From positions 35,484,001-35,608,000 of the forward strand of contig OX597815.1 in NCBI GenBank assembly GCA_951406725.2: a stretch of DNA of 124,000 nt, read 5' to 3'. The position numbers and the translations under genes are program-made. Of this stretch, positions 1 through 124,000 are shown in pieces. Numbering within the stretch: the first letter of the stretch is position 1; each line of letters opens with the position of its first letter. The notes under the pieces were generated by a model. That model ran no database searches and was not told where the DNA came from. It was given only the letters and a program-made list of their open reading frames with translations. The DNA comes from Octopus vulgaris (lineage: Eukaryota).

Positions 1-478
1 CACAAACACACACACATACACACACACTCACGTACAATCATATATACATATATGCATACATATATATATATATGTAAATAGATATATAAACATACGCACA
101 CGTACATATATGTATATATACGTTTATGTACATGATATATACACACGCAATTACCATATACTTGTATGTATAATATATACATACATGCATGCATGCATGC
201 ATACATACATATATACATACATACATACATACATGCAAGCATACATACATACAAACATGCATACATACATACATAGATACATACATGCAAGCATACATGC
301 ATACATACATACATAATACATACATACAAGCATACATACATACATACACACATGCACACACACATACATACATACATACATACACACACACATACATACA
401 TACACACACATACATACATACATGCATACATACATACATACATACATACATACATACATACATACATACATACATACA

Positions 479-507
<29 letters not shown>
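1..507. repeat. compound (CA)n/(TACA)n microsatellite
   Basis: Direct reading; source of the spurious MYVC/HTYI ORFs. Confidence 0.95.
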
Positions 508-511
<4 letters not shown>

Positions 512-667
512 TTATGAGCTGTTTAAAGTGTGTTGTAAAATTAGATATTTTGATAATGTTAATAATGTTGAAAATAATAACATCAGCAACAACAATGGCA
601 ATAACAACTACAACAACAACATCATAAACAACAACAATAATAAGTATTATTATTATTATTATTATTA

Positions 668-714
<47 letters not shown>

Positions 715-1747
715 ATGATAAAGGGAAAATGTCTCTAACACTTTTTTCCTTTGATGAATCATCTTTCAATTACGGGTATGAATGGTGTGAGGTAGATGAG
801 CGATTGGGATTTGTTCAAGTTTTGAGTTCAGTACGTCACTTTTCATTGAGACTGATTTTTGCCTTTCATCCTTCTCAAGTTGATAAATTACTGCGTCAAA
901 TTACTTGACTATAGATCTCTCAGACAACAAACAAAGCAGTGTAGCAAGCCAATATACTGTGCCCATGCATTTACTCTTTTTTTCTGAACCTTGTAATGAA
1001 CTAATGGAAATCCAAACCTTAACGTTTGATATCTAAGTAAAGGAACTACTATAGACAATTTTGACAGCACCATGATTTGTTAATCGAAGAGAAGAAAGAA
1101 AAAAAAATACAGATTATGTGAAGCAGTTTTCTAAATGTAAAATTTACGCTGCACTGAACATAACTGCCTGCAAACGTAAAAATCACACATAAAGGTTGAA
1201 CTACAACTGCTTGGAGGTAACCTTAATAATGAATCAACAAACTTATTTCATAGATTTGTTAGTATATGTTATGTTCTACCTAGAAGCATAGCTTATATGT
1301 TTGTTTTGTTTTGTTTTTTCATCCTCTATACTAATTTAAATTCAAAGCAATTCGATGAATTAATTTAAACCTAATGAATGGAAATGTGATCATCCAACGC
1401 TACCTCCCTCGCGGTCTTGGCAGTTAAGTAATAAGCAGAGCAACACACATTTGTCTGTCTGCTTTATCTGCTTTTCTTCTAATCATGCAGCATCTGAAAC
1501 CCCACAGTGATTTTTTTTTTCTCCAGACTATAAAATAGAAGACACTTACAATAAATATCTCATTAAATGAAGAGTAATTCTCTGTCAGGATTGCCCAAAC
1601 TATCCAATGAAGCGATTTTCCTGGGACGACAATATCATTGAAAGAGGTCTCTGACCTCTTTATAGCCAATTCATGTTTTCTTTTTCTTCTTGTTTTCTTT
1701 TTTTTTTGTTATTATTACTTTATTTATTTTTTTCACTTCATTTACAG

Positions 1748-1864
1748 TGGACTCAAGCCAATGAAAGAGCAGCTATGCGTTCGTTCGACTTACTAGACAA
1801 AGCAGCCGAATTTTCTTCAAAACACATCTTACCACCATTAAGAAGGTATTATGATGAGTTTTAA
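1748..1864 (+). CDS. possible orphan coding exon of an unidentified gene (WTQANERAAMRSFDLLDKAAEFSSKHILPPLRRYYDEF*)
   Basis: Long polypyrimidine tract (1676-1745) and CAG acceptor at 1745-1747; only frame 0 is open. Either a terminal exon or uses donor AG|GTATTA after 1845. No homologue recognised. Confidence 0.35.
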   Translation, partial: WTQANERAAMRSFDLLDKAAEFSSKHILPPLRRYYDEF

Positions 1865-2447
1865 CATAAACGCTGCTTCACTTTTAAGGGAAGCAGTGAA
1901 TCGAACGATCACCCAACACGTTTTTGCTATTATTAATAACCGAGATTGATTTTTGCTTTCTGCCTTTTGGAGTCGATAAGATAAGTACTATTCAAACATT
2001 GGGGTCGATATAATCACAACCCCCAAATTTCAAGCCTTGTGCTTATAACAGAAAGAATCATTAAAATATTGGTTTCAAATTTTAGCATAAGGCCAGCAAT
2101 TTCGGGGGGTGGGGATAGATCGATTACATCAATCCTAGTGTTCAACTGGTACTTCTTTTATCGACCTCTGCAGGATTTGAACTCAGAACGTAAAGACGGA
2201 CGAAATGCTGCCTGACATGCCAAAGATTTTGCCAGATCACCCCTTAAGAATTATTGAAATATTGGTTTCAAATTTTGGCACATGGGCCAGCAAATTCGAG
2301 AGAAGGGGTAAGTCGGTTACATCAACATCAATCTTATAAATATTAACCAAAATGAAGATTGACGTGTTTATTTTTGGACCTGTTGAAGATACACAAGATA
2401 TTGAAATATCGTTCCCTTCATGACAATAGCACTCTTCTTTTTTTTGC

Positions 2448-2489
<42 letters not shown>

Positions 2490-2500
2490 CATCATCATCA

Positions 2501-2540
<40 letters not shown>

Positions 2541-2551
2541 CATCATCATCA

Positions 2552-2593
<42 letters not shown>

Positions 2594-2594
2594 T
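2448..2594. repeat. (ATT)n/(ATC)n microsatellite
   Basis: Direct reading. Confidence 0.95.
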
Positions 2595-3067
2595 ATGTTT
2601 GACTTTTGCTTTATGTCTGTACAAGTTGGCTCCAAGTCTCACCCAGAGACCTCAAGAGACAACAGGTTGGAAGTTCTGTGCCATATATTTGGGGGTTTTT
2701 TTGTTGTTTTTTTTGGTGTTGTACTAGTGAATGTCTAATACATAAAAATAAAAAATAAAATAAAAAATTAAAATTAAAAATAAAATTAAAAATTAAAAAA
2801 TTTTTTTTTTTAAAGTTTGTTCTAAACCTTGGGATTACATAGAGAGTATTTTGCGTAGGATATGAGCAGTTCCTATGAGCACTATCTTTTGAATTTCTGC
2901 CATTTTGGGGTTTCCTGGTATCAGAGTTAGATAGCAATCAGTCCCTTTCGCTATCATTCCCAGGGCACCTATGACAACAGGTATTGTTTTAGTCTTCAGC
3001 TTCCACATTTTGCTGATTTCTATTTCAAGATCTTTATATTTGCTCAGTTTTTGGTAGGTCTTGACAG
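2595..3067 (-). mobile_element. 3' fragment of R4/Dong-like non-LTR retrotransposon (RLE clade)
   Basis: Minus strand encodes [31 protein letters not shown]...EIQKIVLIGTAHILRKILSM*, the typical RLE-LINE C-terminus; both ends abut (TAA)n arrays. Confidence 0.75.
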
Positions 3068-3068
3068 A

Positions 3069-3132
<64 letters not shown>

Positions 3133-3690
3133 GAGTGAGAGAGCAGTTCATGCCATCAAAGTGACACTGGGGTAAAATATACGAAGCCCAGTATACCCAT
3201 CATGACTACCCGTCTGATAAGGGTACACCAGGCACATGCATCACAACCATATGTGCGCGACATGGTGATCTCATATCAAGATAAACAGCACATGACCTAG
3301 CAGGTGGGGCCCAGTTAGAATTTTCTTCTGGTCGAGTAACCCACCACGCTCAAAAGGTCCCTGAATAAGGGTTGTTTAAGGATGTTGAATGAAACACCCA
3401 TGTTTCCATAGGTGAGTTATTCAAACCCCGAAGAATCCCTCTCAACACATGGCTATGATGCTCCCCTACTACTTCTGCTCGTGATCAGAGTTGCACATAT
3501 CGTCAGCCACTAAGGGACATGCTCAACTGGTTACGGTCAAACAACTGACAAGCAAATCTGTGATATTGAGCAGAATATTTGCTGTAGCCCATCTTTTATA
3601 CCAAGACAAAACAATGTACATGATAACACTTCCAATCAGTTAAGATCAGAAGCCACGAGAGCCACTGCCTGGTACTGCATCAGAGCATTT
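3133..3690. mobile_element. about 560-bp non-coding interspersed element embedded in (TAA)n
   Basis: Highly similar copy at 112669-113210 and partial copy at 25678-25900; flanked on both sides by (ATT)n. Confidence 0.8.
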
Positions 3691-3705
3691 ATACTGCATT
3701 ATTAC

Positions 3706-3772
<67 letters not shown>

Positions 3773-3773
<1 letters not shown>

Positions 3774-4170
3774 GGTGGCGAGCTGGCAGAAACGTTAGCA
3801 CGCCGGGCGAAATGCTAAGCGGTATTTCGTCTGCCGTTACGTTCTGAGTTCAAATTCCGCCGAGGTCGTCTTTGCCTTTCATCCTTTCGGGGGTCGATAA
3901 ATTAAGTACCAGTTACGCACTGAGGTCTATATATTCGACTTAATCCGTTTGTCTGTCTTTGTTTGTCCTCTCTGCGTTTAGCCCCTTGTGGGTAGTAAAG
4001 AAATAGGTATTTCGCCCCCGTCGCTACATTCTGAATTCAAATTCCGCCGAAGTCGACTTTGCCTTTCATCCTTTCAGGTTCTATAAATTAAGTACCAGTG
4101 GAACACTGGGGTCGATTTAATTGACACATCCCCTCCCCCAAAATTGCTATCCTTGTGGCAAAATTTGAAA
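3773..4170 (+). mobile_element. tRNA-derived SINE family A, one full copy plus a tandem partial copy
   Basis: Head ggtggcgagctggcagaaacgttagc, B-box-like gagttcaaattcc, central ctttcatcctttcggggtcgataaattaagtacc (resembles the MetaSINE central domain as recalled), tail aaagaaatag; many copies in the window. Confidence 0.85.
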
Positions 4171-4377
4171 CCATCATTATTATTATTATTATTATTATTA
4201 TTACATAATATTTTGTCTATAAACTCAGTCTTGTGGACAATAGAGGGTTTCCGCAGGTTCACTACATTTACGGTAGCTAGACTGACAAAGAACTGATTCT
4301 GCAACTTGGGCAGAACAGATATCACAAGGGATTTCTTTTAAAAGTACCAATTTCTCACTTTTGTTTCCATTGTTTAC

Positions 4378-4561
4378 AGTATGTATGTATGTATGTATGT
4401 ATGTATGTATGTATGTATGTATGTATGTATGTATGTATGTATGTATGTATGTATGTATGTATGTATGTATGTATGTATGTATGTATGTATGTACGTATGT
4501 ATGTATGTATGTATGTATGTATGTATGTATGTATGCAGGTATGTACATATGTATGAATGTA

Positions 4562-4647
<86 letters not shown>

Positions 4648-4650
4648 TAT
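4378..4650. repeat. (GTAT)n then (TA)n microsatellite
   Basis: Direct reading. Confidence 0.95.
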
Positions 4651-5318
4651 ATAGAGAGATATACATATTATATAATATATATTACAAAACCTTAATTTTG
4701 AATTAAATAAGAATGTAAATATATTCTTTCTATGCTGTTAATGTTCGGAAAAAAGAGAGATGTTTGGACTGTTTCATTGTTTGTTTTCTTCTCTTTACAC
4801 CAGAAGTGCACAGGTTCTTTTCCACTAACCAACAGTACATATCAACTGATATATAAAACAATCATAAACTAAGCCAACTCGTAAGAGGGTAGCAGGTGGT
4901 TTCTCATTAATTAAATGATATCTATCTATTTTCGTGTGTAACACAGAAGGATTGAAAAGAAGTTAAAGATTGTAAAGTCCCGTTGTGTATTAAATAAAAA
5001 TGCAAACTCGTTTTTCTATACTATTGATTGTAGAAAAAGAAGGAGAGAGTCTCTAGACCATTTCTCTAGACCATTTCACGTTTGTGAAGCTCGTCAGAGA
5101 AGTGATACTCAGCTTTTTGCCTTAATCAAAAGCATATCTTGATATAAAGCTGCTATAAATTAGACCGGCACATTAGTAACATCATCCATCGTGGGACTCC
5201 CTCTCACTTTTTTCTGTACATCAATAGCATAGGTAAATGTGCTTACATTCTTATTTAACTCACAGTGAGGATTTATAATATCTAAATTTATTTCAGTTCT
5301 TCTGTGCATAAAGTAAGC

Positions 5319-5368
<50 letters not shown>

Positions 5369-5490
5369 CGCGATCACCGTGACCGACCAGGCTATCAGAT
5401 GTTGCTACACATCGCTGGTCACAATGCGCTTCGCATTGTTTTAACCTTCAAATTACGCCACTCCGCTGGCTAAGCAAGCAGGCCAATATA

Positions 5491-5526
<36 letters not shown>

Positions 5527-5950
5527 TGTATGTATGTATGTATGTATATATATACATATATATATATGTGTGTATGTGTGTGTGTGTGTGTATATATATA
5601 TATACACACGTACGTATGCATAAATATTATAGAAGTATATACACATACATATATATACATACATAAACATACATATACACACATATATGTATATGTATGT
5701 CTACATAAATATACACAGTAACACCTACATATTACATACACACACAGACATACATGCATGCATATATATACATAGATATATACATGCATACATACATACT
5801 TACATACATACATATACACACATACATGCACACGGACAGATATATAAGAGTGTGGTAAAAGACATCTAGCAAAGGAATCGCAGTGAGATCGAACTCCAAC
5901 CAGTGGGCTGTGTGACAAACTCCTTGACTCTACAACCATGCCAAGGTACA

Positions 5951-6382
5951 AGGTGGCGAGCCGGCAGAAACGTTAGCACGCCGGGCGAAATGTTTAGAAG
6001 GTGGCGAGCCGGCAGAAACGTTAGCACGCCGGGCGAAATGTTTAGAAGGTGGCGAGCCGGCAGAAACGTTAGCACGTCGGGCGAAATGTTTAGAAGGTGG
6101 CGAGCCTGCAGAAACGTTAGCACGCCGGGCGAAATGTTTCGAAGGTGGCGAGCCGGCAGAAACGTTAGCACGCCGGGCGAAATGTTTAGAAGGTGGCGAG
6201 CCGGCAGAAACGTTAGCACGCCGGGCGAAATGTTTAGAAGGTGGCGAGCCGGCAGAAACGTTAGCGCGCCGGGCGAAATGTTTCGAAGGTGGCGAGCCGG
6301 CAGAAACGTTAGCACGCCGGGCGAAATGTTTAGAACGTGGCGAGCCGGCAGAAACGTTAGCACACCGGGCGAAATGTTTAGC
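5951..6382 (+). repeat. tandem array of 9 x 48-bp SINE-A head units
   Basis: Unit aggtggcgagccggcagaaacgttagcacgccgggcgaaatgtttaga; period 48 verified; continues into the SINE body. Confidence 0.95.
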
Positions 6383-6750
6383 GGTATTTCGTCTGCGTTA
6401 CGTTGAGTTCAAATTCCGCCGAGGTCGACTTTGCCTTTCATCCTTTCGAGGTCGATAAATTAAGTACTAGTTACGCACTGGGGTCGATGTAATCGACTTA
6501 ATACCTATGTCTGTCCTTGTTTGTCCCCTCTGTGTTTAGCCCCTTGTGGGTAATAAAGAAATGGGTATTTCGTCTGTCTTTACGTTGAGTTCAAATTCCG
6601 CCGAGGTCGACTTTACCTTTCATCCTTTCGGGATCGATTAAATAAGTACCAGTTACGCACTGGGGCCGATGTAATCGACTTAATACCTATGTCTGTCCTT
6701 GTTTGTCCCCTCTATGTTTAGCCCCTTGTGGGTAATAAAGAAATAGGTAT
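6383..6750 (+). mobile_element. SINE family A body, duplicated in tandem
   Basis: Body and tail at about 6383-6560, second body at about 6565-6745. Confidence 0.85.
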
Positions 6751-7438
6751 ATGTATAATTGAGTGTAATTCGTTTTATCGTCTCGCTAAACAATGGAAAG
6801 TAAAGGAACTTGACAGGATTTGAACTCAGAAACTAAATGGATGTAACTAAGTACTACCGGTCCACCGACTTTACGTCACCACTGCCTTTCTATTGATTTT
6901 ACCGCACTCGTAATAATGGTGATGATAATGAGTGTCCTTAACATAAACACAAGACCTCACATTTTGAGCGATGCGATTTAGTTGTTTATATCTATCCCAG
7001 TAAATGGCTAGTACTTCATCTATTCAACTCCGGAAACATAAACAGAAAAGCTGACCTCAGCATGATTTGAACGGAGAATGTGAGGAGCCTATAAAAATAC
7101 TGCAAGTCACTTTATCCGGCTCTGTAACGATTTAGCCAAAAGAACAAAGGCAACGATAACATTATATTAATATTGCCACACACATATACAAGAATTATGA
7201 AGCAAATCTGAATCATTTCTCGCTTTTATGTTTTTACCGCCCCCTTTATTTTTTTCACGCTTGCCCCATAACCCACTGCAATAATTCATGTGGGGGGTGT
7301 TTTTTATGCTTTTCCAGAGGTTTTCGATGAATTCTTTGCAAACAGATTATTATTTTTTCCTTCCTTTCTTTCGTGTAATTAGTCAATAGACATGTGGGTT
7401 GTTGTCTGGAATCGGTCGTGCTGCAAAGAAAATCGATT

Positions 7439-7461
7439 TGAGTCAGAGAAATGACGTCATT
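7439..7461. promoter_or_regulatory. adjacent AP-1 site and perfect CRE palindrome
   Basis: TGAGTCA at 7439-7445; 12-bp palindrome AATGACGTCATT at 7450-7461, in non-repeat sequence. Confidence 0.3.
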
Positions 7462-7675
7462 GCAAGAACGCTCGATCAATGAAAAGTCTGCTGGCTATGG
7501 CAGTACATATAGACTAGACAACACTGAGAATTTTTTTTTTCCGTATTAAATACTAGTCCTGTTTATATATATTCATATTATGGTTTGTATGTTTTAGTAC
7601 ATGCTTGTGTGTGTGTGTGTGTGAATGTGTATGTATATATAGAAAACATATAAATATATACATATATACGTGTGT

Positions 7676-7717
<42 letters not shown>

Positions 7718-7824
7718 TGCTTGTATGTACTATGTACGTATGTATGTAGACAGACAGACAGACAAACAGACGGATGGATAGATGGATGGATGGATGGATG
7801 GATGGATGGATGGATGGATGGATG

Positions 7825-7891
<67 letters not shown>

Positions 7892-7921
7892 CGATAGATG
7901 GATGGATGGATAGATGGATGG

Positions 7922-7952
<31 letters not shown>

Positions 7953-8045
7953 GATAGATAAATAAATATTCATTATACATGGTGTGAGCGTGGGTGTACA
8001 TGTGTATGTATGTGTGTGTGAGTATTTGTGTTTGCGTGTGTGTGT

Positions 8046-8105
<60 letters not shown>

Positions 8106-8351
8106 GATATTAGATGCTAGATACTTCTGCCTGCAGGTATGGCTATTTAGAAGTTCGCGTTGTACCTTGGTCAAGTGTCGTCTATAGCATCAGGTTGATT
8201 AATACCGTTCGAGTAGGATTTGATAAATGGAAACAGTACAAGAGTTTGGCATATATGTTCATGTATACATACTTAAAATCATTATAAACTTAAACTCATT
8301 CATGGTGCCCCAGCATGGCCACAGCTCATAAGCTGAAACTGGAATCAATCA

Positions 8352-8414
<63 letters not shown>

Positions 8415-8662
8415 GTATCTATGCATGTAGTGTGTGTGTATATATTTATGCATGCAAATATATATGTGTATGTATGTATATATATTTATATTTATATATA
8501 TATATATATATATGCTTAATACATATATGATTACATATACATGTGCATACACAAATTTGCAACACTTCTTATATGCATATGTATACTGGGTATGTATAAA
8601 AGCAGGCCATTACATGCTTGCACACACTTATATATATGAGTGTGTGTGTGTGTGTGTGTGTA

Positions 8663-8732
<70 letters not shown>

Positions 8733-8749
8733 TGTGTGTGTGAACTAGC

Positions 8750-10660
8750 TAACACTCTCGCAAACGCATTTATTGAGGGAAACGTCAATGTACTTAACAC
8801 CTCCGGGTATCAAAATGGTACCGATCGGGTGACGGGTAGTGACACAAAGCACACTCTCTTTACGTGGTAAACAATCCACACCAATACACGTACACATATC
8901 TCGCCAAAACTCTTCTCTTGGCATGACTTGCTCCTCTCCACACCTAGCTACTACCACTACTACTACTACAGCCAATAGACAAAAAATTCTTTAACAACTT
9001 TCTTTTCGGATCACCTACCAATTTTCATCACAAAACACTCGTACACGAATGAACAGAGCAAAACAAAAATGTACAGTACAATGAGTTCCACCAAGAAATG
9101 AAATCCAAGAAATGGAATCTACAAAATAATTCTTGATGCATTTAAAATGAGGCAACATCAATAATTACACACCAGAAATAGGTCTCATTAAAACCAGAAA
9201 GAACCCCAAACACGACACAACAAAACTACACTATACCAAAAGTCAGCCTCGAATTAAACAAGGAAATAAAATATAATAATTATTGGCTAAACTGGCAATA
9301 TAATAAATCATAGCAAAATAGAAAACTGGCTAACACTTGTATCCAATATATACCTATTTCTTTACTACCCACAAGGGGCTAAACACAGAGGGGACAAACA
9401 AGGACAGACAAACGGATTAAGTCGATTACATCGACCCCAGTGCGTAACTGGTACTTAATTTATCGACCCCGAAAGGCAAAGTCGGCCTCGGCGGTTTTCT
9501 TTTTTGGGAAGAGAAAAAAAAAGGAAAAAAGAAAGAAAAAGGTGCGATAGGTTTTCGATCAAAAGGGATCGTAAAAGGGAAAGAAGAAAAACACAAAAAA
9601 ACGATCAATAGGGATCGTGTATCACAGTGTCATGATATAAAATGTAAAGGGGGAAGCAGATAAGATTTATCCGGGAGAAGAAAAGCCTACGGAAAAGACC
9701 ACGGTAACCTCCGTCAATAATGTTACATGTTACCACATTTGTTTGCAAGTAGGTAACCTGCTGTTTTAAATTTACTCAAGGTGGCTTCGTCATTCATACG
9801 TGCCAGATAGATATAGATATAGATATATGCCGCATCCACCTTGGTTATAAATTTCATCTGATACCTCATGAACCAGTAAGGAAATTTTAAAACTCCCAAA
9901 TACTCAGGGCCAGACGAAATCACAAACATACACCTAAAACTTCTCGACCTAGCATTTTTTACATTTACAGAATCAAGAAGCTGGACAAAACTGAGACTTC
10001 TAAACGTAACAAAATCCCTCTTGAAGTTACTTTTGGAGATCCATCATCTTGTACACACCCTCAAAACCTCTAGATAAATTCATTCCTAACATCTGTAACT
10101 ACTTCGTGTTATGATTTAATTCAGCGTCAAATCACAACTAGAATCGATCACCACACTATTTACATATGTGACGGAAAATATACGATGGATTCGCTAACAC
10201 TTCTTACACGTGTCATTCTATCATCAACTCAGCAGTAAAGCTTTCGACTCTGTTTCCCGCTCTCCGCTCATACAAACAAAAATACTCAGCACCACCTTAG
10301 GAAATAACATACAACTCTATCAAGCAATTTCTTAGGCTGCCAAACCTATTCAGTGTACCAAACTTCAGAACCTGTAAATAGTGTATCAAGGGGATCTGTC
10401 CGTTCACTCACAATTTTCACTTTATGCTTACACCACCGCAAAACATACGTACAGCCTCTCGTAGACAAATGATATCACACATTTTCCCACCATTTTTCAA
10501 ACACTGCTCTACAACCACTCCGAGTCTATTTAGATCACTCAGAAACTTGATTCCTCGACAGATTCAAATTAGGGCATAAATTAAATCAAATACAACCAAC
10601 TACCTCACTCGACAGTGTACATATACCGAGCGCGCGCAAGACACACACAGAAGACAAAAA
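8750..10660 (+). mobile_element. highly decayed APE-type LINE
   Basis: Residual peptides FIEGNVN (endonuclease GDFN-like, about 8770) and KTPKYSGPDEITNIHLKLL (RT start, about 9890-9946). Confidence 0.45.
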
Positions 10661-11063
10661 TATTAGGAATTACATACAAGTCCTCCACAACATTTGCAAC
10701 GCATAGAAGACATAATAAAAAACGCAAGACTATGCACAAGCAGTAAAGGTGTCATTTCATAACAGAAAGACGCAACAACAATGGTGTACAAGCAACATAT
10801 TAAATCACGGACTGTGTCAGGCCTGCCTGGGCCCCAATTTTCTTTACAACAAAGCACAACAAACTCAAAGAGGACAAACAGTGTACTACACGTCACAAAA
10901 CAGTGCACCAAACCTCCTGGCCACTTACACAACAAAAACAAAATGCTAAAAATAATAGACCTCCTCGACTGGTACAGTTTGCTGTAGCTCAACCAGCCAA
11001 TCACTACCACTACATTAAATGCCTTCCAAACATAAAGATACATATATAAAAAAATCTTTCTAA

Positions 11064-11215
11064 AAGCATAATGAACACATACAAGCATAATGAACACATA
11101 TAAGCATAATGAACATATACAAGCATAATGAACATATACAAGCATAATGAACATATACAAGCATAATGAACATATACAAGCATAATGAACATATACAAGC
11201 ATAATGAACACATAC
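11064..11215. repeat. 19-bp minisatellite, 8 copies (aagcataatgaacatatac)
   Basis: Counted directly. Confidence 0.95.
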
Positions 11216-12299
11216 ACACAGAAACAGGCAACATCAGCAGCTTCACTGACCTTGCTACGTTGTAATATACAATGCACACTACTAGCTATAAGTACAGAGT
11301 AGCAATAACTACCTCGTTCACCTCCACTGAGGCTACCACAATAATTTTGTGTGAAAAGGAATAGACTAAACATTGAAGAGAATGCAATATGTTCACACTG
11401 ACACGCTGCACTTCATGCTATTCTTCAATGCATGTAGACGAGCGTAGTGTGATCCTTATAAGAAGACATGGTATCACTAAGAAAATTGATTTGTGAGTCG
11501 CACTTCGACCGACAACCTGTATTCCATAAAACTGCTTGAGTAGGACTGACCTAAGGGAACACATCAACATCAGCTGCCAGCAGGGGCTCACTCTTATTCA
11601 ACAATACCAGAATGTTTCCTCTAACAAAAAACAAACTTTGCATCCATCGACTCAACCAGATTGAAGGTATTTTCCAATATTTATTTAGAAAGGTAGATTG
11701 AAAGAATCGGTAAAGCGCAAGAAAATGACATGCATGCTCTCACATCAAACTAATTCACAACACAAGATTTTCACAAACTCTTTTTCTGTATTTAAAAAAA
11801 AAATGTGTCAACTTATGTTACAGGCTTAAGTCTACAAGACAAAAACATGTCTTTAGTTGTCCCTTGCCTGCAAAGATCACACATTTTCCTGAGCATGTAA
11901 ATAAACTTTGACTTATTAATTCTTAATCTTTTTTAAAATTATCTCTCTTTTTCTTTAGAAGTCACTAAAATTGTCACTAGGCCTTTGTTTTCTTTCTCCA
12001 GCTAAAAAGGAAATTTCAGTCAACTAAGAATGTCTTGCATCCAGTGCTTAATGTATGACTCTTTAATTTATTTATACAAATTCACACCATTGACTCATTT
12101 GAATTATTTCCCTTATCTCATTCTATTGTTGTTTTTTTTATTGTCTTATTGCTTTTACACTTTCCTGTGCTCTGCTTTGCATGAAGCCTTCAAACATGGT
12201 AAAATATCAATAATTTAATCTTCATTAAAGAACTGTTGTGTATAGTGTAATTTTGTTTCATGTTAAATTTTTTAGTTACCGCTTATATAATTACTATAA

Positions 12300-13450
12300 T
12301 TTAGTTACCCTTTCAATGCCGCGTCTCTGGTACCTAAGACGACAATTAATATAATGTCAAACGCTACCTAGCCTATGGTATGCCTGCACTTAATTATATC
12401 AGTTGTAGCATTTGATGGGTGATCATAGATGAAAGACTGCTTTATTTCAGAGAAATTATTTGGCACAGTCCCAAATTCAACGTTTTCCGCCCATTTGCTC
12501 ATAAATGACCGTCTCTGGTCGATGAAAGCATATAATCCTTACCTTTTGAGCTTGATTAAGGCAACCCACCTCACATCACCTTGCTGCACGCCGTGCTCTC
12601 CTCGAAACCTTTCGTAGTTCAGGTTTCAATTTCATTACTGTATGCTGACCACCTTTAGCTAAGCAGATAACTTACACTATTGTTTTAAGTGTGTTTATCC
12701 ACATCTTTCAAACCCCTTAAATAAAACCCTCAACTCTTAACTTCGAGTGATGAACCCTATATACAGCACGTGGAGGGAATCTCTCTCTATCAGAAAACTG
12801 GAAGGTGTTTATCTATCCCTGCAACACCTACGAGACAACCATCGGTTGAATTAACTGATACATTTGTACATCGTATGACCTACAAACCGATCCCTTGTCT
12901 AGAGAATCTCTACCAACCTTACAACATCCTTCTACTCGCCATCTATTTCTTATCCCTTGGATCGGTAGCCTATTTCTTATCTCTTGGATCAGATCGCACC
13001 GCTTCAGCATATGTTGACGGAGTTCATTCTGTTTCATTTTCAATCAACTCTTGTGTTCGATAGACTTCGGTGCTGTCCCTGACTCTCTTTCTTCGATGCA
13101 TTAATGACCTACTTTCCACCAAATCCGACAACACCGTTTATGCAAATGTCAGGATCCTTCATTCTTAACCATGCATTATTTACATGCAACCTAAATATCA
13201 CACGCCAGATCTGTATTGATTCCATAAACGGAGCAATCTCCTACGGAGTCATGCGTACTTTATCTCTTAACTTCCAAACAAGCTCAAGCACTACTTATAT
13301 TAAGAAAACACCTCATCCCTTCGACTCGACCCTTCACATTTGCTCCAAATGCTGGGTTTCACTATTACCGAGGATTTCTCTTGACGAAAGCACAACTTTA
13401 GCATAGCTAGGACCGCATCCCAGAAAATATAACCAGAATACATTTCAGTC
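12300..13450 (-). mobile_element. possible decayed LINE reverse transcriptase
   Basis: HGVQQGDV (GVxQGD RT motif) on the minus strand at 12572-12595; otherwise degenerate. Confidence 0.3.
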
Positions 13451-14212
13451 ACCAACAGCTGCCGACACTACAAGGCACAATTGAGACCTACATTGAGTTC
13501 TGCGTTTACATCTGGGGTGGTGCTACTGGCACGCACACTGACTTTCTGGATTGTTATTGGAGAAGAGCCATTCGGCTGATTGACATTCCATCACCAACGG
13601 GCACACTCCAGTTTCTGGTTAACAGAAATGATGTTTCCACTCCCTCCCCCTCTCTCTCCCTTACTCTTTCTCTTCTTTTCCTCTCTCTCTCTCTCTCTCT
13701 CACTCTCCCTATTTCTTTCTCTTTCTCTCTCCCTTATACTCTTTCTCTTCTTTTTTCCTCTCTCTCCCTTTTTTCACTCGCTATTATAATGGGGTTTGCT
13801 CCTCGAATTTGGCATGTCTAGTAACACTCCTACTCAGACACACTCGACCAACTCTTCTCTCCACTTCCCGTCACCCTTGATTCATCCAACCACTTTTTCC
13901 CCTACCTAATCACTAACCCAATCCCTCGTCCTTCATACATTATCCCTAGGAACTTCCTCCCCATTCATATCTTTTCTACTGGTGTTGACCTGCAAGTGTT
14001 TAAACGGAACATTAACGACATCAAACTCATCAGTCTCAGGGACCTGCAAGGGGTCACAGGCCCTTTTCTTTGCTCCAGACTCAGCATGCAGAACAATGCC
14101 CCACTTTGATATATTGTTCATGCTTTATCATTCGCTCCTTTTGTCTTGTTTGTACTAATAATGCGTGTGTAAGAAAGAGAGAGAGAGAGCGTGTGTGTGT
14201 GTGTGCGCGCGC

Positions 14213-14277
<65 letters not shown>

Positions 14278-14689
14278 ACCCACCACTCGTCAGTCGTTGT
14301 TGGCTTGTTGACGTTCCCGTTGTACAGTGCGGTTCGGCAAAGAAACTGATAGAATAAGTACCAGGCTTTAAAAAAAATAAATGCTGGGGTTGATCTGCTC
14401 GACGAAAACCCTTCAGGGCAGAGCCCCACCCTCTCCTATATGGCTGCAGTCCAATAATGAAAGCAAGTAAAATTAGTTTCTTCTAATTAGGTTGATTAAT
14501 CTACAATTCGACGAGGTGGAAAATATGGCGATTTGAAGTTCATGACATTTCTAAGGATATTATTGGAGTAGATGAAATGAAATTGCTTGCAACCAAACAG
14601 TGGTCTTGACTCGGGACTAAGAAGCCTCTGCGTAGTCGCTCAACCTGCTAGAAATAGCAACCAAGTTTCTGGCATTCCGTCGGTTAATA

Positions 14690-14990
14690 CGACGAGGGTT
14701 CCAGTTGATCCGATCAATGGAACAGCTTGCTCAAGAAATTAACGTGCAGCTGAATGAGTACTCCACAGACATGCGTACCCTTAACGTAGTTCTCAGGGAA
14801 ATTCAGCGTGACAAAGAATGTGATAAGTCTGGCCCTTTGAAATACAGGTGCTAGTCATTTTTGGCAGATGAGCGACTGAAGCAACATGAAATAAAGTGCT
14901 TTGTTCAAGGACACAACAAGTCCTGGGAATTGAACTCACGATCGTAAGGTCGTGAGCCGAATACCCTAACCACTAAGCCACGCGCCTTCA
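14690..14990 (-). mobile_element. tRNA-derived SINE family B
   Basis: Reverse complement of ggcgcgtggcttagtggttaggg...cacgctgaat...aactacgttaagggta; similar to 28639 and 96201. Confidence 0.75.
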
Positions 14991-15789
14991 CTCCGAATTT
15001 CTAATGCCTTAGAAAAATAGGCTTATTTGATAATTTGGTGTTGAAAAATGAATCGAGAATGGAAGGCATTTCATATAGATCGTCTCGATATTGGTTAAAC
15101 AGCTGGAAGTAAATATCGAACTCGAAATTTTTGGTTTGCTTTTGACAACATAGGAAGGTTCTGAATTTTAAGAGTAAGATTATCCATTGTTGTGATGTTC
15201 ATGCATCAACAAAAGAGTTTAGTAACAAGGTAGATAATCCTCAGCATATAACTGATACCTTTGAATCTCTAATGGCATATGTGGTGAATAAATATAATTC
15301 ATCATTCAGGATGATACGAACTCGGTACCTCATGTGGCCTGCTCTAAAACACCGAAGTTAAACGTCTCTAAAAATTTACTCCGATATCTACCATTCTCAC
15401 CAAACTCCCAATCTACAGAAAACACTTCTCAGAAAACATTCATACATTCATATGGATATACAAGAAATATGGGAAAGCATTGTATGTTAATATGTCAAAG
15501 ATTTAAAGGAAGATTGTGAATGTTATGTCGAGGAAACTTACTCAATATATTGGACTACTTCCAAATAAGATGAAGAATTTATTTCTATTTTCATTTGTTT
15601 ATTATTATCTTTTTTTTTTTTTTTAGATTTTTCACAGTTTCTCAGCATTATATTTTATTTGATTTGATGTTGCACTATAAATGAACTTGCAGTTATTTTA
15701 GTTAGGGACTTTTTTTTATCTTTTATTGGAAATATTCAACGCTTCTGAATATATCAATATATGTGTTAGTTTCTGTAAACATATAAATA

Positions 15790-18790
<3,001 letters not shown>

Positions 18791-19154
18791 GAATGAACCT
18801 GTGCTATGCATGTATATTCAATAAATCACGAATTTATCTGGTATGGTTCTAAATATACCAATATTCGTATTTATTGTCTATATTTATGCTAGTAGCCGCT
18901 CAAAGTTATTTTTTTAAACTCATTTTCTTTTGATATTACAGACACACACACTCGTATAATTCTTATATATAGGCATGTATGTATATATAAGAATTTGATA
19001 AACTCTCGAGAGAACGGGAAATAATACTTTTTGGGAATAGTATTTCTCGAAGTGCACACGTAAAGCTATAAACAACAGAATGTAAATATTGGGTCGAAGA
19101 TCCCTTTGGGAGAGAAAAATTCGAAGGCATTTTCGACCAGAATACCAGTACGCT

Positions 19155-19385
19155 TGGTGGTTAGGGTGTCAGCATCATGATCGTAAGATTGTGGTTTCGA
19201 TTCCTGGACCGGGCGACGCGTTGTGTTCTTGAGCAAAACACTTCATTTCACGTTGCTCCAGTCCACTCAGCTGGCAAAAATGAGTAACGCTGCGATGGAC
19301 TGGCGTCCTGTCCAGCTGGGGAACACATCCGCCATTGAAACCGGGAAACCAGGCCCATGTGCCTGGCTAGGCTTGAAAAGGGCGC
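19155..19385 (+). mobile_element. tRNA-derived SINE (CORE-like, gggaaacc tail subfamily)
   Basis: tggtggttaggg A-box-like, gtttcgattcc B-box-like, gtgttcttgagcaaaacactt core; relatives at 57810-58020 (-) and 115258-115545 (+). Confidence 0.7.
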
Positions 19386-19564
19386 ATTTATTTTATTATA
19401 TATATATATATATGAAGAATCTACTAGAGTAGATGCAAGCGCTAATATATGATTTATAAAAACATGTGACGTATTAATAAAAATCTGTAAATGTACAACC
19501 ATCCAGATTTCCGAGTACCTAATTTTTTCTAATATATAATACCTGTACATCACCTCCAAACCTA

Positions 19565-19678
<114 letters not shown>

Positions 19679-19779
19679 TCAGTAATAATATAGGGTGAAA
19701 TTAATTAATTTGGAATAGTCATCAATTACACCAAGTAGATTTCGGCATGTAAAAGCCTCATTCGAGGAAAGTTTAAGTA

Positions 19780-20188
19780 ATACTAAGTAATTAAGGGTTT
19801 AGCAACGAGTTGCCTCACCACACACCGAATTTAGCTCGCTCTGATACTGAGTTGAGATGATGCCTTCTAGTATCTCGAAATTTAATATACAATTATTCAT
19901 AATTGTAGCGTCCTACGCTGATGAGAAAAGAAGTTGGGTAAGACATAATTATCTAATTCTTATGCTTTCCTAAAACTTAATTTCGAAACGTACGTCCGTA
20001 GGTGACTTAAAATTGTATGATAGATTGCCGTCATTTCATTCTCTCTTACCTGTCTGTGTTTGCCTTTCAAGTGCTGTGTTTTTACTGAGATCTCCCTTTT
20101 AGTAGAAAGAATAGCTATAACTCTTTGACTGCTATTTCTAAATTCGGTGTGTGGTGAGGCAACTCGTTGCTAAACCCTTAATTACTTA

Positions 20189-20192
<4 letters not shown>
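19780..20192. mobile_element. Penelope-like pseudo-LTR fragment with 55-bp inverted repeats
   Basis: Arms 19780-19834 and 20138-20192 are perfect reverse complements; encloses a hammerhead motif; lies between (TA)n tracts. Confidence 0.7.
19912..20002 (+). ncRNA. minimal type I hammerhead ribozyme
   Basis: Stem I cctacg/cgtagg; core CUGAUGA at 19918-19924; stem II closed by gaaa/tttc; GAAA at 19985-19988; palindromic helix III CGUACG; GUC cleavage triplet at 19994-19996. Confidence 0.8.
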
Positions 20193-20255
<63 letters not shown>

Positions 20256-20399
20256 CATATATATATACATACATACATACATACATATATACATACATAC
20301 ATACATACATATATACGCACGCACACACACGCACGCGCACACACACACACACACACACAATCGTCACTAAATGACTGAGGGTGCAAGTCAGCACCAGCA

Positions 20400-23480
<3,081 letters not shown>

Positions 23481-23595
23481 TGTTCTATAGAATGGCAAAA
23501 ATGTGGTCTACCCCATCTTTACCTATTGGTTTGGTTTAGTAAACCTATAACTGCGGTCACATTGATACCCGTACCATTTTACTGACAATTTGGCT

Positions 23596-23726
<131 letters not shown>

Positions 23727-24126
23727 TGTTTGTATGTGGGTATGCAACGATGAATTGATGTCAATGCGTTACAGCTGTTTCAAAAGAATTTTTTAATTGA
23801 TTAATGAATACATTGTATCATTATAAAAAAAAACTGTTTTCTTCAGATGAAAACATGAACTATACAATTAAGGACGTTTAAAAAATTTTTTAAACTCCAC
23901 GGCTTGTGCATATTTTGTGATTCCACAACGCTGGTCGCAGAATGAGTTTATAACCTGAATATCTTTCTGCTTTTACTTCGGTACCAATCTTTGTATTCGT
24001 CTATAGTTGCTGGGTATGCATTTTAATTTTGACTCAACCCGATGCCTTACCATTTAAATGCCTTATTCACCTGAATTTTAATATAGATAGATAGCTAGAA
24101 AGATATATATATATATATATATATAT

Positions 24127-24199
<73 letters not shown>

Positions 24200-25677
24200 C
24201 AGATAGACGGACAGACAGACAGACAGACACATACATACATACATACATACATACATACATACATACATACATACATACATACATACATGTGCGTGTGTAT
24301 TATGTATGTATATGTATCGAAAATTCATTCCACAGCATGATTATGTTTTTAAACATATTAATACTGCATGAAACTTTGAGTTCTAAGAGTACTTTTCGGT
24401 GTTTCTTTAAGTCACCTTTACACACGTATTTTACATTGTATGTGACAGCAACGACTGGACTATTTCAAAAACTATCATGATAATGGTATATTAAACACAT
24501 ACAATAGACGCATGCTGGTAATCCATATTAGATGAGTCACAAATCGTGACTTAACCTACCGGTAAAGTCACAACTAAACGATGTCTCGAGCTTTTTTACT
24601 GTATCTTGAGTAAGGGAGCCGTCTTGATTTTGTTCAGAGATTCAGCTGTAAATACAGTGAGAACTAACTCCGCTTTATCACCCCTGCTTCTATTGCATCG
24701 TTTCTCAGTTTTATACAAAAACTTTATTGCGATCAAATAATCCAGGTGACGCTGAGAATGAAGAACATAAAAACAGCTGGTTAGTCTTGCTGAGTTTCGT
24801 GATTAAAATCTGCCTACAGTTCCGAAACTGCAGTATGAATTGACTACAGTTATTGCTTCTTCACCGTTTCCTGTCCATATCACGCATGCTGACATCGTGT
24901 TAAACAATACAAGCTGTAAACAATTGCCACAATTATAAACTACCACTGCCATGGTTAACCGTGCTACACTTGATGGCTACATGACAAAATGTTAATATCT
25001 TTCAACAACGACAACGCAAGAACTTTATATTTTAAGGAGACATGAAATGGAGAATGATTTCCTTGATGGCAAAAGTGACACAAAAGAAATGATGTGAAGA
25101 AAAAAGAAATTAACAAGAACAGTTTCTATCATAAGCGCAAGGAAGCCATTAAGTCAAACCCAGTATTTGACTGATGGAATTCATTTTGTCGACAAAGGAG
25201 GGGGAAATGGCAGATCCTATCAGGCGAAATTTGAACTGAGAATGTAAAAACGTTTAAGAAAATATCGAAAAGCAATCTGTCAGCCTCCCTACCGTTTCTA
25301 CCAAATATGAAATTTTAAAAATGACATCAATTATGAGAAAAGTAATTTAAGTATCTTTACAAATGATTTCTAACAAAGGCATAAAAGTCACAAAATTGGT
25401 GTGAGTGGGGGATGTAGTCGATCAAATGGCGGTTTCAAATTTGAGGTACATGGTTTCAAATTTGGTTGGAGGTTATGATGGTTTAAATCGATTCCAGAAC
25501 TTGACTGTGGCTTTATTTTATCGAACTTTGCAGGATAAAAGTCAAAATTAATGAAAATAATAATAGTAATAAATAATGTATATATAAATATATTTAAGTA
25601 CAAAACCAGTGAATTTTAATGGGATGTATAAGTTGATTTTAGGCTTTGTGCTTATAATAAAAGGTATTATTATTATT

Positions 25678-26960
25678 GAGTGAGGGGCATTGTATACCAT
25701 CAAAGTGATACTGGGGTAAAATATCTGAATCCCAGTATAGCCATCATGACTACCCGTCTAATCGGGGTACACCAGGCACACGAATCACAACTATATGACC
25801 TTGCAGGTGAGACCCAGTTAGAATTTTCTTCGGGTCGAATAGCCCATCCCGCTTAAAAGGTCCCTGCATAAGGGTTGTTTAACTATGTTTAACGATATAC
25901 CCACTACTACAGGTGCTGTTGTTGCTGCAGGCATTCTAGCTTCTATTATTCTGTCAGTCTGAATGTTAAGATCCCACATCTTATAGTTCTTACTTTCTAG
26001 CGCTTTACTAGAATCACTTTCATACCACTTATCAGTATGATCACATCCTAGCTTTCTAAATAACTCCCAGTGGACGATTCTCCCTAGGTTTCATGTCCTT
26101 TTTGTAGTTCTTCTGTACCAGCATACTACATTCACTAGCTATACGAGTGACACCTTCCTCCTTTAAGTTACATAACCTACACTGGAAATCTACCTAATTA
26201 TTAATCTCCCTCGGTTTTTATCTAGTTAGTCCTCAATACCTGATCTTGTGCTGCTACTAACAAACTTTCTGTTTCTCTTTTCAACCTTCCTTTCTGCAAC
26301 CACAATCATTACTATTTTCTGCAAATATCTTTGCAAATCTACAATGCAAAGCCTTCTCTAACCAGTCAGATGATCTTGCTTCCTTTTTCCGGTTTCTAAC
26401 TGCATTTGACTTTTTGGTTTCCCTATCTCCTACTTTTACACTAGCAGCTCTTGATAAGATTTCCTCACTCTTACCTGCATAGGAGGCTATATCTACTGAT
26501 ATTTAACTTCTTCCACCTTCTTTTCTAGATAAATGTAACCTTGCTACTCCTACTCTAGGGTGAACTCCTTCATTCATACTGAATTCTTTCCTAGTTTTTC
26601 TGCCTATATCTGCTAATTTAAGTTTTGCCCAATTTACAAAACCTGCTGACTAAGTAACGATACTGCCCAAATATTTACAGCCTTCACTAGATTCGGACCA
26701 TTTAACTTCGACTTCATTAATTTCGTCATCCTTCTAATTTACTCCTCAACTATCTCTTTCATTTCTATAGTTAGTACTCTGTCAGATTCTAAAACTCCGA
26801 GATACTTCTAACTTTCACCTTCTTTAAACGATTTTAATGTCTGGTCATCTGGTAACTGAAGGCCTTCACTGCTGACTACCTGTTCTTTTTTATGACTAAT
26901 ATCACGTTCTTATCTATGCCAAATTCCAGGGCTACCTTGTCGTGACTGTGCTTTTACTCT
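25678..26960 (-). mobile_element. R4/Dong-like LINE ORF fragment fused to part of the (TAA)n-associated non-coding element
   Basis: Minus-strand peptides GRLKRETESLLVAAQDQVLRT, RIVHWE and WDLNIQTDRIIEAR; the 25678-25900 part matches 3133-3400. Confidence 0.7.
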
Positions 26961-27686
26961 TTCTGCACAAAACTGCCACAAGCGCTAACGATGTGAGACC
27001 TTCTTCCTACACATTCTGAAGAGGTTCGTTTCACTTATGTGGTATCCCTTTTCACTGACTTGGTATTCAATGCCTGGCCCTGGGCAGCGATGTTCAAGCT
27101 TTCAGTGCTCTTTTTAAGGTCACCTTTGCTGAGCCACATTGTTGTTAGTTTAAGTTGTTAGTTTAGCGATGAAAGATAAAACTGACCATGTAGTTCCATT
27201 CGGAGTAGTGCTTCTTCTCTCTCGTTGGCTATTCGTGAACGGAATTCATTTGCACTCTCAACTTCATTGTTGGTAAAACCTTCTGCATTAACAGCAGGTT
27301 CTGAGTTCAAATTCTGCCGAGGCTGATGTTGCCAGACATCTTTTCGGGGTCGATAAAAATAAGTAGCAGTTGAACACTGGGATCGATGCAGTCGACTTAC
27401 CCCCTCTCCTTCAAGAATTGCTGGACCTATGTACCAAAATTTGAAACCACTATTATTATTAGTCGCTGCTGACCGAAGCATGTGTTAATTACAAGTTGCT
27501 CTCTCGGAAACAAAGGGTTTTAACTAATAAAGAGTTTTGTTTTGATTTCTTCTGTCTTTTTTTTTCTACCAAAACTAATCGCATAGAGATAACTTCCTAA
27601 AAATTGGAATCTCCACCTACTAGAGTTGGGAAAAGAAAAACTAAGATTTGTGCTTCAATTTTTGAACCAAGTTTTTCTATAATATT

Positions 27687-27803
<117 letters not shown>

Positions 27804-28638
27804 GGCTACGAATGTTCTGAGTGACGCCCCCAAAAAGAAAACTGATAATTAACAAAATAACACATTTCATTAAACAGAATACAGACAGGAAAAGATTAGT
27901 ATGTTGATCGCACAGCAAAATATTAATGGTGATCATGATCAAAAACAAAACACTATTTTAACATCCAGTTTGAATATCTCTGCTGAAAATGCCGACAAAA
28001 ACAACAACAGCTCTGTCACATACACACTGTCTTTGTCAAACGAAAGCATTTCGACGTTATCGCCTAGTAACAGCATCTTCGCTAGTATTTTAAATAATAC
28101 AGAATTCCTGGACATGAAACTTTTTTTTGTAGAAAAAAGTCAATTTGGAAAAGACACGTTTCTCAAAACAGCATCTCACTCGTCGAGTAAGCAAAGAAAA
28201 ATGTAGTCTACTTCTATTTCTTAAAAGATGGAGAATATTTTCAAATACTCTCAAAAGTACAGTTGGTTTAATCAACAGTTCTCTGTCCCTAATTTGTGAC
28301 ATTGTCCCTAAATTAGAAATAATTATATACTAGTGGGAGCCTGGGAAATTCCACAGAATGAAACAGATTAAGAGAAGATACTTAAGAGAGAAAGGATGAT
28401 TTGCATTTTCATTTTTATTTGGCTAAGTTATTTCACTTCTAGTCATAATAATGATATATTAGAGGATTTTAAGATTCCTCTCTTCTAGGCACTTTAACAT
28501 TTCTCTCTTTCTCTTCACCTCTCACTTCCACTAACTCTCTCTCACTCTCTATCTCTCTCTTAATGTAACTGCCTCCCTTGCCCATCTCCCTTTATCTGCC
28601 TTTTTTTAACCTCACCACCAGAACATTACTCTCTGATA

Positions 28639-28962
28639 GTGAAGGCGCGTGGCTTAGTGGTTAGGGCATTCGGCTCATGATCGTAAGGTTGTGAGTTCGA
28701 TTCCCGGCGACGCGTTGTGTCCTTGAGCAAGACACTTCATTTCACGCTGCTCTAATCTACTCAGCTAGCAAAAATGAGTTGTACCTGTAATTCAAGGGGC
28801 CAGCCTTGTCACACTCTGTGTCACGCTGAATCGCCTTGCGAACTACGTTAAGGGTACACGTGTCTGTAGAATGCTCAGCCATTTGCACGTTAATTTCACG
28901 AGCAAGCTGTTCCGTTGATCGTATCAGCTGGGACTCTCGTCGTCGTAACCGACGGAGTGCTC
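28639..28962 (+). mobile_element. tRNA-derived SINE family B
   Basis: ggcgcgtggcttagtggttaggg head, gagttcgattccc B box, tail gtcgtaaccgacggagtgc. Confidence 0.85.
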
Positions 28963-29479
28963 CTTTCCTCTCTGATAAGTATTGTATCCCCAACATATCT
29001 CTTTTCCTTTGCCTTTCCTTAAAGTATGACAGCAGAGCAATGATAAAACCAAACAATACTAAATGCGGCGGAGACATGTCTATATCGTAAGACGCATGCT
29101 TCCCAACCACAGGGTTCCCAGTTTAGTCCCACTACATTGGACCTTGAGCAAGTTTCTTCTATAACCCCGGGCAGACCAAAGCCTTGAGCAGATTTGTCGA
29201 CAGAAACTGAAAGTCTGTCATATGTGTGTGGAGTGGGGTGTTATATAGATATAGATGTATATGATGATGGACTCTCCTGACGTGTTCGACGTATGAGGCT
29301 CCGACAACGTACTCTTTCTTTGCCATTCATAATGCCTATATCGAATGTGACATTTAAGTCACGTCAACGATTTGCAAAAAAGGCCACAGATGTTACAAGT
29401 ATGAGGATTACAGGTCAGTGCAGATGATATATTTGCAGCCGCTTTTTTCCTTTGCCTTGCACCCCGAAGCCTGTTAATG

Positions 29480-32200
29480 CTGGTTGCAACAAAGTTTTTA
29501 ATACAATTTTAATTTTGACACAACGATCTCCATTTTGTTCGTCCCGAGGCTGTTCACTCAAAGGTGTTGTGAGCTATCTTCATCTCTAAGACGTTACTCT
29601 TCAGCTTGTCCTTATATCTGATCCATGGTCGACCAATATTCCTGTGCTCACTCTCAGGCAGGCTGTACATGAGGACTTTGGATATTCTTTCGTTACTCAT
29701 TCTAACGATATGGCCAACCCAGCGCAATTGGAAGCTCTCAATTCCACCAATCTTACACTTGCTAAACAAGTCGGCATTAGAAACTTTGTCTTTAGGGAAT
29801 AACCGCAGATTGTCCTCAAACAGTCTTTGTAGAAGATGTCCAGTTGGTTAATGTGTCATCTAAAGGGTATCCACGATTCTGAGCCATACAAGAGAGTAGT
29901 AAGGATGGCTACTTTATAGACCTGTACTTTGGTGTCAAGAAGTTTCATGCTCCTTTCATTCCCTAGGCGATGACAGAGTTTGCCAAGTGCGCTGGGTGCC
30001 TTTGCAAGACGGTTGGCGATTTCATCATCAATGGAAGCACTCAAATTCACTTTACTACCAAGATATGTAAACGGCTTCACATAATTTAGGCTTTTTTCCA
30101 TCAACCTGTATAGGAGTGTCAGGGAAATTGTGAACCGGTGGCTTCAACTTGACACCTCGAATTTGTTTAGGAATAGGGCAAGGCTGGTGTCTTCCGTCTT
30201 CTTTATGCTGATGGTCAGACCAAAGGCTAATGTGTCATTTTCTGTTAAGGAGTAACTTAGCGATTCGATAAACACGAAATGACAAAATAAGTGCCTATTT
30301 GAAATAAGAATAAGGGGTGATATTCTTTTCTACTCTAGGCACAAGGCTCGAAATTTTGGAAGAGTAGCTAGTCGATTAGATCGCCCCCAGTATGCAGCTA
30401 GTACTTAATTTATCGACCCTGAAAGGATGAGAAGCAAAGTCGACCTCGGCAGAAAACCGGTCTAGAAATTCCTGGGCTTCCTCTAAGGATGTCGCTACTA
30501 GTGCAGCAGCATCTGCAAAATGTAGATAACGAATGATACTGATGTGTAGCAGTGGTCTGGCTTTGAAACGCTGATGATTGAATAGTCCACTACTTGTTCG
30601 AAGCTGGAATTTGATACTACTTTGTACGTAGTCAAAAGTATACCTCAGCGTCACCGAAAAACAAAGAGTGCAAACAAAACAGAGGCCATAACACAATCTT
30701 GCTTTGTGCCGTTTTATAACGTCGAAGGAAGCCGAAGATTCCCCACCAGACACGACAGCAGCCTTCATTCCTTCATGAAAAGAGACGATAACATTCAACA
30801 TCTTGTCAGGTATACCAAGCTTTTCCAGAACTTTCCATAGTGCTTGCCAGTTAACAGTGTTGAAGGCCTTAGTAAGGTCAATGAATGCCATGAACAACTC
30901 TTGTACCTTCTCCATGACTTGTCGGAGGTAAAAGATCATGTCGATAGTGCCACGACCAGAGCGAAATCCGCACTGTGATTCTGGGTAGACATCATTTACA
31001 ACGTGTTTGATGATCCTGTTGAGAATGAGCCGAGCAAGAATCTTACCAGCAAAAGACAGAAGCGATATTCCACGGTGGTTATCACAGACACTTCTGTTTC
31101 CTTTGTTCTTTTAAAGATGTTGAATCGAAGCATCCTTGAAGTCCTGTGGTACACGGCCTACCATCCAAATCTTTATGAAGAGATCATGCAAATTCTCAAA
31201 AGCGTCTTTCCACCATGTTTGTAGATTTCAGAAGGAATAACATCCCTGCAAGGTGCTTTACCAGAAGAGATCTGTTTAATAAAGTTTACCACTTCCAGAA
31301 AGGTTGGCTCCAGAGACAGTTCCGGTATTTCAGTTTCCAGGAAGGTTGTCTCCAGAGACAGTTCCGGTTTTTTAGTGTGCTGTGGGACAGATATTATGAC
31401 GTCATCATTAGTGACTGAGGTGGAGTTCAACACGGCTTCCAAGTGATCTTTCCATCGTTTCAAGATGTGAGATTTGTCGGTCAGCAGTGTCTCTCTATTC
31501 GATGAAAAATTAGGAGTAACACTGTGCTCTTGAGGATCATTCACTTTCTTGAGGCCATCATAAAAGGCTTTAGAATCCTTTCTGTCTGCAGCTTCTTGGA
31601 GGTCAGTAGCCTTGAAAGACCACCAAGCCTCCTTCATCTGTCTAAGAGCATGTTACACCTGGCCTCTGCATTTCTTGCAGGTATTCTCTTTTCTGGATGA
31701 GCTCTTATCATTTATCCATGTTTTGTAAAAGTTGTGCATTTTATCTATCAACTGTTGGACATCTGTGTTGTTATTGTTGAACCAATATTGATGTTTACGA
31801 ACAGGAATTTCAAGAATCTCTACAGATGCAGTGTGCGTTGCATCACGCAAAACTTTCCAAGATGATTCTATGTCATCATTGATATCAACAATGTTGAGTG
31901 CAGTGTCCAACTTGATAGAGAGTTCAGCCTACTTTTCAACAGTTTCCAAAGGCAGAACATTAATGTGCTTAGGCACTGATGACTTTTGTAGTCTTGTGTG
32001 TTTCTGATGGAACGTAACCTTACTACGGAGAAGAGAATGGTCAGTGATATAGCAGGCGTTATGAAAAGAACGTGTAATGTTAAAGTTCCTAATATCTCGT
32101 TTCTTAGTGATAACATAGTCTATGAGATGCCAATCCTTAGATCTAGGATGCATCCAGGTCATCTTGCAATCATTTTGCTGTTGAAAAAAAGGTATTTGTG
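29480..32200 (-). mobile_element. decayed RTE (BovB-like) LINE, endonuclease-RT remnants, interrupted by a SINE fragment at about 30330-30460
   Basis: ORF-track peptides MTWMHPRSKDWHLIDYVIT, AFIDLTKAFNTVNWQALWKVL, HFADAAAL and FTYLGSKV. Confidence 0.85.
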
Positions 32201-32541
32201 GTGCTTAGACTGAATTCTCTGCAGATGGAGAGCACACGCAGACCGCTGGAGTGATGATAACACGAATATGGTGCACATATGTGCCACGATACCAAGAACA
32301 ACACACCTCGGGCTTTTCTTCAGAGGTTTTCATCTCCTAGACGAGCCACTATAAACAAACTGAAGAGCCTAGTCTACCCTATGGGTCAGAGTTTGCTGAC
32401 AATATACAGCTTGTTAAGGAGACCCTCAGCAACAAAAGACCTGGTTTTATATCTGCGTATCCCTCTCCTAGATGGGATGCCTTCACCACTGTTAAGGAGG
32501 GCCATCTTCCCCCTAATATATAGAATTGAATACATCAGAAA

Positions 32542-32582
<41 letters not shown>

Positions 32583-32636
32583 GGCGGTGCCCCAGCATGG
32601 CCACAGCTCATTAGCTGAAACTGGAAAAATCAAAAT

Positions 32637-32735
<99 letters not shown>

Positions 32736-33758
32736 TGTGTTGTTTTTGTATGTATGTATACACACATACGTATGTGTGTGTGTTAGCGTTTGTGTTTGTG
32801 TACCACTATCACTGGAACGACAGATGTTCGTTTGTTTATGCTTAGTAACCTAGCGGTTCGGTCAAAGGGACCGATAGACTAAAACCCTTCAAGTGTTTCC
32901 CCAGCATGGCTACATTCCAGTAACTGAAACAAGTGAAAGAAGAAAAGGATGAAAGAATATATATTCCATCTTCCGTCTTTCATTTGCCGTGTGTGTGTGT
33001 GTGGTGGGGTGCGTGTGTCCATATATAAACGTATATTTACATATACGTGTCTGGATTGTCAATCAGTGGGCGCGAGACCCTACAGCCAGATCCGAGAACT
33101 ATAAATGGCCTGTTATCTCTCTATTCTCCATTTTTTCAATTTAAGGTGCTGCAAACAATTATGGTTTCTGATCACAGTGAGACTAAAACTTTAGCACCCA
33201 CTTATTGACAAACCAGACATGCCTTATCTTCTTGTCAAAAACTCCATTACTCGATTTGGATATATTTATGTAAACTAATTTTTATCTTCTTATCATTGTA
33301 AAACATTTTATTACTTAATCTCAATGTTTTTATGTAAACTATTTATTGACTCATCACAGAGGATATGCAAAGCCTCAAACTTATATATATATATATCATG
33401 TGATCGACCAGATTATCGGATTTTCACAATGCTAGCTTTCGAATGATACTAGCTTTCGAATGACTAGGCGAACAGGACAACATTCCCCACTGATCGGAAG
33501 ACTAATCCGCCACGGGGTTGCCCACTTACTGTTGAGTGGACCGGAGCAACGTGAAGTGAAGTGTTTTGTTCAAGAGCACAACACGATCACTAGATCGTAA
33601 GTGCAACATCTTGACCACTGGGCCACGCACCTGCACACACACAACACACACACACACATGGTTGCACCGATAACCAGCTGACGGAGAATCTGCCTGCGGT
33701 TAAACTAGTAGTAACATGGAATAGCCATTTTGATGTAGCGACTGACTTTATATATATA

Positions 33759-34152
33759 TACTAGCAGTATCTCTCGGCGTTGCTCGGGTTTGTTTCAACC
33801 CTTTAGAATTGGAATTTTTGAAAAGTAAAAATTTTGCATTATGTAGCTTGTTATTCTCTTTAAGTGAACATTTTTCTGGTTGAAATACACCGAAAAATGG
33901 CGACACATCAGAAAAAAATCGTTAAAAAATAGGGATTTTCATAGAAAAAAAGCACCTTTTTGATGTAAATAATTTTTGGTGTTAACATGGTCCAATTTGA
34001 AATTTTTCTTCTACGGAAGGAAGAGCAAGCCTTCTTCTATCATACTTGCAATTTTGGTCAACCTGTGCCGCAGGGTCTCGGAGGAGATAGTGTTAGTTGG
34101 AGGCTACCAAACCTGCCATACACAGACAACTTCAGCTTTATATAGAGAGAGA
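33759..34152 (+). mobile_element. non-autonomous Helentron/DINE-1-like (HINE) element
   Basis: Starts tactag followed by a cccggcgttgctcggg-type hairpin and ends ctttatatatag; second copy at 111301-111677, fragment at 76320-76410. Confidence 0.65.
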
Positions 34153-34917
34153 TATATTCGAACGAATGAGTACCCAGTTCTTGTAGAGGATATATGGTTT
34201 TTTTGTTTTTTTAAAACTGACACTGAGAGTTTGTTTTGCGACTTGAGTTTCACACTTCTGCTATCATCAGGCAAAAGGGCTTAATAAAAATGAATAAAAT
34301 CAGATTTAGAGCAATAAGCTATGATATATATAATTATAGTTAGAATGAATTTACACTGGGAAATATAAACAGGTATTTTATATTCAAATAAATACATACC
34401 TACATAATATATACATATATTCATATACTTACATACAACACACATACACACACATGCGCGAGTGTGTGTGTGGGTGTGTGGGTGTGTGTGGGTGTGTTTT
34501 ATATATTTTTTTCTCCGTATGCGAATGCAATGCATGTTTCTAGCAGTTACAAGTATTAAAAGATATTGTCGTTAGCTTAAGACAGCTGTAAATGGATACT
34601 GATAATGTACGAGGTTGGTTCTGTTGAAACGGAGAAGTTAAGTCGGACAATAATAGAAGCAGACGAAATGTCGAGAAATTAGTTAAAATGCTTCCTGCCA
34701 GCAAAATACCATGCTTTACAGAAACGGCCGCAATTCCTGAAATTAACATTTGAGAAAGCAAGTCACGAATATCACTTCTAAAAACTCTTCCCTGTCCTGG
34801 TAAAAAAAAAAAGAATCAATTAACCAAACTAGGGACACTCCTGGTTACTAGCTTGTAGAGTACGTATATATATATATATATATATATATGGGGGAGGTGT
34901 GATTTGTGTCTGGGGGG

Positions 34918-35228
34918 TGAAGGCGCATGGCTCAGTGGTTAGAGCGTCGAGCTTACGATCGTGAGGTTGTGACGTTCGATTCCCGGACCGGGCTGTGTTG
35001 TGTTCTTGAGCAAGACACTTTATTTCACGTTGCTCCAGTTAACTCAGCTGTAGAAATGAGTTGCGACATCACTGGTGCCAAGCTGTATCGGCCTTTGCCT
35101 TTCCCCTTGGATAACATCAGTGGTGTGGAAGGCTGGTATGCATGGGCGACAGCTAGCCTTCCACAAACAATCTTGCTCGGACTTGTGCCTCGGAGGGTAA
35201 CTTTCTAGATGCAATCCCATGGTCATTC
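34918..35228 (+). mobile_element. tRNA-derived SINE
   Basis: ggcgcatggctcagtggttagagc A box, gttcgattccc B box, CORE-like gtgttcttgagcaagacactt. Confidence 0.8.
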
Positions 35229-35246
35229 ATGACCGAAGGGGGTCTC

Positions 35247-35308
<62 letters not shown>

Positions 35309-37129
35309 TGGGCCGACTCTTGATACACAGCCTATATAAGCTTATAAACCAGATCCAAAAATGTCGCCATCGCCGACTACCTACATTACTGGTGGTGTGT
35401 AAAGTTTATTTTCTCTGAATGATAGCATTAAGGATTTTCTGTATGAAACTTAGAAGTCGGAATTTGAAATTCTATTTAGATTCACGATCGAAATAACATC
35501 ATTTACTTCTCTGTAACCGACAAGTTGACTAATCTACGAATTTATTTTACAATCAACGTCCTCGCTATAATATGAGGTATGTCAATCTAATATTGGTTTC
35601 AAATTTTGGCACAAGACCAGCAATTTCAAATTTTGGCACAAGACCAGCAAATCGACCCAAGTGTTCAACTGGTTCTTATTTAATCAACCCGGAAGAGATA
35701 AAAGACGAAGTCGACCTCGGCGGAATTCGAACTCAGAACGTAAAAACGGACGAAATACCGCTAAGCATTTTGCCCGGTGTTTTAACGATTCTACCAGCTC
35801 TTCGCTTTATGTCAATCTAATATAGGCGTAGTGAAATAAAAACTAAGATCGAGCTCTCCAGAGAAAAACCAAACTAGAAATAGAAAACATGATTTTGAAA
35901 TGGACTCAACTATTTACAATAATTTAGCTGCTATCAAACTTCTATCAGTTCCAACGCTGAATTACTGGTCTGAAAAGAAAACAACTCGAGTGACGACATT
36001 TAAATAACGTTATGTTTACAATCTTAGAATTATGAAGCGTCACGACGCAAACATACACCGTATAGAAATATAAACCAGGTGAACAGAGTAAATATATGTT
36101 TGCCAATACGATGACATTTGTATAAAAGAAAATATTTCGTTGAAAACTGAAAATTCACTTCTGTAAAAATAGTATAAATAAAATCGACAGTGATCAACAA
36201 AAACAAAGCAATATGCTATATAACTCAGAAACAATTTTTTTAAAAGATAGATAAAAAGCACTTATGTGATAAAAACATTTTCAATAAACAATTCAAAAAG
36301 AAATGTGTGACAAAAATATTCTTTACATCTCCACATATTGACAACGGGTTTGTCAAAAACAACAAACTGCTACAAAGATATTGAGAAGGAACGTAGTAAA
36401 GTCGAACATACTAAGAGCAATGACGGAAATAAAATATGAAAAACAAAATCTAAAGGAATAATTATAAATATATTGATATTAACTGAATTACGCTTGAATG
36501 AAATTGTATAGTCGTTATAAACACAACTGAATTGCCATTTGTTATGTTATCTGGTTTTGGAATCACAGCTGTTCTCGAGACGCCAGCTGAATGTCAGCAT
36601 AACCAGACATGTCACTGTAACCTCATCTTTTTAAGATTTCCGACTCGGTAACAAAACGATTGGTTGATAGTGATGGAAAGAGAATATATTGATATTTTGT
36701 CCTGAGTCAGAAAAGTGGTCGGCTCACCGACATAAGCGTGTCAAATGCTTCACTTTTGTTAACCTAATACTACTCTGGGGTAAGAGCTAAATAAGTGCTA
36801 TACCTAGTAGAATTTAATTAATTAGTTAATTAATTTTTGTTTAATTTAATGTCTCAGAAGCTTGTGAAATTATCGGTTCTTCACTGGTTTGTTGTTAGCG
36901 AGTGGACAACAGATGAATTTCAAAATGCCATCAGCTAATACAATATCCACCAGGCTTTTTAACATCCATCTAGATTCTACAAGTATTTGTTTAATCGATC
37001 ACTTACTTTCTAAAGGGATTAAAGGTTGAGATGACCTCTGCCAGTGATATCAAATAAGGATAAGGTTATTAGTTAATCATTCATTGAAATTTCGATCTTG
37101 AAACTGTAAAATACCAATTTCGTCGTTAG

Positions 37130-38000
37130 TTTGATTGCTGTTATCACCCCCAACTAATTTGTTCGTTGTTATCGGCCCCACCAGCATACTCATTCGTATT
37201 ATTCGCATCAATTTATTTATTGCAGGCACTCCCACCTATTTGTTTATTGATAGCAGGTCAAAGTATTCGTTGCTATGGCTTCCACCACTGTTCGTTGCTC
37301 TCACCCCTACCAGTTTGTTCGTTGCTATAGCTCCCAACAATTTCTTCGTTGCTCTCACCCCCACCAATATTTTCGTTGCTATATCTCCCCACCAAATTGT
37401 TCGTTATTATGGCTCCCAAGAATTTGTTCGATGCTCTCACCCTCATCAATTTGTTCGTTGCTATGCTCCACCCCCACTCACCCGCCACAATTTGTCTATT
37501 GTTTTGTTATTCTCACCCCCACATCAATTTCCTCGTTGCTGTGACTCCCAACAATTTCTTCGTGGCTCTCACACTCCCATCAAATTTGTTCGTAACTAGG
37601 ATTTTCACCAGCTTGTTGGTTGCTAACCCCAGAACAAATTTGTTCATTGCTAGCAACCTCACCAATTTGTACGTTGCTGACTCCCACCAATTTTTTCATT
37701 GCTAACTCCCTCACAATTTGTTCGCTGCTCTGACTACCAACAATTTGTTCGCTGTTCTGACTACCAACAATTTGTTCGCTACCCTTACCCCCATCAATTT
37801 GTTTGTTGCTATCTTCCCTACAAGATTGTCCCTTGATAGTGCTCTCGTTATTTTGTTCGGCGCTATCACCCATCAATTTTTTCATTACAGCTTCTAACAA
37901 ATATATTCGTTACTAGCATTTTCACCTGTTTGCTCGTTTCTAGTGCTCACACGAAAGTTATTCGTTCATAGCATTCCCATAAGTTTGTTCATTAATAACA
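37130..38000. repeat. degenerate about 30-bp minisatellite (ctctcacccccaccaatttgttcgttgcta-like)
   Basis: More than 20 imperfect units by eye; explains ORFs 37135-37900. Confidence 0.85.
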
Positions 38001-40605
38001 CTCCCATAAATTTCTTCTAACTATATCATTTTCTTTCTTGTTCTTTTACCAAGCAAGATGGTTTAGCGAAATCTAATTCGTATTTCGTTTTGCAGCAATG
38101 TACAACCAACCATTCATTATATATGGGCTTAATATTTTCCTGCGAGAAAATATTCCCTTGACTACTTCGGTTAGCTACTGTAAATAATTAGTAGTTATCG
38201 ATGTAAAACTGAGCTGCTACATTTGCAAATGGTTGAATCTAACGATGAAGTTTTTACTGGTTTTATTACAGTGCTGTCAAGGCGGTGAGCTGGCAAAATA
38301 GTTAGCACACTGGATAAAAGGATTTACTGTATTTTCTCCGCCTTTGCAGTCTGAGTTCTAATTCCACCGAGGTTGGCCTCGTTTTTCATCTTTTGGGGGT
38401 CGGTGAAATAAGTATCAGTTAAGCACTGAAGTTGATGAAATCGACTAGCGCCCCCACACACACACACACACACCTAAAGTTTCATGCTTTGTACTTATAG
38501 TAGAAAAGACTATTATAACGGAGTCAAGAAAGCGAATTTGCAGAATCGTTAGCAAGCCGGACAAAATGCTCAGTGGCATTTCTTACGACCTTATGTTTCG
38601 AGTTCAAATTCTGCTGAGGAAGACTTTATCTTTCATCCTTTCGGAATCAATAAAATAAGTACAAGGTCAATATAATCCACTAGTCTCCTCACCCAAAATT
38701 TCAGGTTTTGTGTCTCGAGTAGAATTATTATAGTGGTGTAAGCCACGGAGCCTCCACAGAATACAGGTCTTCTTTTTTTTTCTTTTTTCTTTTTTTCGAT
38801 TTCTCTGACTTACCCTCTTGTTTTTCGAAAGGTATTTGAAACTGGCTCGTTTTTATAACTTATTTCCTTGCTCGCCTTCATCTTCATCTCCTTTTCCTCT
38901 TGATCAGCCCCATCTTATTTCTTTCATCCCTCTTTCTTGCTTTCCTTTTCTTGTGAAAAATGACGTTCGAATGTAAAGTGGGCTCTCTTAATACATGTGG
39001 GTGAAAGGTACCCCGATTCGTTTTATTTTGGGAGAGTAATAACCGATCGTGTATCGTAAGAGATCTATTCAATCAATACCCAATTATTCTGTTGTCCCAC
39101 TTACATCTGCAGCTTCTATAACACTGTATATAACAAGTTAACATCTGAATCAAAAGCTCAGCGATGCAGGCCAGGAATAATGTATTGCAGTTCAATTGTT
39201 CCAATCTTTCCCCAGTTTTAAAAAATGATTTCGGCAAATGTTATTCTAACCCCTACGAGCCAAATCATATTGAGGTCTACATATAAATCAAACCATTAAA
39301 TATCAAGGACTTGGTCAGTTCGTAAAAAGGGAAAACATTCTCAACTTCCTCTGTAGTCTTACAATACTTCCCTTACACTGACGTTAGATACAGGAAACAA
39401 TCAAGGTAAACTTCTAGATCTTTCCCCACACCGAAGAAATACCCTAGTTTCCAAAAAAAACTCAAACACGTGTGGTTCCCCTCATGGCCGCAGCTACTAC
39501 ATGGGAAACAATAATTTCATCAAGATATTTAGCGTGATTAGAACCTTGAATTTTAAATTGAGGAATTTAACCAAGGAGTAGGGGCCGAAACTGGACGTGG
39601 TTCATCCTGATGATGTCTTGAGCTAATTGGATCCTATAAAGGAGCAGACCACGAAACACGGTTGAAATTCCTCAGGAAAAGATACGGAGAATTCACATAT
39701 TAATTGCTTCATTTATTTACAATTATTATTACGAAGTTCAACATTTTTGTCAATGTTATAGACAATGTACACATCCAGAGCTAACAAAGGGCGTACCATT
39801 GTATCCTTCCAAACAGTTACTGCTTCACAGAGTATCGAGAATGACGTACAGTATTTCTTAATCTACAGCTTTTTGTTTAGCATTCATCTGTAATGTCAAA
39901 TAATTACTTCAACTCCGTATGAATAATTACTGTTGCAAATTAATTAAATTCATCTAAATATTTTAGTGTCTAACTTTTCGATAATAATGGTTCCATACAT
40001 TTTTAAAACAAGTTCTTGCGGTTAATTAGCTATCAATTGAAGGCGGCGAATTGGCAGAATCGTTCTGACAAAATGCATTTCGCTACATTTCTTCAGGCTC
40101 TTTGTTCTAAGCTCAAATTCAGTCGTAGTCAACTTTGCCTTTCATCCTTTCCGGATCGATAAACTTCGTTCAAAATTAATGGTCTTATGCCAAAATTAGA
40201 AAGAACAGTCTGTCACTGTTATGAGTCAAAAGAATTGGTAAAACAATTGAACAAGCTGTTCATTCCTACCAAAAAGACCTTCGTGGGACTTAATTCTACA
40301 GTGAGGTCAAACGTATAAGGATATATAATTTATCCGTAACCTACGTTGTATTGCTTTTTAATTAAACTTGAACTATTATGTAAATGAGATTAAGTCACAT
40401 GCTTGTTTACTTTTTAATGTGTAGTCTTCTGTGACATTCGGCATTTTGTGAAAGAGAGACATTCAAATCCTGGTGGTTTCTTAAATAACAATGAAGCTAA
40501 TCGCTTCGATCCTCATTCCAAACAACCGAAAATCCCTCCTGTGTCTTAAATTTACAGCAAGACTCACTACATATGACTTATTATGACTGCTATTTCATAG
40601 GAAAG

Positions 40606-40655
40606 AAGGGAGGCAATTTCCATCAAAATCTATTTTTTTTAGAGTTGCTTCCCTT
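40606..40655. promoter_or_regulatory. inverted pair of AGTTRYYTCCCTT-like motifs upstream of the WARS2 ATG
   Basis: aagggaggcaatt at 40606-40618 and agttgcttccctt at 40643-40655; similar pair at MRPL49. Confidence 0.4.
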
Positions 40656-40671
40656 TATAAAGTAAACAATC

Positions 40672-40815
40672 ATGGCGTCGTCCTTTAAACATGTTGGTTT
40701 GAAGGCACGTTACGCGCAAGGTGCGTGTCATTTCTCTATGTCCAAATTATTGTCACCTTCATCACATCATCGACAACGTTCTTTAATACCTACTACTGCT
40801 GTACATACAATGACA
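40672..40815 (+). CDS. WARS2: WARS2 exon 1 (mitochondrial targeting peptide)
   Basis: [10 protein letters not shown]...HTMT then GTAAGT donor, phase 0, joins exon 2. Confidence 0.8.
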
Positions 40816-43800
40816 GTAAGTATAAATTCGACTGTAAATTCCATTCAAAGTTCAAAAGTATGATATTCCGTGAATGTCACCTTACAGATTTGTATTTATG
40901 TTTGGTGTTTCTCTTAATATTTACTGATAGCTTATTGTGAGGGGACTTTTGAAGTTTAGAGGGTAGAGATGTGAATGACATTTTCCTGCATCCGTTTTTA
41001 TCTTTAAATAATTACACTTATTGCCATATATTTGCATGTATTTCTTTATCTGCTTGAGAAGTGCAGTGCTCGTAGCCTTTTCACATCCTCCTAACATGTA
41101 TAATATAAAATTATATACGTCTTCCTTTTGTGTTATTGAGGGTCACTAAATGGCTCGTATCCTGTGACTAGCGCTAGACAATGTCCTCAACAACGACACA
41201 GTTTACGCGGGTCAAATCCATCAGCTGAGGGAAAGCACTGTGTTGTCCGACTTGTTCGAAATGGGTGGGTCGAATTTCCCTCAAATCACCAACTACCGTT
41301 TTAAACAAGAAAGATCCATTAAATCATGTATTCCTACATATCTCTCCAAAATAAAATGTGATGGCCACAACTAATCAGCAACAACAACCTCACTAACTAC
41401 ATACTGAAGTGCATATCACCCATTAAACGGTGGAGACGTGTTCATTAACATGTAAAGCGGAGTAAATTAGAAATGAATGAACTCCACCACTTCGAGATGC
41501 CCGATGTATACTAGATAGAGTTATGCCTGTCATTCGTATTTCGTTCTTCTCTTTCTCTTCTATTATCATTCCATTCATATCTAAGATGCATTATAGGAAT
41601 AATTCAACCCCAACAGTGGACTGGTACTTTTACTTTAGTCACTTCAAAAGTTAAATTTGGCAAGATTTTAATTCAGAATGAAAGAACTTTGCCAAAATAT
41701 GACCAGGCATTTTAGCCATAACTCTAAACTTTCATCCAATCCACTGCCTTAATCATCATCGTTTAACGTCCGTTCTCCATGCTAGCATGGGTTGGACGGT
41801 TCGACCGGGATCCAAGGTAGTTTGGATGAACTGGGGCTTCTGTGAAGTTGGTGCAGGAAACAGCCATAAACTCACACATCTCTCCTCATTCATCCATAGT
41901 ACATGACCATACCAGCGCAGACGTCTCTCTTGCACGCCACGTCTGATGCTTCTTATGTCCAGCATTTCTCTCAGGGTGCTTTCACTCTGTCGTGTGTGCA
42001 CACTGACATTACACATCTAGCGGATCATGCTAGCTTCATTTCTTTCAAGCCTACGCATGTCCTCTGCAGTCACAGCCCATGTTTCACTACCGTGAAGCGT
42101 GGCAGATCACATACATGCATCGTACAATCTACCTTTCATTCTGAGCGAGAGGCCCTTTGTCACCAGTAGGGGTAGAAGCTTTCTAAACTTTGCCCAGGCT
42201 ATTCGTATTCTAGTGGTGACACTCTCTGAACATCCACCTTCACTACTAACTTGGTCACCCAGGTAGCGGAAACTATCAACTACTTCTAGTTTCTCTCCCT
42301 GGAGTGTGATGGAATCTGTTTTCTGAGTATCTGTGATGTCTATTGCACCTGTGCATCTGCCGCACATGAAAGCTATCTTCTCAGTTAATTTTCCTTTGAT
42401 GTTGCTGCACCTCTTATGCGTCCATAGCTTATACTGGGTACATCTTATGGAGTTTCTACCTACACCTTTTCTACAGATTGAACAGGGCCAGTTACTTGAG
42501 GGGGTGTGTGATGAGTTCGCTTTCTTACTTACTATAACTTTGGTCTTTGCTACATTGACTCTTGTAGTTGTCGAACCAGGAATATGGCATCAGTGGTGCT
42601 TCTACCTAGCACAAAACCAAACTGCATCTCATCTTAGCAGACTCTCTCCCTAATGAGATGGGCTATGACCCTCTCTGTGACCTTCATCACCTGATCTAAC
42701 AGTTTAATACCCCTGTAGTTATTTCTATCTAGAGCATCACCATTACCCTTGTAGCAGTTGACTATGGTGCTGCTATGCCAGTCATTGGGTATGACTCCAT
42801 TATGAACTACCTGGTTTACAATGTGGGTGACTAGGCCATAGTCCACACCACCAGATGTTTTAAGCATCTCAGCAGTGATTCCTGATGGGCTGGGGGCTTT
42901 TTCTGGCTTCATACCCTTAACTGTTTTATCTATAAGGGAGCTGTCTATTCAGATAGCTAGTCCCTCTACTGGGTCAACATTTAGCAGGCTAAATTTTGCG
43001 ATCAGCGAAGATCATAAATTGATCTTTTTTCCAAAAATGAGCAATTTCAGTACAACAAAAATGGTAGTAGCTAATCATAAAAATCTAAGGTCATTTTCAG
43101 AATCAGCACCATCAAATAAGCTACAAAAACATGTTCTGTTTCTTGGCACCAAAAATTGTGTTGACCAGTGTTATTAGTGATGGAAGCAGTATCAGTACTA
43201 AAAGGCAGTCTTTATATTCAACTTCATATGGATCTCTTGTTAGAATACCAAATACTGAGGTATTCATCTTGAGAGGTCCTCTCTAACATTTTATCTTTCT
43301 GAGAATAAGCAGCTATATAGGCCCTAGAGGTCTGATTTATTCCCTCTTGTAAAAATTAATTTTTGTGCTTCGTTGAAAAGAAGTCCTAATTATGTCTTAA
43401 TTATGTCATTACACAGGAATCAAACCCAGATCACTCGTCACAACGGTTATTTTCAGGCATCCAGCCAACATCAGATGTTCCACATTTAGGCAATTATATT
43501 GGTGCTATCAAGAACTGGGTCAGTCTACAGGGCAAACACTCTTCAGTAATCCTCAGTTTAGTTGACCTTCATACAATTACACTGCCTCACAAACCTCAAC
43601 AGCTCAGGTAGGTGTGAAAGCATTAAGAAACATTTTCATTGAAATAACTGCTTTGAAACATGTACCAAATTATCTGTTCATTTGTCTTAATTCCATTAGA
43701 ATTTGATATGAAGTGTGCTGTAGTTTTAACTAAGATTTGGGTTTTAAATATCATGGATATTTAAATATTTAACCCTTTCGTTACCAAACCGGCTCTGGCT

Positions 43801-46800
43801 CTGAGTACAAATATCTTGTTTTCATAAGTTTTGAATTAAAATCTTCCACCAAACCTTAGTCACAATTTATGTTCCTAACACTAGCTGAATGTTAACTAAG
43901 TTATTTTGATAAACTCTTTGTTATATTTAAAGTAATTGAAAGAAACACAGAGCATCTCAAAATAAATACAGTAACAAAAGGGTTAATGAAGCTGACTGGC
44001 TACTACAACAACCCTAGTCTCTGCATATCACTACCCTCACACATTTCTCAGCAACAATAATAACTTCATTCCATCTCCAATTTCTCCATATGTCCTCATA
44101 AAATGGCCCTAACCCCAAAATATCAAAGAAATACAAGTTAAGATGTAACTGTGCTGTCTTCATTTTTGTATTTCATTTCTTACAGTTTCAGTCTTAACAA
44201 GTTTTTATCTAACTTAATATTACACAATGCTTCGCCCAAACTTCTCAATTCTAATATAACCTAAGATTTAGTTGATAAATACGGATTGTTCAAAGATGAT
44301 GTTCCATTGAGTTATACTTAACTGATGCTAAATTTCACTATCCCCAAACAAATACAATATTTCAGATAACTTTACCTACCTTTATGAAGCTTCTTCCTTA
44401 ATTAATGAATCATTACTTCAATGTCTTAGATAAGTTTTTTTTTTTATACATATATATTTACAGCCACACTACATCTTAATCTGTTTGATCTGTAATTATC
44501 ATAATTGTTTCATTCTCAGATATATTACACTGTATTGGATTGAATTCGAATTAGGAACCTTTATTCCTAAACTAAGGCTCTTGTCTACTACTACTATATC
44601 ACTGACTCTTGAACAATTAGTGTAGATGTAAATATGAAAATATGTTTCATCTTTAAAAAGGAAAAATTATTATTGTTAAGTTTATGTACCAATATTATTG
44701 GCATTTCATTACTGTCCATACTTTATACAGTAAACTCTACGGTATTACATACTGTCATATATTAGGTATAATTTTAATGATGATGTTGATGATAATGGTA
44801 GCAGTGAAGGTGGCGAGCTGGCAGAAATGGTAGCACGCCGGGTGAAATGCATAGCCGTATTTCGTCTGCTGTTATGTTCTGAGTTCAAATTCCGCCGAGG
44901 TCAACTTTGCCTTTCATCCTTTCGGAGTCGATTAAATAAGTACCAATTATGCACTGGGGTCGATTACATCGACTTAATCTGTTTGTCTGTCCTTGATTGT
45001 CCCCTCTGTGTTTAGCCTCTTGTGGGTAGTAAAGAAATAGATAATGGTAGCAGTGGTATGTGTGATAGTGTTGCAGTTGGTGCAGATACCACTAATAGAA
45101 CTGGTGTTACATTTATTGTTTCATAAGGTCAGGTGCTTTGCCCTATTGACATGGTTTTAAGTGGAAAAGTTAAGTCCTTTAGTGAAGCACACCAGATATT
45201 AAAGATGACAAGCAAAGAATATTATGTACCAGTTCCTACCAGCTATGTGCACTAAAGCATATAGAATTAAGGATTTGGGCCACAGACAATAAAACACCTG
45301 TATTAATATTAATATTGTGTGCAAGTTCACTATCTTAATATAGAATTCTAGTATTAACCAAAAGTTTTACACTACTTTTTCATGAGAGAAACATCATGAA
45401 ATTTGTGACTTTTAGGAAATAGTTAAATAGAATTTGCAATATTCAAGGCTATCTCAAGGGCATTAAGCATTATAATTCTAAATCAAAGTCAATACATAGA
45501 TTTAGCTATATATTCTTTACCTATGATCTTAAATAAATGTTGATTTAAAGTGATAGTATGTTGCCAACTTAATGTGGCAGTCCCACAGGGGAAGAATGCT
45601 ACTGCTATTTAGCCCAAGGAAACACCGTTTCTAGTTGGCCATGACACATTTTCTGTGTCCTTTGAAAACATAAGGACACAGAATATGTGTTGTGGCCAAT
45701 TGGAAACGGTGTTTCCTAGAGATAAATAACAGCAGCATTCTTCCCCATCATGGGACTGCCACATCAAGTTGGCAACATACCATCACTTTAAATCAACATT
45801 TATTTAAGATTATAATCTATTTAAGCATTATAATTCTAAATCAAAGTCAATACATATATTTAGTTATATATTCTTTACCTATGATCTTAAATAAATTTTG
45901 ATTTAAAGTGATGGTATGCTGCCAACTTGATGTGGCAGTCCCATGATGGGGAAGAATGCTGCTGTTATTCATCCCTAGGAAACACCGTTTCCAATTGACA
46001 ACAACACATATTCTGTGTCCTTATGTTTTCAAAGGACACAGAAAATGTGTCATGGCCAACTAGAAACGGTGTTTCCTTGGGCTAAATAGCAGTAGCATTC
46101 TTCCCCTGTGGAACTGCCACATTAAGTTGGCAACATACCATCACTTTATCATGCTACTACTGTATAAATCTCCCTGAGAGATTTAGAAATGTAATATTTC
46201 TAAATGTTGATTTCTTTCAATATTTCAAAAGGTCTCTGATCAAAATAACTTTCATTATTATCATTTTAATCTAATAATATTAAAAATTCTATTTTTATTG
46301 TAAGCTTTAAATATTTAATATTGATACAAATGAAAGTTCCTCAATAAAACAATTAACATCTAAAATAAGCTTCTAAATATTTAAAATTTTAATTTTTACA
46401 ATAATTTCTTTAAGGAATAACATTCTAGACATGACTGCTTGCCTTCTCGCCTGTGGTTTAGACCCTACAAAAGTCATTCTTTTCCAGCAATCTCAGGTGA
46501 GTTGTTATATTTATTTAGAAGACTTCCTTAGTCACTGAAGTTTTAGTATTTAAAATTAAGTATCAGTACAATAAGTGAAGCCATAGAAACTCACAAACGT
46601 GTTCAGAGAACACTATAGAAAATTCTTAAATTATTTAGGTTTTGCAGAAACCTTTGCTTAACTCAGCTGAAGGATTTTTTTCCTTTATTTTTAAGTTTGT
46701 ACATTAATCCTAACATAGGTAGGATGGTTCTTATAAATTTGGACATTTGCTTGAACGTGGTTAACCATCTGAACGTGGCCGTTGCCAGTGCCGCCCCGAC

Positions 46801-49800
46801 TAGCCTCCGTGCCGGTGGCACGTAAAATGCATCATCCGATTGTGGCCGTTGCCAGCTTCGTCAGGCACATAAAAAGCATCATCCGATCGTGGCCGTTTGC
46901 CAGCCTCGTCTGGCACCTGTGCAGGTGGCACGTAAAAAGCACCCACTACACTCACGGAGTGGTTGGCATTAGGAAGGGCATCCAGCCGTAGAAACACTGC
47001 CAGATCAGACTGGGCCTGGCACAGCCTTCTGGCTTCCCAGACCCCAGTTGAACCGTCCAACCCATGCTAGCATGGAAAACGGATGTTAAACGATGACGAA
47101 TGATTACTCTTACAGTTCAGTGCTTTTTCTGTTGTCAACCTGAACTATTGAAATAAACTAGTTGATGTTCCTTAGTTAAATAGACCCAATGTCTATAGCA
47201 AGATTTAAGCTTATGGCCAGCATCATTATCAACATCTACTTTTCCATGCTTGTATGGGTCAGACGAAATTTGTTGAAGCAGATTTTCAATGGCCAGACAT
47301 GTTTTCCATTGGCAACTGGAAATGAGAATCACTTGTATAATGGTTATATATATATTACAGGCTTCTTTCACTTTCCATCAAATCTGTTCATAAGGCTTTT
47401 GTCAGCCCAAGGTGCCAGACAGTGAGACTAAACCCAAGACTGCATGGTTGGGAGCAAGTTTCTTAACCACACAGCCACACCTGCATCTTAAGCAGTTGTC
47501 ATTACAGCACCAAACTTGTTTATAAGTTCATGTATTCTATCTGCACATAAAACAATGGGAACATCAACAACTGGATCTGAAATGATGACATTACAGATGA
47601 AAGTGTCGTACTTTTTACAGGGGAAGTTTACACACTTAAACAATTACAACTGCAAGTTTTCCCCTCTTAATTGCCACTCTTCTTTTAACTGCTACCAAAA
47701 AGATTATAGTTAGCATCCTAAGTTAGCATAATTCTATGCTAATGAACCAAGAATTCATCTATATCAAGTTGTCACCAAGTGTGACAAATCAGAAGTTTGT
47801 TCAAACTCCAGACTTCAGCCACTCACTGCAGTATAGTATAGGTATTTATTTAAACAATAAATTTGAAGTTTTATCAGGGTCAAACATTGAGCTATGATGT
47901 CATAAATCTAAAACTTTTACACTGACACAATGTGTCTCAATTCAGAAGTTTGTGGGTCAGTAATGAGAATTCTAGATTTATGACATCATAGCTCAATATC
48001 TGACTCCTTTAAAAGTTAAAATTTATTGGCTAAATAAACACCTGTGTTATACTACAGTAAGTGACTGGAGCAAATCAATGATGGAAAAGCTAGCAGTCTA
48101 GTATAAGCAGAATTTAGTGAAACAATTACCATTCTATGTAAAATTCTTTCTGCTGGAGAAATTTGTCTTACAATAAGCAGTTCTTTCATGCCCATGCTAT
48201 ATAGACTGTTAAATTAGGTTCATTATTCTTGATGTTCTCATCGTCATTCAATTTGCATCCTTACATCCTAGTTTTAACACTGGTATGAGTTTAATAGCTC
48301 TCCAATATATCACACTTGATCATGTTCCTTCTGAGATGAAATCTAAATTCTCTTGAGGATTTTTTTCAGACTGTTGATTTCATCATCTTTAGAGCTGAAA
48401 AATATATTACTGTTACAGTTGGAGATAAAAACCAACAAATACGTATTTAAGATATAAAGATTAGAAAATATCTTTCGTCTCTGAAGAAGAGATCAATAAT
48501 CTCCTCATCATCATCATTATCATTCTGAAAAATTATAATCTTATTAACAACTCGACTCAGACGTTTAAACAAATGTCTGAGATGAGTCATTAAGACTATT
48601 AGTATTTTACATACCACCAACTCTTTTTTGAATGAATGTTAATGTGAAATTTCTTGAATTTAAGATTCCACAACATACCGAACTTGCTTGGATTCTTTCT
48701 TGTAACTGTTCTCTGCCACGGTTGAAGCATTTACCACAGTGGAAGGTAAGATTTCTTATATTTCCAAGGTTTTAAGTACAAAAAATAGAAGAAAAATTAG
48801 CATTTTTTATCGATAACTGAGGAAGGGATCTTTGGATTCAAATGTATCAGATTTCTTTGCAATAACGTCTGTTAATTCCTCTTCAGATCTTCCTTCAAGA
48901 GGTTAAATGTAAGTTGATGAAGAAGAGATTAAAACTAAAAGGTATCAACTCTCTCAGTGCGCCCATAGAGGTTCAATGGTTATTTGTTTTTGGAGCTGAG
49001 TGAAATTCCTGCTTTTGGACCGGCTTTCATCATCATTTAATGTCCATTTTCCATGCTGGCATGAGTTGAATATTTTGATAAGAGCTGGTAAGCCAAAGGA
49101 ATGCACCAAGCTCTACTGTTTGCTTTGGCATGGTTTCCATGGTTGGATGCTCTTCCTAATGCCAACCACTTTACCAAGTGCATTGGATGACACCAGCACT
49201 GGCAAGATCACCAAGTAACTTGACAAAGAGCCCTTTCAACAGTGAGGGAGGTAGCCTTGTGCTTGGTCGTGAGAAGCTAAACCATGAAAGGGTCAGAAAC
49301 AACATCTTGCTGTAGAGGAGACACATGGTTACCTTGTTTTTTTTTTTCTTTCTTTCTTTCTTCTCATTGATGAAGGACAGTGTCCATTACATTTGCATCA
49401 TTAACCAGACCAGTGAATTTGGTGTGGTTGATGTTCAGCTGGTTAGTTCTTTTGATTGAAGGCAATAATACAGAAGTTACAAAAAAGACTCAGACAAGGA
49501 AGCATTGCATGAGATATTTAATACAGGAACAATGATAAAAGTTAGAAAGACTGGTACATCAGGTGGGCTCGGCTAAAGTTGGTACACACTTTTTTTGGTC
49601 AGAGGAGCAAGAAACCTTTCTATTAATTATAAAAGACTCATCAATAAAATACAGTACAAGTCAAGTACTGGGGTCAATGTTAACAACTACTATCCCTTCC
49701 CCTCAAAACTGCCAGCTTTGTGTCTAAACCAGAAACAGTAAGAGACCCAAAAGGATATACAAGGATACAAAATATCGCTGAATTTATAGTTGTAACATGT

Positions 49801-52800
49801 TGATGGGGAAGGTTTACTAATTTGATAAATGACCTTTTATTAGTATGTGGTTTAGATCATTGGTGTGTGGCAGCTTTGGGATACCAGAGATGAGAACAGT
49901 TCTCTAATATAGAGTATATGTATGCTTTCAAGAAGTTCAGCAACTGTTTAAACCTGAAGGGATTTGAGTCTCTGAGACAAAAGTCTTATATTTGGATGCA
50001 GTGTTGGCTATGTTAGAAATATGTAGATGTTATTGAAAATTATAAAATTCTATATTTTGCTTATAAAATCAAAAAGCAACACAGTACCCATGATTTTCAA
50101 TAACATTTTTTTCACACTTAGAATTGACAAAGATTGGAATAAATTATTTGCATCAATTATTGACTATCAGGACATTGCATCCTTCAAAAATTCCATGTTT
50201 CCTGAAATTCATCAACACTACTCTTGATGTACCTATGTAACCTTTCCTCTTTATGGCTCTTTTACTGTTAATTTGTCTTGATGATGATGTACTATAAAAC
50301 CACTTCTGACTATCATTGCTATCTTTCTTTACTTATCACTGCTTTTTGTATCATCTTTTACTCTTTTCTAATGAATTGTAGTGTACTTGAGCACTGCATA
50401 CAATAAGCTCATTATTATTATTTTCAGATCTTGTGATTATGTGAAAACTATAGAGATTTTTAGCTGAGTTTATTAACAGTGAAAATATGAATGTTAATGA
50501 TACGTATAGTGACTAGCTTTGTGCTGTTAAATGTTATTAGGTTGTAATGGCTCCTTTGCATATTTTTAGGGGTCTGTCATAAAGTTGTGCAATTGTAGTG
50601 TATTGTATGTAGAATACATATGGATAATGCCTGAGTGTTTGGTTAGCAGTAACATCAGAGAGTTCAATATCGTAAACATGGAAGTGTGTGGTAGGATTAA
50701 TTGAACCCTTAGTTACACCAGAGTTGTGAGAATGTTGGTCAGAGGGAAAAGGCCCTTTTGATATTCTTTGATGGAGCACTGAGAGCAAAATGCTAATCCT
50801 TGAGAAGACTAGTGTTACTACTTCTTCACTTCAGAATTGACAAATGTCGTTTGTATTACAAACCTTGTTTGAGCATTTGCACCACTTTAATCAAATATTT
50901 GGGTCACTCCCAAAGTACCAGTTCTGATCACCAACCTTTATCACAAGAAAATATTACCCACAAAATGTTAGATCCTCTTTATTTTCTTGTAAACTTAACT
51001 CAATTGGATTGTCTTTTTTTCCATGGCACTGCTGAAATGAACAAATGGATATTGAACCACTGACTCCATTCCCTGATACAGCGAAAAAATAGATCAAAAT
51101 ACAAGACCTGTGAATTCCTGAAGTTTCTAAATGATATTCGATTTTCTTTATAAACTGTTGTTATATATTTGTATATTGGTGTTTCAGCTGAAATCTAAAA
51201 ATGAGGAGACAGTTTCTGTTGGATTGTTCAGTTACCCTCTGTTACAAGCTGCAGATATTCTTCTTTATAAGTAAGTGAAAGTATTTCTCTTGTTATTGAT
51301 TAAGTTTAATATCATTTTATATTGGTTCCTCCAGATTAGTTTTGCTTAAACATTGGTATCCTGCACATAAATTCCATGTTAAACGTTCTACCTAAACCTT
51401 TCTTCTTGTGTCACAAAAATCTCTCCTATTCCTGTTTTCCAAAGAGTGTTAATCTACAACTACTCAAATTAGACTCTAATTATACAAATTATCCAAACTC
51501 TAGTTCATAAAGGATCTACTTTTTCTTTCACTAAACACCTCCTTATATACACAAAATGTGTAGAGTATTAGTCAGGTTCTTTGTGTTTTGTTGTTTGTTT
51601 TTTTTTATAATTTAAGGGTAGGTCCTCCTAGGCTGATAAGATTTATGTGACTGATGGCCAGTCTGAACAGCTGCCAGGAAAATATGGGTAGAAGAGAAGT
51701 AATAGTCAATTCTGAATGCTTTTAACAGACAGAACTCTACTAAAGGCACCCCAAAACAAGATGGTGAAAAGAAAAAAAAAAAATCAATGTCTGCTGTTGG
51801 ATTGGAAATTGTCATTTGAAGTTTTTAGTTAGTTGGTTAATATCTTATACTGTCAATGTGTCTAACCAAACAGCTGGTTCTTTAAATATTTCCCTCTTCA
51901 ATGATATTAAGGCAAGACAGTGAGAGAACTGCAAACTATAGTTTCAATCTAACAACACCACCAACACCTTTCCAGAAACCTTTCCTTCTTTCTTGAAGCA
52001 TGACCTTCGAACTTTAGGTCTCACCGAGGAATTGACTAGAGACCGAGACCTTTGGAAGTATGCTGTGTGTAAGAAGACCCGGCAGGACAAGTAAGGCCAT
52101 AACCCGTGGCCTCAGTCCACTTTATGCATACCTTTCCTTCTTGGGACGCAAAACTCTACTTGTGAAGACCTGTTGAGGCAAGTGAAAAACAAAATCAAAA
52201 TCAAAATCGATCAACATCAATGGAAATCGTAGCTGTGATACCAGTGCCGGTGGCACATAAGAGAACCATCCGAACGTGGCCATTGCCAGCACTGCCCCGA
52301 CTGCCTCCGTGCCAGTGGCACGTAAAAAGCACCATCCAATCGTGGCCATTGCCAGCTTCGCCTGGCCTCCATGCTGGTGGCACATAAAAAGCACCATCCG
52401 ATCGTGGCCGTTTGCCAGCCTCGTCTGGCACGTAAAAAGCACCCACTACACTCATGGAGTGATTGGCATTAGGAAGGGCATCCAGCCGTAGAAACATTGA
52501 CAGATCAGACTGGGCCTGGTGCAGCCTTCTGGCTTCCCAGACCCCAGTTGAACCGTCCAACCCATGCCAGCATAGAAAGCGGACGCTAAACGATGATGAT
52601 GACAACATCACCTCACCATTGAAAAGAACTGTACCATTGCCTAGGCAATGTCATCACTCTGTCACCAAACCAAACTGATGTTCTACATCTTCCTATGTAG
52701 CTACAAAACTCTTTACATTCTCTAAAACAAGGACTATTAATAGAAATCTCTAAATCTTCCACAGTAATGCCTGGGGTAGGCAGAGCTAAACAAATACAAA

Positions 52801-54763
52801 ATAAATCTAATTTACTATGTTTTTCATTGGTGTGCTTCACTAAAGCTGAGTGAAGCTGCTCAAACAATAGTATTATTAAAAATCTTAGCAGCTGAATGTT
52901 TAAATTTTGCTACTTCATGTCTTACCTCCCTAATTTTCAGATCCCAACTGGTTCCTGTTGGAGAAGATCAAGTAAAACACATTGAACTAGCCAGAGATCT
53001 TGTTAAACAATTCAATCGTAAATATGGCAATATTTTTGTGAAACCAAATATTCTTACAGGTAACTTGAAGAATTTATTTATATTTTCTATGTTTTTCATA
53101 CTATTGTATTATAAAATTGTCATATATTTACCAGTTTTCCTCACAAAATGATCAGCTCTTATGTTAATCACTCAGTACTTTATCTCAGTAACAATAGCTT
53201 AACCTTACCTGACTTCATGGATGGATTTGAACCCTGCACCACGAGCTTACAAGATATTCCTCAATTATACATTGTCCTCAATGTTTACAAATAACAAGCT
53301 CTAGCTCTGCATGGTCACTATTTACAGGTAACAAAATAGAATGATTCTATTGAAATTATTACTTCTTTCATCTATTTAACAATAGATTTTACCAGGTCAG
53401 ATACTGAAATTGTTTCAACCTTAATGCTGGTACTATGCTGAGAAATAATACCCACAACTGTCTTATGTTTGACCTACAAGTAAATATGTAATCATACCAA
53501 TATCATAGAAGTGTGAAGACTATCAAGAAGTGGTAACTGGCTGTAAAATAACTTGTTCCAACAATTTTTGCAAAAAGAGCTTTCAACCATGACCATTAAC
53601 ATTTTATTTCTTGCACAGATATGGTCTGCATAGGCTAGCAATACTTTCTTTCATCTCTGTGAGGTCCAATATCTTCAGTTCAGTGCACAAGTTCTACCAC
53701 CAACTCAAGGCACTCTTTCCATTGTCATCCGTTCATTTTTATATGTCCAAACCAAAATATAAATGTCTTTTACATAAATAAAAATAAAAATCGAATGGAA
53801 ATTGTAGTTATGATACACATGCAAGTGGCACGTAAAAAGCACCATCCGAACGTGGCGGATGCCAGCGCCGCCTGACTGGCATTCGTGTTGGTGACATGTA
53901 AAAAGCACCAACTGATCATGGCCATTTGCCAGCCTCCTGTGGCCCCCGTACTTGTGGCACATAAAAAGCACCCCCTACACTCATGGAGTGGTTGGCACTA
54001 AGAAGGGCATCCAGCTGTAGAAACACTGTCAGATCAGACTGGAGTCTGGCGCAGCCTCCTGACTTCCCAGACCCTGGTCAAACCGTCCAACCCATGCTAG
54101 CATGGAAAACGGACGTTAAATGATGATGATGAGTTTCATACCAAGTCACTTCCTTTCACTTACAACCCAACCTTTCTTCTATATATCCCAGCAGTTTATA
54201 GTGAACTCATAACTTCCCCATCACTATAGATCTTCTGTATTTGTCTTTTTATAGCCTGAGAGTATTTTTGATAACTTACTCTTTGCTTTTTTTATTTTTT
54301 TATTTTAGGCGAGTTGCCCAAAGTGCTGAGTTTGCAAAATCCTGAAGATAAAATGAGTAAATCAGACAATAATAAACTAAGCCGGATTGACTTAACAGAC
54401 AGTGCTGATGAAATATTTTTAAAAATAAAAAAAGCTCGAACAGACTCTACTTCAGCAGTCACATATGACCCTGCCAACCGACCAGGAGTCTCTAATTTAA
54501 TTAGTATCCATAGCAACTTGACTGACCTCACACCTGAACAGCTATGTAAAGAATACACACATTTAGACACAGGACAATATAAAAAGGTAGTGGCTGAAGC
54601 TATTACTGAAACAGTAACACCTATCAGTTCACGCATAAAAGAATTAAAAGCTAATAAAGATTATCTTATTCAGGTTTTAGAAACTGGTAAAGAAAAAGCC
54701 ACAAACATTTCAGAAAACACAATGAAGACTGTAAAAGAGGTATTAGGCTTCACTTTACATTAA
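40672..54763 (+). CDS. WARS2: mitochondrial tryptophanyl-tRNA synthetase, 7 exons, 384 aa
   Basis: Exons 40672-40815, 43417-43607, 46415-46496, 48665-48745, 51188-51270, 52941-53059, 54309-54763. All GT-AG, phases consistent (1155 nt). HLGN (HIGH) and KMSKS motifs, [16 protein letters not shown]; basic N-terminal presequence lacking acidic residues. Confidence 0.96.
41757..42990 (-). mobile_element. RTE LINE fragment (RT to 3' end) in WARS2 intron 1
   Basis: [28 protein letters not shown] and [10 protein letters not shown] peptides; (GAT)n-type tail. Confidence 0.9.
43417..43607 (+). CDS. WARS2: WARS2 exon 2
   Basis: [26 protein letters not shown]...VDLHTIT. Confidence 0.97.
43773..43982. 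mobile_element. piggyBac-like MITE
   Basis: TTAA on both sides (43769-43772, 43983-43986); termini ccctttcgttac / gtaacaaaaggg. Confidence 0.7.
44807..45039 (+). mobile_element. full-length SINE family A with target-site duplication
   Basis: TSD gataatggtagcagtg at 44791-44806 and 45040-45055. Confidence 0.9.
45463..46148. repeat. about 358-bp tandem duplication containing an about 280-bp imperfect palindrome, inverted in copy 2
   Basis: Flank repeated at 45463 and 45821; loops ttgaaaacata and tatgttttcaa are reverse complements. Confidence 0.9.
46415..46496 (+). CDS. WARS2: WARS2 exon 3
   Basis: [27 protein letters not shown]. Confidence 0.97.
46741..47100 (+). mobile_element. RTE LINE 3' UTR fragment
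   Basis: ggaagggcatccagc...gttaaacgatga tail family. Confidence 0.85.
48665..48745 (+). CDS. WARS2: WARS2 exon 4
   Basis: [27 protein letters not shown]. Confidence 0.97.
51188..51270 (+). CDS. WARS2: WARS2 exon 5
   Basis: [18 protein letters not shown]. Confidence 0.97.
51995..52610 (+). mobile_element. RTE LINE 3' fragment
   Basis: ORF end, sub-repeated 3' UTR and (GAT)n tail. Confidence 0.85.
52941..53059 (+). CDS. WARS2: WARS2 exon 6
   Basis: [26 protein letters not shown]. Confidence 0.97.
53700..54131 (+). mobile_element. RTE LINE 3' fragment
   Basis: Same tail family. Confidence 0.8.
54309..54763 (+). CDS. WARS2: WARS2 exon 7 (terminal)
   Basis: [16 protein letters not shown]...[12 protein letters not shown]...VLGFTLH*. 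Confidence 0.97.
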
Positions 54764-54832
54764 TTGAAATCATAAAATACCGTAAAATACATTTTTTAAA
54801 AACTTGTTTCAAGTTGTTCAATTTCTTTGTTA

Positions 54833-55560
54833 AGAAGCATCAGATGTGGTGTGCAAGAGAGACGACTGCGCTGATATGGTCATGTGTTGCATATGGATGT
54901 GAAAAAGTGTCACACCCTATCAGTAGAGGGAACCTGTGGAAGAGGTAGACCCAGGAAGACTTGGGATGAGGTAGTGAAGCACAACCTTCAAACATTGGGC
55001 TTCACTGAGGCAATGACAAGCAACCAAGACCTTTGGAGATATGGTGTGCTTGAGAAGACCCAGCAAGTCAAGTGAGACCATAATTGGCCTATGCCAGTGT
55101 AGCATAACTGGCCCTTCAATCATTGAGCAATAAACTGTGCTTGAGAAGACCTGTTGAGTCAAGTAAAATCATTATTGTGGCCAGTGGCAATAAACAGCAC
55201 CATTCGAGTGAGGTCATTGCCAATGCCACCTGACCGGCTCCAGTGCTGATGGCACGTAAAAAGCATTCAAGTGTGGTCATTGCCAGTGCCACCTGACTGA
55301 TTCCCATGCTGGTGGTACGCAAAAAGCACCACTCGAGCGTGATTGAAGCCAGTACTACATGACTGGCCCTCATGCTGGTGGCATGTAAAAAGCACCCTCT
55401 ACACTCTGAGTGGTAGGCATTAGGAAGGGCTTCCAGCTGTAAAAACCTTGCCAGATCAGATTGGAGCCTGGTACAACCTTCTAGCTTGCCAGTCCTTAGT
55501 CAAACCGTCCAACTCATGCCAGTATGGAAAGCAGATGTTAAACAATGATGGTGATGATTT
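54833..55560 (+). mobile_element. RTE LINE 3' fragment starting about 70 nt after the WARS2 stop codon
   Basis: [20 protein letters not shown]-terminal peptide plus 3' UTR. Confidence 0.85.
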
Positions 55561-55989
55561 TCTGAAACTTGTACCTTTAATTATTAATCTAACCACTGGT
55601 AATGATAGTAGCACTAGTATTGCTGATACTATATAAAATGTGTCTACTAACCATAATCTGCATCCCAGAATGGTGTATATGACCTTGGTAATGACACTTA
55701 ACTCTCAATTACCCTGTTCTGAAATAGGTACTCTAGGGAGACAGTTTACAACTGTATGCAGAGTAAGCTACTGTAATTGGTAAGTATTTCATCAACTTGA
55801 AAAGCTAAGTTCAAATACTACCATAAAATGAGAAAAGCATCTGCTGCTTTGGACTGGAATTTCTATCCAAGCAAGGAGATATGTCAACTGCTCAAGCACC
55901 ATTACGCAACATCCATATTGTAAGACACCTTTCAAAGGCAAATGAGCTACAATCTCAAGTAAAAAATAAAAACCTTGAAACAATCAAAA

Positions 55990-56840
55990 GTACGCTAAAA
56001 CAATGAGATTTTTTTCCCTATAGTTTAAATATCAGGTCATCCCATAAATAATGTCTGAATTTTGGTAAGGAAAAAGTGATTTAATTCCATTGGTGAAAAA
56101 CTTCTTTGGTTTTGATGAGAGAAAAGAAAGAGAGGTCAGTTTTAACCTGTTTGGGGCTTTTGAGAGCTAATCCATCTAAATGATCTTGCTTTATCATAAA
56201 ACATAACTCCCTTATGATTTGCCAAAACCAGCCTTTTTTACTTCAAAGCAACATCCAAACACTCTGTTGGCAAAAGGTGTGAGCAATAATAGTTGCATTA
56301 GCTGGTAGCTGCTCAAAGTGGATGACTCCAATGCAATTCCACCAAATAGAAAGAACCATTTTTGCATGGAGGCCCTTTTGGGATTGTGGTTTAGGTTGTT
56401 CTCCACACCTAAGCTACTGTTTGCATCACTTAACATTTTCATAAAAAATCCATTTTTCATTATCAGTCACTAATTTGTCCAAAAATGGTGAGATACATTC
56501 TTGGTTGGCTTCTGTCAAATAATGAACAACCCATTTTCCAAGCTGTTGAAGATGGCAGTGAACAGTTGAATGGCTTGAATTGAGCTTGCTTGCCAATTCT
56601 TCAACTGATACAGCATTATCCATTTCAAGCTGTGATAAAAGCTCATCATCAAATTCAACTGGGGACCCTATTCATGGCCTCTCTCTTAGGTTGAAATCAC
56701 CATTTTTGAACTTTGGAAATCATTTTCTGCAACTTATTTTGTTCAAGCACTCTTCCTATAAACAGAATGGATATTTCAGGTTGCTTCTGCTGCACAGTTT
56801 CCCTTTTTAAACTCATGAATACTCCTTCAATACATCCATC
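55990..56840 (-). mobile_element. decayed mariner transposase remnant
   Basis: EELASKLNSSHSTVHCHLQQLGK (HTH) and LVTDNEKWIFYENVK (TGDEKW-like). Confidence 0.75.
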
Positions 56841-56984
56841 TTTGAGGGGTTAATATTAGTAATTAATTCAATTTCATTATTCTGTAAAAAGAAATTATAA
56901 TAAGTTTAAGGTTTCCAAATTCACATGAGTATATATCATTTGACATTTTAGAATACTGAAAAATTTGATAGAAAGTACATATAT

Positions 56985-57750
56985 TTCTGATGTGTTGCGA
57001 ATGAATGAGGACAGCTATGTGAAAAAGTGTCACACACTAGCAGTTGAGGGAACCTGTGGAAGAAGTAGACCCAGGAAAACCTGAGATGAGGTGAAGCACA
57101 ACCATCGAAAATTGGGCCTTACCAAAGCAATGACAAGTGACTGAGACCTTTGGAGATATGCTGTGCTTGAGAAGGCCCAACAAGCCAAGTGAGCCCATGG
57201 CCTATACCAGTGGGTGTAACCAGCCCTCTTATGAGTACCCCTCATTTATTGGACAATAAAATTTGCTTGCAAAGACCTACTGAGGCAAGTGAAGTCAAAA
57301 TCGCTGACATGGCCAATAACAGTACCGCCTGATTGGCACTTGTGGCAGTGGAACATTAAAAACATATCTAAGCGAGATTGTTGCCGGTGGCATGTAAAAA
57401 GCACCATTCAAGCATGATCGTTGCCAGCATAGTCTTACTGGCATGTGAAATACAACATTCAAGCGTGGTCATTGCCAGTGCCGCCGGACTGGCTCCCATT
57501 CAGGTAGCACATAAAAAACACCTTTTGAACGTGGTCATTGTCAGAACTGCCTGACTGGCCCTCTTGCTGGGGGGCACATAAAAGCACCCACTACACTCTC
57601 GGAGTGGTTGGCATTAGGAAGGGCATCGAGCTGTAGAAACTTTGCCAGATCAGATTGAGCCTGGTGCAGCCTTCTGGCTCACCAGCCCTCAGTCAAACCG
57701 TCCAACCTATGCCAGCATGGAAAGAGGACGTTAAACAACGATGATGATGA
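56985..57750 (+). mobile_element. RTE LINE 3' fragment
   Basis: Same family. Confidence 0.85.
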
Positions 57751-58699
57751 TTATTTATAGGATGACTTCATAATAACCATGAATATCAATTTGGACAATC
57801 AACTCAATTATCACAAGAATGATAGTTGTTCCTTCTCGAGCCACGCCTGGCTCATAGGGCCAGTTTCCTTGGCGTATAGGTTCCCCATCTGGACGGGACG
57901 CCAGTCCATCGCAGGTGAGCTGCAAGATGCAGGCGGAAAGAGTCAGCAGAAGTTCACCATTACCTTCTGCTGGAGCCACGTGGAGCTTAGGTGTTTCACT
58001 CATAAACATACACATCGCCCAGTCTGTGTTTCACTAATTAAATTTACAGGGACAATAAACACATCCTGAAAACCATGGTTCAGTCACATCTGAAAATCAC
58101 ACTCAGCCAAAGTGTTTGGTTTTGTGGAATAGCTGGACATGCAGCTATTCATATGGGTTGGAAATAACAGAAATAGGCAATGTGGTATTATAAGATGTAA
58201 GGTAACTTAAGTGTTCTTAGACTTTATCATAAGGAGATGGCATCCCAACACAAAGTGTCACCCAAGAATAAAAATTGATGCTAATCTTTTAATATTTTAC
58301 TGTGAAATGTTTACCTGGATCAGATAGGAAAGATTATATTACTGATGTATTTTGGGAGGATTTATATTATGTGACAAAAAACTAGTTTTCACTTGATGGT
58401 TGAGTGGTCGGTGTTCAGAAACCATTTGTAAAAATTTACTCAACTTTCATTTATTATCAATCTTTGTAATCTTTATTATGTGATAGCCAAGTCATTGAAG
58501 TATTAGACAATTTTTTGTGGTATTTAGTAATAGCCCTTTATATTCTAAGTTCAAATCCTGCCACTTTACCATTCATCCTTTTGGAGTTGATAAAATAAAA
58601 TATCAGTCAAGTGAGTGCAAGAGTCAATTTCATCAACCCCTAATCCACCAAAATGGTGGTCTTCTGCATATCTAAGAAACAGTTGACAGCCTAGTTCCC

Positions 58700-60356
58700 A
58701 CTGCAGTACCTGTTAAGGAGCTAAAGAAAAAGGTTTATACCTAGTATAGTCAAGAGTTCAATATTGCAAAAACTAAAGTCGTAGTTAGTAACAGAGAGCA
58801 GAAGATGTCATTGTCATCTGGGAAGTGACCTTGCTTAATATGAAGGAAAAGATTTGGTAGAGAGTCAAATCTGTGTACCTACTGCAAATACACATAAAAG
58901 ATGAAATGGGATTTCTTGGTAGTGAGCACACCCATGAAACAAAATATACGAATTACTCAGATGGCTCACTAGATGGAGATGATAGATTTTAATACCTAAT
59001 CAAACTATGAAGCTTACGCAACAAGTGTACTGCTGCTCATAAAACATGGACATTAGATCTGCAAAAACAGGCGTGTATGGTTCAGTGAATAGCACAAATG
59101 AGCTGAGTGAGCAGACTCATATTGAACAGTATTTATTAATATATGCAAGATGATTTTGAACATCTAGAAGTGGTTGATAACTTCCGTTACCTAGGTGACC
59201 AAGTCAGTAGCGGAGGAGGGTGCGCTGAAAGTGTAGCTGCTAGAATAAGAATAGCTTGGGCAAAGTTCAGAGAGCTCTTACCTCTGCTGGTGACAAAGGG
59301 CCTCTTGCTCAGAGTAAAAGGTAGACTGTATGACGCTTGTGTACGAGCAGCCATGCTACACGGCAATGAAACATGGGCTGTGATTGCTGAGGACAAGCGT
59401 AAGCTCGCAAGGAATGAAGCCAGTGGATGTGTAATGTCAGTGTGCATACTTGAGAGAAAAGTTGGACCTAAGAAGCATTAGATGTGGTGTGCAAGAGAAA
59501 CGACTGCGCTGGTATGGTCATGTGGTAAGAATGGATGAGCATAGCTGTGTGAAAAAGTGCCACACCCTAGCGGTTGAGGGAACCTGTGGAAGAGGTAGAC
59601 CCAGGATGAAGTGGTGAAGCATGACCTTCAAACATTAGGCCTCACCAAGGAAATGACTAGCGATTGAGACTTTTGGAAATATGCTGTACTTGAGAAGACC
59701 CGGCAAGCCAAATGAGATCATAACCTGTGGCCTATACCAGGAGTGTAACCAGCCCACTTATGCGTACCTTTTCCTTCTTTGGTCACTAAACTCTGCTTGC
59801 GAAGACCTGTTGAGGCAAGTGAAATCAAAATCAATTCGATGACTGGCATCCGTGCTAGCGGGGTGCAAAGAGCACCATACGAGTGTGATCATTGACAGAG
59901 CGGCTAACCGGCTTCCGTGCCAGTGGCACATAAAAGGGCACCATTCAAGTATGATCGTTACCAGCGTTGCCTTACTGGCACTTGTGCCAGTAGGGTGCCA
60001 AGAGCACCATCTGAGCATGATCATTGCCAGAGCAGCCAACTGGCTTCCATACCCGTGGCACGTAAAAGGGCACCATTCGAGCGTGATCATTACCAACATC
60101 AGTTCACTGGCACGTGTAAAAAGATTCAAGCGAGGTCATTGTTAGTACCGCCTGACTGGCCCCCATGCCGGTAGCACGTAAAAAGCACCCACAACACTCT
60201 CGGAGTGGTTGGTGTTAAGAAGCGCATCCAGGTGTAGAAATTCTGCCAGATCAAGATTGGAGCCTGGTGCAGCCATCTGGTTCGCCAGCCCTCAATCAAA
60301 ATCGTCCAACCCATGCTAGCATGGAAAGCAGACGTTAAACGATGATGATGATGATG
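58700..60356 (+). mobile_element. RTE LINE fragment (post-RT to tail)
   Basis: [38 protein letters not shown]; (GAT)n tail. Confidence 0.9.
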
Positions 60357-61614
60357 AGAAATGTTATGTGAATGGACAATGAGTGTAAAAATTTCTATGT
60401 ACTGTCAATGGTAGTTACTCAGGCAAAAAGTAACCTAGTAAGACAGGATAAATGTGTGAAATTCAGATCTAAGAATAAGGGACGGGGACTAATGATCGTG
60501 ATATGCATCATATATATTGTGTAACAAACTTACCAACCAATGCCAGGATGGAAAAAAAAAAATGAATGAATTACCATCAAAATTACAATAAATTGTTCCT
60601 ATCTTAAGCCTGTACTATGTTGACATCCACTTGGAACAAATTCATTTCACTTCTGTCCCTAATATATATGAGAAAAATGTCACAGTATCAGAACACTATA
60701 TTCTTTCTCTGTAGGTTTAAGCTTTAGTGGTTAACTAAGAAACTAGAGAAGGGATGGCAAATGTCATTGTGTAGACAATTTACATACAATGTGAAGTTAA
60801 TACTCTTAGTTAAGAGAGAAACAGAACACAGAAGTTGTGGATGTTCTAAAGTGGAAGACAGGTATAAAATAATAGAGCAAATAATAAAACAGGTTAAGAA
60901 TACAGAGAAATGGGTATACCGATACAAGTGTACAGCTCTTTGAGTTTGCTTCCTCGTAACTTTAAAAAAAAATGTTTTCTTTGTTTGTTTTTTAAGAATA
61001 GCAAAAGTTATAATCATAATCTGAAACTGTCTTCTTATTTTTTTTATAATCATAATATCCTAGCAATAATATCAAATTAACAATCTGTGAGGGTTAAAAT
61101 TACGAAAATGTATATTGATGACAGGTTGGATACAAATTTTGAATCTATATGAAATTTTAACCTTGGTAAAAAGGGATTTGTTGCGAACTCTTAAAAAATT
61201 TCTAAGCATCCTTTTTATCGTTGGGTAAGATTTTATCGAAAAATCTCAATACTGACTAGTAATAAAAATTTCGGTGTCGAGAGTGTAGATTCTTTGCACC
61301 TGAAAAAGAGTCTTCGAATCAGCATACCGTTTTACTGAAATTGAACGATATCAATTCTACAGGAGAAATAATAACATACACATGATGCATGTAGTTTGAG
61401 TAAAAAAATTTTAATCCAACTACAAGGAATAGTGGAGATGAAATATAAAACTAGATATAATACAGTAATACAATAGTAACTCTGTCAGCATAAGGAATAT
61501 AAGCTCTTATCAACAAAAAGGGCAACAGAATTACTCAGAAACAAACAGTTCACCCGAAGACTAAAATGTCCTTCGATCATTTCTGAAGAACAGCTTATAG
61601 TTAACTTCAGATTT

Positions 61615-62184
61615 TTAGAATCCTTTAGATAAAAGGAACTTACATACGTCATCACAATAATCTCCTCTCACCCTTATAAAACTTGATACTTCATGGACTT
61701 GGGTATATATGTCTTTTGTACTTCTCTCTTGCAAATATGTCCTTAAATCTGACTCGAGTTTCCAGATATTCCCATCGATTTTACAAATTTTGGTGAGGAT
61801 GCGAGACCCGTGGAACTTTACTTCCAGATATAAAGGCAACATATGATTTTTGGTTCGTTTCACGAAATAAGGATGTTTTGAGCCATTCTCATTAGGCGGT
61901 ATCCATCCTGATGGTGTTGGAACCCCTGTTACCGATTCGGCTGGTGGTGGAGGGACAATCTCCTTCGGCAAAAGCCTCTCAACGTATTTAAAATCTTCTT
62001 TACACACTTTATATCCTGGATATTCAGGAGGCGCTTCTGGAAGTTTTTCTGGACACACTAAGTTTAAATTTCCGGCATTGAAAGTTGGTACAGGCGACAA
62101 GAAGGATCTTTGAAAAGATTTAGTCCCATTCGAAAGTAAAAACCTCGGACGAAGACTTGAAAATGTGCGACCTAGAGTCGCCAT
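61615..62184 (-). CDS. MRPL49: mitochondrial ribosomal protein mL49, single coding exon, 189 aa
   Basis: FKYVERLLP...PTPSGWIPP...HPYFVKRTKNHMLPLY...KIDGNIWKLESDL...QVHEV...FLLSKGF*; intact ORF with presequence. Confidence 0.95.
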   Translation of the reverse strand: MATLGRTFSSLRPRFLLSNGTKSFQRSFLSPVPTFNAGNLNLVCPEKLPEAPPEYPGYKVCKEDFKYVERLLPKEIVPPPPAESVTGVPTPSGWIPPNENGSKHPYFVKRTKNHMLPLYLEVKFHGSRILTKICKIDGNIWKLESDLRTYLQERSTKDIYTQVHEVSSFIRVRGDYCDDVCKFLLSKGF

Positions 62185-62235
62185 GTTGGTCGATCTAAAA
62201 ATGAGAATTACCTCCCCTTGGTTAAGGGAGATATC
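62177..62235 (-). promoter_or_regulatory. TISU/YY1-like start context plus an inverted CCCTT-motif pair at MRPL49
   Basis: Minus strand CAACATGGCGAC (TISU consensus SAASATGGCGGC, 1 mismatch); aattacctcccctt at 62206-62219 and aagggagatatc at 62224-62235. Confidence 0.45.
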
Positions 62236-62785
62236 ATTTTAGCACAGATGCATATGTGGTATTGGATTCATATAAGCTTTAAACCTATATCGTATTAACA
62301 AAACATCTATACACACACAGTGACTCTAAACGACACGGCGGAGGAGTAATGTCAAGAAATCTGGAATAAATGTCTCAAATTATATTGGCCAAAAAATATT
62401 TGTAACTTTTTTATATGTAAGAACTTATGTCAACTGATCAAACCGGCTTGATGAGACTATACTGTATTAATGATGTCTTATAGATTGTATCATGTCTTTA
62501 TGTGACCCTTGCCGACAAAAGAGATTAATTTCTAAAAATTATTTCCCTTCCCTTTGTCATTTGCTAACAAATGATGCCGCATTTTTGTAATATTTCTAGT
62601 ACGAAGAAAGAAAATGCTATTAATTTAGAAATTGTTTTGCAAATAGAATTCAGTACATTTCCCCGTAACCTATCTAAATTCATGCCATTGGTCCATTACA
62701 GTTATTTCTCATATTTGTGCTGTTGTTATTTTCTGTTGGTTTCTTACTATACAAATTGCATTGGTCAAACATAAATACCTGCTTT

Positions 62786-63194
62786 GGATCTTTTCGGTTT
62801 GAACGGCAGTTTTTAACATAATTTCTAGGTAACTAAAAAATTTTAAACTTCGTATACTGGTAGAATGTGTTTATAAAACATCTTTTTCTCTTGGCTTTAT
62901 TGAGAAAATTCTATAGTCTGTAAGATATTTGTTGGTTTTTTTCTTCAATTTCTGCAATTTCAACCAACCAATGACGTCTATTGAGGTGAAAACAGTCTGT
63001 GCCGTATGAATATGTCCCTCGTTTAAGAAACAGATTGGATTTATTTACATTTGTGAAGAAAAAAAGATATCCTTCCCCCACCCCTAACCCTAAAACAGAT
63101 TGAAATGCAATAGATCGATACTAGGGTCATAATTATGGGTGACAATTTCATATGACACCGCTAGAAAAAATGGCTGTTCAAACCGAAAAGATCC
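62786..63194. mobile_element. MITE with about 25-bp TIRs (ggatcttttcggtttgaac / gttcaaaccgaaaagatcc)
   Basis: TIRs read directly; partial relatives at about 115965-116150 and 117205-117530. Confidence 0.8.
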
Positions 63195-65633
63195 CGTTTT
63201 TTTCTGTGTCTAACAATTAATGTCAACTGATCGTGCATTCTTGCAGAAACTGTATTATACTAGTGGGGTTTAATAGACTTAAACATATCTACAGTTGCCC
63301 CTTGCCTGCAAACAAAGACTAAATGTTCTCCTAAACATATACATGCTGCGTGTAATTAAAGAATGAGACCGTTACGATAATTAGAGATTTATCTTTTACA
63401 TTTCTTATATAATATGCCTGACCGTGTGGCTAAAGAGTTCCGTTTTGCATTTACGCGACTTTGTGTTCGATCTCACTGCGCGGCTTCAAGTTGACCAAAG
63501 CCTTGTGAGGATAATTGGGTTCAAAGCCTATCCGAAGAACCGTTCTTGTTCTTGATTGGTAGACTTAATCCAGCATCTCTTATAAAACCACTACCTTTAG
63601 CAAAGTGTCTCTACTTTGTTGTAGGCATTCCATTTATCTTCTCCCACTAATAACAAATGCTCTTAAAAGAGACCTAAGTGTTTCTATTCCGCCTCAAGAA
63701 AAGGTAACAGTCTGTCCTAATCGAAACTCAGCAGGACTACAAACAAGACCTATCAAAAGAACGGATGAACCTAGTGTAAGTTCAACGACTATATAGTAAT
63801 AACACGGGTCTTCAGGAATTCCGGGTAGGCGCCCGGAGTACTGGAAGCCCACTGGGTGTGAAGCACATCTCAGTTTTTGTTAAAGCATGTCTCAAGGAGA
63901 AGGTCAATCTGATAAAAGAAAAAACAGATATATGGAGAATGGCATTGAACATTTGGGAATCTTTTACTTGCACTTAAGATCATGGTGATCCAACATTCCT
64001 GAGCCTGTGACCCATATTATAATATCTTGTCCTAGCTTGTCTCTGATGTGACAATTACCGGCAAGGTGACTTTCCGATGCCCGATCGAGTAGGACGGTGC
64101 TGCGGCGAGCATATAACCGAAGGCGCGAACCCGGGTGAATTATTCCCCACAGAAAGATTATGACCATGTAAGAAAATCTTTTTTTAAGAGATGAAAAAGC
64201 TCCAAAAATTCGAGTCACTCGAATAGAGGATAAGCCGAAGGCCCCGGAGCTTTAATTGTAACACCAGTGTGATAACGAATCCATAGTTAAAGGACACGTG
64301 ACATAGCGAGGGTTTCCAGCTCCCAGGTCACGGCAAGTATTGCTGGGGGGTCGCGTAACTATTTTTATCATATTTATTATTATTATTATTATCATTATTA
64401 TTATTATTATTATTATTACTATTATGTTTTATTACGTTTTATTTGGAAATGTTGCGCCTTAGGAAATCGCCCCTGTGACTCCGCCACTGATAAGTAATAT
64501 CCATTTGGAGTAAATATTAATTCCTCTTGTGTGTATAACCAGAAAGTTGTTGAATCACACTGACTCCATGCTGAACTGTGACATGAAGATTAAAGGGAAT
64601 TTGGAATACATTTTTCTCTTGGATGTATTAAGGGAAAAGTTATCCCCTGAGATATTTTAAACCCAATAATTAGCGTATTGTGATGCAGTTTTATTCAGAG
64701 AACTCTCCACCATCATATTTTCCAGAAACTATGCAGTAAATAATAATTTTTATTTCCTTCTATGAATAAAACCCCCTTACAATAGTATATTCTACTGTTT
64801 AAAACGTGGCCTATTTAAAAGATGCCATCAAGATTATACAAGTAGCGTAACTGCAATGTTGGGAAGAAGAGTTATCTCCCTTAAACTATTATTTGTTTTC
64901 TCGTTTTGTCAATTTTATGCTATTTTAAAATAGTTTTTTTTTTAAAATTATTATTATTGCGATGAAGTATTAGTAAAGTGCCGAACTGGTAGAATCGTTA
65001 TTGCGCCGGACAGAATGACTAGAAGCATCTCTTCCGGCTTTTTACATTCTGAGTTTGAATTCCGCCGAGCTCGAGTCGACTTAACTTTTCATCCATTTTT
65101 GTTGAATTTATCGATTTTCTTCGAATTAATCGACTTCCTTCACTTAAAATTCGGCCGTTGTACCAAAATTTGGCCGTATGCCAATATCTGAAACCATTAT
65201 TATAGAATATTTGCTATTTCAAAATTTAAAGCAGTTCGCTTCAACATATATTTTCATCTTTATTCTATTGTTGATAGACAAAATCTCATCAAAGTCAACT
65301 TTGCTTTCTTTTCATCTTCCCACAGATTTAACGAAATAGTACCAATATGTAATAAGATCACACCAGTTAATTATATCACACTTACAAAACATGAACCGCT
65401 GGATTAATGTTTGTAGTGGGTAGTATAGATCATTGAATCTACCTCACTACATTACTTCGAGATTTCATTATTTTGAATAACATTGAACGGTATGAGACTG
65501 CTGTTCGGTTTCAGTCTCCAGTTGTGCCAATTATAATTCATTTGAATCATTAATGCTTTTGAGAAAAGAAGGAATGGATGTATAGAGGTTACAAATTTCC
65601 AAGTTTCCTTCACTAAAAATATTTCTACTTATA

Positions 65634-66451
65634 CGAGGTCTGATCAATAAGTATCCGGACGGTTGCCATAGTAACAAAGCTAAAACATGCAGAGTGAAGC
65701 CGCTTGGCAAAGATTGACCTAGAACTCTGTTGTGCACGCGCTGTAAGTTTTAACGTTCTAGTTCACTTCCGCTCTTACAACAGTGCTTGGAAGGAACGTG
65801 TGTAGAGTGTGATCGTCGCATTGATCGTGACAGAGAAAGTTGTCATGGCGATACCTGCTCAGAGGCCTACTCAAAGTTTCAGAAAGTGTATGGAGAAGAG
65901 TTTGTGAGCCGCTCATATGTGTACAAGATGTTTCCAAGATGGCCGAAAAAATGTCGATATTGACGAACATTCAGTGAGACCCGCAACCAGCAGAACTGAG
66001 AAAAACATCGCAGATGTGCATGCAGCTGTGAGGGGAAATCGTCAAATCAACATAACCTGAGTTATCAGAGGATGTGCAGATTACAGTTCATTTCAGTCCA
66101 TTATCACTGAAGACTTGGGTATGATACGCATATCTGCCAAGTTTGTGCCAAAACTGCTTTCAGCTGACCAAAAGCACACTCGGATATCAGTTGCACATGA
66201 TCTCCTTGATTGTGTCAAGAACGATGAAAACTTTTTAAAAACTTTGCGTAGGCCTCTGAGCAGGTATCACCAAGCTTTTGACAGAATTTGACGCAGATTC
66301 TCTGCTCAACTTTCTCTGTCATGGTCAATGCGGCGATCGAGCAGAGTTCAATCTGCAGAGTTCAAAGTCAATCTGTACCAAGCGGCTTCAACGCGAGTGC
66401 TTTAGCTTCGTTACTATGGCAACAGTCCGGATACTTATTGATCAGACCATG
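65634..66451 (+). mobile_element. internally deleted mariner element with long inverted termini, TA-flanked
   Basis: TA|cgaggtctgatcaataagtatccggac ... gtccggatacttattgatcagaccatg|TA; inverted similarity extends about 200-250 bp; transposase N-terminal remnant (RP..SRTEKNIADVHAAVRGNRQI). Confidence 0.9.
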
Positions 66452-67024
66452 TATACACGAAACAGTGACTTTATAGGGAAGAGGCTCGACTTACCCACTC
66501 TTTGCTTTCGGGTTAGAGTAAGATGCTGAGTGTTGTACGCTACCGCTGAGCGATTCGTTTGTATGTCACGCGTCGTAAATGCTGTAGTAGATATGGGAAG
66601 TGGTGGGGGGTATTATTGTATTTGTGACTGAATGAAATAAAGCACTGAAATATCAGAGTATGTCGGTAACTAACGTTTTCAACCTATGACTTTTGAGACG
66701 TTGGAGGACGGAAGGTACTGGACCGACGGCAAAATTTTGACTTCGCTAGCGTCCAGTCAATCTGAATTATTAGATGATGTTAATGAAGTTAACTGGCTGT
66801 TCCAGTGCAATTTTGCCGTGAGTATTTTGGACTGTCTCAAAACCTTTTAGAATGTAACACCAGTTTTCCCTTGGCGCGATATATAATTGAGGGAATTAGC
66901 TGACCTCTATTCCAATATATATCTACTATACTGTTTCTATCTATTTTCTTTGTTTCCTTTCGTGATATGTTCTTTTCAATGAATATTCATAAATTAAACA
67001 TTTAAGAGAAATTAAATATATATA

Positions 67025-68470
67025 CAGGCATAACTCGGCTTAAGTCGTTTCGATTTAAGTCGTTCTCGATTATAGTCGGTTTTCAAAAATAATATAAGGA
67101 AAAATTAAAATCAAGTAAAGTCATTTTACTCGACTTTACGTCTGTCCGCCACAACTATCGGAATCGTAAAATCACTAGAAAACCGTTAAAAGCACATAAA
67201 ATCATGTTACTGTATAATAAATAAGAATAAAAGCATATAAAATCATATTAAAATACGTACAGTAAAGTTGTGTAGCTTAGTGAACGAAATCATGAAATCA
67301 ACTATGTTGTCTTATTTATCGGTCTTTTGGAGCTCCTATTGCACTTCAGCACCAATATCTGCCGTTAGGCGTCGTTGTCACTCTTGATACCTGCGATTAT
67401 TTTTAATTCAAATTTGTTTACGCCTGTTTATTGGCTACTTTCTCATTCTCATTCATTTGTGACTTTATTTTTTTGCCCCCACGGCTCCTAAAAATTCATA
67501 TTGAAAGTGTTAAGCATTATGCTATAACGCTGGAAGGTAAACTGGCTATGATAAAATGTCATGAAAAAGGTGAAAAAGTGGTAGCAATTGCACAATCTTT
67601 TGGGATGAGTCGGATAACTCTATCGATGATTCTACATAATGAGGACAAGATTTCAGCACATATCAAATCTGAAGCCCAGGGATGAAAAACATTGTCATCA
67701 ATAAGAAAAGGAGCAAAATTTTTGAAGAAATGGAAAGTCTTCTTTCTCTTTGGAGTCTTAGGTTGAATCGTCAGTGTGCTATTATTAGTCATGAAAACAT
67801 TAGTCAAATCATTCTTGACTGTTAGTCAAGAAAAGGTTGTCTTTGTTTGAGGACCTGAAGAGAAAATATCTAGACGATAAAGATGTAGAGTTCAAGGCAA
67901 GTCAATGAGGGTTCATGAGATTTAAGGAGCGAAGTTATCACTCCATTAAGAAGCAAGGTGAAAGTACATCAGCTGACGAACAAGCAGCAGCGGAATATCC
68001 TAATGCATTAAAGAAAATCATCGAAAAAAAAACGGGTTTCTTCCCGAACAGATTTTTAACGGAAACGAAACTAGATTGTATTGGAAAAAAAACTGCCTGA
68101 CCGTTCATTTATTTCCTAGGTGGAGAAAAGTATTCCAGGCAACAAGGTCTCAAAAGAACGTGTGACCATTATGTTGGGAGGTAATTGTGTAGGAGATTTT
68201 AGGTTAAAGCCATTGCTTGTGTATCATGCACACAACCCCCGTTCCCTGATGAACATACCCAAGGCATCTCTCCTTGTTATATCGATGGCTAATTCTAAGG
68301 CATGGGTTACTGTTGTCGCTTTTGAAGCAGAGAAATACTGTAAAGAGAAGGGGATTCCTTTTAAGGTTTTACATATCTTGGATAATGCTCCATATCTTAG
68401 ATAATGCAACCAATGGATTAGGGAATAATTGCTATCTAAGCAACCAATGGATTAGGGAATAATTGCTATC
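67025..68470 (+). mobile_element. Tigger/pogo-like transposon, decayed and 3'-truncated
   Basis: TA|caggcataactcg TIR; HTH-psq peptide ITLEGKLAMIKCHEKGEKVVAIAQSFG; DDE_1 peptides KVSKERVTIML...KPLLVY and VLHILDNAP. Confidence 0.9.
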
Positions 68471-68719
68471 TAAGCTGCAACTGGTCTTTATAAGTCCATA
68501 ACACTTCGTGATATTTGGCCTAATGGGCCAAAACGGTCTAACCTGAAATCTTTTGCCCCAGTGCTGGGGCAAAACGGACCATCACTTTATACACTAAATT
68601 TCACATTTGTCACCCCTATTAACCCGTGAACAGTTAGATTTTGCTATAACGCACATTTTCCACTGAATTCAACCAGAGTATCTTCGTGACTAGGTGGAAA
68701 CTAGTTTGATAGTTAAGCT

Positions 68720-68847
68720 CTGATTGGCTGTATGCAAATGAGTTCATAACTGGGGTCCGGAACTCTCGTGGGGAAAAAATTCGCTGGCCGGGGACAAATA
68801 TTACAGGGCTCAATGCATTGATTTTCACGGGCGCCTATAAGATGGCC
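68720..68847 (+). promoter_or_regulatory. CCAAT + octamer + YY1-like cluster about 1.1-1.2 kb upstream of the PYROXD2 ATG
   Basis: ctgattggct at 68720-68729, atgcaaat at 68732-68739, aagatggcc at 68839-68847; may instead belong to a TE. Confidence 0.3.
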
Positions 68848-69936
68848 TTGTATGAACACCCCATTATCCGATCTTTCTTTTGTAAATATAATATTTTATA
68901 TTTACAGATTGTAAGTTACTCTTTGTTTTTCAGAGCGTGGAGAAGAGAGTTTTATTGTAGCTTATATCGTACCTTTTATCTAGACACAGTGTCAAATAAA
69001 TATTTATTGGCGGTTGTAGTATTCATACTTTCATCAAGGACGTAGTTCTTTAGATAAGGCACAGCATCAGATAAATAAATAAGAAAAGTTGTAGTTTATA
69101 TACATTTAGCAAGGACATGCATAGTATAGGTAAAGTGAGTTTCTATTTAACGAAAGCTAGCTGATGTAGTGATTAAGTCGATTATATCGATCCCAGTGAT
69201 TAACTGGTACTTATTTAATCAACCCCGAAAGGATGAAAGGCAATGTCGACCTCGGCGGAATTTGAACTCAGAGCGTAACGGCAGACGAAATACCGGTAGG
69301 CATTTCGCCCGGCGTGCTAACGTTTCTGCCAGCTCTCCGCCTGTTGCTAAACACAACACCCAACTGCTATAAGGCTGGGTCACTAAGTTGTTATGTCCTG
69401 TATCAGGACCGCTTCTTTGCACGCTGTTAATAAATATTGATTTCAAACAGTGGTACACTGATACAAATTGATTGGGTGAATAGTCAATCATATTAATCTC
69501 AGTATTTTGACTGATACCCTTAAAAGGATGGAATGCAAAATTTATGTTGGTGGAATCATAAATCTGTACGTAAAGAGAACTAAAGAACGTATGTCGTTTT
69601 AACCCCGCCACTTTACTGATTCTACCAAACCGCAGCTGCTTGTTAAATATTAGAAGACAATACTGATACCGGGACAAGTAGGTTACACAGCAGCAGCAGC
69701 AATTGAAATTTGATACACGTTAAACATCACTAGAATACATGTATGTCATTAAATTAAAGCTAAACATAATCTTACAAAAAAAAAAAACTGAACTTCGTTT
69801 CGAATAACTTGCGATTTCTCTAATTATTCAGATAAGAATTAAGCTCTTGACATAAATTTATTACCTGACTGGTCTTTGCTGTTAGCACAACGATAACTAC
69901 CTAATAACTTCTCATCAGCAAAAAAGTGTTGAAGCA

Positions 69937-70087
69937 ATGATGTTTAACCCCAGATTTTTGTCTTTTTCTTGGACCAGAATTAATTACCAAGTTTTTGCTC
70001 AGCACAAACTCTTCAAAAACCCTACAAGATATTACTGTAAACCCAAAGCACTGCAACTTAAATATGATGCTGTTATTATTGGAGCAG
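69937..70087 (+). CDS. PYROXD2: PYROXD2 exon 1 (coding part)
   Basis: [20 protein letters not shown]...[10 protein letters not shown]; weak donor GTTTTC. Confidence 0.85.
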
Positions 70088-73000
70088 GTTTTCTTCGTCT
70101 TTTCTGATTTAAATTTTTTAAATTATTCTGTGTGCTTTGTTTCTTCGATTTTAAATGTCAATATTATTTTAAAGAAGATATTTTGTTAATCGCTTATAGG
70201 TTAAAGCCCTTCACTTGTATTCCATTAGTAAGGGAAATGCATCAATATTACAATATTACAAGGGTTCAGAGGGAAGGGCCTTCGTCGATTCTATTGACTC
70301 CAATACTTCACTGGTACTTTATTTCGTCGACTTTGCCTTTCATCCTTTCGGGGTCGATAAATTAAGTACCAGTTGCGCACTGGGGTCGCTGTAATCGACT
70401 TAATCCGTTTGTCTGTCCTTGTTTGTCCACTCTATGTTTAGCCCCTTGTGGGTAGTACAGAAATAGGTACTTTATTTCATCGATCTCTAAAGGGTGAAAA
70501 GCAAAGTTAATCTCCCCGATGCCAACTCTGCTTTTCATCCTTTGGGGGGGGGGTCGATAAAATAAAGTGCAAGTGCAGTACTGGAGTCAATGGAATCGAT
70601 TAAGGCCTTCCTCTTATTATAATTCTATGGCTGCGAGCTGGCGGAATCGGTAGCACACTGAGCAAAATGCACGTTAGACTTAACCTTTCTGCACGTTCGA
70701 CTTAACCTTTCATCCTTTCGGGGTCGATAAATTAAGTACCAGTGAAACACTGGAGTTAATGTAATCGACTACTTACCTCCCTCAAAAATGTCAGTCCTTG
70801 TACTTTTAATAAAAAGAATTACTATTGCTATTATTAAGGCAGCGAGCAGGCAGAATCGTTAGCGCGCAGGGCAAAAATACCTAGCAGTACAGTAATAGTT
70901 CACTTTACAAGGACCCGCTTTACGAGATCCTGGATTTACGAGTTTTATTTTTCAAGCACAAGCTCTTTTCTTTTTTTTTTTTGAACAAAGTGCAGAAGTT
71001 TCTACTACCATAACAAATGCTTCTGCATATTACTAAGAAATTTATAGAGAGTGTTTTTTTTTTTTACGAGTGTGTAACGTTTAGGTTTTAATTAGTATAG
71101 TTACCAATCGTAACGGGTAAGATTGATTAGGTACACAATAATATGAAATGTCGGAGTCAGCAGTTGTAACGATAATAAGAAGAGTGGTCTCGGTGCGCGC
71201 ACTCGCGTACTCGCGCATCCGCGCTAGCTAGTCGTGGCTAGTCGATCCTACAACGACTACCCAGCAAAGTAAATAAAACAGAAAATAAATAATTTTTTTA
71301 ACACAAAGTAAATAATTTTTTTAACACAAAGTAAATAATTTTTTTTTTCTAAACAACGTAAATAATTTTTGTTAACAAATTAAATAGATATAACACACTA
71401 CCCGTTTTTGGTACCCCCATTATACTCTTAAAACGTCGTTTTATGTTTTAATAACTTTCAACCGAATTTGTATGAACATTTGTTATCGGATCGACAAAAT
71501 TTTCGCAAGGGTTCATACCAGCATCAGTTGTCATGCGATGTTGGCGGGGAGGAACAAGCACAGACACACAAACATATACACACACATGTATATATATATA
71601 TACATATATACGATGGCCTTCTTTCAGTTTCCGTCTACTAAATCCACTCACAAGGCTTTGGTCGGCCCGATGCTATAGTAGAAGACACTTACTGAAGGTG
71701 CCATGCACTGAGACTGAACCCAGAACCATGTGGTTCGTAAGCAAGCTACTTACTACACAGCCACTCCTATGCCTATGGAAAACTAGCAACAACAATAATA
71801 ATAATTTCTTTCTAATTTTGGCACAAGGCCAGTAATTTTGAGTGGTTGGGGTAATTGATTACATTAGCCGTAGTGCTCAACTAGTACTTATTTTATTAAC
71901 CCTGAAAGCAATAAAGGCAAAGTCGACCTTGGTGAGATTTGAACTCAGAACATGAAGATGGGCAAAATGCTGCTAGGTAACAGTTTAGCCTTATGAGTGG
72001 ATTTGGTAGATGGAAACTGAAAGAAGCCCATCGTATATATGTATATATATATATATGTATGTGTGTGTATATGCTTGTGTGTCTGTGTTTGTCCCCCCCC
72101 CCCCCCCCCAACATCACATGACACTGATGTTGGTATGTTTACATCCCTGTAACTTAGTAGTTCGGCAAAAGAGACCGATAGAATAAGTACTAGGCTTACA
72201 AAGAATAAGTCCTGGGGTCGATTTACTAGACTAAAGACGGTGCTCCAGCATGGCCACAGTCACATGACTGAAACAAGTAAAAGAGTAAAGAGTAAGAGTA
72301 TTGAATGCAAGGAAATTTCTGAAGTATGTTTCACAATAGATTATTTTAAACCCCTCTTCATTTTAGTTACTTATTCTGTGATTCATTTGTGTTAATTATT
72401 CTATGACTTTCATTCTCTTTGTTATTCTTTGATTCATCTTCCTCTCTCTTTCTGTGTTTCAGGACACAATGGATTGATCACTGTAAGTTGAAGTTCAATT
72501 TTTTTGCTTTACAATGTTTTAATTCTCTCCTGATTAATTTAGATTAGATCTCTCATTCACCCTGTCTTTTTTCTTCCTCTAGTCTCTCTTCTCCTTTTTC
72601 TCTCAGGGATGTGAGAGTAGGGGCAGAAAAAAGAATGATTTTGATACCAAGAAGATGGAAGAATGCAAAGATGTGGTCAAATGCAATGACACCTTCAATG
72701 CTTAAGCATATGGTCCACCTCAATACAATCTACTCTCTCACCCTCATTTTGAATCCAACAGTCTGATGGGAAAGACTTGATTGTTTCAATAATCTGATTC
72801 AAGTAACTCTACATTGATCTTTATTCAATGGCTCATCCCATTATTTCTGGGAGGTGATAGCAGTTATGGAGATAATGATTTTTTTTTGGGGTGGGGTTGT
72901 TATTTAGTCTTAAGTCAGCCATGATCTAGAAAAGCTTAATTCCAAAACTGTTTCAACTACAGTTAACATACTTCCATTTTAAGATAGTGGGAAGATTTGG

Positions 73001-75190
73001 CTGCTATTTCCAGTAGGGTAAGCAATTATGTAGAGGCCTTCATTCCTCTTTGGCTCACTTGTGATACTTGTGGCAGTGATGGTGAATTTAAGAAGTTAAT
73101 CTTTCAATTTATTAAAGTAAACAATTAAGTCTTCAAATGAACCACATGTTTGAGCAGTCAACATATATTATTAACAACTATTCCTTTCGCAGGCTGCCTA
73201 CCTACAGAAAGCTGGCTTGAAGGTTTGTGTCTTGGAGAAACGTCATGTAATTGGTGGAGCAGCTGTAACAGAGGAAATAATACCAGGTAAGTGTTTCATA
73301 TAATTAAACCTTAAGTAACTCATTGTTTTAATGTCTACCTTTTCCAGACATACATGGGAATTCATTGTGGCAGGTTTTCTACAACTAGTCACCTTGCCTG
73401 TCACCAACACTCAGCTGTTTCCAGGCAATTTTCCATACAGGGTTTACATATGTACATAACTGACAGGCCCCTGATATTAAATAAAATGCTAAGCACTTAT
73501 AGTATGGAAATTAATTGCTACAGCTTTGTATAGCTACTGGATTCGATGAGTATACAAACAGATTGGTTGCTTGTTTCTCTGGGATTGATCAAATTGATGT
73601 GGAAACTTCTAATGAGAACCCAATAATGAAGGCAGGAGAATACATCAGCCGAAACATTATGATGGCAACAAACAAGATGAGGACACCTATCAGTCCATTG
73701 TAAATAATAATGTACATAATTCCTCATCTCAAAAATATAGAATAGTATAATCAGTCCCAGTACTGGACTTTATTTATTGACCCTTGGCAGGGATGGAACT
73801 CAGAGTGCAGAAGACCAAAACAAATACCACTGCTGCTGCAACTATAACAACAACAACTGCAACTACTACTACAACTACTACTACTACTACTACATACCTT
73901 GTTTGTTGTCTCACCGTTGTTCTAAATTCTATTGTACTGGAGTTTATTTTGTGTCATTCCTACTTAATCTAATGAAATCAAGTCGGCAGATGATATAACT
74001 TCCTGCTTACAAAAATAAAAATGTTTCTAATCAAAGCAAGCAATTATTATATAATTCAATGTCCTTTTATGTAACCCCATGTACATTTGATGCCAAACTA
74101 GCCATGTAATTGATGCTACTCCTACTAATCATTCTAGGATTCAAGTTTTCCAGAGCTTCATATCTGCTGAGTTTGTTACGGCCACAGATTTACAAAGATT
74201 TGGAACTGAAGGTATATCATTTATATTCTTTTACTTGTTTCACTCATTGGACTACAGCCATGCTGGTGCACTGAAAGGTTTAGATGATCAAATCAACCCC
74301 AGTTCTTATTCATTTGTAGAAGTCTGGTACTTAAATTATGAGCCTCTTTTTGTTGATCCACTAAGGTTCAGGAATGTAAATAAACCAACACCTGTTGTTA
74401 ACAGTTGTGAAGTAGTGAGACAAACACAGGCACTCACACTCATATACATACATACATGGTTGGCGTTAGGAAGGGCATCAAGCTGTAGAAACTCTGCCAG
74501 ATCAAATTGGAGCCTGTGATGATGATGATGATGGTGGTGGTGAGAAAAATGTCAGAATTTTTTGTAAAAGTCCTTTTATTTCTTCATTATTATTATTATT
74601 AGCGCTTTTGTTCCTCTCAAGAACTTATAAAATACAATTTTGTGAATGTACAAACAGCTTGTTCATTTATATAAAACAGACGTTTTTTTGAGGGGGGATT
74701 GTTTAGAAGAGAACATTGTTTGTTTTTTTGGGGGTGAGGTTCCAAGACAATGGAGATGGATAGATATAAATATAGGTAGGTAGATAGGCTGACGGATATG
74801 AATGGGTAGAAGGAAAGAGAGAGAGAAAAGGTATCCACCTTCCTATTCACCATTCATTCATTTATTTAATTATTTTCCCCTTACCATTATATTGGAATGG
74901 GTTTAATGATGGTGACCACTTAAAAAAAAGAAAGAAAGAAAGGAAAAACAGGTGTGGTTTGGTCATCACTGAAAGTCTTTTTGCTTTCTTTCTATTTCTC
75001 TTCTTTCTTTTTCCTTTTTCCCTTTCTTCTTTTCATTTTTTTCCTTTTTCCTCCATTCTTTTTCTCCTCTTTGAGTTATATTTAGAATATACCCCTTCCA
75101 AACATTCATTTTTGGAGGGAAGTTTTTGATACATGAAAATACATTAGTATAATATTTGCAAATTAACAAATAAAATAAAACGAATATATA

Positions 75191-75221
<31 letters not shown>

Positions 75222-78200
75222 CTACGTAAAGCTAGAACATCCCAATGCTACACATATGTATCTGAACAGGTTTAGAGATGAGCTACATTTAGAATAAAGA
75301 ATTCAAATTCTCCATTTTACCTTCAAACATTCAATTTTAGGGAGGATTCCTTGATGAAGTGTGAGTGTGTGTGTGTGTGCATGTTTCCTTGTGTGTGTGT
75401 ATTTGGGAATATGTCCATGTTTATACTGTGTAACTTTGATCACACCTCTTTCAATTCCATGATTTTGCATTAGAAAACATTAGTATAACACTTACAAACA
75501 TACTGTCTCTGCTTTTCTTTCAAACATTCAACTTTGGAGAGAATTTTTTGATGAAATGTAGTTCCATTGCTTTTCGGTATTGCGGATCATCCCATGCACA
75601 TTTGTAAAAGGGAAAAATTTTGAATTTTCCATCGCCACATATTTCTAGATACTTACTTAATGGAATCTTGCGTAATTCCAGATGCTTACTTAATGGAATC
75701 TTCCTTAATTCTTCTTGTTGGATATGTTGCCTGTAGATTCTTGCACGTTGGCAGAGGGAATTATTTGCTTTGCCAATGTAATTTTCTTTGCAGTTTGGGC
75801 AGGTAATGTAGTATATGAGGTTTTGCGTTTTGCAGTTCATATTTATTTTAAAAAGGAATCTGATAGATGTATGTGTGTGTGTGGGTGGATGTGGCATGGC
75901 TGTGTGGTTAAGAAGCTTACTTCCCAACCATGTGGCCTTGGGTTCAGTCCCGCTGCACAACACTTTGGGTGTCTTTGCTAAAGTGGATTGGGTACATGGA
76001 AATTGAAAGAAATCTATCATGTGTGTGCGTCTGTGGTGGAGGTGCATGTGTATTTGTGTGTGTTTGCTCCCACAGCTGCTTGACAACTAGTGTTGGTTTG
76101 TTTATGTCCCTGTAATTTAGCCGTTCAGTAAAAGGGTCTAATACAATTAATACTGAAGTTAATTAATTCAGCTAAAACCAATCAGGGTGGTGTCCCAGCA
76201 TGGCCACAGTCCAATGACTGAAACAAGTAAAAGCTAAAATGTAACGATAAATAATATATACACACATATATCCATATGCGTGCATACATACATATATTTA
76301 TTCATTTATTTGTATTTATGACTAGCAGTATCACTCAGCGTTGCTTGGGTTTGTTTCGACCCTTTCGAATTGGAATTTTTGAAAAGTAAAAATTTAGCAT
76401 TATGTAGACAATGTATCCAACCATATCACAAAATAACTACATATCTGTATTACTAATATATTTAGCTTCTGCAAAGGCAATAAATTTACAAGAACTGTAA
76501 GAGCATTAGACACATCCATTGTGATATTTCATTACATCCTGTAATGACTTCACTTCAATTCCTTCTGAGAACAACTGTGCCTTTTGTCCTTTTCAGGTCA
76601 ATGGAATAAATTACTGGGGTAAATTTAATCAGCTATGCCTTCTCCAGAATGTATGGCATTGTACTAATGTTAGAAAGCAATATATTTAGGTTGTGCAATG
76701 AAAGTTTTAAATGAACAACTGGAAGTTGTGTGTTAAAATCATAACTAAGATTGTACAGAATTGAAAAAAATGGAAGGTGGGTTGATCACTTTTTAAATGC
76801 AAGCTTCGGAGCTTAAAATAATGAATTCAAACATTTTATTTCAACTACTTGATTATGTACATAGACAAGTTAAATATGAAGCTCATTTAAACAAGTTAAA
76901 TATGAAGTCATGCCCCATGTTTCACTGCCATGTAGCATGGCTGTTCATACACATGCATCATACAGTCTACCTTTTACTCTGAGCGAGAGGCCCTTTGTTA
77001 CCAGCAGAGGTAGGAGCTCTCTGAACTTTGTCCAGGCTATTCTGATTCTAGCAGCTACTCTTTCAGAGCATCCACCTTCTCACTACTGACTTGGTCATCT
77101 AGGTAACAGAAACTATCAAATACTAGTAGTTTTTCTCCCTGGAATGTGACAGAAGCTGTTCTCTGCACATTTTCAGTATTTATTGCTTCTGAGCATTTGC
77201 CACGTACAAAAACTATCTTCCCAATTAGCCTTCCTTTGATATTGCCGCACTTCTTAAATGCAAGCTTCAGAGTTTAAAATAATGAATTTAAGCATTTCCC
77301 TAAGATCAAGCAGGTCCATCTACCTGAAGGGATTTGTGGTTTGTCTGCCTTTCTACTTATTAAGATTTTGGTTTTAGCTAGGTTGACTCTAAGGTCCTTC
77401 GATTCTAATCCTTGCTTCCACACTTGAAACTTCTCCTCTAGTTCTGATAGTGACTCAGCAATTAGAGCAAGGTCATCAGCATAGAGGAGCTCCCAGGGGC
77501 ATCCTGTCTTGAATTCCTCTGTTATTGCCTGGAGGACTATGATGAATAAGAGGGGGCTGAGGACTGATCCTTGGTGGACCCCTACCCCTACCCAGAATTC
77601 TTCACTGTATTTGTTGCCAACTCTCACCTTACTGACAGCATCCCTGTACATGGCTTGCACAGCTCTCACTAACCATTCATCTATCCCTAGTTTTCTCATT
77701 AACCACCAGATAAGGGGATCGGGGGAACCTGTCAAAGGTTTTCTCCATGTCAACAAAAGCCAGGTACAGAGGCTTATCTTTGGCTAGGTATTTCTCCTGC
77801 AGCTGTCTTACCAGAAATGTAGCATCAGTAATGCTTTTCCCTGGCATGAACCCAAACTGCATCTCATCTAGGCTGACTCTTTCCCTAATTAGTTGGGCTA
77901 TGACCCTCTCTGTGACCTTCATTACCTGATCCAACAACTTGATCCCTCTGTAATTATTTGTATCTAATGTGTCACCTTTACCTTTGTAGCAGTTGACTAT
78001 GATGCTGCTACACCAGTCATTGGGTATGACTCCTTCTTGTATCACTTGGTTGACTATATGGGTGACTAGGCTATAGCCAACACCGCCAGATATTTCGAGC
78101 ATCTCTGCAAATGATTCCTAATGGGCTGGGGGCTTTCCCTGTCTTCATACCCTTAATTGCTTTATCTACTAAGGTATTGTCAATTTGGATGGCTGGTGCC

Positions 78201-79606
78201 TCTGTTGGGTTGGCATTCAGCAGACTCTCTTTTTCCCATTCATTCACTTTATTTAGTAACCTTTCATAGTGGTATCTCCAAACCTCTCTCTTTGCAGCCT
78301 CGTTTAATGCAAATGAACCATCATCCATGACATCACAATTCTCTCTCACATAGTCTTGCAACACAAAATAGGTCAAGTCTTTGGTACTCATGGTACAGAA
78401 CATTGGCAAATTTTTTTTTATCTGCTTCCCCTCTGGCTAAATAAACCTGTCTCCTAGCTCCCCTTCAGGCAGTCTGATACAATATATATATATAGATTAT
78501 AATAAGAGATATATACATGCATATGTAGTTTATGTATGTTTAGTTCTGGTATGTTGATGTAGTTTATATATATATTTAGATTTGGTAGGTGTATGTTTTG
78601 ATGTCATATGTCTGCACTGCATACTCACAAATAGAGATGACATAATGATTGTGTAATTTTATCTAGTGCAAATAAATTGCCAATTTTCATTTCATCAGCT
78701 ATACTACAATGCATTATAACATACAATTTGCATACATCAACTGTCAAGCTAAGCTGCTACCATTTAATTGTTGTAACAGCAGCCAAAACCACTGTGACTT
78801 GAAACTAAGAAGGAAGATAGTAAGCACATATTCAAGCACAGATAAATACTAGCCACAGGAGAATGTAAGAAATTAAGAATGGTAGTCTGTATCACTATCA
78901 CATAATGTCAAAAATTTAGGTAGCAACACTTGGTGCTGAGTTGTTATTTTCATATCCTGTTCAATATTTACAAAACGGGTCTCCTGTTCTAAATTTACTT
79001 TACATTTCTTTCAATATTTATAAATAAAGTGTATAGTTATTTAAACATTAAGGTGTTTATTTCCAAGAAACTATTATCTTGTCCATAATCTTCTTTGCAC
79101 TCTGTATTCAAAACCACAGTTTACAAATCCTGTATGAGTATAAATAAAGAGGTTTTTAACTACATTCATAAGTTTTCTGAAGACAGCATCAAATTTTAAT
79201 GTAAACATAACTTTATTCTTTCATTTCTTTTTCCAGAAATATGGGTTAAAGATCTTTCTAAGAAATCCAAGTTCTTACACACCGTTGTTGCAACCAAATA
79301 GTTCAAATCCCAAAGCTAAATCTCTCACACTGGGACGAGATGGCCACCTTAATAAACTGCAAATTGCTCAGTTCTCTCAATCTGATGCTGAGGTAAAGAA
79401 TCATAAATTCATTTATTGTAAACACAAATATGTTTTATAAATCTATGTAACATAATAATGAAGGTTTATTAAATGAAGGTTCATAAAATGCATCTTCATT
79501 CAAATTTTTGCACCTATATTATGAAGATATTTTTCATCTTCAATTCCAGTCAACATTTACAAAACAATATTTCACAAACATTTCTAACAAAGGTATAATA
79601 CTGTGA

Positions 79607-79654
<48 letters not shown>

Positions 79655-81150
79655 TTATATTTATTTACAAATATTTCAGAAATTTGAAAGATATGAAGAG
79701 CAATTACAAAGAATTGTGGATTCTCTGGATCCTTTGTTAGATAATCCTGCTCTACATTTACCAACTTTCAATGAAAGAGGGATTAAGAAATACATAGAAT
79801 TATGGTCATCCTTGAATTCTTTTGGAAAGTCTAGTAAGTTGTCTGTGTTATTCTTTTACTAGTTTCACTCATTAGTCTGTGGCCATGCTGGGGCAAATCC
79901 TCAAATGGGGTAGTTGATTATATCAACACTAGTATTTGGGAGATATATTATTTCATTGGCTTCAGAAGTACAAAAGGTTAAGCTGGTCTCAACTAAATTT
80001 GAAATCAGAATCTAAAGGGACAATATACCACAAATTATTCTGTCTGATATTCTCTCAAATTTGATAATATTTCTGATATTATGTTTCTAAATATTTAATA
80101 TGGGTCTTTTTTTACCCGCCTTTTATCATAAGCCATGGTGTTGGTTTTCTATATCCCTTTAAGTTTATACCACCTCCACAATAATCTACAGTTTCTCTAT
80201 TAAGAAAGAAAGATATATGGCAGTTCAATATCTGCTTCAATGACATGAAAAAATGGTTTAAAATATAAGAATCCTTTTGTTTTATTTGGGTTTTTTTTAT
80301 TTACTGGTAAAAGGTAAGATAGTATCTTCAAGAGTTTTAATGTATTGATGAGATGCAGTTTGGTTTTGTACCTGGAAAGAGTACCACAGATGCAGTAAGA
80401 CAGCTGCAGGAAAGGTACTTGGCCAAAAGTAAGCCTTTGTCAACCTGGAGAAAGCTTTCAACAGAGTTCTCAGCTTTGTTATATGGTGGTCTCTAAAGAA
80501 GTTAGGAGTTGAGGAGTAGCTTGTTAGAGCTGTACAAGCCATGTACATTGGTGCTGTCAGTAAGGTGAGAGTTAGCCATGAATACAGTGATGAATTTAGC
80601 ATACAGGTAGGGAGTCACCAGGGCTCAGTTCTCAGCCCACTCTTATTCATTATAGTCCTTCAGGCCATAACAGAGGAATTCAAAACTGTGCCCATAGGAA
80701 CTGTTATATGCTGATGACCTTGCTCTTATTGCAAAATCTTTAGCAGAATTGGAGAAGAAATTCCAGATATGGAAACAAAACCTGGAATAAAAGGGCCTTA
80801 AAGTTAACCTAGCAAAGACCAAAGTTGTTAGTAAGAAAGAAGATAAAACTCTCTTTCCATCGGGTAAATGGCCCTGCTCAATATGTAGGAAAGAAGTTGG
80901 AAGAAACTATGGACACATAAGAGGTGCAGTGGAATCACAGGTACATTAACAGATAAAGTTGTCTTTACAGTTCTATATTTAAGAGATGAGGAATTATGTA
81001 CATTATTTACAATTGACGGATATTTGTCCTCATCTTGTTTGTCGTTAACACAACGTTTCGGCTGATATACCCTCCAGCCTTCATCAGGTGTCTTGGGGAA
81101 ATTTCGAACCTGAGTTCTCATTCCTAAGGTATTTTTCGAAGTTGTTGTTG

Positions 81151-81219
<69 letters not shown>

Positions 81220-81298
81220 TCACTGCCTGGAATCGAACTTGGAATCTTGTTGTTAGTAGCCGGTGCTCTTAACCACTATGCCATATACTAAGTAGTGA

Positions 81299-81340
<42 letters not shown>

Positions 81341-84300
81341 TAACAACAACAACAACAATGTAAATAATGGTGAAAATACCTTTGTTGTTTATTAGCCACT
81401 TCACTTTTGTAGGAATACTAAATACCCACATACATACACACACACACACATATATATATATAGAGAGAGACAGACAGACAGACAGACAGATATCATAAGA
81501 GTGGGTTTAATAATAATTTCTAACTTAGAAACAAATACTGACATGAATTCAAATACCATTTCAGTTCAGAAATGCAAGGCCCAAAACTCGAAACTACTTA
81601 CAATGAAACATTGTGTTATGTTGATTTCAAATTTTGGCACAAGGCCAGCAATTTCAGAGGAGATAAGTTGATGTAAACCTCCCTTCATTGGACACTAAAT
81701 TCTGCTTGCGAAGACCTGTTGGGGCAAGTGAAATCGAAATTTTAAACTCAGAACATAAAGACAGACAGTATACTACTAAGCATTTAGGCCAGCTGGCTAA
81801 TGATTCTGCCAGCTTGCAAAGAAAAGGGTAAGGGGAAAATAATGGTGGCATATTGAATGTTGTTGGGGTTTTTGATACTCTGACAATATCATCAAACATT
81901 AATTTGCATATCTCCATTCTACAGTCATGGACTGATCCTGTGCAGGTGGCACGTAAAAACTTATACATTTGGCAAGTAGGTTGCTAAAACCCAAGATGAG
82001 CAAACACAAATACATGGTAGACAAAAGCTAAAAGACCGTGACCATGCTCGGAGTGGTTGGCGTTAGGAAGGGCATCCAGCTGTAGAAACTCTGCCAGATC
82101 AGATTGGAGCCTGGTGCAGCCATCTTGTTTGCCAGTCCTCAGTCAAATTGTCCAACCAATGCTAGCATGGAAAGTGGACATTAAACGATGATGATGATAA
82201 TATACAAGGGGCTTCTTTCAGTTTCCATTTCCCAAATCCATTCACAAGGCTTTAGTTGGCTTGGGGCCAAAATAGAATACACTTACTCAAGGTGCCTCAT
82301 AGTGGGACTGAACCCAGAAACTTATGGTTAGGAAGCAATCCTCTTACACACAACCACAAACAAATAATTTTTTTATTTTAACCAATTACACTAAATATTT
82401 TCTCTTTTGAAATGTCAACATTTTGTTCTATTTTTAGTAAAACAACTGAAACATGATAAAACAGCACTTCTCGAGTTAATGACAGCCCCTGCTTCCAAGG
82501 TTAGTTTCACTCAATGTCTTGTTTTCATTTGTCCAACAAATTTTCTGCTTGGAAAATGTTGAGAACCAAGAGGGCTGTCCACACTGATTCTATCATGTTT
82601 GAAAAAATGTGATTGTCTCTTTTTTTTCTGTGTGTGTGTGTGTGTGTGTGTGAAGTACCAATGGTCCTCATAAATATCCACTAGACTGGGGAAATATATA
82701 CAACTGATGTTCAGTTTCAACTTGTGTAGGTTAATGCCCGTAGAAAAACAATGGATTGAGAAAACGTTCTCAGGGGTCTGCAGTTCTTGGGAGGAATAAC
82801 TAGTAAAAGTGTTTATGGGGAAGATTGGGATACACAGAATGGTGAACGAGAGAAGAAGAATTGATGCATTCAGTGGATTAGGCAATGGTGGTACGAAGCT
82901 TGTTAATTAAGAAGGGGAGAAACTATTGAAATAGTGGCAGAGGATATGGATAGAAAAACATGTCTGATTGTAAATTAGTTTTCTGCAGTCGATCAAATGA
83001 CCTTCTTTTATATATGTTCTAGAATGTTGTATTGTGTGGAACAGCCCCATTCTCAATATGTAAACATTGGAGTCTTGTTTGTGCTTTGTAGAAGATTAGC
83101 TACTGATCAGAGCTAAAGTGCATCTTAGCTCTGAAGATGTGTCATAGTCTTTAGGATGTTGATTTAATAATGTTGTATATGTGGTTACCATAGTAAATTA
83201 CCAGAGACAACAATGTGTTACATTTGTTGCAACTTTGAGAGTTTTAGTTGTGTGTTGTTTAAAGTTAGGTGGTGCAATGTTGCAAGAGTGTTTTCTTGAC
83301 ATGTGAGTGAGTGTTTTAAGTCAGCTGTAGGAAATTAGGTTGCGAGTCTCTGCCTGCTAGAAAATATCTAAGCACCCACTACACTCTCAGAGTGGTTGGC
83401 ATTAGGAAGGGCATCCAGCTGTAGAAACTCTGCCAGATTAAGATTGGAGCCTGGTGCAGCCATCTGGTTTGCCAGCCCTCAGTCAAATTGTCCAACCCAT
83501 GCTAGCATGGAAAGCGGATGTTAGACGAAGATGATGATGATGATGATGACTTCTATTTATGGAAATATTGAATATCTTTCATGGTGTGCTTAAATCCTGG
83601 ACAGAAAGTTAAAGGGAAATAGAAAATTATACCATTGGGTAGAGATTTGTAAGAAGTAGGAGGAAATAATTTCACAAAAGGAATTACGTTACCAGTGTTA
83701 AATGAATGTTAGAGAGAGCCTCAGTATAAACTGTGATGATGTAATGTTTCTGATAGACCCATTTGTCAGAAACTTTGGAGGAGCTGATGTCAGACTGTGT
83801 CGATGTTTTTTGGCAAATTTCACCTAAGTTCTGAATGAGAAGAGCCTCCTGGTGTGTGACAGGGAAAGAAGTCTCAGATAGATATGATTCCACAGAAGCC
83901 ATATTGTTAGTCACAGATGAATAATCCTCTCATCAACGATCAACAGTGATCTTTTTTCTTTTTGTCAATTTCCAAATGTGTATTCTGACTTCTTTACCCT
84001 GGGGTACACCTTGACTTAACACTACCCTAGCTATCATTAATACTCAGTCCCAAAGGCGGCAAGCTAGCAGAAATGTTAGCACACCAGACAAAAGGCTTAG
84101 TTGTATTTCACCTGCCATTATGTTCTGAGTTCAAATTCCGCTGAGGTTGACTTTGCCTTTCATCCTTTCAGGGTCATTAAATTAAGTACCAGTTACTCAC
84201 TGGGGTTGATGTAATCGACTTAATCCATTTATCTGTCCTTGTTTGTCTCCTCTATGTTTAGCCCCTTGTGGGTAATAAAGAAATATAATCCCCAGTCCCA

Positions 84301-87300
84301 AACTTATTGTATCAATTCTACTTTATATATTTGTTCTACAATCTCTGTTTACTATATACGACTTAACTTATTTCTATTTAATTACTCCTAGTTTATCTAG
84401 TTCGGGTTTTTATGTGAATTAAAATTACTAGGTCTGCCTTGATCTTCTTGTACCATTCCTTCTTAAACCAGCCTCACAATTATTTGATGACATTGATACT
84501 TTCAGGTTTTGAATAAATGGTTTGAATCAGAACCCCTGAAAGCCAGTTTGGCAACTGATGCTGTGATTGGATCAATGACCAGTCCTCATCATTCAGGTAG
84601 TGGGTAAGTCAATAGCTTCATTTATTCCTATCATCATTAGTTATTTCTATTCAACAAAACCAAAGGTAGCTGAAAAACACCATAACAAGTGAGACAGGTT
84701 TGTTTTAATAGATATGTGCATACATATGTAGCAGTTCTTGCATGCATGAAGTGGATTCGATCCACCACAGCCAAATTTAAATTAACGCTGCCACAGAACT
84801 TTTCCCATGGTGGAACAATGGTTTTTCTCTGACAGCAGTTTTACATTTTCCAGATGCCTTTAGCTAAGCCGAAATAATGTCTTCATCACTTGACTCTTTC
84901 TAACCTCTTCTACTTCACCAAAAGCTAGAATAGAGATAACACGACTACCAACTAAATCTATTGTTTTCAATGAAATATCTATCCTTCTGGATAGTTATAT
85001 AAGCAAGCACACCCCAAAATCAGTTAGTCACAGTCGGTGATGACTCAACAAAGTCTGGCTGACCAGCTAGAACCTTGGTCTGAGGGAGAAATGAAGTTTA
85101 CTGTCAGCAACTGTGAGACAACGTCCCTCATCTTACAATTCTCATTAGCTCTGATTCTGCTCTCTTACAACATCATTCTATCTCTCTCTGTAATTACTAC
85201 TACTAAACAATGAAGAGGATACAAACACAAACTTTACTTTGCATACTTTTGGATTTAGCATAACCTGCCTGTCGAGGCAAGGTATTTGTTACATAACGGT
85301 AAATGAATATTTCCTTTATACTTCATGCATTGTTCATCTTTCACATCCTACAGCAAGCAATTATAACAACAAATTATTACCGTTACACATATATCACAAT
85401 TTATTTTTTAATCAATGTTCAAGCTGTATCCATTCTGCTTTGGTTTCAGAGGAATGTGTATTGGACTGCAATTTGTGTTTCCTTTCTTAAATAATGTGGC
85501 TTAGTTGTGAAGGCACATGGCTTAGTGGTTGGGTTATTTGCTCACAATCGTATGGTCATGTGTTCAATTCCTAATAGTGCATTATGTCCTTGAGCAAGAC
85601 ACTTTATTTCATGCTGTTCCAATCCACTCATCTGGAAAAACTTAGTTTTACCTGTAATCCAAGAGGCCAGCCTTGTCACACTCTGTGTCATGTTGAATCT
85701 CCCTGAGAAATATGTTAAGGGTACATGTGTCTGTGGAGTACTCAGCCATTTGCATGTTAATTTCATTGAGCAGATCAACTGCAATATTCATCATCATAAC
85801 CGATGGAGTGCCAGTTAGTTAAAGTGGTGTAAGGAAAAAGAGGTTTGACAATTACAGCAACATGTTGTGTAGCTACATAAAGATTCCATCACTAGTTGTT
85901 AAATGCCCATTCCTACTTTCCAGAAATGTAGTGGTTGATTAATTAAAGTTCTGTCTTACTGACCTGGAGATGCTCAATTCAAAATAACTCATAGAAATCA
86001 ATAGCCATATCATTTTAAATACTTATTGAAATATCTCTCTGAACTGTGAAGTCAGTCTTTCACTTAAATTCCCTAAAGAAGGTAGAGTAATCTATCTTGC
86101 CTGTTATTACAACAACAGACTTTACACTCTGTTTACTCTCTTTTACTTGTTTCAGTCATTTGACTGCAGCCATGCTGGAGCACCGCCTTTAGTTGAGCAA
86201 ATCGACCTGGGACTTATTCTTTGTAAGCCCAGTACTTATTCTATCGGTCTCTTTTGCCGAACCACTAAGTGACAGGGACGTAAACACACCAGCATCGGTT
86301 GTCAAGCAATGCTAGAGGGACAAACACAGACACACAAATATATACACACACATACATGCTGGCAGAAACCTTAGCACGCCGGGCGAAATGTGTAGCCGTA
86401 TTTCGTCTGCCATTACGTTCTGGGTTCAAATTCCGCCAAGGTCGACTTTGCCTTTCATTCTTTCGGGGTCGATAAATTAAGTATCAGTTACGCACTGGGG
86501 TCGATGTAATTGACTTAATCCGTTTGTCTGTCCTTGTTTGTCCCCACTGTGTTTAGCCCCTTGTGGGTAGTAAAGAAATATATATATACATATATACGAC
86601 AGGCTTCTCTCAGTTTCCATCTACCAAATCCACTCACAAGGCTTTGGTTGGCCCGAGGCTATAGCAGAAGACACTTGCCCAAGATGCCACGCTGTGGGAC
86701 TGAACCCAAAACCATGTGGCTGGTTAGCAAGCTACTTACCACACAGCCACTCCTGTGCCTGTTTACATTTATATGCCATTTGGTAGCCAAGTGGCTTACA
86801 TTTTCAATATTCGCACAACAATCAGAATAATTTTTTTGCCTAGTTACAGAGAAAATTTTGACAACAGATTTAGATACATCAAAACAATTTTTTGTATAAT
86901 TCGCTTTTGTCTGCTGAGGCCTTTTTGGTCAATATGACATTTTTAAATGGTAAAAACAGTCTCCTTCTCCTTACATTACTGCTATTAGAAAATGTGATTG
87001 CACATTGAAATTGATCTCAGTTTTTATGGCTTTAAGCTATTGCATGGTATTTCTTCCTTCATATAAACTACTAGTTTGTTCTAAGGTTGACTTGTGGCTA
87101 AATTCGACATATGCATCGCTAGTAGCCAACAAGACCCTCATCAATTATATATATGTTCTTACTGTTTACAGTGTTGTTGTTGTTGTTGTTAAGCAACAAA
87201 ATGGGTAAGGGTGATTAGGTGATAATCTAGGGCTTTGTGGCGGGAAACCCCAGACCTTGAAGGAAAAAAAAAATTTGGTCGTCTTGTTGTAGTCGAGGGC

Positions 87301-90300
87301 TCTTCGTTGACGCCCGACACCACTGGGAGGTGGCCCTCGAAGTCGCTGGAAATGGAGATTTCCAGGTCCAAATTCTTGGATGGTTGTTTACAGTGTTGAA
87401 CCATCAAGGTTAACAGAGCCATTAAGACTTTTGTCTTTAAAAGGAATATATACCTTCCTCAGAAATATAAATAGATATGATATGAAATGCAAAAGTCTTT
87501 TTGAGTTGATATATAAAATGTATTTATTGTTACAGATATGTATTGCTGCATCATGTGATGGGTCAGCTGGAAGGTGTGAAAGGTGCTTGGGGTTATGTCC
87601 AAGGTGGTATGGGTTCAGTCTCTCAGGCAATTGCTAATTGTGCCACAGACCAAGGTGCAGATATTTTCACAAACAAGGTATTGCTTTTTTATTATTCTTA
87701 ATCTTTGTTTGATTTTTACATTTAGTTCTTTCTCAGATGAATATTGTTACCTTCCAGTGTCAACTGCAGAAACATACCATGAATTTTCTGATCTTCCAAT
87801 AGATATTCCTATCTGTAGAAATATATGACACGATTACTGTGAGTTTAGGGTACTGCATTACTATTCACTAAGTCATAAACTGAAATGCATAAGTCAATTT
87901 GCCCCAGTTTGTATGACTGATAAGTAGTTCAAACCTTTTTGTGACTGTATTTTGAAAATAATTAAGAATTTGGATTGATTTAGTAAATTAACATTTTTAT
88001 TATTATAATTAAACTGGTTTTTGGAACATAGTTTAATAAATATTTCTTAATATAAAATTATGATAAAAAGTTTTAATTTAAATGTAAAGAGTTTAAAAAC
88101 AGAATCAGAGACAATCTCAAGCAGGTTGGCATCAACATGGTTAAATCCTGTTTCAAAGATGACAAGATAGTGATATGAAGGACAGTCAAGGTGACAATTT
88201 TTACTCTGTTAATAAACACTCCACTCTTTATAATATGCAGAATTAGAAGTAAATTATTAAAATATCAAATAATATCCACTAGTCAAATGGTCGTTTTATG
88301 GCTTGTATTGTTGATATAAGATGCTTAATCTCAGATGTGATAAAGGTGAACTAAAGAGTTCAACTTTATCAGTATGAATATCTACTGAATAAATTATCTC
88401 AAAATCTACCCAAATAACACATGTAATTATATTCTTCAATCTTATGACATAATGTGAGATTATACAGTATTATCTTTTCTTATGTTCATGTGTCAAAAGA
88501 TTTGTAAAATGTATATTATCAACACCACCTTTCTTAATTTCATTGCAATCTATTGGAAGTTAATATTTTCTCTGTTGACATCCATCTCAGTTAATTTTGC
88601 TTTTCTCCCAATTCTGGGCTTTCTTGAAGAAAAGCCCTTACATAACTGAGATGCAATCTCAACCCAAAATTTCATATCATCATAGTCCTTTGGTAATGGA
88701 GGTACCTAGTGGCTTTTTACATAAACAATATATGAATTAACAATAGCTAAATTCACAAAAAACCACAAAATGTACCTCCGCCATTTCTTTCCAGGCCATC
88801 CAACTGGGTAGTATGCCCAATACTGGTTGGAGTTGTCAATACTACCCATCAGCTTTGCCACAGTCAGATTGAATGAAACAAGTAAAAGAATATCTGTGCT
88901 ATAGCATGCATACCACCACATCAGCATTCTGAGCATACTTGAAATTGTTTTATTTTGTACTTATAGAAAATTTGAGGTACCCCACTGGGCTGTGTGTTGT
89001 GTTCTTGAGCCAAACACTTCATTTCACATTGCTCCAGTCCACTCGGCTGTAAATAAATAACCCTGTGACAGACTGGCATCCTGTGCAGGTGGAATGTTTT
89101 GATCTTGGTTATTCACAATGGGGTGCTGTAAAGTTCCTGGCTTCAAGGGCATTGGGAAAGGTCTGATTAGAAACCAAACCTTCTCAGTTTTTTTTACAGG
89201 GCTTAGAAAAACTGAAGGACTGCTGCAATAAATGTGCGAATCTGAGAGGGGAATATGTTGAATGAAGTTATAATTAACTGATCCGCCTATATTTTCTTTT
89301 ATCCAAAGCCAGGAACTTTTCAGGAGCCCCCTCATATATACCATAGAAACCAGGTAACTGGCTCTATGATTCCTGAGACTGGAGATACTAATGTCCAAGG
89401 GTTGAGGAGGAGGAATAGTCATAGGATACCTCAGAATAAAATAAGAGTAGAAAAATGGTTTAATTTTTATCCAATAAAAATATGGATTCAGTTACACTTT
89501 TCACAAATAACTTCAGTTTTTCTTTTATCACTTCAAGCTCCCAAACTATTTGCTAATAAAACAAAAGTATAACATTTATCCCTTTCAAGAATAATATATA
89601 ACTAAATTTATTTCATTATACATTTATATGTAACTAATATATAATATATATAATTTATAACTAAATTTATTTCATTATACATTCATTTGATTGGTTATAT
89701 TCACTTGCACTTATTCATTGACAAACCCCAATACTTCGTTTTTGGTTTTATTCATACAATTGCAGTAGCTAAGACAGCAGAGTACTAAATCGACTACTTC
89801 ATTGTAATGCATCTAGTTTTGTATTTCATAGATATCAATAGAGTAATAAACTATTCCATTTCAATTGACTCTAGCTTGACTTTGCACCTAATCAAAAGAA
89901 GTATTTATTCTCAGGTCAACCCACTGTTATCTCCCTTGTATTTTATTCCAGCCTGTCAGCACCATTCTGATAGAGAACAACAGAGCTAGAGGTGTTGTTC
90001 TAGAAGATGGTACTGAAGTAATTGCTCGAGCAGTATTGTCCAATGCCACTCCTAAAGTTACATTTTTGGATCTTCTTCCAAAAGTCAGTATTTTTTTAAT
90101 TAGTAAATTATTTGTATTTATTTGCCATTTCCTTTTCCTTAATGCATTTTCTCTTTTTTCTTGTTTAGAGTTATGGCATAATTAAACCAATTTTCAGAAA
90201 TCTGTCCTGCTTCAGACATAGTTTATTATGTTTGAGAAGGACATAAATGTACTTTAAGCACAGCATAGCAAGGTGTGTTCGGTGATGAGGCAGTAAAATG

Positions 90301-91014
90301 TGTTTTGATGCAAGTTATTACTTAAGTATGTGAGATACAGTGCTATAGCAAGATGTTTGATGTGATATAACAAGATGTTTGATGTGTTACAGCAAGATGT
90401 TTGATGTGATATAACAAGGTGGTTGATGTGATTTAGTAAGATGTGTTTGGGGTGAGGTACAATAAGTTCTAATGAAGGTGCTGTGCACTGGTTCTATACT
90501 AAATATTTGACCAAAATACAACTGTCAAGAATCCAGTCCATCTAGATGTAAATAGGTTTTAAAGAATAGTACAATTCCTTGTTGTAAGCAATAGGAGGAT
90601 TATATAGTTGAAACAGGTCTTCAAGACTGCAGTACACTGGCTAACTCTTCCTTCTCTGAGACTAATTCAGAGCCTGTGAAGTGAGAATCAGTGGAGGTTT
90701 TAGGAAGAAGAAAGATGAGTGAACTGTAAGATCTTCCCCATGACTTTCGGAAACATTTTTTCATGCTAAAAGTTGCTGAAGCATGGAACAAACTGCCGGT
90801 ATCAGTTGTTAGTTGTTGGAGCACTGCATCCTTCAAAACTTCCATGCTTCCTGAGATTTGCCAACACTACACCTGATTTTCTCCCTTCCATACACACGCA
90901 AGAATGTATCTGACTCATACACTGTTCACTTTCCAGACATTTGTACATTACTGCATACGCTTTATATGCACTTTTGACAAGTTGTGGTGCACCTGAGCAC
91001 TGTATACAATAATT

Positions 91015-91070
<56 letters not shown>

Positions 91071-94000
91071 GGGTATGGGGCATATAGTTCAGAAAAGAAG
91101 CCATTGTAATAGCAATAGAAGGAGAGCAGAAACCCTATTTGTGAGTAAGTTGTTGCTGCATGTAGGTGAGTGCATCATTGCCAATCAGTTTAATGATTGG
91201 CAATCTGTTGAATGTGAGCTAGTGTGTGTGTATGTGTACATATGTGTGAGTGCGTATATAGTAACATCCCATTTATGTAAATAGTACTCCACTTCATCTG
91301 GTAACTGTCAAGTAAATAATATATTTAACTCACAAGAGATCAATATAATCCTTTCTACAGTAGGCACAATGCCTGGAATTTGTAGGGAGTAGGATAGTCG
91401 ATCAGATTAACCCCAGTACTTGACTGGTTCTTAATTTATCTACCTCGAACAGACAAAAGGCAAAGTTGGCCTTGGCAGAATTTGAACCCAAAACGTAAAG
91501 CATTTTTCCCAGCATGCTAACAATTCTGCCTGTTTGCTGGTTTCAACAACAGATCAACATAATGTTGACAGAATTATCAACATTGTTTTCCAGTAGAGTT
91601 TAATAGCCATTACAAAGTAATTTCTGAAGAAAATTATAGAACATCATAGAGAATATGAATTAAGCTTCAGAGAACTTACTACACCAAATATAAATGAAAA
91701 GCTAAAAAGAGGCAAAATTATGACACCTTTGTGGTTTGATCTGAATGTTACTAATCAAAATCTTTCCTACTTTCCCAATCTATCTTTTCTAAAACTACAT
91801 TCCTCTTGAATTACTTCTTTGTCTATGTTTTTACTACAAACAAACCGAATATGCACAGTTTTCATAGGTCCTGCAAACATCATTATCACTGGTCATCTTC
91901 CTTCCACTATCTTATTTTTAGATGTTAGAAATCTAAAATTGGTTTACAGTAAAGGTAGATGAAGTAAAATTAGATGAAGTAGATGAAGTAAAATTAGATG
92001 AAGTCAAGTTTCTAATTTGCAATATTTCAGGGAACCTTATCCACTGACCTTACCAAAGAAATAGAAGTGATAGATTATACTTCACCAGTGACAAAGATCA
92101 ATGGTAAGAAAAAAATTGTGCTTTCTTTTATATTTATTTATTTATAATAAAAATTAGCTTTCTGCACATGTGTCTACAGGCAAGATGTTTTGAGGAAGAC
92201 TGGCAGTTTGTATGTGGCTGCTCATTTTGCTAGAAATGATAGCCAAATCTCCTCTAAACTTTTCCATACCATTTTTAAAATGACTGAATATACAGAATAA
92301 TATAATTCTGAATATAACATGTAAGAAAAAAAACCAGGCTTGGGCCAAATATTCAGCACCCTTGGCCCAGCCCTACCAATTACATGACCTTCTTCCAGTC
92401 CAACAAAGTGTAACCTGCTTTTCCCAATCCCACAATAAATCTCCAATTTTTCCCCTGAACATCCTTCTGCTATCTCTTCCTTAGAAAATACAGTCAGAAA
92501 ATTAATTAATTACAAACAAATAATCAAGTAAATTTTTACTTGAAATATTTCATGTTGAATCATGTGGCAGGTCATAACACTACATAGACCTCTCACCCTG
92601 CCTTGCCACTTACCCATGTCCTTTCTTCTTTGTTCCAAGAATGACCTCACTTCCTTTCATTCATGTTTCAAACTGTATTAAGAAATTTTGAGTAGGTTAC
92701 TTGATGTGGGAGGACCCTGATTTTAATGCCTGAGGCAATCAACCAGTTTATCTAATGCATAACACTTGCAACAGTTCCCTATTAATGACAGGAATGTAAC
92801 AGTCTCTCTCAATCTTTTGATTACCCATCATCATCATCATCATTTAATGTCCACTTTCCATGCTAGCATGGGTTGGACAAGTTGACTGAGGTCTGGCGAA
92901 CCAGATGGCTGCACCAGACTCCAATCTGATCTGGCAGAGTTTCTACAGCTGGATGCCCTTCCTAATGCTAACCACTCTGAGAGTGTAGTGGGTGCTTTTA
93001 CGTGCCACTGGCACGAGGGCCAGTCAGGCGGTACTGGCAGCGACCATGCTCAAATGGTGCTTTTTATGTCCCATATTTAACAATGTAAATTATATTGAGG
93101 TTTAGCAGTGTAACAACAAAGCAATCAAATAAAATTAAAGCTTTGAAAAGCTAACTTATTTGAGAGGAGTGGTAGTGGATCTGATGTTTAGAAATAAAGT
93201 CAAATAATTGAATAAATAATTTATTTAAAGTCATAAAAATTGCTAATTGAGATTTTTCTTTTTTCCTTCCAAATACCAACATGTTATTTTAGTCGCTGTG
93301 AAAGAGCTGCCCAACTTTACTGCTGATCCAAACACCAAGAAGAACACACCAATGCCACATCACCAGTGTACCATCCATTTAAACTGCGAACACACTGATT
93401 TAATTCATCAAGCTTATCTCGATGCACAAAATGGGTATCCTTCACGCAAGTAATAGAGAATTTCAACTTTTGAGCCTTTGTTGCTTAGTTCTTACTATCT
93501 TATACTTATTTTAGTCATTGAACTGTGGCTATGCTGGAGCACTGCCTTGAATGATTTAGTCAAACAAATCGACCCCAATACTTATTCTATCAGTTTGTCA
93601 AACTGCTAAGTTATGGGGACATAAACACCCCAACACCTGTTATCAGGAGATGTGGAGGCAAATACAAATGCAAGACACACACACATATATTTACATATAC
93701 AACATATTTCCATTGTTTCCCTCAACTAAATTCACTCACAGACATTGGTCAGCCTGAGGTTAAAGTAGAAGACACTTGTCCAAGGTGCCACACAGTAGGA
93801 CTGAACCTGAAACTACATGGTTGAGGAGCTAGCTTCTTAACCACAAAACCATGTCTGCACCTAGCTGTTGTCATTGCTGTTGTTATTATATATGATATTT
93901 TAAGTTAACAGTTATATACTATTGTTTGTTAATATTATATCAGTATCATCATCATATCTCATTCTTTCTCCTAATCATCATCATACTACAGTCCTCATTA

Positions 94001-97000
94001 GCATCGTTATTTTCCTTACCATGATCACTGCCATCATCATTATCATCATTGTTCTCGTCACTAAAAGTATTAACAACTTGATAGAATTTTTAGATCATCA
94101 GACAAAATGACTTACAGCCCTCTCCTTTTTAAGTTCAAATCTCACAGAGGTCATCTGTCTTTCTTCCTTCAAAAATAGAATTTCCTTCATTAAAATAGAA
94201 TACCAGTAAAGTACTAATATCAATTTAATTAACTGGCTCCTCCACCTCTTCCTCCACTAAATTTGTGACATAGTGTTTATGTTAGTAAATAGCTGGCCCT
94301 GTGCTGTCAAAAATGAAGCTAATTGTAGTGTTTTATATATAAACTAGCAGAGATACCTGACATTACTTAGGATTAAAATGGATTAGTCTTTTATTGTTTT
94401 ACTTGTTTCAATCATGTGACTGTGGTCATGTTGGAACACTGTCTTTAGTCAAACAAATCAACGCCAAGATTTATTTCTAAGCCTAGTACTTATTCAATCA
94501 GTGTCTTTTACAGAACTGCTAAGTTATGGGCATGTAAACACAGCAACATTGGTTGTCAGACGATGGTGTTGCATACAGACACACAAACATACACACACAA
94601 ATATACACATACATACAACAAGCTTTCAATTTCCGTATACAAAATTCACACAAGGCTTTGGTAAACCTGACATGCGTAATCTTGCAAAGAATGAAGCCAG
94701 TATGCTCCGATGGATGTGTAATGTCAGTGTGCATACTCAACAGATTGTAAGTACCTTGAGAGAAAAGTTAGACCTAAGAAGCATCAGATGTGGTGTGCAA
94801 GAGAGACAACTGCACTGGTATGGCCGTGTGACAAGAATGGATGTGGATAGCTGTGGGAAAAGTGCCACACCCTAGCGGTTGAGGGTACCTGTGGAAGAGG
94901 TAGACCCAGGAAGACCTGGGATGAGGTAGTGAAGCATGACCGAACATTGGGCCTCACTGAGGCAATGACTAGTGACCGGGACCTTTGGAAATATGCTGTG
95001 CTTGAGAAGACCCGGAAAGCCAAATGAGACCATAACCTCATGACCTATGCCAGGGGTGTAACCAGACCACTTATGCACACCTTTCCTTCATTGGGCACTA
95101 AAGTCTGCTTGCGAAGACCTGTTGAGGCAATCAAAATCGAAATCAAATTTGATGACTGGCATCCGTGCTAGTGGAGCACTAAGAGCACCATCCAAGTGTG
95201 ATTGTTGCCAGAGTGGCTAACTGGCTTCCATGCTGGTGGCATGTAAAAGCACCATTCAAGCGTGATCGTTACCAGTGACAAAAAAACAGTCCTCTATACT
95301 CTACCAACATGCCAAAGACCGCCATAGAGGCAACTTGGGTCAACTTGACATCCACATCTTATCCAAGCACACACATAGCAGTAGTAATAGAAAAACAAAT
95401 TTTAAGAGAAAATCCTGTATACGATACCAAACTAAAGAGATTTAACAAATAATTAGGTAATCTGCAGTAACAAGATCAAATTCTTCTGACATTTAAAAAT
95501 GACTGCAGTTGATGGCTTATAAAATGCATGAGCTTGTTTTAGCAGCCTTTTCTTGAACCACCCATAAACTAAACCCTGACTGTATGTTTATAAGATAAAG
95601 ACTGATTTTCTCGGACATTTTTAGGTAAAATGTTTGCCTTATAAGCCATCATCACCATCATTTTCTTGTCCACTTTTCCGCACCTGCATGGGTCAGATGG
95701 AATTCTTTGAGGCAGGTTTTCTCTGGCCGGATGCCCTTCCTATAAGGAACCTCCACCTGTTTCCAGGTAAGGTAATATGTGGCAGGACCATGCTTTTATG
95801 GAAGACCAGAAACAAAGGACCTTGTTTGTATGACAGTGACATATGTTTACAACTATCCCATGATGCCAAGACAAGTACACACAGACAGACAGACACACAC
95901 ACACATACATATATATGGTGAATGAGCAAAAACAAAAAAAAACTAACACAAGAGGAGCAAGTTTCAACAAAGGTGTTATTAGTTTGTGTATATACACAAT
96001 GATCTTCAGTCTCCGTCCACCAAATCCATTTACAAGACATTGGTCAGCCAAGGGCTATAGTAGAAGACTTGTTGAGGATGCCATACAGTGGGACTGAACT
96101 CAAAACCATGTGGTTGGGAAGTAAACTTCTTCACACAGCCATCAAATATAATAATTTTACCTGATATTCTACTGATCTCATATATATATATATATATATA
96201 GTGGAGGCGCAATGGCCCAGTGGCTAGGGCAGCGGACTCGCGGTCATAGGACCGCGGTTTCGATTCCCAGACCGGGCGTTGTGAGTGTTTATTGAGCGAA
96301 AACACCTGAAGCTCCACGAGGCTCCGGCAGGGGATGGTGGTGATCCCTGCTGTACTCTTTCACCACAACTTTCTCTCACTCTTACTTCCTGTTTCTGTTG
96401 TACCTGTATTTCAAAGGGCCGGCCTTGTCACTCTCTGTGTCACGCTGAATATCCCCGAGAACTACGTTAAGGGTACACGTGTCTGTGGAGTGCTCAGCCA
96501 CTTACACGTTAATTTCACAAGCAGGCTGTTCCGTTGATTCGGATCAACCAGAACCCTCATCGTCGTAACCGACGGAGTGCTTCCCAGTATATATATATAC
96601 ATACATATATACATATATAATTTTTGATTTTATAAGCCTTTTCTTTTTCGTTTCTTCTTTTTTATTTTTTGAAAGGCCAGTCATTGAAATGGTGATTCCA
96701 TCCAGTGTTGATTCAACTATTTCTCCCCCTGGCTCTCATGTTGTCTTACTCTTTACCCAGTACACACCATACACTCTAAAGAATGGACTCTTTTGGGATG
96801 AAGAAGCCAGAAAGAACTATGCAGACATAGGTAAGCTTATCATTTGATTTATTATCATACGAGATGCCAATATTAAGTTAATCATTCTGCAGGCATGTCT
96901 TTGCAGCTAAAAAAAATTGCTTTACATCCAAATAGCTTTGAGTACAATCCTTCTGTGTAGTACCTTGAACAAGTGTCTTCCACTCCAGCCTCAGATCAAC

Positions 97001-98199
97001 CAAATCTTCATAAGTGAAACTTGGTAGCTTGAAACTGACTGGGAGTCTGTTAGAGAGACCATTTTTGTTATTGGATAGTAGAATTTAATCTATCTCTCAA
97101 GTTTAATACCACAATCTGATACTTGAGTTATTTGTGGAACCCACTCTGTTGCAAGCCTCCAGACAAGTTCTCTGATCTGTGGATCAATTCTTCTTTTCCT
97201 CCAATCAGTCTCAGATATTCTGAGAAGAACCATGGTTGATTCCTTTCTTCTTCTGACCAAGCTATTTTTTTGACAATATACCATGCTTGAGGAGACTCGT
97301 CAAGCCTTGTGAAATCATAATTGTGGCCAATACTGGTGTCACATAACTGGCATCTGTGCCAGTGGCACATATAAGCACCCATACCATTGGCACATAAAAA
97401 GCACCCGTCACACTCTTGGAGTGGTTGGCATTAGGAAGGGCATCTAACCATACACACCATGCCACTTGGTGCATCTTTCCAGTTTACCAGTTCCAGTCAA
97501 ACCGTCTAACCCATGCCAGCATGGAAAACGGGTGTTAAATGATGATGATGATGATGGTGATGGTGATGATGATGATGATGATGATGATGTCAGCAACAAA
97601 ACTCGAGATCCTCTGATATTAAGAGAACACGAGATAAAGCTCCCTTGGACAGGATGTTTGGCTATCACAGGTAATTTACTCCCTATCTTACTAAAGCCTG
97701 TCCTGTACTTATCTCTGGGTGAGGTAGGCTGAGGCAATGCAAAATTAAATGTCTTGCCTTAGTGCACATCAAAAATCCGAGTGTGATCATTGCCAGAGCA
97801 GCTAACTGGCTTCTGTGCTGGTGGCACGTAAAAAGTACCATTTGAGCGTGATCGTTACCAGTGTTGCATTACTGGCACTTGTGAAAAAACATTTGAGTGA
97901 GGTTGTTGCCAGTGCCGCTGGACTGGCTCCTGTGCAGGTGGCACATAAAAAACACCACTTGAGCGTGGCCGTCGCCAGTACCGCCTGACTGGTCCTCGTG
98001 CCAGTGGCACGTAAAAGCACCCACTACACTCTCGGAGTGGTTGGTGTTAGGAAGGGCATCCAGTTGTAGAAACTCTGCCAGATCAGATTGGTGCCTGGTG
98101 CAACCATCTGGTTCGCCAGACCTCAGTTAAATTGTCCAACCCATGCTAGCATGGAAAGCGGACGTTTAACGATGATGATGATGATGATGATGATGATAA

Positions 98200-98233
<34 letters not shown>

Positions 98234-101200
98234 CAGTAGAACCTCACAGTACGAATGTAGCATTGTATGAGTAATTTGCTGTACGAGCCAAGAAACGTGC
98301 CAATTTTTGTCTTGAAGTATGAGCGGAAATCCACAGTACAAGCACACAAATCGTCTCATCTTTAAGGTACATCAGTTAATAAAACCAGTTTACACATTTC
98401 TTTTGCATTCTCTTTTTTATAATTTCACTTTATTTGTAACTACTACACCTTTATTTTTAAATCCATAAAAAATTATTTTTCAATGGTTTTGCGGGGCTGG
98501 AACTGATTAATTATATTTTAGTTAATTTCAATGGGAAATATTGATTTATAAAATAAGTAAATTGTAAGACGAGCTCGGTCATGGAACGAATTAAACTTCT
98601 ACTGCAAGGTTTCACTGTATATATAATATATATCTCTTTTCTTTTACTTATTTCAATCATTAGACTGGCCATGCAGGGGCCATGCCTTGAAGAATTTTTA
98701 GTTGAATGTATTGACCCCCAACTACTTGCTTCTTATAAGCCTGGTACTTGTTCTACTGATCTATTTTGCTGAACTGCCAAGTTATAGGGACATAAGCACA
98801 CCATCACCGGTTGTCAAGCAGTGGGAACAGACACAAAGACACACACACATATACAAAGGGCTTCTTTTGGTTTCTGTCTACCAAATCCACTCACAAGACT
98901 TTGGTCAGCCCAAGGCTGTAGTAGAAGATGCTTACCCAGGGTGATACACAATGGGACTGAACCTGGAACCATGTGGATGGGAAGCAAGCTTCTTACCACT
99001 CAGCCACGCCTGAACCTATATATATATGAGTGTGTGTAAAGTACAATCTAAGGAAGCGAGGGAGAGTGGGCATCAGTAGTAATTGATTAAAAGGATTTCA
99101 AAGGATATCAATAAATACCATTGGCAAGAGGAGTAGAATGAAAAAAATCAACCATTTCCAGCTCTTGCTCATCAATGGAGAATAGAGAAAGATGAAGGTG
99201 TTGTAGGCCTGTTCTGTGTGGAGTAAAGTAGGAGAGGAAACTGAATTTATCGATATTCCACATGCTCTCCTCTAAATACAAGGTTGAATTATTTCACATA
99301 AAACCCTAATAACAAAAAAAAAAGGTTTGGAGGGATTGCTATATATTATGTAATTCATAACAAACTATTGGATAACACTGATGTGGTTGTTTAAGCCAGT
99401 AAAATATATCAATCAGAAGTAATCAATACAGCAGAGAAAGAGCTTCATAAAGAAACAACTGAAAGAAGAAAGCCTCAAGATTTATTGTCAATAGAAACCT
99501 CAACTCAATGGATGGGGAAAATGAATGATTGATATAGTGGGTGGTGGTAGTGGTGGTGGCAGCAGTGGTTGTGGTGGGCGGAAGAGGAGGAGGAGGTTGA
99601 GTGAGTGGTGGTGATCATATTGTTTAGATTAAGTTTAGCCTTGATTTAGGAAATCTTTGATCAAAAGGCATTCCAGCTTTGACCACCACTCTGCCTTGTT
99701 TTCGGAAATAGTGTATCTTGGAGTACATTGTCTGATGTATACTTTCTTTTTCAAGATGGTAAGATGTAGCTGCTATTTCTGGGAGACCAAATGACCCTTT
99801 AAAAGCTACCTTGTATTGGTGAATATGATGGTGGTGTTGGTGATGTTGCTGCTGCTGATGATGATGATGAATGAATGAATGAATATTCACTGTACTCAGT
99901 TACTTCACTCCTTATTCCAAAAGTAATGTTGCACAAGAGAGTAAAAACAATATATGCCTAAGCCAATGAGGAGGCCTCTACAAAGTCACTCAGTCTGCTA
100001 GAAATAGCAGCTAAATTCCTCTTTTATCTGATCCTACTATCTTTAAAAAAATGAAGTGGGGAATGATGCCAGCTAGATAATCTTTTATCATAATTCTCTT
100101 CAACCAGGTTTTATCTAGGTTAACCTGTAGAAGCTATCACATTAATGCAAATTTAAGAGATTAATATTCTGTGTTGATAAAATATCATGCCATATAAAAC
100201 CTTGACTATAATTGTTTCTTATAAAGGCATAGAGTCTAAAACAGATTAAAGAGGAGATATGCTAAATTTTGATGACCTGGCATAGCAGTATCAGCTATAT
100301 TTGATGTAATGTCATTCAGCATTTTTGTAACACTACAGCAGTGAGATACCACTGTTGGGAAACATGCAACTATATATAATATTTTTTGTGTGTTACATCA
100401 ATTGTTTATTTCCAGCACTAAATAATACTAAACAGTGCTAAAAATCACAGACAGGATGGAGGTAGCATTGTTTGGACTCTTCACTATATGCACACACTTT
100501 AGTATATAATATGTGTGTGTATATATATATATATATCATCATCATCATCATTGTCATTTTTAAGTCTGCTTTCCATGCTAGCATGGGTTGGACAGTTTGA
100601 ATGAGGACTGGTAAACCAGAAGGCTGCAGCAGGCTCCAATCTGATCTGGCAAAGTTTCAACAGCTGGATGCCCTTCCTAACACTAACCACTCCGAGAGTG
100701 TAGTGGGTGCTTTTACATGCCACTGGCATGAGGGCCTATCAGGCGGTTCTGGCAACCACCATGCTCAAAAGGTGTTTTTTACGTGCTACCTGCATGGGAG
100801 CCAGTCTGGCAGCACTGGCAATGACCACACTCAAATGTTTGTTTTTCACGTGCCATCAGCACATGTGCCAGTAAGGCAATGCTGGCAACGACCACGGTCG
100901 AATGGTGCTTTTTACATGCCACCAGCACAGGAGCCAATCCATGGCCCTGGCAACGATCACGCTCGGATGCGCCTTTAATGTTCCACTGGCATGAGTGCCA
101001 ATCAAGCAGTACTGTCATCAGCCACGTCAGCGATTTTGATTTGATTTCACTTGCCTCAATTGGTCTTTGCAAGCAGAGTTTATTGTTCAGTGAATGAGGG
101101 GTACTCATAAGTGGGCTGGTTACATATATTATGCCATTAAGCTGGGTGTGTAAGTTGAGAGAGATGAGATGAGGAAAGTGGCAAGCTTTTGCAAGAGTTA

Positions 101201-102172
101201 ACTATGTGAAGTGAAGTAGTTCCACTTTATTACCAATTCCCACTTTCTTGAATTTATGGAAGCCTAACAGCAACCACCATGCTTATCTAAAATATTTAGT
101301 ACCACACAATTTATACTCCGAAATATCAACTTCATATTTTGTTGCATACAAGGCACAGGCATGGCTGTGTGAGTAAGATATTTGCTTGCAGCCAAATCGT
101401 TTCAGGTTCACCCACAATATGCAGCACACTGGACAAGTGTTTTTGATTATACCAAGTGAATTTGAGACAAAAACTGAAAGAAGCCTGTCGTATGTGTATG
101501 TGTGTGATCATCACCATCATCATTTAGCATCTGCTTTTCGTGCTGGCATGGATTAAACAGTTTGACTAAAACTATTATGCTGGAAGCTGCACCGGGTTCC
101601 AATCTAATTTGGCATGGCTTCTACAACTGGATGCCCATCCTAACGATAGAGAGAATAGTGATGGTGATGATGATGGCAGAAATGCTAGTAAGGAAAATTA
101701 TTTTTAACATAAACATGTCACAAATTTAAATAGCGACTAGCCACCTTAATAATAATAATAATCATCATCATCGTTTAACGTCCGCTTTATATATATATAG
101801 CTATGTAGTTCAGAAGTTTACTTCCCAACCATGTGGTTTTGGGTTCAGTCCCAACATGGCACCTTGAGCAGGTGACTTCTACAATAGCACCTGAACAACC
101901 AAAACCTTGTGAGTGGATTTGGTTGATGGAAACTGCAAGAAAAGCTCATTGGATATAAATAAATGTGTGTGTGTGTGTGGAGGGGTGTATGTATACTTGC
102001 ATGTGTGTGTTTGTCACTCCTTGTCTTGACACCAATGGATAGATATAGCAAGTATTGCTGCCATACAAGTAGAGTCTTTAATAAAACATGTCAGGTAATG
102101 GAGAAATAATACCTTGTGGCAACAAAAAGTGCATCAAGGCATAGAAAATCTACCTCAATAAATCCCATCAGA

Positions 102173-102211
<39 letters not shown>

Positions 102212-102759
102212 TCCGGTCGAACCGTCCAACCCGTGCTAGCGCGGAAAACGGACGTTAAACGATGATGATGATGATATATATATGTGGAGGCGCAATGGCC
102301 CAGTGGTTAGGGCAGCGGACTCGCGGTCGTAGGATCACGGTTTCGATTCCCAGACTGGGCGTTGTGTGCGTTTATTGAGTGAAAACACCTAAAAGTTCCA
102401 CGAAGCTCCAGCAGGGGGTGGTGGCAATCCCTGCTGTACTCTTTCACTCTTTCTTCTGTTGACCTGCTCGCTTAGCCAGCAGGCAGGCATGTATGTATGT
102501 GTGCATTTATGTCTTCCCAAAGTCAATGTTCATACAAACAGTGTCATTTGTTTGCAACCTTCCATGGAAATATATCCAGCCATTGAGTTGTTCATTGTTT
102601 GATTGCTTGAAGGACTCAGGGGAAATATCACCTTGCTTGTAAACAGGCAAGGGATGGTGACAGGTAGGGTGTGCAATCATAGAAATTTTGCTTCATATGT
102701 CTGACCCATGTAAGCGTAAAAAAGTGGATACTGAAATGATGATGATGACTAGAAGGAGG

Positions 102760-102816
<57 letters not shown>

Positions 102817-103011
102817 TTTTGTATGTATGTATTTTCCAGTGTTTAATGATATTGAAAACTATGCCCCTGGATTTAAATCAAGCATCATTGGATATGACCT
102901 ACTGGCTCCACCAGACCTTGAAAGTACTTTTGGACTTACAGGAGGGGTGAGTTTTATTTACTATGTTTGTAGAAACTAAATCAAATCTACTAATCTCTAG
103001 CACAACCTTGT

Positions 103012-103053
<42 letters not shown>

Positions 103054-103877
103054 TATTAAGGCAGTGAGCTGGCAGAATTGTTAGCATGCTGGATGAAATG
103101 CTTAGCTATATTTTGTCTGTCGCCATGTTCTGAGTTCAAATTCCACCAAGGTCGACTTTACCTTTCATCCTTTCAGGGTCAATAAATTAAGTACCAGTTG
103201 CTGGGGTTGATGTAATCAGCTATCTCCTCCCCCCCCCCCAAATTTCAGACCTTGTGCCTATAATAGAAAGGAGTATTATATAAAAACTCACAGCTTATTT
103301 TACTGGGTATGATGAGAAGTGTCAGCTGTCCACAGCTAGCAGACTAAGGTGACACTTGTTTACTAGTCATGCTCCAAGAACCCTGCGAAGAATTCTTGCA
103401 GTTCCAAGCAATGCTGATTTTTGTAAGTGTTCTACTTTCACACTTGCATCAGTCTTTTTCAGCCATGTTGGCAGCTGAGTGCTGATACTTCCAAGTGCAC
103501 CAATTACTACTGGTATCACGTCTACTCTCTTCATTGACCACAACCTTCGTATTTCCCACTTTAAATTGTTATAGTTGTTTATTTTTCTTCTTCTTTCACA
103601 TTGATCCTGTCTTCACGGGGGCATGCTATGTTGATAATCATGTTCTTTCTTTTTATTCACCACAACAATGTCTGGTTTCCTATGTCTGGTCAGGTGATCG
103701 CACTGGATCATTACATCCCACAAGATTTTGCAGTTCCCATTTTCAGTGACTCCTTCTGGGGATTGTTCATACCACATCTTTGCTCCTTGTAGGCCATGAT
103801 TTCCACAGAGCTCCCCATGGGTCATTTTTGCTACATTGCCATGGCGTCGTTTGTATTCACATTGTGCCAATTTTGGA

Positions 103878-103912
<35 letters not shown>

Positions 103913-106376
103913 GAATCATAACCTATCTTGGGATATCATCATAAAGGGTGGCAGATGGATTTTAGCTATATCTTTATATTTTTTTTGAGTTCATACCCTG
104001 CTGAAGCTGGCATAACTTTTATCCCATTTTCAAATATGTACCAATAAAATAAACTTGTTCTGCTCTTCAAAATCTACAGCTTTGTTTCAATATAAAAATT
104101 CTTTGATAGAACCTTTATATAAGGTGATGGATTAGCAGTAATGAGCACGTTGGAAAAACAGTATTTGTTCCAGCTCTTTATGTTCTGAGTTCAAATCCTC
104201 CCATGATCAGTTTTGTCTTTCACCCCTCCAGGGTTGATAAAGTTAAATCAATATCAGTCAAGTACTAGAGGTAATAGTTTCAAGTAACCCCTCCCCTCAA
104301 AACTATTGGCCTTGTGTTTAATTTATAAAAAAATTATTTGAACCTTTTGTAAGTGATGGAAGCAGTCAGACATTAATCTAAATACTTTAGAGACATCAAA
104401 CAATATTACTTGCTTATTTAATTCTGGTGCTTTACATTCTGAGATCAAATCTTACAAAGGCTGACTTTATCTTTTGGGGTCAATAAAATAAAATACCTGT
104501 CAAGCAACTAGAGTTGATTTCATTGACTATATGCTCCTTTAGAATTCTGGTCTTGGGCCAATAGTTTGAGTTCATTTCCATTCAGAGTCTACTCTATTTT
104601 CCATCCCTGCAGCCTCAATAAAATACCAAAAAATATGTTATGGTCAAATTTATTAAATAATATTTTTATATTAAAACAATTAGTGAAGGGACAGACAAAA
104701 ACACTGGAATGTTAAAGTATGTGTCAAGTTGTATTTAATTTCATACGTCAACATTTTAATTTCAAATCCCACTGGAATCAATTTTCAGCCTTTTATCTTC
104801 TAAAAGTCACTAAAATAAGTACCAAATACATGATGTAATTGACTTAAATGACATTACCCATCCCTACACATCTTTGGCCCTGTGCTGAAACTAAATATTA
104901 TCTAAGCATTCTTCTGCCTCAATAATGATTTCTAACAGTCAAAATTGCCATATATCATAAGGAAAGAAAGCAAGTTATTGATGAACCCCATTATTTAAGA
105001 GTATTCAACATTACAGGTTACGTCAATACAATTTTGACATATTGTTTTATATGTTAAAATTCCATCATGAAGCCAATTATTAAATGAAATACAATATTTC
105101 AACAGAGCTAATTCATTGTGCTAAGAGAAAAACCACAGTTCAAGGTCACTGGTGAAAGTTTGCATTGGCAAAACTACTTAATAAGATTCATAAAACAAGG
105201 AGGGGATCAGTTTTGATATTTCTCATCTCATCCATGTGTATACTAGTTTTTTGAACCGGTACATGTTAACCCTGTGTTGTAGGAAGTTGTATTAGGAAAG
105301 GCATCCTGCTATAAACCAATGTCCCACAAAAGTTCAATCTTGTTCATCCTGGCACAGGAAAGCAGACATAAAAACAATGACTTTGTCACAAGTACCATCG
105401 ACTATAACAAATATTCTCCTCACAAACTTAATTTATGAATGTTATGTCATAGAGTAGTTTCCACTGTTAAATGAAATAGTATATTCCTTTGAATATGCTA
105501 TGATATGCTGTTTATTTACACTACTGTAGATTTGGCTTCTCTTAACCATTTTACCCAAGTAGTGATATTCGTGAATAATGAACTTCCCCTTTCCCTCATA
105601 CTTTTACTCCTCATCTTCTAGTGTACAGCTGTTCCTTTGGAGTTCATAGTGTTGCAAGTTGCATTGCAACCTCAGTAATGCTGGTGGTATGGAAAAGTAT
105701 CTAATACACACTATAAAGTGGTTGGTATTTGGAAAGGCATCCATCTGTAGAAACCATGCCGAAGCAGACACTGCAATACAATGCAGTCTTTGGCCCCATC
105801 AGATCCCTTCAAACTATTCAACCCATGCCAGTATGGAACATGTACATTAAATTATGATGGTGGTGATGATGATGAACCCTTACACACTAACATGTAATAG
105901 ATATGATCCAATGACCAACAGATATTTACTAATATATGTTTATTTATATGTACTAATTTTCAAATGCTTTTCAGAACATTTTCCATGGTTCTATGAGTCT
106001 TGACCAGCTATATTCTGGTAGGCCAACAACTTCCTTGTGTGGTAACAAATCTCCTGTGTCTGGCCTCTATCTTTGTGGCAGTGGTGCACACCCAGGTATG
106101 TTTATTTTTTGACTGGAAGCTTACCTATATGATACAAAGCATTTGTAGTAATATTCAATCATTCTTTAATGAATTGGCAATTTTAAACTTACAAAGATTA
106201 TGAGAAATTGAGATAAAAATCTTGCCTGTTATTTTGTCTTTTATTCTTCATCTAACTTCTATGATTTTTAGGTATTTATTTAATATTTTATCTTTGATTT
106301 AGGTGGAGGTGTGATGGGTGCAGCTGGGAAACTTGCCGCTGAAAAACTTCTGAAAGATCTGAAGAAACTAAAGTGA
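69937..106376 (+). CDS. PYROXD2: pyridine nucleotide-disulfide oxidoreductase domain-containing protein 2 (phytoene-desaturase-like FAD oxidoreductase), 16 exons, 589 aa
   Basis: Exons 69937-70087, 72463-72482, 73193-73286, 74138-74211, 79237-79392, 79680-79833, 82438-82499, 84506-84603, 87536-87677, 89952-90083, 92031-92103, 93293-93449, 96676-96830, 102840-102946, 105975-106095, 106303-106376. All GT-AG, phases consistent (1770 nt). FAD motif [13 protein letters not shown]...EKRHVIGGA; C-terminal [19 protein letters not shown]. Confidence 0.96.
71490..71775 (-). mobile_element. CORE-type tRNA SINE (octopus OR-like) with internal microsatellite
   Basis: Reverse complement of ggcataggagtggctgtgtagtaag...aagtgtcttctactatagc; many copies (e.g. 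72000-72300, 75890-76240, 93490-93860, 98630-99015, 122870-123200). Confidence 0.8.
72463..72482 (+). CDS. PYROXD2: PYROXD2 exon 2 (20-nt microexon, GHNGLIT)
   Basis: tttcag|gacacaatggattgatcact|gtaagt; completes the GxGxxG motif. Confidence 0.93.
73193..73286 (+). CDS. PYROXD2: PYROXD2 exon 3
   Basis: [31 protein letters not shown]. Confidence 0.97.
74138..74211 (+). CDS. PYROXD2: PYROXD2 exon 4
   Basis: [24 protein letters not shown]. Confidence 0.97.
75520..75860 (-). mobile_element. Penelope-like element GIY-YIG C-terminal fragment
   Basis: [31 protein letters not shown]...[14 protein letters not shown]; internal duplicated peptide [11 protein letters not shown]. Confidence 0.85.
76930..78480 (-). 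mobile_element. RTE LINE RT fragment in PYROXD2 intron 4
   Basis: [23 protein letters not shown] and [13 protein letters not shown] peptides. Confidence 0.92.
79237..79392 (+). CDS. PYROXD2: PYROXD2 exon 5
   Basis: [18 protein letters not shown]...[11 protein letters not shown]. Confidence 0.96.
79680..79833 (+). CDS. PYROXD2: PYROXD2 exon 6
   Basis: [23 protein letters not shown]. Confidence 0.93.
80300..80950 (+). mobile_element. RTE LINE RT fragment
   Basis: [16 protein letters not shown] and [11 protein letters not shown] remnants. Confidence 0.85.
80962..81310 (-). mobile_element. tRNA-headed SINE-like element with an (AAT)n spacer and a hammerhead-bearing Penelope-type tail
   Basis: A box TGGCATAGTGG (81283-81273), B box GTTCGATTCC (81238-81229), microsatellite, then hammerhead; degenerate tail copy at 73612-73747 (+). 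Confidence 0.75.
81047..81092 (-). ncRNA. minimal type I hammerhead ribozyme
   Basis: Minus strand agacac CUGAUGA a ggcug(gaggguauau)cagcc GAAA CG U U guguu; stem I gacac/guguu, stem II 5 bp, helix III reduced to an ACGU palindrome, GUU cleavage triplet. Confidence 0.7.
82438..82499 (+). CDS. PYROXD2: PYROXD2 exon 7
   Basis: [20 protein letters not shown]. Confidence 0.9.
84506..84603 (+). CDS. PYROXD2: PYROXD2 exon 8
   Basis: [33 protein letters not shown]. Confidence 0.97.
86130..86760 (-). mobile_element. CORE-type SINE with a family A SINE (+, about 86356-86582) nested in its internal microsatellite
   Basis: Both halves of the CORE-SINE flank the inserted copy. Confidence 0.8.
87536..87677 (+). 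CDS. PYROXD2: PYROXD2 exon 9
   Basis: [33 protein letters not shown]. Confidence 0.97.
88480..88870 (-). mobile_element. piggyBac transposase C-terminal remnant
   Basis: [14 protein letters not shown]...[23 protein letters not shown] matches the MGGVD..DQ / KWW / NSYILY pattern. Confidence 0.75.
89952..90083 (+). CDS. PYROXD2: PYROXD2 exon 10
   Basis: [32 protein letters not shown]. Confidence 0.97.
92031..92103 (+). CDS. PYROXD2: PYROXD2 exon 11
   Basis: [24 protein letters not shown]. Confidence 0.95.
92830..93065 (-). mobile_element. RTE LINE 3' tail fragment (antisense)
   Basis: Reverse complement of the (GAT)n-tailed family. Confidence 0.85.
93293..93449 (+). CDS. PYROXD2: PYROXD2 exon 12
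   Basis: [13 protein letters not shown]...[12 protein letters not shown]. Confidence 0.97.
94670..95275 (+). mobile_element. RTE LINE 3' fragment
   Basis: [10 protein letters not shown]-terminal region and 3' UTR. Confidence 0.85.
96201..96586 (+). mobile_element. full-length young SINE family B inserted in (TA)n
   Basis: ggaggcgcaatggcccagtgg head, gtttcgattccc B-box-like; near-identical to 118892-119277. Confidence 0.9.
96676..96830 (+). CDS. PYROXD2: PYROXD2 exon 13
   Basis: [32 protein letters not shown]. Confidence 0.97.
97130..98190 (+). mobile_element. cluster of RTE 3' fragments
   Basis: Two (GAT)n tails at about 97520-97570 and 98170-98198. Confidence 0.8.
98234..98617. mobile_element. 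Tigger-like MITE
   Basis: TA|cagtagaacctc ... aaggtttcactg|TA. Confidence 0.7.
100545..101120 (-). mobile_element. RTE LINE 3' UTR fragment (antisense)
   Basis: Reverse complement of the tail family. Confidence 0.85.
102840..102946 (+). CDS. PYROXD2: PYROXD2 exon 14
   Basis: [35 protein letters not shown]. Confidence 0.97.
103390..103880 (-). mobile_element. R4/Dong-like LINE C-terminal fragment; 5' junction abuts (AAT)n
   Basis: [11 protein letters not shown]...[12 protein letters not shown]...KPDIVVV. Confidence 0.8.
105975..106095 (+). CDS. PYROXD2: PYROXD2 exon 15
   Basis: [13 protein letters not shown]...[11 protein letters not shown]. Confidence 0.97.
106303..106376 (+). CDS. PYROXD2: PYROXD2 exon 16 (terminal)
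   Basis: [23 protein letters not shown]. Confidence 0.96.
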
Positions 106377-108499
106377 AAACAATTCTTTTCTCTTCTAGTG
106401 TGAGATGAGGAAAATTTTAGTCTTCTGTTATAATTCCTTTGACACTTAGGATGCACAGAAGGAATATTAACTAACTACAGTATTTAGCTGATATTTTCTT
106501 TCATCAGCTCCAGAATAAAAGCAAAGATTGACCTCCAGCTCACAAAAGGCCATAACTAAACCCTGTTAGGCATTTTGTCTGCTGCTGTAATGATTTTGTC
106601 AACTGAAAAAGCATAACTAAAAAGGATGATAAAATAAACTAATGAAAAACTGAGGGAAAAAAATAACACAAATTTAAGACCTATATGTAATATATTGATT
106701 TCTTTCAACTTGTCTCTAAGATCCTACAGTTTCATGAGTGAAGAAATATAATGCTCAGGCATTCAGGCTTTTCCCAAAGGTGCTTGCAGTTTATGTAAAT
106801 GAATCTTTGTCAGTTTCAGCAATGTATATTTCAGTTGTTTAATCAATTGAACTATCTATTGAAGACAAATGTAAGTAATTAAATGTTCCACAGACACATG
106901 TATTCATAGCATAATTCTCAAACAGAATCATCATGACACAGTATGTGACAATGACGGGCCCTTTGAATCATGAGTAAAATCCATCTGATGGGTTTCTACA
107001 ATTTCTAGCTTTTCAATTCTATTCACAGCAATGGGTCTACCAGGGATTATGGCAAAAGATACCCCACCTTGTTCAAGATGTCAATGGTTGTAAGATTGAA
107101 CCTGAGATCTTACAATTGAAACTGGAATTTCTTAGCTTATATGAAAAATAAATGGCATAAAACAAGAATCAAAACCATATTGTCATATCTGTTTACCAAA
107201 ATATAGATAGATAGAGAGAGGGGGGGAGAGAAAGAGAGAGAAATAACAGGATTTTATGAAGTAGGGGCAGGTTGGATTGATTAAATCTGTTGATCTCAAA
107301 GGAATGAAAGAGAAGGTTGGCACCAATCTATAAATTCTATAATTCAGTCTCCAAATTTTGTTGACTTGCCTTTTCATTTTTGGTTTATTAAAAATTAATG
107401 CAGCATTATGAATATTTATTGCAGACCTACGCAAACTTGTTCTAAATTAATCTAAACATAAATCTTTGATTTGTCATGTTATGTATGAGGTGGATTGTTT
107501 GACGTCAATGTTACACTGTTTTAAGTCATCCTTGTTGGCTGAATGGCTGAATTAAACATAGCATCCGACACAAAACAATAAGATGCCAACAAAGAATTTT
107601 TAATGAGCTTTTCATGATGTATCCAATGACTTAATAAATGGGTAGTTTTACAGGAAAGTCTAAATATGTCAACGTCCTACATTCTACCTTTCAAAAACTC
107701 TTGTCTTGAAAACAAAAACAATAAAAATGTTCCAGATTTTGGTCTCTGTAAGAATGAGATCATGAGTAACAGAAAACTGATATGGGAAGATATAATACAA
107801 ACTGATACTTTTCTGTTTGTATATAAATATAATACCATTCACCATCTGCTACACATGATTATGTATGATCAAAGTATTTCTCCCGCTACTACCACTAATA
107901 GCATTTCAGGGTAGAATATTAACAGAAGGGTGAATACTTGCTTTTGACTTGTTTATCAAATATCTCATGTCTGTACCCATAATTTAAAATGTGTTCTACG
108001 TAAGTAGCAACCATAGTCATGTGTTGAGTTACAAAGAAAAAAGTAAATCAAAGCAGAGAACTTGACATGCTGGTTTATATTCCCAACTGTAAACATTCTA
108101 CTTAACATTGTCAGTGTCCCTCAAAAAGTGAAAATGTGCACTCTAATTTCTCCAACTTTATATCCAAAACATGTTGCCTGTAAACAAAAATTTAGTATAT
108201 TCTATATACCTACATTGATTTGTATATCATAATAATTTATGACAATGATGCTACACTGGTATTTTGTTTTTTTAGTTTGAACCCTCAGGTCTTTTAGCTT
108301 ATACACCTCCTAGATTGATTTTGCTTTTCAACCTCTGACATCTTGAAAACAATTCCAGTTATATAATTTGAGTCAATATTACATTACCTAGTTGAAAATA
108401 CAATGTATCTGTTTCCTATAGATGATGTCATTGAAATATTTACAATAATACTTTTTCAAAAAAGTAAAAAAATTTTTTTTCATAAAATACTGATAAATT

Positions 108500-108770
108500 A
108501 TTAATAGTAAATGGTGGCACATAAAAATCACCATTTGAGCGTGGTCGTTGCCAGTACCGCCTGACTGGCCCTCATGCCGGTGGCATGTAAAAGCACCCAC
108601 TACACTCTCAGAGTGGTTGGCATCAGGAAGGGCATCCAGCTGTAGAAACTCTGCCAGATCAGATTGTAGCCTGGTGCAGCCATCTGGTTTGCCAGTCCTC
108701 AGTCAAATTGTCCAACTCATGCTAGCATGGAAAGCAGACATTAAATGATGATGATGATGATGATGATGTC
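108500..108770 (+). mobile_element. RTE LINE 3' tail fragment
   Basis: Same family, (GAT)n tail. Confidence 0.85.
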
Positions 108771-110454
108771 ACAAAATATGGCTTTATAATTTCAAGTTCA
108801 GTATTTTTGACATTTACGTTTTTCGTAAAGCATTTAAATAAATTTCACTAAAACTCTATAAAGCCAATACTTAACCATGTTTTATACTGCCTTTGTGTAA
108901 TTAATTGAAAATTCAAAAATTGGAAATTAGATGGTCTTTCAACCATTTAATTTTGTGAAATTAGATGGTTGAAAGACAAACCTCAGTGTTCCACAGCTGA
109001 CATTCCTCTACAGATAGTATTTATCTCCACTCAAACGTGAATGTTCTATTAGAAGAAACTTTATTGCGTTAGTTACCACAAGGGAAGCTCTTATATTGTC
109101 TTTGGGTACAAAATGCACTCTTGTTTATATCACTAGTGGGGAATTAGATCCCTGCTACCTCCAACTCTGAGACCACCAAATCACGTGATTTTGACCTTGT
109201 TTGGTCTTGTCAGGCAGCATATGGATAAGGACAGCTGCATAAAGGGCTGAGCTCTAATTGTGGAGGGTACCTGTGGAAGGGGTAGACCCAGGATGATGTG
109301 GGACGAAGTGATGAAGAAGGATCTCTGGATGCTGAGTCTCACTGAGGAAATGACAAGGGGCTGGGAGTTGTGGCAATTAGCTGTACTTGATAAGATGCAT
109401 CAAGCTAAGTAAAAATGCTGTCTTCCACACATACAGGTTTGTCTTTTCAGATGCTAGTGCCATTTAAAAAGCACCCATAAGGATGCTGCATTAACACACG
109501 TGTGTCAGTACTGCATAAACGCACCCAGCAATTGGCATTAGGAAGGGCATCCAGCCATAGAAACTATGCCTCAGTTGGAGTCCAATAGGCTCCCTGCTCA
109601 CCAGCTCCATGTCAAACTGTTCAACCCATGCCAGCATGGAGAGCAGACATTAAATGAGGATGATGATGAAGGCCTGCTCACTCCCTCAATTTATACATTG
109701 TGTCTGGTGAGACTGGTGTTCTCTGAAAATGTTCAAAAACCCCAAATCCCCAGAGCATTACTGCGAGTGATTTCAAGGGAGTGGAATAGGCAAGTGTTCC
109801 AACAAACATCATCTGACATGTCAGTAAGAATACTAACTCAAAAACCTATTTTTTTATCAGCACACCTCTCACAAATGTCTCATAAATTGGAAAGCTAAGT
109901 TATCAAGATTGCAATATTTCAGTGTCATATTTCATTCAGTTACGGGGAGGGGGAATAATGTCTCATCCATTTCTGTCACATGCTTAGAGTTAAGTATTAG
110001 CTACAGACATGCTTTGGCCATATTGGAGCCTCACTAGTGGGGCATAATCAAACTTGATCAGGGGCATTTCCGAAAATATTTGCGAAGATTTTAACCATTT
110101 GCATAATTAAAAAGAAATAATAAATAAAATAAGCTAAGGGAAATAATTCAATTGCTCTGATGGCATGAATTTGGAATGACGTACGCAAGTTTTTGTTTTT
110201 TAAATTGAAATCTCCCTCGTAGTTGGAGAAAGAAAATAAAAACTTATCAGCAATTGTTAGTAACTCTCACTATTTTCGAACGAGCTGTGGTTGATTTCAT
110301 TATGCTCCTACGCTTATTAGAGTTATCCTGTTATCTCGGACTCCATCTAGCCAGTAGTAACAAAACAGATATTTGTGATTTTATTTTTTTGTCATATCAA
110401 GTCATGCGCATTTGTCTGTCAATGATTCAGCATTTATTGTCAGATATATTCTTT

Positions 110455-110850
110455 TCTACTCTAGGCACAAGGCCCGAAATTTGGTGGGAGGAGACCAATC
110501 GCTTAGATCTACACCAGTACGCAACTGGTACTTAATTTATCGACCCCGAAAGGATGAAAGGCAAAGTCGACCTCTACGGGATTTGAACTCAGAACGTAAA
110601 GACAAACGAAATACCTATTTCTTTACTACCCACAAAGGGCTAAACACAGAGGGGACAAACAAGGACAGACAAACGGATTAAGTCGATTACATCGACTCCA
110701 GTGTGTAACTTGTACTTTATTTATTGACCCCGAAAGGATGAAAGGCAGAGTCGACCTCGGCGGAATTTGAACTCAGAACGTAGCGGCAGACGAAATACGG
110801 CCACGCATTTCGCCCGGCGTGCTAACGTTTCTGCCAGCTCACCGCCTTTA
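110455..110850 (-). mobile_element. SINE family A dimer
   Basis: Full copy followed by a tandem partial copy. Confidence 0.85.
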
Positions 110851-111300
110851 TTATCATTGACTTCTTCATTCCATCTCGCCAGTTACACAAAGAGAGAGAG
110901 AGGGGGGATGTCCACCCTTTCCCCATATGCGCCGGTTTCTTTTTTACATTCTTGAACATCGCGCATTTGATCGAAACCTTGTCTGATTCTTATACTCGTC
111001 CAGTTGTGGGACTGTAGATTAATTTATCTATTTAAGTGACAGATGATAAAGCTTAGTTAACCGTTGAAAAATAACCTGTTTACGAGTCAATACTGAGCAC
111101 TTAACTTCAATGACTGCCACTTTGTAAAATGTTCCGGTGTAGGTTGTTTCTTTATGATATTTTAATGTTGAGGAATATTTGGAGAATAAGTGAAATGGGT
111201 ATTGAAGTATTGGTGTGATGTTAATCAACGTGATGTCCTATAATCAAATCAACTCCAACGTTGTTTAGATAACATTTATATTAACAGAAGTGTATCACAA

Positions 111301-111677
111301 TACTAGTAGTATCGCCCGGCGTTGCTCTGGTTTGTTTCAACACTTTTGAATTGGAATTTTTGAAAAGTAAAACTTTAGCATTATGTAGCTTGTTATTCTC
111401 TTTAAGTGAACATTTTTCTGGTTGAAATAAACCGAAAAATGGCGACACAGCAGTCAAAAAATCGTAAAAAATAGGGATTTTCATAGAAAAAACTTCACCT
111501 TTTTTATGTAAATAATTTTTGGTGTTAACATGGTCCGATTTGAATTTTATCTTCTACAGAATGAAGAGCAAGCCTTTTTCTATCATACTCTCAATTTTGG
111601 TCAACTTGCGCCGCAGGGTCTTGAAGGCTACCGAACCTGCCACACACAGACAACTTCAGCTTTATATATATATAGAT
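111301..111677 (+). mobile_element. Helentron/DINE-1-like (HINE) element
   Basis: Matches 33759-34152. Confidence 0.65.
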
Positions 111678-112596
111678 TTACATAATTACATAGTGGCTTG
111701 CCTATAGTGTATTGGTGATGTGCTACAAGCAAGTGTAGTTCGTAGTTGCATTACTAATAGAAAGGATTAGTTTTGCGTGAGAGGTGGGGAAAATACTTTA
111801 TCATTGTCGATGATGCTTTTTATCTGCGGTTGAAAAAACTTGTCAGTGCAACTTGTATGCACCTCTGGCTTGTTTTTCTTTAAGAATTAGCTGGTTATTC
111901 ATTTGTGCAGCGCAAGGTGAGGATATTGTGTTTGTGGTACGTGTTTAGAGAAGTGCATTGAAGGTAAAGTAATTCCTTTTAACACGTGTCTAACAGCAAT
112001 CAAGAATCCTGGAGACTTCTCGAACTTTGTGCTGACTTGGAGCAAATGCAAAAATTAATTCTACCCGAGTAAGTGAAACGAATACGTAAACGTTTAACAG
112101 TCATTGTTTTAAGTTAGTAGATACCACTGTGTATAAGTGGCAACAGCTCAACGAGAGTCCAGTTGTTGTTTAACTCAGTCGACTTAGACCCATTATCAAA
112201 GGCATTTCAACTACAGGAACTCCGACAGAAGTTTCATAAGGAGCATTAAAACTTCTTTTGGGATCAGGGAGAGGGAATCTCCTTTCAAACTTTGAGGAGG
112301 CGGGAGTTTTTTTTAGAGAGAGAAAGAAGTCAATGAACAGGTCGCGGTCTCAAAACGACGAAAATATTTTGACAAATTAAATTTAAATGTTGAAGTGAAT
112401 CTAACGGTTTTTGTGTGTTTCTTAAATGGCTTATAAACACTTTCCACGCTGCAATTATTTTCGTTCCAGCACACGATCTCAGATCAGGTCACTTGCTATG
112501 CAAGTACATCTCCGTAAGTCATTTATTAAATGTCAGTAAATGGAAATATATTAAATGTTTTCAAATTTGGCTTTGTATCTGTTTTAGGAATGTTTC

Positions 112597-112668
<72 letters not shown>

Positions 112669-113207
112669 GCATGCCATCAAAGTGACACTGGGGTAAAATA
112701 TACCAAGCCCAGTATAGCCATCATGACTACCTGTCTGATAAGGGTACACCAGGCACATGCATCATAACCATATGTGCGTGACATGGTGATCTCATATCAA
112801 GATAAACAGCACATGATCTTGCAGGTGAGGCCCAGTTAGAATTTTCTTCTGGTCGAGTAACCCATCCCTCTCAAAAGGTCACTGAATAAGGGTTGTTTAA
112901 GTATGTTGAATGAAACACCCATGCTTCCAGAGGTGAATTATTCAAACCCCAAAGAATCCCTCTCAACACATGGCTATGATGCTCCCCCACTACTTCTGCT
113001 CGTGATCAGAGATGCACATATCGTCAGCTACTAAGGGACATGCTCAACTGGTTACGGTCAAACAACTGACAAGCAAATCTGTGGTATTGAGCAGAACATT
113101 TGCTGTAGCCCATCTTTTATACCAAGACAAAACAATGTACATGATAACACTTCCAATCAGTTAAGATCAGAAGCCACCAGAGACACTGCCTGGTACTGCA
113201 TCAGGGC

Positions 113208-113210
<3 letters not shown>
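112669..113210. mobile_element. (TAA)n-embedded non-coding element, second copy
   Basis: Matches 3133-3690; (ATT)n on both sides. Confidence 0.8.
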
Positions 113211-113253
<43 letters not shown>

Positions 113254-113281
113254 GTTATTGTTATTATTATTATTATTATCT

Positions 113282-113545
113282 AAGGCAGCGATCTGGCAGA
113301 AACGTTAGCACGCCGGGCGAAATGCTTCGCGGTATTTCGTCTGCCGCTACGTTCCGAGTTCAAATTCCGCCGAGGTCGACTTTGCCTTTCATCCTTTCGG
113401 GCTCGATAAATTAAGTACCAGTTACGCACCGAGGACGTTGTAATCGACTTAATCCGTTTGTCTGTCCTTGTTTGTCCTCTTTGTGTTTAGCCCCTTGTGG
113501 ATAGTAAAGAAATAGGTATTTCGTCTGTCATCACGTTCTGAGTGG
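113282..113545 (+). mobile_element. SINE family A
   Basis: Full head, body and tail. Confidence 0.85.
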
Positions 113546-114333
113546 CAATGTATAGGTATGAGTAAAAAAAGAAAAAAGAAAGAAAGTATAACTATACACT
113601 TCAGCAGGCAGGACAAGACACGTTTGTACTCGTTTTGTGGATTAGTTTGATATAACAAGAGGATGTGGAGAAATGGAATGATATAATTATCGATATGAAT
113701 CATTGTTGACGTCATTAGGAAAACTTAGCTTACACATATACACTAAAAAATTCAATAAAAATTACAATTCAGGCAATAAACTATAAATATGTACATTGTC
113801 ACAATCAGGTACACATACATATATACATATACATATACATAATTATATGCTGACGTAAACGTAGACATTACACAAATAAAAATGGTAATATAGCATTACA
113901 TCCTCAATATTTATGACCATCACACATATTCTTCTAAATCTCTGACGACCTTTCATGGTGATCATATATTTTTTTACATTCCAAAACTCGTCATCACAAA
114001 TCCGGGTTTTCTTTACAGACAGAAATTTTCACCTTGAACAGATAGACGTAATGTATAAATGGTTGATGTGATCATCACGCATTCACATTCTTGAGAGGCA
114101 GTCACTCACCACCAGCCACTGAAGGAGCCACGAAGTGGTCATTCGATGTGCTAGAGACAGTAGGTAAATCTCTCAGCTACAAACTATCGCCTTAAAAATA
114201 GGAATAACCACATTTCATAATGTAGTCCCCAACCGAAAAAAAAAGTAATAATAATAAACAAGATGTTATTTCATGGTTGGACTGGGCCTTTAAAAGTGGC
114301 GTTCCAGAACCAAGACATCCAAGGAAAGACCCC

Positions 114334-114407
<74 letters not shown>

Positions 114408-114756
114408 AAAAAAACTCCCGCCCCCTTAAATTTTGAGAGGAGACTCCCTCTCCCTGATCCCAAAAGAAGTTTTATTGCTCCTTATGAAACTTCTGTCGGA
114501 GTTCCTGTAGTTGAAATGCCTAAGTCGACTGAGTTAAACAACAATTGGACTCTCGTTGAGCTGTTTCCACTTATACTCAGTGGTATCTACTAACTTAAAA
114601 AATGCATGCCTCCGAAACGTATTTCCTACACTCATCTCTCTTCGCGCATTCTAACAATGTCATAGCTCCCGGATTCTAAGCGCTTCGAAACTTATAGCAA
114701 TATATTTGGAATGCAGGGGAAAGGGGAAAAGTTAGTTACCCACCCTTTTACTATTA

Positions 114757-115965
114757 TTATCATTGTTACATTTCTCAAATTGATTGTATGTCGATATCTT
114801 TTGATCAGGAGCGAGTCATAACCATTGACCATGGGTCCTGTGAACTTTCTCATTCCAGTTACATTGACACAACTCTTCTCAAAATATTGGCTGTTCCAAG
114901 TAGTGCTGTTTTTCTGAAGTATCGGTGTTGATAGTGAATACAAGTTTGTCGAGCTACTTCTGAAATTAGTTTGTTACGGTTCCAAGTGCCCCTATTACAA
115001 GAGGTATAACCTCCACCTTCTACAGTTCCATAATAATTATTATTCAGTAGTCTTATTTTAATCACGTACTTTCACTGCAATACCGAGCGCAACTCTGTGC
115101 TGTGGTTTGTTGTGATACTCTTATTTTTACAGTATTGAACGTGTTTTACGTAGGATGTGTGCGGTGCCTATTAGTGCTATTTTCTGTATGTTATATATAC
115201 TTGTTAATCCTGATATTTTTATTATGTATTTGTCTGAATATGCTTTTATCAAACCTAATGCACATGGCCTAGTGGTTAGAGCAGCGGTCGAGGGATCGCG
115301 GGTTCGAATCTCAGACCGGGTGATGTGTGTGTTTATGAGCAAAACACCTAAGCTCCACGCGGCTCCGGCAGAAGGTAATGGCGAACTTCTGCTGACTCTT
115401 TCGCCACAACTTTCTCTCACTCTTTCCTCCTGCATCTTGCAGCTGATCTACGACAGACCGGCGTCCCGTCCAGGTGGCGAACCTATTCGCTAAGGAAACC
115501 GGGAAACTGGCCCTTATGAGCCAGGCATGGCTTGAGAAGGAACAAACAATGCCTCGATTATGTGAGGAATTATTTCTGTTTTTAAACTCCACATTCGAGT
115601 TAGCTTTATTTCCAGAGTTTTGTATTTTGAAGAGAAACATTATCATCTGTTGGTATTGATCCATTGATTAGAAAGCACTTGTTTTCTTGTTGATCTCTGA
115701 CAACTATATCCGGCCTATTGGTCTTAATTTCTGGCATATCCCAGAGTATGGTTGCTTTCTCATTTTCTGTGACCTTTTCTTGTGTGTGCCTATAACATCT
115801 TTTTTCTGTTATTACTCCATAGAGTTGGCATAGCTTCCAGTGTATATAGATTATAACTCTGTTGTGTCTGAATATATTCCTTTTTAGTCAGACTGGGCAG
115901 CCAGAGACAATATGATTTATTGTTTCTTGTCCATCTCCACATATTCTACAGTTACTTGTATTTCG
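114757..115965 (-). mobile_element. two adjacent R4/Dong-like 3' fragments; the upstream one is interrupted by a SINE (115258-115545)
   Basis: CRICGDGQETINHIVSGCP, RPDIVV, IQKIALIGTAHILRK and KTALLGTANILRRVVSM* peptides. Confidence 0.8.
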
Positions 115966-116217
115966 GATCTTTTCCTTTTGATGGACGGAATTCAACACAA
116001 TTTCTAGTTAACTAAACAATTTGAAACTTCGTATACTGGTAGAATGTGTCAAAAGAAAACATTATTTTCACTTGGCTTTTTTGAGAAAATTGTAATTTGT
116101 AAGTTTAACGTAGTTTAATTCTTCGAATTTTAACCAATGAATTGCCAGTATTGAACTCCTAATGAATATATAACAAATGCTGTATATTTGTTTAAATAAT
116201 CAAAAATGAAATACGTA

Positions 116218-117696
116218 GTAGGCGGCCTGGTGTGTGTTCGCTTTCGGGTTACGGTCTGTTATAATTTTTTTATCTGAAGTTTATAGTTGGATTGCCATTG
116301 ATTTTGTTGCAGGTTTTCCCTTTTGGGATCACTTTTTAAAAAAAATTATTTAAAACTGTTAGTGTCTTGCGACACATTGTTAGCTTTCACAGGCTTGTTT
116401 CCTGTTGGCTTCCCCCTTTGGTGGGTGAAGCGTTTACATTTTGTGTAGGATGTCCAACACAAAATGGATGACAACACATTTTACGAGCCCTGGGAGAGGA
116501 CTACACAAGTGATTCCGGTGACAGTACGGACGCGGCACGAAGAAGGATGAAACGTTACAACATCAAGCCTGAGGCAGACAAGAAGTTCCAGACATTTCTT
116601 CAGGGGAAGAGAGACAACGTGAGGCTAAATCCCACCAAGAAGGTGATGGAAGGAATTAAGAGAACAACAATTGTTTAAAGGACGCTATGTTTGAAGACCA
116701 GAAAAATAGAGATAGCGTCAATAGAGGACATTGAAAAGCATTAAAGCCTATTATGTATAAATTGGTGTACGTTAAGCGCGGAAGAAAGTTTGGAACGGTG
116801 GAGGCGCAGTTTGTGACTGAGAGCGATGCCATCATGCAAACAAGCAGATTAGCTCTTTTACCGTTATGTCTCAGCAAAAGAAAGACGAAAATAATGATAA
116901 ACGGGTTCGATCCGGAAATCAAACCAATGTGGCACCTGGCGGCGGCCTTCGCCAACATAAAAGAAGTGACTCTATTGGAGTTGGAAGAAAAAGGTACCCA
117001 GAACTGATGTGGAAGGGGCGTAAGAACAACAATCCAGGCCACACCAACAGATATTGATAGCATACCGGAGTTTGTTATCCTTCCCTATGATACAAGAGTG
117101 AAGGTCGCTGCTCAGGGCAGAGTACCAAAGTGCTTCGGATGTGGGCAGAAAGCCAGATGGAAGCAAGTATGAAGCAGGAGGAGGTGATGGTGGAGACAGA
117201 GAAAGACACACCGTCTACTTCAAGGGTTAAGGTTTTAGGGTTAAGGTTGTCATAAATAACAGTGACAAACAAAATATACACCGCCGGAAGTTCTTGTTGA
117301 CAAACAACAGCAGTAATTTTATTCAGCTGAATACACGTCATTGATTGGTTGAAATTACCGAAATACAAGAACTTTGACGTGAAATAACATCGTAAATATA
117401 AGTTTTTCTTAAAAATGCGAAGAGTAAAAGATATTTTATATGACACACATTCTACCAGTGTCCGAAGTTTGAAAGTGTTTAGTTACAAAAATTATTTTTT
117501 AACTCAGTAGGTCAAAAGATAAAGATCCAAAAAATGTTCAATGATGTTGCTTGGATGGTGGGGCACGGGTGACTATCATTTCACCTTTTCATTTATTAAT
117601 CATACATCTGCTCATTCGATTTTTTTTCGGCCCCATATGTAATGTCCTGTATTGTCCCCTCTTTGTTGGTTCCTTGTGGACAATAGAAAGAATGAG
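116218..117696 (+). mobile_element. decayed ORF1-only (HAL1-like) non-LTR element E1, with a MITE inserted at about 117205-117530
   Basis: KRGRKFGTVEAQF..., GRVPKCFGCGQK zinc-knuckle remnant; no ORF2; 3' end resembles the SINE A tail. Confidence 0.6.
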
Positions 117697-117702
117697 TACG
117701 TA

Positions 117703-119955
117703 GCTGGTGGTTTGAGATATTCGTATCGGAGTTAATTTTGTCGTGTTATTTGTTAGACGTAAGTCACTTTGTTGAATATTTGTTGAAGGTCTCCCTTCGG
117801 CGGTGTACCCAAGATTATTGATTGTTACTATTGAAATTGTTGATTATTGTTATTTTTGAATTGTTATTTTTTTCCCCATTGTGGGAAAAATGGAGAAGGT
117901 GCCAACAGGAGGCCACAGCTATGCGGCTTCAACCGGTAGAGGAACAGAGGTTGATGCGCTGGAGTTGCAATAAGTAAAAGTCGAGCCAAAGAAAATGAAA
118001 GAATGTGAGAAATTGCTGGAAAAGGAAGGAAATACACTGAGACTAACGCCGCCTGCAGAACTTACAAGTAATGTAACCAAAAGGATAGTGAATTTATAAA
118101 ACACTGAAGGTAGCAAGCAGAAAGATCGAATTTGTAACAATCGAGGCTATTGAGGAATGGTTGAAGGAAATAAAGAGGCTGACCACGTTCATTAGCAAAG
118201 GAAGAAAGTACGGCACTGCGGAGGTGCGTTTCGCGACGGAGGATGAAGCGATTAAGCACTCCACAGTAGCCATAAGAACAGAGGAATGGGTACTTTTGCT
118301 GTCCTATTGTGGCAAGCGTGTTGCCAGAGTAAGAGTTAGCAAAGTGCCACCAGAGATAAAAGAAACATGGCTTATGGCAGCCATTATGTTTAATATGGAG
118401 GAGGAGGCCAAGATTCTCAAGGCCACAAGAACCAAAAGGGTGAACTATTGGGGATATGGCATAGAAATGGCCATTCAAGCGAATATAGAAGACCTCAATA
118501 GAATTGCGGAAGAAATAGTTCTGCCTGAGGACGTAAGGCTGCGAGTGGTGGTGAAAAAGGTCACATTACGGCGAGGTGCCCCCAGAGAGAACAACAGATG
118601 AAACAGACTGAGAAGCAACAAAGTGCAGACCAAGTGGTACAAGTCGAGGTAAAGGAGACAAGAACGGATGAAGAATTTACGGTAGTAAAAAAAAAAACGA
118701 AAGAGAAGTGATAGAGTAAGCTCTCCGTCAGCGAGGCAGAAAAAGAAGAAAGAAACGGTAGAGAAAGAAGTTATGAAGGAAGTCAGAAGGAAGGAAAATA
118801 AAATGGTGATTGACAAGGAGATCGAAAAGGAACTTGAAAAGGAGATCGAAGAGGAGTTTCAGAAGGAGGAGGATTCAGGAGAACAATTAAAAGGAAGGAA
118901 GGAAGCACTCCGTCGGTTACGACGATGAGGGTTCCGGTTGATCCGAATCAACGGAACAGCCTGCTCGTGAAATTAAAGTGTAAGTGGCTGAAAACTTCAC
119001 AGACACGTGTACCCTTAACGTAGTTCTCGGGGATATACAGCGTGTCACAGAGAGTGACAAGGCCGGCCCTTTGAAATACAGGTACAACAGAAACAGGAAG
119101 TAAGAGAAAGTTGTGGTGAAAGAGTACAGCAGGGATCACCACCATCCCTGCCTGAGCCTCGTGGAGCTTTAGGTGTTTTCGCTCAATAAACACTCACAAC
119201 GCCCGGTCTGGGAATCGAAACCGCGATCCTATGACCGCGAGTCCGCTGCCCTAACCACTGGGCCATTGCGCCTCCACGGAGAACAATTAAACGAGGGTGA
119301 AATGGAGAGATTATTCAGAATGGAAAGAGAAAAGGTACCAGCAGTGGAGCAGGAAAAGGGAAAGCAAGTAAGAAAGCCCCCAAAATATCGATGGAATTTT
119401 GTGACATAGGCGAAAAACAAGGAAACAGAACAGAAAATAATGAAATTTAAGTCTATCATAAGGGTGAAGCTGCCCATTGTTGTGTATTCGGAGAATGTGA
119501 AGGCCATTGTGGTCGACAGGGAGAAATACAACAGGCTAAGAGATGTGTGTGGAGAGGGAATTGATCCGCCAGGAGTAGCGGTGCAGTTCGATGGATTACC
119601 ACCAGTAGTGGAACTGAAAGATCTCGAACCTTTTATGAAATATTAAAAAAGGAAAAAAGTAAGTGAAATTGTTTATTTGAAAAAAAGAAAAGAAGTAAAA
119701 TTGTTTTATTTAAAAAAAAAAAAGAGAGAGAGAGAAACGATGATAATGGGAAAAAATAAAGGAAATTGAACGATTGTAAACAGTGTATTAAACGTTCAAA
119801 TGGTACTGCATGAGGAGTGGGGCCCATGCAGCCATTTCATTTTCATTATATATCTTCATTTTCATTCGCTTTGTTTTTGTCCCCACTGTGATGTTCTGTC
119901 TGTGACCTTGTAGTGCCCCCTCTGTGTTATGGCCGTAGAGTCAAATAAAGAACAG
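117703..119955 (+). mobile_element. ORF1-only (HAL1-like) non-LTR element E2
   Basis: ATG 117890 (SYAA motif); L1/Tx1-ORF1-like KGRKYGTAEVRF...RVRVSKVPPEI...LRVVV; E/K-rich linker; C-terminus ends at 119646; 3' UTR ends in a SINE-A-like tail; no EN/RT. Confidence 0.65.
118892..119277 (-). mobile_element. SINE family B inserted in E2 with a 14-bp TSD
   Basis: TSD ggagaacaattaaa at 118878-118891 and 119278-119291. Confidence 0.92.
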
Positions 119956-120514
119956 TACGTATAAGCGGTCAAGAAAATAAATACATAATTAAAAACCGCC
120001 AGTCACATGGCATGTGTGAATTTCAGGTGTACTCGTCTGCTTTTTTTTTTTATATATATATTGTTGATTACCCCTTCTCCTTTCTGCTGTTGGTTGTGCC
120101 TCCTTCGCAGTTTACAGCTATTTGATCTTTGTTCCTATACCGGTGCTTGCGAAATAAGCAAACTACAAAACTTAATACACACCCACATCATACACAGAGG
120201 ACGAACTGACACATTACAAAGCCGATATGTTTTCCACTCCAACAATGTATCTACTCAACATTCGTCGAAAAAACAAACTACAAGATAAGACTATCTTATT
120301 TACATAGTTGCTTGATTACAGATACTAGGTTTGAGCTATGTTCTCTACAACCCACTCATGCACTGAATTTCCTCAATCTGGTTACAAATGATTTCCGCCA
120401 GAACAGACATTTTATCTATCAATCTTATCGCACCCGTTTCCTGATTATACCGATTGTTAAAGGATGTAAAATGTATTTTAATATACTGTCCAGGTAAAAA
120501 GTGGTGAACTGGCA

Positions 120515-121030
120515 GAATCTTTTCTACTCTAAGCACAAGACCCGGAATTTTGGGGAAGGGGGGCAGTCGATTAGATCGACCCCAGTACGCAACTGGTACT
120601 TAATTTATCGACTCCGAAAGGATGAAAGGCAAAGTCGACCTCCGCGGAATTTGAACTCAGGACATAAAGACAGACGAAATACCTATACAGAGGGGACAAA
120701 CAAGGACAGACAAACGGATTAAGTCGATTATATCGACCCCAGTGCGTAACTGGTACTTATATAATCGACCCCGAAAGGACGAAAGGCAAAGTCGACCTCG
120801 GCGGAATTTGAACTCAGAACGTAGCGGCAGACGAAATACCTATTTCTTTACTACACACAAGGGGCTAAACACAGAGAGGACAAACAAGGACAGACAAACA
120901 GATTAAGACGATTATATCGATCTCAGTGCGTAACTGGTACTTATTTAATCGACCCCGAAAGGATGAAAGGTAAAGTCGACCTCGGCAGAATTTGAACTCA
121001 GAACGTAGCGGCAGACGAAATACCGCTAAG
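120515..121030 (-). mobile_element. SINE family A multimer (3 tandem body units)
   Basis: Repeated gaaaggatgaaaggcaaagtcgacctc units. Confidence 0.85.
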
Positions 121031-121599
121031 CATTTCGTCTGTGTCTACGTGGAGTTCAAATTCCGTCGAATTCCATCCTTTTGGGATCGATGAAATAAGT
121101 ACCAGTTGAGTACTGGGGTCGAGTCAATCGAATTGCTCCCACCCACCCAAACTGCTGGCCTTGTGCCAAAATTTGAAACAAATATACTACCCAGGTAACG
121201 CGGCGAGCTGGCAGAACCGTTACGGCGCTGAGTAGAATGCTTAGCGGCATTTCGTCCGTCTTTATGTTCTGAGTTTAACTGCTGCCGGTGTCGACTTTGC
121301 CTTTCATCCTTTCGGAGTCGATAAAATAAGTACCAATTGAGTACTGGGGTCGATGTAATTGACTTATCCCTGAAATTGACAGCCTCGTGCCAAAATATGA
121401 AATCAATGCACTACCCAGGTGAAGCAGTGCCGGGTTGGCAGAATTAGTAGAGCATGGAAACAAAATGCTTTGTGGCATCTAATTGTGATTCTTTATGCTC
121501 TGAGTTCAAATTACACCGAAGTCAATTTTGATTTCTGTTCCTCCCGATCGATAAAATAAGGGCCAATAAAGTACAAAGATCAAAATACTCAATTATACC

Positions 121600-122340
121600 C
121601 AGCTCAACGCACTCAAAAAGTTTCTGACCTGGTGACAGCAATGCTAGAAATCAACAATAATTTGGAAAGAGTATGGTCAATGGAATCTGCGATTTGGCTT
121701 CAATTCTCAACCTACGCAGTCAATAAAGTCGAGAAAGAAAAGGCTTCAGGTAACTGACATGGACAGATCTCCATAGAAACCACATGTAGTTGATTACGAA
121801 TAAACAGCTCAAGCAGAAGCCAACTAATGCCTGTTGTCGATATGGCTTTTGAAACCGGAAACTAACTGGCAGATCCTTCAATTATTATATCAAACTAACT
121901 CTTTCTGAAAATGGTTACTCAGAGGAGGTCGTTTTAAGAATTTTCTGTATGTTAATCAATTTTGCTCCACTTGTTTTCAGTTGGGGTATGTTAGTCGCAA
122001 AAAGTGCTCTCATTACATCTGATTAGGTTACGTTTTCCATAATATAGGTTGTAGATGTTCCCAGATTAAGTTGGACATATGGAGTTCACTATCAGGTACT
122101 CACTGAAAGAGACTTAGAACATTGTAAATGGTTTATGACAACCCGTTGTCAAAGTGGGACGACTGGATGCAGCTGTTTTGGCGCTGGCCGTCTGGCACAG
122201 GAGTTTTAGCTCCAAATCCATTTTGTACCTGACTAGAGCTTCTCTCCGAACTCCAGGGAAATTTTGCTAAAAATGTAATTGGCTATTCCCAAACGTGTTA
122301 TAAATTGCAAGAATTTCATGTAAACTCTTCTAAATTGTTA
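121600..122340 (+). mobile_element. possible decayed Penelope-like fragment
   Basis: Degenerate coding-like tract; weak motif resemblance only. Confidence 0.3.
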
Positions 122341-123659
122341 ATGTATACCTGACTTTATTTTCACAAATACAAAGTTTTTACATTATTTATCAAATGCATT
122401 AGAGATTACTACTGTATTTGATGGCAAATAAGACGCATTTTTTATTTCAAAAAATGTCTTAAAAAATTGCCTGTATATGGAGTTGGGCCCATAATACATG
122501 CTTAAATGCACTAAATTCTTTCTTTTTAAGACGCGCTACCGAAATTGAGATGCGTTTATGACCGTGCATCATCTATGCCATCAAATATGGTAAATTTTAT
122601 CTAATGCCAATTATGGTTTTCTCTCGCTTTCATTCGCATCACACCCTTTCACTTCGTCACAGGCCATTTTATGTACATAATACGAAAGATCACCGAAACT
122701 TGTATCAAATTACCCTTTTGGATTTAAAACTTTAATCCGCTTGACATTCTTTCGTTAAGAGTATATAAATTAGCCGACGACTTGTTCTCTACTTATATCT
122801 ATGAGAGTTCAAATGGTGTATGTACACAATGTGTCATTCATCTACTGTACTAGATATTATCATTTTATTTCATTTTCTGGTTTTTGAGGCGCAGGCCACT
122901 GCACGGGGTCTTGATTAAGTGTCTTCTGCTATAATCTCGGACCGACCAATGTTTTAAGAGTGAATTTGGTAAACGGAAACTGTGGAATCCCGTCGCAAAT
123001 ATATAGACATATGTATGTATAAGTATGTCTTTGTGATATATTCCAGTGATTGTCCCCACCACCATTGGTTGACAACTGGTGTTGGTGTGTTTGTCCTCGT
123101 AACTTAGTGGTTCGGCAAAAGAAATCGATATAAGTACCAGACTTTGAAAAATATGGTACCGGGGTCAGAGCGGCATCCCCACTGTAGTCCAGTGACGAAA
123201 ACAAGCCAAAAGATTTACAAGGCACAGACAGACGGACATTTCATGCTATATAATCCGTTCATTTTAATTTTGGGATTTTAATAAGAACTAATAGACATGC
123301 ATACATACATGCAGACATATATACATGCATACATACATATTCATACCAACAATAATTGGATCACTAGGTTTTGTTAGTAAATGCTTAAATGAGAATCTGG
123401 ATACACTGGGATTTTCAGAAAGAGAAATCGACCGGCTAATTCGTAGTGCAATCTGTGAGTGGAACAGTAAAAATATGTAAGACTTTTCTCAAGTTCCAAG
123501 GGTGAATTTGTGTTAACTACATCCCAAAGATGCAACCTCGTATCCTTCTTGGAAACCGGCTCCCTCTTCAGTGGAAGATTTATAATACTTAAAAAATAGA
123601 AGAAACACATACAGATATACATAACAAATAATAGAAACGGAAAATGGAGTATACAAGAA

Positions 123660-123960
123660 ACTTTATTGCTCTCGATGATCGTTTCGACCCATTCTGCATC
123701 GATCTCTTGCGGGTGGGATACTGTACAACTTGTCGTGATGCATCCTTCGATGCAGAAGTGCCTCGTCAGGTGAGGTTATAAGGGGTATCTGGTTAAATAA
123801 ATTTTGTTTAACTCGGTTTTAATACAGCATGTTGTTAGTGACCATAGGTTTAAGCCGTTGGGCAGGAATGGCGAGGGACAGATTCCGTTGCTATATTACA
123901 GACAGCTGTCTACATTCTTTTAGTAGTAAATCAAAGACAGGATTTTTTTTATATTACCGA
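123660..123960 (-). mobile_element. Penelope-like 3' end with a degenerate hammerhead
   Basis: LPNGLN C-terminal motif followed by CUGACGA ... GAAA with a 10-bp stem ttctgcatcg/cgatgcagaa. Confidence 0.55.
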
Positions 123961-124000
123961 TAGTTCTCCGATACCAATTCTCTTGCTTCATTGCTGGACA

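What the first reader, a model, noticed from the sequence alone, without database searches (positions are those of the whole stretch)
116212..119961. Two head-to-tail ORF1-only (HAL1-like) retroelements whose 3' ends match the tail of the dominant SINE
Seen: E1 and E2 each carry an L1/Tx1-type ORF1 remnant (SYAA, KGRK(F/Y)GTxEV, RVRVSKVPP, CxxC knuckle in E1). The ORF runs straight into mutually homologous 3' UTRs with no endonuclease or RT. Their last about 50 nt align with the SINE A tail (SINE: tgtccttgtttgtcccctctgtgtttagccccttgtgggtagtaaagaa; E1: tgtcctgtattgtcccctctttgttggttccttgtggacaatagaaagaa; E2: tgtctgtgaccttgtagtgccccctctgtgttatggccgtagagtcaaataaagaa). TACGTA marks all three junctions (116212, 117697, 119956). 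Known: SINEs share 3' tails with their mobilising LINEs, and HAL1 elements are ORF1-only L1 derivatives described mainly in mammals. Inference: a LINE / ORF1-only helper / SINE system with possible target preference.
Basis: partly seen in the sequence, partly recalled or inferred. Interest (0 to 1): 0.75.

Follow-up and report, generated by a model that had tools for sequence, protein, structure and literature searches.

The report
RT-less retroelements at an LTR's U3/R junction
Two old octopus retroelements that encode only an RNA-binding, ORF1-like protein lie head to tail; their ends imitate the promoter end and transcript start of an LTR retrotransposon, into whose LTR relatives are repeatedly inserted, and their tail is shared with the main SINE.

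Summary
E1 (116212-117696) and E2 (117697-119955) are diverged members of an octopod family of 1.5-1.9 kb elements with no RT or endonuclease. Every genomic copy I could read lacks ORF2. The single ORF folds as two RRM-like domains, a CCHC knuckle and a long helix, and evolved under purifying selection (median dN/dS 0.25). The last 60 nt match the SINE A tail (z 7.8).

The interpretation needs revision. TACGTA is not a general target or TSD. It opens a 14-nt motif (TACGTAG-Y-AGGCGG) that also marks the inferred U3/R boundary inside the LTR of a canonical LTR retrotransposon, here called E3. E3 has TG..CA ends, a PBS, a PPT and 5-bp TSDs. E units sit exactly at that boundary, always in one orientation, or abut each other.

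One TSD-flanked E3 copy carries E2 in both LTRs. The window dimer lies outside any LTR and ends in 19 nt of R-like sequence followed by an A-rich run, like a copy of a polyadenylated RNA.

My best reading is an LTR-junction passenger that works somewhat like HeT-A. A site-specific, Tx1-type HAL1-like element remains a live rival, because no partner LINE could be looked for. About half of each "3' UTR" is a nested insertion.

The parts
116212..117696 (+). E1 unit, an old and disrupted member of the E1 family
   Evidence: Relatives are 78-82% identical over positions 1-940 and 1318-1491.
116212..116225 (+). E1 head motif TACGTAGTAGGCGG, inferred to be the start of R
   Evidence: Exact motif occurs 43 times in the genome against 1 for the control. 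The same motif lies inside the E3 LTR.
116467..117172 (+). E1 ORF1-like remnant with stops and frameshifts; the CCHC knuckle is truncated
   Evidence: Relative L037 keeps an intact CX2CX4HX4C knuckle.
117223..117528 (+). Nested arm of an abundant foldback/MITE-like repeat; not part of E1
   Evidence: Many genomic copies at 91-95% identity, usually as inverted pairs. Absent from E1 relatives.
117529..117696 (+). E1 3' tail; the last ~60 nt are homologous to the SINE A tail and end in a U3-end-like AAAGAATGAG
117697..119955 (+). E2 unit, ~1.86 kb once the nested SINE is removed
   Evidence: Relatives are 76-90% identical over positions 1-1175 and 1582-2265.
117892..118601 (+). E2 ORF1-like remnant: SYAA N-terminus and two RRM-like domains. 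The knuckle is lost here but intact in relative L063.
   Evidence: Structure model has pLDDT 83; Foldseek returns tandem-RRM proteins.
118882..119278 (-). Nested young tRNA-type SINE ('SINE B'), flanked by the TSD GGAGAACAATTAAA
   Evidence: 95-98% identical to many genomic copies. The TSD was read.
119440..119646 (+). Conserved C-terminal coding block of the E2 protein (MKFKSII..LEPFMKY*)
   Evidence: Also present in L062, L063 and P0002.
119800..119955 (+). E2 3' tail with a doubled TGTCCCC..CTGTG box, a SINE A-like last 56 nt, and AATAAAGAACAG at the end
119956..119974 (+). Terminal R-like repeat TACGTATAAGCGGTCAAGA, followed by an A-rich run to about 119996
   Evidence: Aligns to the first 21 nt of the E3 R region and no further. 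The same tail + ~20 nt R + A-run arrangement lies inside locus L007.

Best explanation
SHOWN
- E1 and E2 are two families (64% nt identity, about 30% aa identity) of an octopod group of RT-less retroelements.
- Each unit is: head TACGTAG-Y-AGGCGG; a 5' leader; one ORF (two RRM-like domains, a CCHC knuckle, a K/E-rich helix and a small C-terminal domain); then a tail ending in ..ATAAAGAA plus 2-5 nt.
- The head repeats the first 14-30 nt after an internal point of the LTR of a canonical LTR retrotransposon, E3. That point lies about 35 nt after a TATAAG box. The tail end resembles the LTR sequence just before the same point.
- E units occupy exactly this point in at least 8 loci, in one orientation, or abut another unit.
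- One E3 copy flanked by a 5-bp TSD carries E2 in both LTRs.

INFERRED
- The point is the U3/R boundary, that is, the transcription start.
- An E RNA runs from R through the body and a U3-like tail into 18-20 nt of the next R, and is then polyadenylated.
- It is transcribed from whatever promoter lies upstream: the LTR's U3, or the tail of the preceding unit, as HeT-A does in telomeric arrays.
- E RNA co-packaged with E3 RNA is copied between two R-guided strand transfers of the E3 reverse transcriptase. That places the unit between U3 and R of both new LTRs, and repeated transfers give arrays.
- The encoded protein presumably binds or chaperones its own RNA.
- The window dimer, which lies outside any LTR and ends in R-like sequence plus an A-rich run, is a retrocopy of a read-through E1-E2 RNA.
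- The SINE A tail shares ancestry with this U3-like tail.
For: E3 is a real LTR element:
- TG..CA ends, a PPT just before the 3' LTR, and the PBS TGGCGACGAGGA.
- A gag match to Pfam DUF7083 (3e-19) and an integrase fragment.
- 5-bp TSDs GTATG (L062) and AGATG (L006).

E units at the LTR-internal point:
- L003, L004/L063, L006, L009, L010/L064, L032, L033 and L062.
- In L009 and L033 the PBS follows, so those are 5' LTRs.
- L062 has E2 in both LTRs inside one TSD.

Genome-wide motif counts:
- 43 exact motifs against 1 for the control.
- 25 of the 43 continue as E3 R.
- 11 follow an E-type tail, and 7 of those 11 are E3 R.
- 8 follow E3 U3, and only 4 of those are uninterrupted LTRs.

Other support:
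- Two independent tail + 18-20 nt R + A-run ends: the window and L007.
- No RT in any copy.
- dN/dS 0.16-0.44, median 0.25.
- Heterologous arrays (E1-E2, E2-E2, E2tail-E1) recur.
- Template switching is a published route to LTR elements that share an LTR (PMC1950507).
Against: - Two E3 copies (L063, L064) have E2 only in the 3' LTR, which fits later insertion better than co-reverse-transcription.
- The SINE A copies read have long variable TSDs (for example 16 bp at 44998) and no TACGTA. SINE A is therefore LINE-mobilised, and a shared tail normally means a shared LINE partner.
- The transcription start, the poly(A) site and any promoter activity of the tail are inferred from sequence alone.
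- The laid runs were assembled contigs that cannot show RNA ends.
- The possible TSD of the window dimer is weak (10 of 11 nt, p about 0.04).
Confidence: 0.5

Rival explanations
1. E1 and E2 are ORF1-only derivatives of a sequence-specific L1/Tx1-type LINE. That LINE's endonuclease cuts at TACGTA followed by GTAGGCGG-like sequence, and its RT recognises the tail shared with SINE A. Insertion is by target-primed reverse transcription. The head homology with the LTR arose because master copies sit in LTRs and are transcribed from them.
For: - The RRM-like x2 + CCHC architecture equals type I ORF1p, which is typical of the Tx1 group (PMC5203782).
- L1-Tx1 families are reported as recently active in O. 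vulgaris (PMC13282606).
- The tail is truly homologous to that of a LINE-mobilised SINE.
- A small stem in the tail shows compensatory changes.
- Orientation and position of insertion are strict.
- L063 and L064 have E2 in one LTR only.
- The first unit of the L011 dimer is 5'-truncated in ordinary DNA.
- The window site reads TACGTA followed by a near-match to the motif.
Against: - No element with this head or tail and an ORF2 was seen among the copies scored or in about 380 kb read.
- There is no sequence-level match to any ORF1 family.
- SINE A shows no TACGTA preference.
- L062 shows E2 duplicated in both LTRs by LTR-type replication.
- The unit ends imitate both sides of the LTR point, which an endonuclease model does not require.
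Confidence: 0.3
2. E units are simply internal parts of long variant LTRs of E3. A sequence was captured once, and all copies are LTR fragments or solo LTRs, so there is no separate mobile entity.
For: - E2 is duplicated in both LTRs of L062.
- A solo LTR with a TSD holds two units (L006).
- About as many motif sites are E-bearing as are uninterrupted.
Against: - The window dimer and the L011 dimer have no E3 U3 or U5 on their flanks.
- Several diverged E families with different tails occupy the same point.
- Heterologous and homologous arrays exist.
- The ORF is under purifying selection across lineages.
- L063 and L064 have one empty LTR each.
Confidence: 0.1
3. The head-to-tail arrangement in the window is a local tandem duplication or a chance adjacency of two independent insertions.
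For: Both units are old and degraded, and nested repeats show that the locus has been hit repeatedly.
Against: - E1 and E2 are only 64% identical, so this is not a local duplication.
- The seamless tail + TACGTA + head junction recurs at C11, C5 and C12, and at 4 exact-motif sites genome-wide.
Confidence: 0.03

Closest known systems
HeT-A of Drosophila telomeres (Jockey-clade, gag/ORF1-only element)
   Same: It encodes only an ORF1/gag protein and lacks ORF2 (PMC13534243). It lives in head-to-tail arrays with related elements. By my own knowledge (Danilevskaya et al. 1997, Cell), its 3' end promotes transcription of the downstream unit, giving LTR-like terminal redundancy.
   Different: HeT-A attaches to chromosome ends and belongs to the Jockey clade. 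The E units sit inside an LTR at the inferred U3/R boundary or in dispersed short arrays. They have tandem RRM-like domains rather than a Jockey-type gag. Their 3' promoter is only inferred.
HAL1 (half-L1) of mammals
   Same: An RT-less derivative that keeps an ORF1 under selection and depends on another element's RT.
   Different: HAL1 ORF1 is a Transposase_22 (type II) protein and HAL1 ends like L1. Here there is no Transposase_22 match, no demonstrated LINE parent, and the ends are LTR-like.
Sequence-specific Tx1-group LINEs (by my own knowledge, Kojima and Fujiwara 2004: Tx1L in Tx1D, Keno, Mutsu and others)
   Same: RRM + CCHC ORF1 architecture, and strict insertion at one position of another repeated sequence in a fixed orientation.
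   Different: Those elements carry an APE/RT ORF2; none was found here. Targeting an LTR's U3/R boundary has not been described to my knowledge.
Complex LTR retrotransposons that share an LTR, made by template switching (Sabot and Schulman 2007, PMC1950507); Cassandra arrays (PMC7215508)
   Same: Internal regions alternate with LTR-like junctions, and the proposed origin is aberrant strand transfer between co-packaged RNAs.
   Different: Those partners are ordinary LTR elements with a PBS and PPT. E units have no PBS and no LTRs of their own, and they bring a foreign ORF.
TR-GAG and LARD non-autonomous LTR retrotransposons (my own knowledge)
   Same: Non-autonomous, with a gag-like ORF only, dependent on an autonomous LTR element.
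   Different: Those have two LTRs, a PBS and a PPT. E units have none of these as their own.

Membership tests
HAL1 / L1-derived ORF1-only element | ORF1 homologous to L1 ORF1p (Transposase_22) | tested here: not met
   Pfam scans of window pieces, of an intact relative and of 51 homologues return only zf-CCHC.
HAL1 / L1-derived ORF1-only element | No ORF2 in the family as a whole | tested here: met
   All E2 copies with both ends are contiguous at ~1.85 kb, and all E1 copies are ~1.5 kb.
HAL1 / L1-derived ORF1-only element | ORF1 kept by selection | tested here: met
   Nei-Gojobori dN/dS is 0.16-0.44, median 0.25, across 8 natural copies.
HAL1 / L1-derived ORF1-only element | LINE-type insertion signature: 3' A-tail, variable TSD, 5' truncation | tested here: inconclusive
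   The window dimer has an A-rich end and a weak TSD (p ~0.04). The L011 unit is 5'-truncated. Most copies, however, sit seamlessly in an LTR.
Type I ORF1p (RRM + CCHC; Tx1 group and plant L1) | At least one RRM followed by a CCHC knuckle | tested here: met
   AlphaFold model with pLDDT 83 has two beta-alpha-beta-beta-alpha-beta domains and then a knuckle. Foldseek hits are IMP3 RRM12, NONO and Sxl at 1e-5. The knuckle CX2CX4HX4C was read in L063 and L037.
Type I ORF1p (RRM + CCHC; Tx1 group and plant L1) | Sequence relationship to ORF1 of a LINE that carries ORF2 | not testable with these tools
The 10 looked up are octopod proteins without RT.
SINE/LINE pair that shares a 3' tail | Homologous 3' tail in the SINE and its partner | tested here: met
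   z 7.8, 0 of 1000 shuffles as high. Alignment A5. The E1-family tail nearly equals a SINE A subvariant.
SINE/LINE pair that shares a 3' tail | The partner encodes the RT | tested here: not met
   E units have no RT. No RT-bearing element with the tail was found in about 380 kb. A genome-wide search could not be run.
Non-autonomous LTR retrotransposon (LARD/TRIM/TR-GAG) | Own LTR pair and a PBS | tested here: not met
   No terminal repeats beyond the 14-20 nt R-like motif. No E3-type PBS within 320 nt of six heads, whereas the E3 control is found.
Canonical LTR retrotransposon (the host element E3) | TG..CA LTRs, PBS, PPT, 5-bp TSD, gag and integrase | tested here: met
   The full copy is ~4.5 kb by coordinates. 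The RT itself was not read.

The most novel reading that the evidence does not exclude
The E elements are a previously undescribed kind of retroelement. They are protein-coding, RT-less 'LTR-junction passengers' with no LTRs, PBS or endonuclease. They carry only an R-like 5' end and a U3-like 3' end. They are copied into the U3/R boundary of a host LTR retrotransposon by extra R-guided strand transfers, and then ride in both LTRs while supplying a replacement promoter for the host. Their tail also seeded, or was taken from, the dominant LINE-mobilised SINE, which would link LTR, LINE and SINE parasitism in one network.
Probability: 0.3. Interest if true: 0.8.

Novelty: new variant of a known kind. 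Interest (0 to 1): 0.62.

Why it matters
If the passenger model is right, it shows a third way for a non-autonomous element to exploit an LTR retrotransposon. The element needs neither LTRs nor a PBS, only terminal R homology. It would also be a second, independent case, after HeT-A, of units that promote each other in tandem, which bears on how LTRs arose.

If the rival is right, it is the first ORF1-only, HAL1-like lineage outside vertebrates, together with a LINE that targets an LTR's transcription start.

Either way there are practical consequences. It explains where the tail of the most abundant octopus SINE has relatives. It also warns annotators on three points: about 2 kb 'LTRs' in Octopus are composites; TACGTA here is not a TSD; and E-derived ORF pieces have entered octopus gene models.

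Tried and rejected
Hypotheses rejected:
- tRNA genes in the region: none.
- LTR model in which E2 is itself the LTR of E3. The E2 head is homologous to the sequence that follows E2, and E3 has its own 225-250 bp LTR.
- Window dimer embedded in a decayed E3 LTR. The flanks score no better than shuffles, apart from the first 19-21 nt downstream.
- The upstream foldback arm (115965-116089) as partner of the arm nested in E1. It is only 75% identical, so probably an unrelated old copy.

Searches that gave nothing:
- Pfam, and a PDB sequence search with a profile: only zinc-knuckle hits.
- RNAalifold on 16 tails predicted no consensus structure. A named 4-bp stem does better than shuffled or slid controls (79% paired against 58%). 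That rests on three lineages only.

Tools that were limited or unavailable:
- RNA evidence. The runs found are assembled contigs labelled RNA only by guess. A few exact short contigs lie on the intact relative, but no starts or ends can be read. Inconclusive.
- The search of earlier findings never opened.

Full report
**What the window shows.**

TACGTA stands at 116212, 117697 and 119956 and delimits two units on the plus strand. Both units carry remnants of one protein family:
- E1 has KRGRKFGTVEA and a cut-off CFGCGQK knuckle.
- E2 has GGHSYAAS, KGRKYGTAEV and RVRVSKVPP.

Neither unit has a reverse transcriptase or an endonuclease.

The host is an Octopus. The closest proteins come from O. 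bimaculoides, O. sinensis, O. vulgaris and Argonauta. The 2.8 Gb assembly size equals that reported for O. vulgaris (PMC13282606). SINE A is real and abundant, with 11 copies in the window against none expected.

**Anatomy corrected by genomic relatives.**

Searching the window's own genome with E2 and with E1 shows that both are members of dispersed families.

E2 relatives cover positions 1-1175 and 1582-2265 contiguously. Window 118882-119278 is therefore a nested insertion. It is a young tRNA-type SINE on the minus strand, 95-98% identical to many copies, and flanked by a 14-bp duplication.

E1 relatives cover positions 1-940 and 1318-1491. Window 117223-117528 is a nested arm of an abundant foldback repeat.

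Every copy with both ends is short: about 1.85 kb for E2 and about 1.5 kb for E1.

**The protein.**

An intact natural E2-family copy (locus L063) encodes 328 aa, followed by a small conserved block ending in LEPFMKY. In the O. bimaculoides protein P0002 the two parts form one frame. Sequence methods recognise only a zinc knuckle.

A profile search of 1.8 billion representative proteins gives 827 relatives. The ten I looked up are all octopod proteins, and none of them contains an RT.

An AlphaFold model built on 51 natural homologues is confident (pLDDT 83). It shows two beta-alpha-beta-beta-alpha-beta domains, the knuckle and a long helix. Foldseek returns tandem-RRM proteins such as IMP3 RRM12, NONO and Sxl at about 1e-5. 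This architecture is 'type I ORF1p', which is typical of the Tx1 group and of plant L1 (PMC5203782). It is a resemblance, not shown membership.

Eight natural E2-family copies give dN/dS of 0.16-0.44, with a median of 0.25. The protein therefore mattered while the lineages diverged.

**The tail.**

The last 56-60 nt of E1 and E2 align with the SINE A tail far better than chance: score 25 against 10.3 +/- 1.9, with 0 of 1000 shuffles as high. The alignment of 16 natural tails (A5) is collinear right up to the AAAGAA end. One SINE A subvariant (..GTGGACAATAAAGAA) nearly equals the E1-family tail.

The tail is present in every family member, and no SINE body accompanies it. These are therefore not inserted SINE fragments. 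A 4-bp stem just before AAUAAAGAA keeps pairing through changes on both sides, but that evidence rests on three lineages only.

**What TACGTA really is.**

When I read the flanks of relatives, every head was preceded by a tail-like sequence, and nearly every tail was followed by a head-like sequence. Two partners recur:
- before E2 heads, a block ending ..TATAAGTAAAGAGAAG..ACCAGAG;
- after E tails, TACGTAGTAGGCGGTCAGAGATAGTCG.. running for about 110-125 nt.

These two are the halves of one LTR. The element that owns it, which I call E3, has:
- an LTR that starts TGTTGTAGGG and ends ..ATTATAACA;
- a polypurine tract just before the 3' LTR;
- the primer-binding site TGGCGACGAGGA after the 5' LTR;
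- a gag region matching Pfam DUF7083 (3e-19);
- an integrase fragment;
- 5-bp target duplications, GTATG in L062 and AGATG in L006.

By coordinates, full copies are about 4.5 kb.

Uninterrupted LTRs (L064, L063 and L011) contain a single TACGTA, about 98-130 nt from the LTR start and about 35 nt after the TATAAG box. From that position I infer it to be the U3/R boundary.

**E units sit exactly there.**

The arrangement U3 | E head ... E tail | R-U5 occurs, always in the same orientation, in L003, L004/L063, L006, L009, L010/L064, L032, L033 and L062.
- In L009 and L033 the PBS follows, so those are 5' LTRs.
- In L063 and L064 the E2-bearing LTR is the 3' one, and the 5' LTR is empty.
- In L062 both LTRs of one element flanked by GTATG carry E2. 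The 5' copy is internally deleted.
- In L006 a solo LTR flanked by AGATG holds two E2 units.

Genome-wide, the exact 14-mer occurs 43 times against once for the reversed control.
- 25 of the 43 continue as E3 R.
- 11 are preceded by an E-type tail, and 7 of those 11 are E3 R.
- 8 are preceded by E3 U3, and only 4 of those are uninterrupted LTRs.

It belongs, however, to a longer motif shared by E heads and the LTR, not to a generic target or TSD.

**How the ends compare.**

E2 heads match E3 R for about 27 of the first 31 nt. E1 heads match only for the first 14-15 nt. After that each family goes its own way.

E tails end like the end of E3 U3..ATAAAGAAAAGAG against ..GTATAAAGAGAGAG. E heads contain no E3-type PBS, whereas the E3 control is found. 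A unit thus looks like the RNA of an LTR element, R-leader ... U3-like end, without the parts needed to prime its own reverse transcription.

**The window copy.**

The E1-E2 dimer is not in an E3 LTR. Its upstream flank has no U3, and downstream only the first 19-21 nt (TACGTATAAGCGGTCAAGA) match R. An A-rich run follows.

Inside locus L007 there is a patch made of 23 nt of tail end, 20 nt of head and a short A-run, placed between two parts of an E2 unit. That gives two independent cases of tail + 18-20 nt of R + A-run. They suggest RNAs polyadenylated about 20 nt into R, downstream of the AATAAA in the tail.

A possible target duplication of the dimer (ATAAT-Y-AAAAA) is weak, at p about 0.04. 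A second dimer lying outside an LTR (L011/L008) begins with a 5'-truncated unit.

**Interpretation.**

The simplest account of all this is that E RNAs start at the LTR-type start site and end in the next R. They are then placed between U3 and R of E3 LTRs, or next to one another, by R-guided strand transfer during E3 reverse transcription. Template switching between co-packaged RNAs is a published source of LTR elements that share an LTR (PMC1950507).

This predicts E in both LTRs, as L062 shows, and seamless junctions, as observed. A U3-like tail would let the unit drive whatever lies downstream. By my own knowledge, HeT-A does this in Drosophila telomeric arrays, and HeT-A likewise lacks ORF2 (PMC13534243).

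I put this reading at 0.5.

**The main rival.**

In its favour:
- the ORF1 architecture;
- the tail shared with a SINE that has LINE-type duplications (for example 16 bp at 44998);
- L1-Tx1 families reported as active in O. vulgaris (PMC13282606);
- the two E3 copies with E2 in only one LTR.

Against it, no RT-bearing relative was seen.

**Other limits.**

RNA runs gave only contigs, so they show no transcript starts or ends. The earlier-findings tool never opened.

**Verdict.**

The thing itself is a new variant of known kinds (HeT-A, HAL1, complex LTR elements), with an unusual and testable association with the U3/R boundary of an LTR.

Noticed in passing
window 118868-118881 and 119279-119292: The tRNA-type SINE nested in E2 is flanked by a perfect 14-bp duplication, GGAGAACAATTAAA. 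This is a LINE-type TSD, and the family is young (95-98% identity among copies).
   Followed up: partly
window 3979, 6537, 13359, 113488 and many loci: In 17 of 32 SINE A copies, the tail AAAGAAATA is followed directly by GGTATTTCGTCTG.., an internal restart of the SINE unit. Most other copies still carry ATAGGTAT after the tail. SINE A thus has its own short terminal redundancy and partial head-to-tail dimers.
   Followed up: partly
window 5870-6400: A tandem array of a ~48-bp piece of the SINE A tRNA-like head (..GGTGGCGAGCCGGCAGAAACGTTAGCACGCC..) lies directly upstream of a SINE A dimer.
   Followed up: no
L007 minus strand, about 2350-2420 in reverse-complement coordinates (G000 C11, about 60.52 Mb): An E2 unit with an internal deletion carries, at the breakpoint, a patch of 23 nt of tail end, 20 nt of head and a short A-run. 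It looks like the 3' end of a polyadenylated E RNA captured by template switching.
   Followed up: partly
L062, L063, L064 (G000 C4 97.75 Mb, C5 27.38 Mb, C4 75.73 Mb): The E3 copies next to E2 units are all internally deleted: the gag N-terminus is joined to the integrase C-terminus or beyond. Non-autonomous E3 derivatives therefore seem common. Full copies are ~4.5 kb by coordinates.
   Followed up: partly
proteins P0008, P0021, P0054, P0117: Octopus gene models with RGS, WD40, LDL-receptor-A or astacin domains contain segments of the E-type ORF. This is either exonisation or annotation carry-over of the repeat.
   Followed up: no
window 117223-117528 and 115965-116089: An abundant foldback repeat whose arms usually occur as inverted pairs 30-100 bp apart. 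One arm is nested in E1, and an older, 75% identical arm lies inverted just upstream of E1.
   Followed up: partly
window 30379-31652(-), 42110-42589(-), 77277-78436(-), 75523-76086(-): Fragments of at least two LINE families with RT, and a Penelope-like GIY-YIG ORF. In the one LINE 3' end read (41000-42150) I saw no SINE A-like tail.
   Followed up: partly
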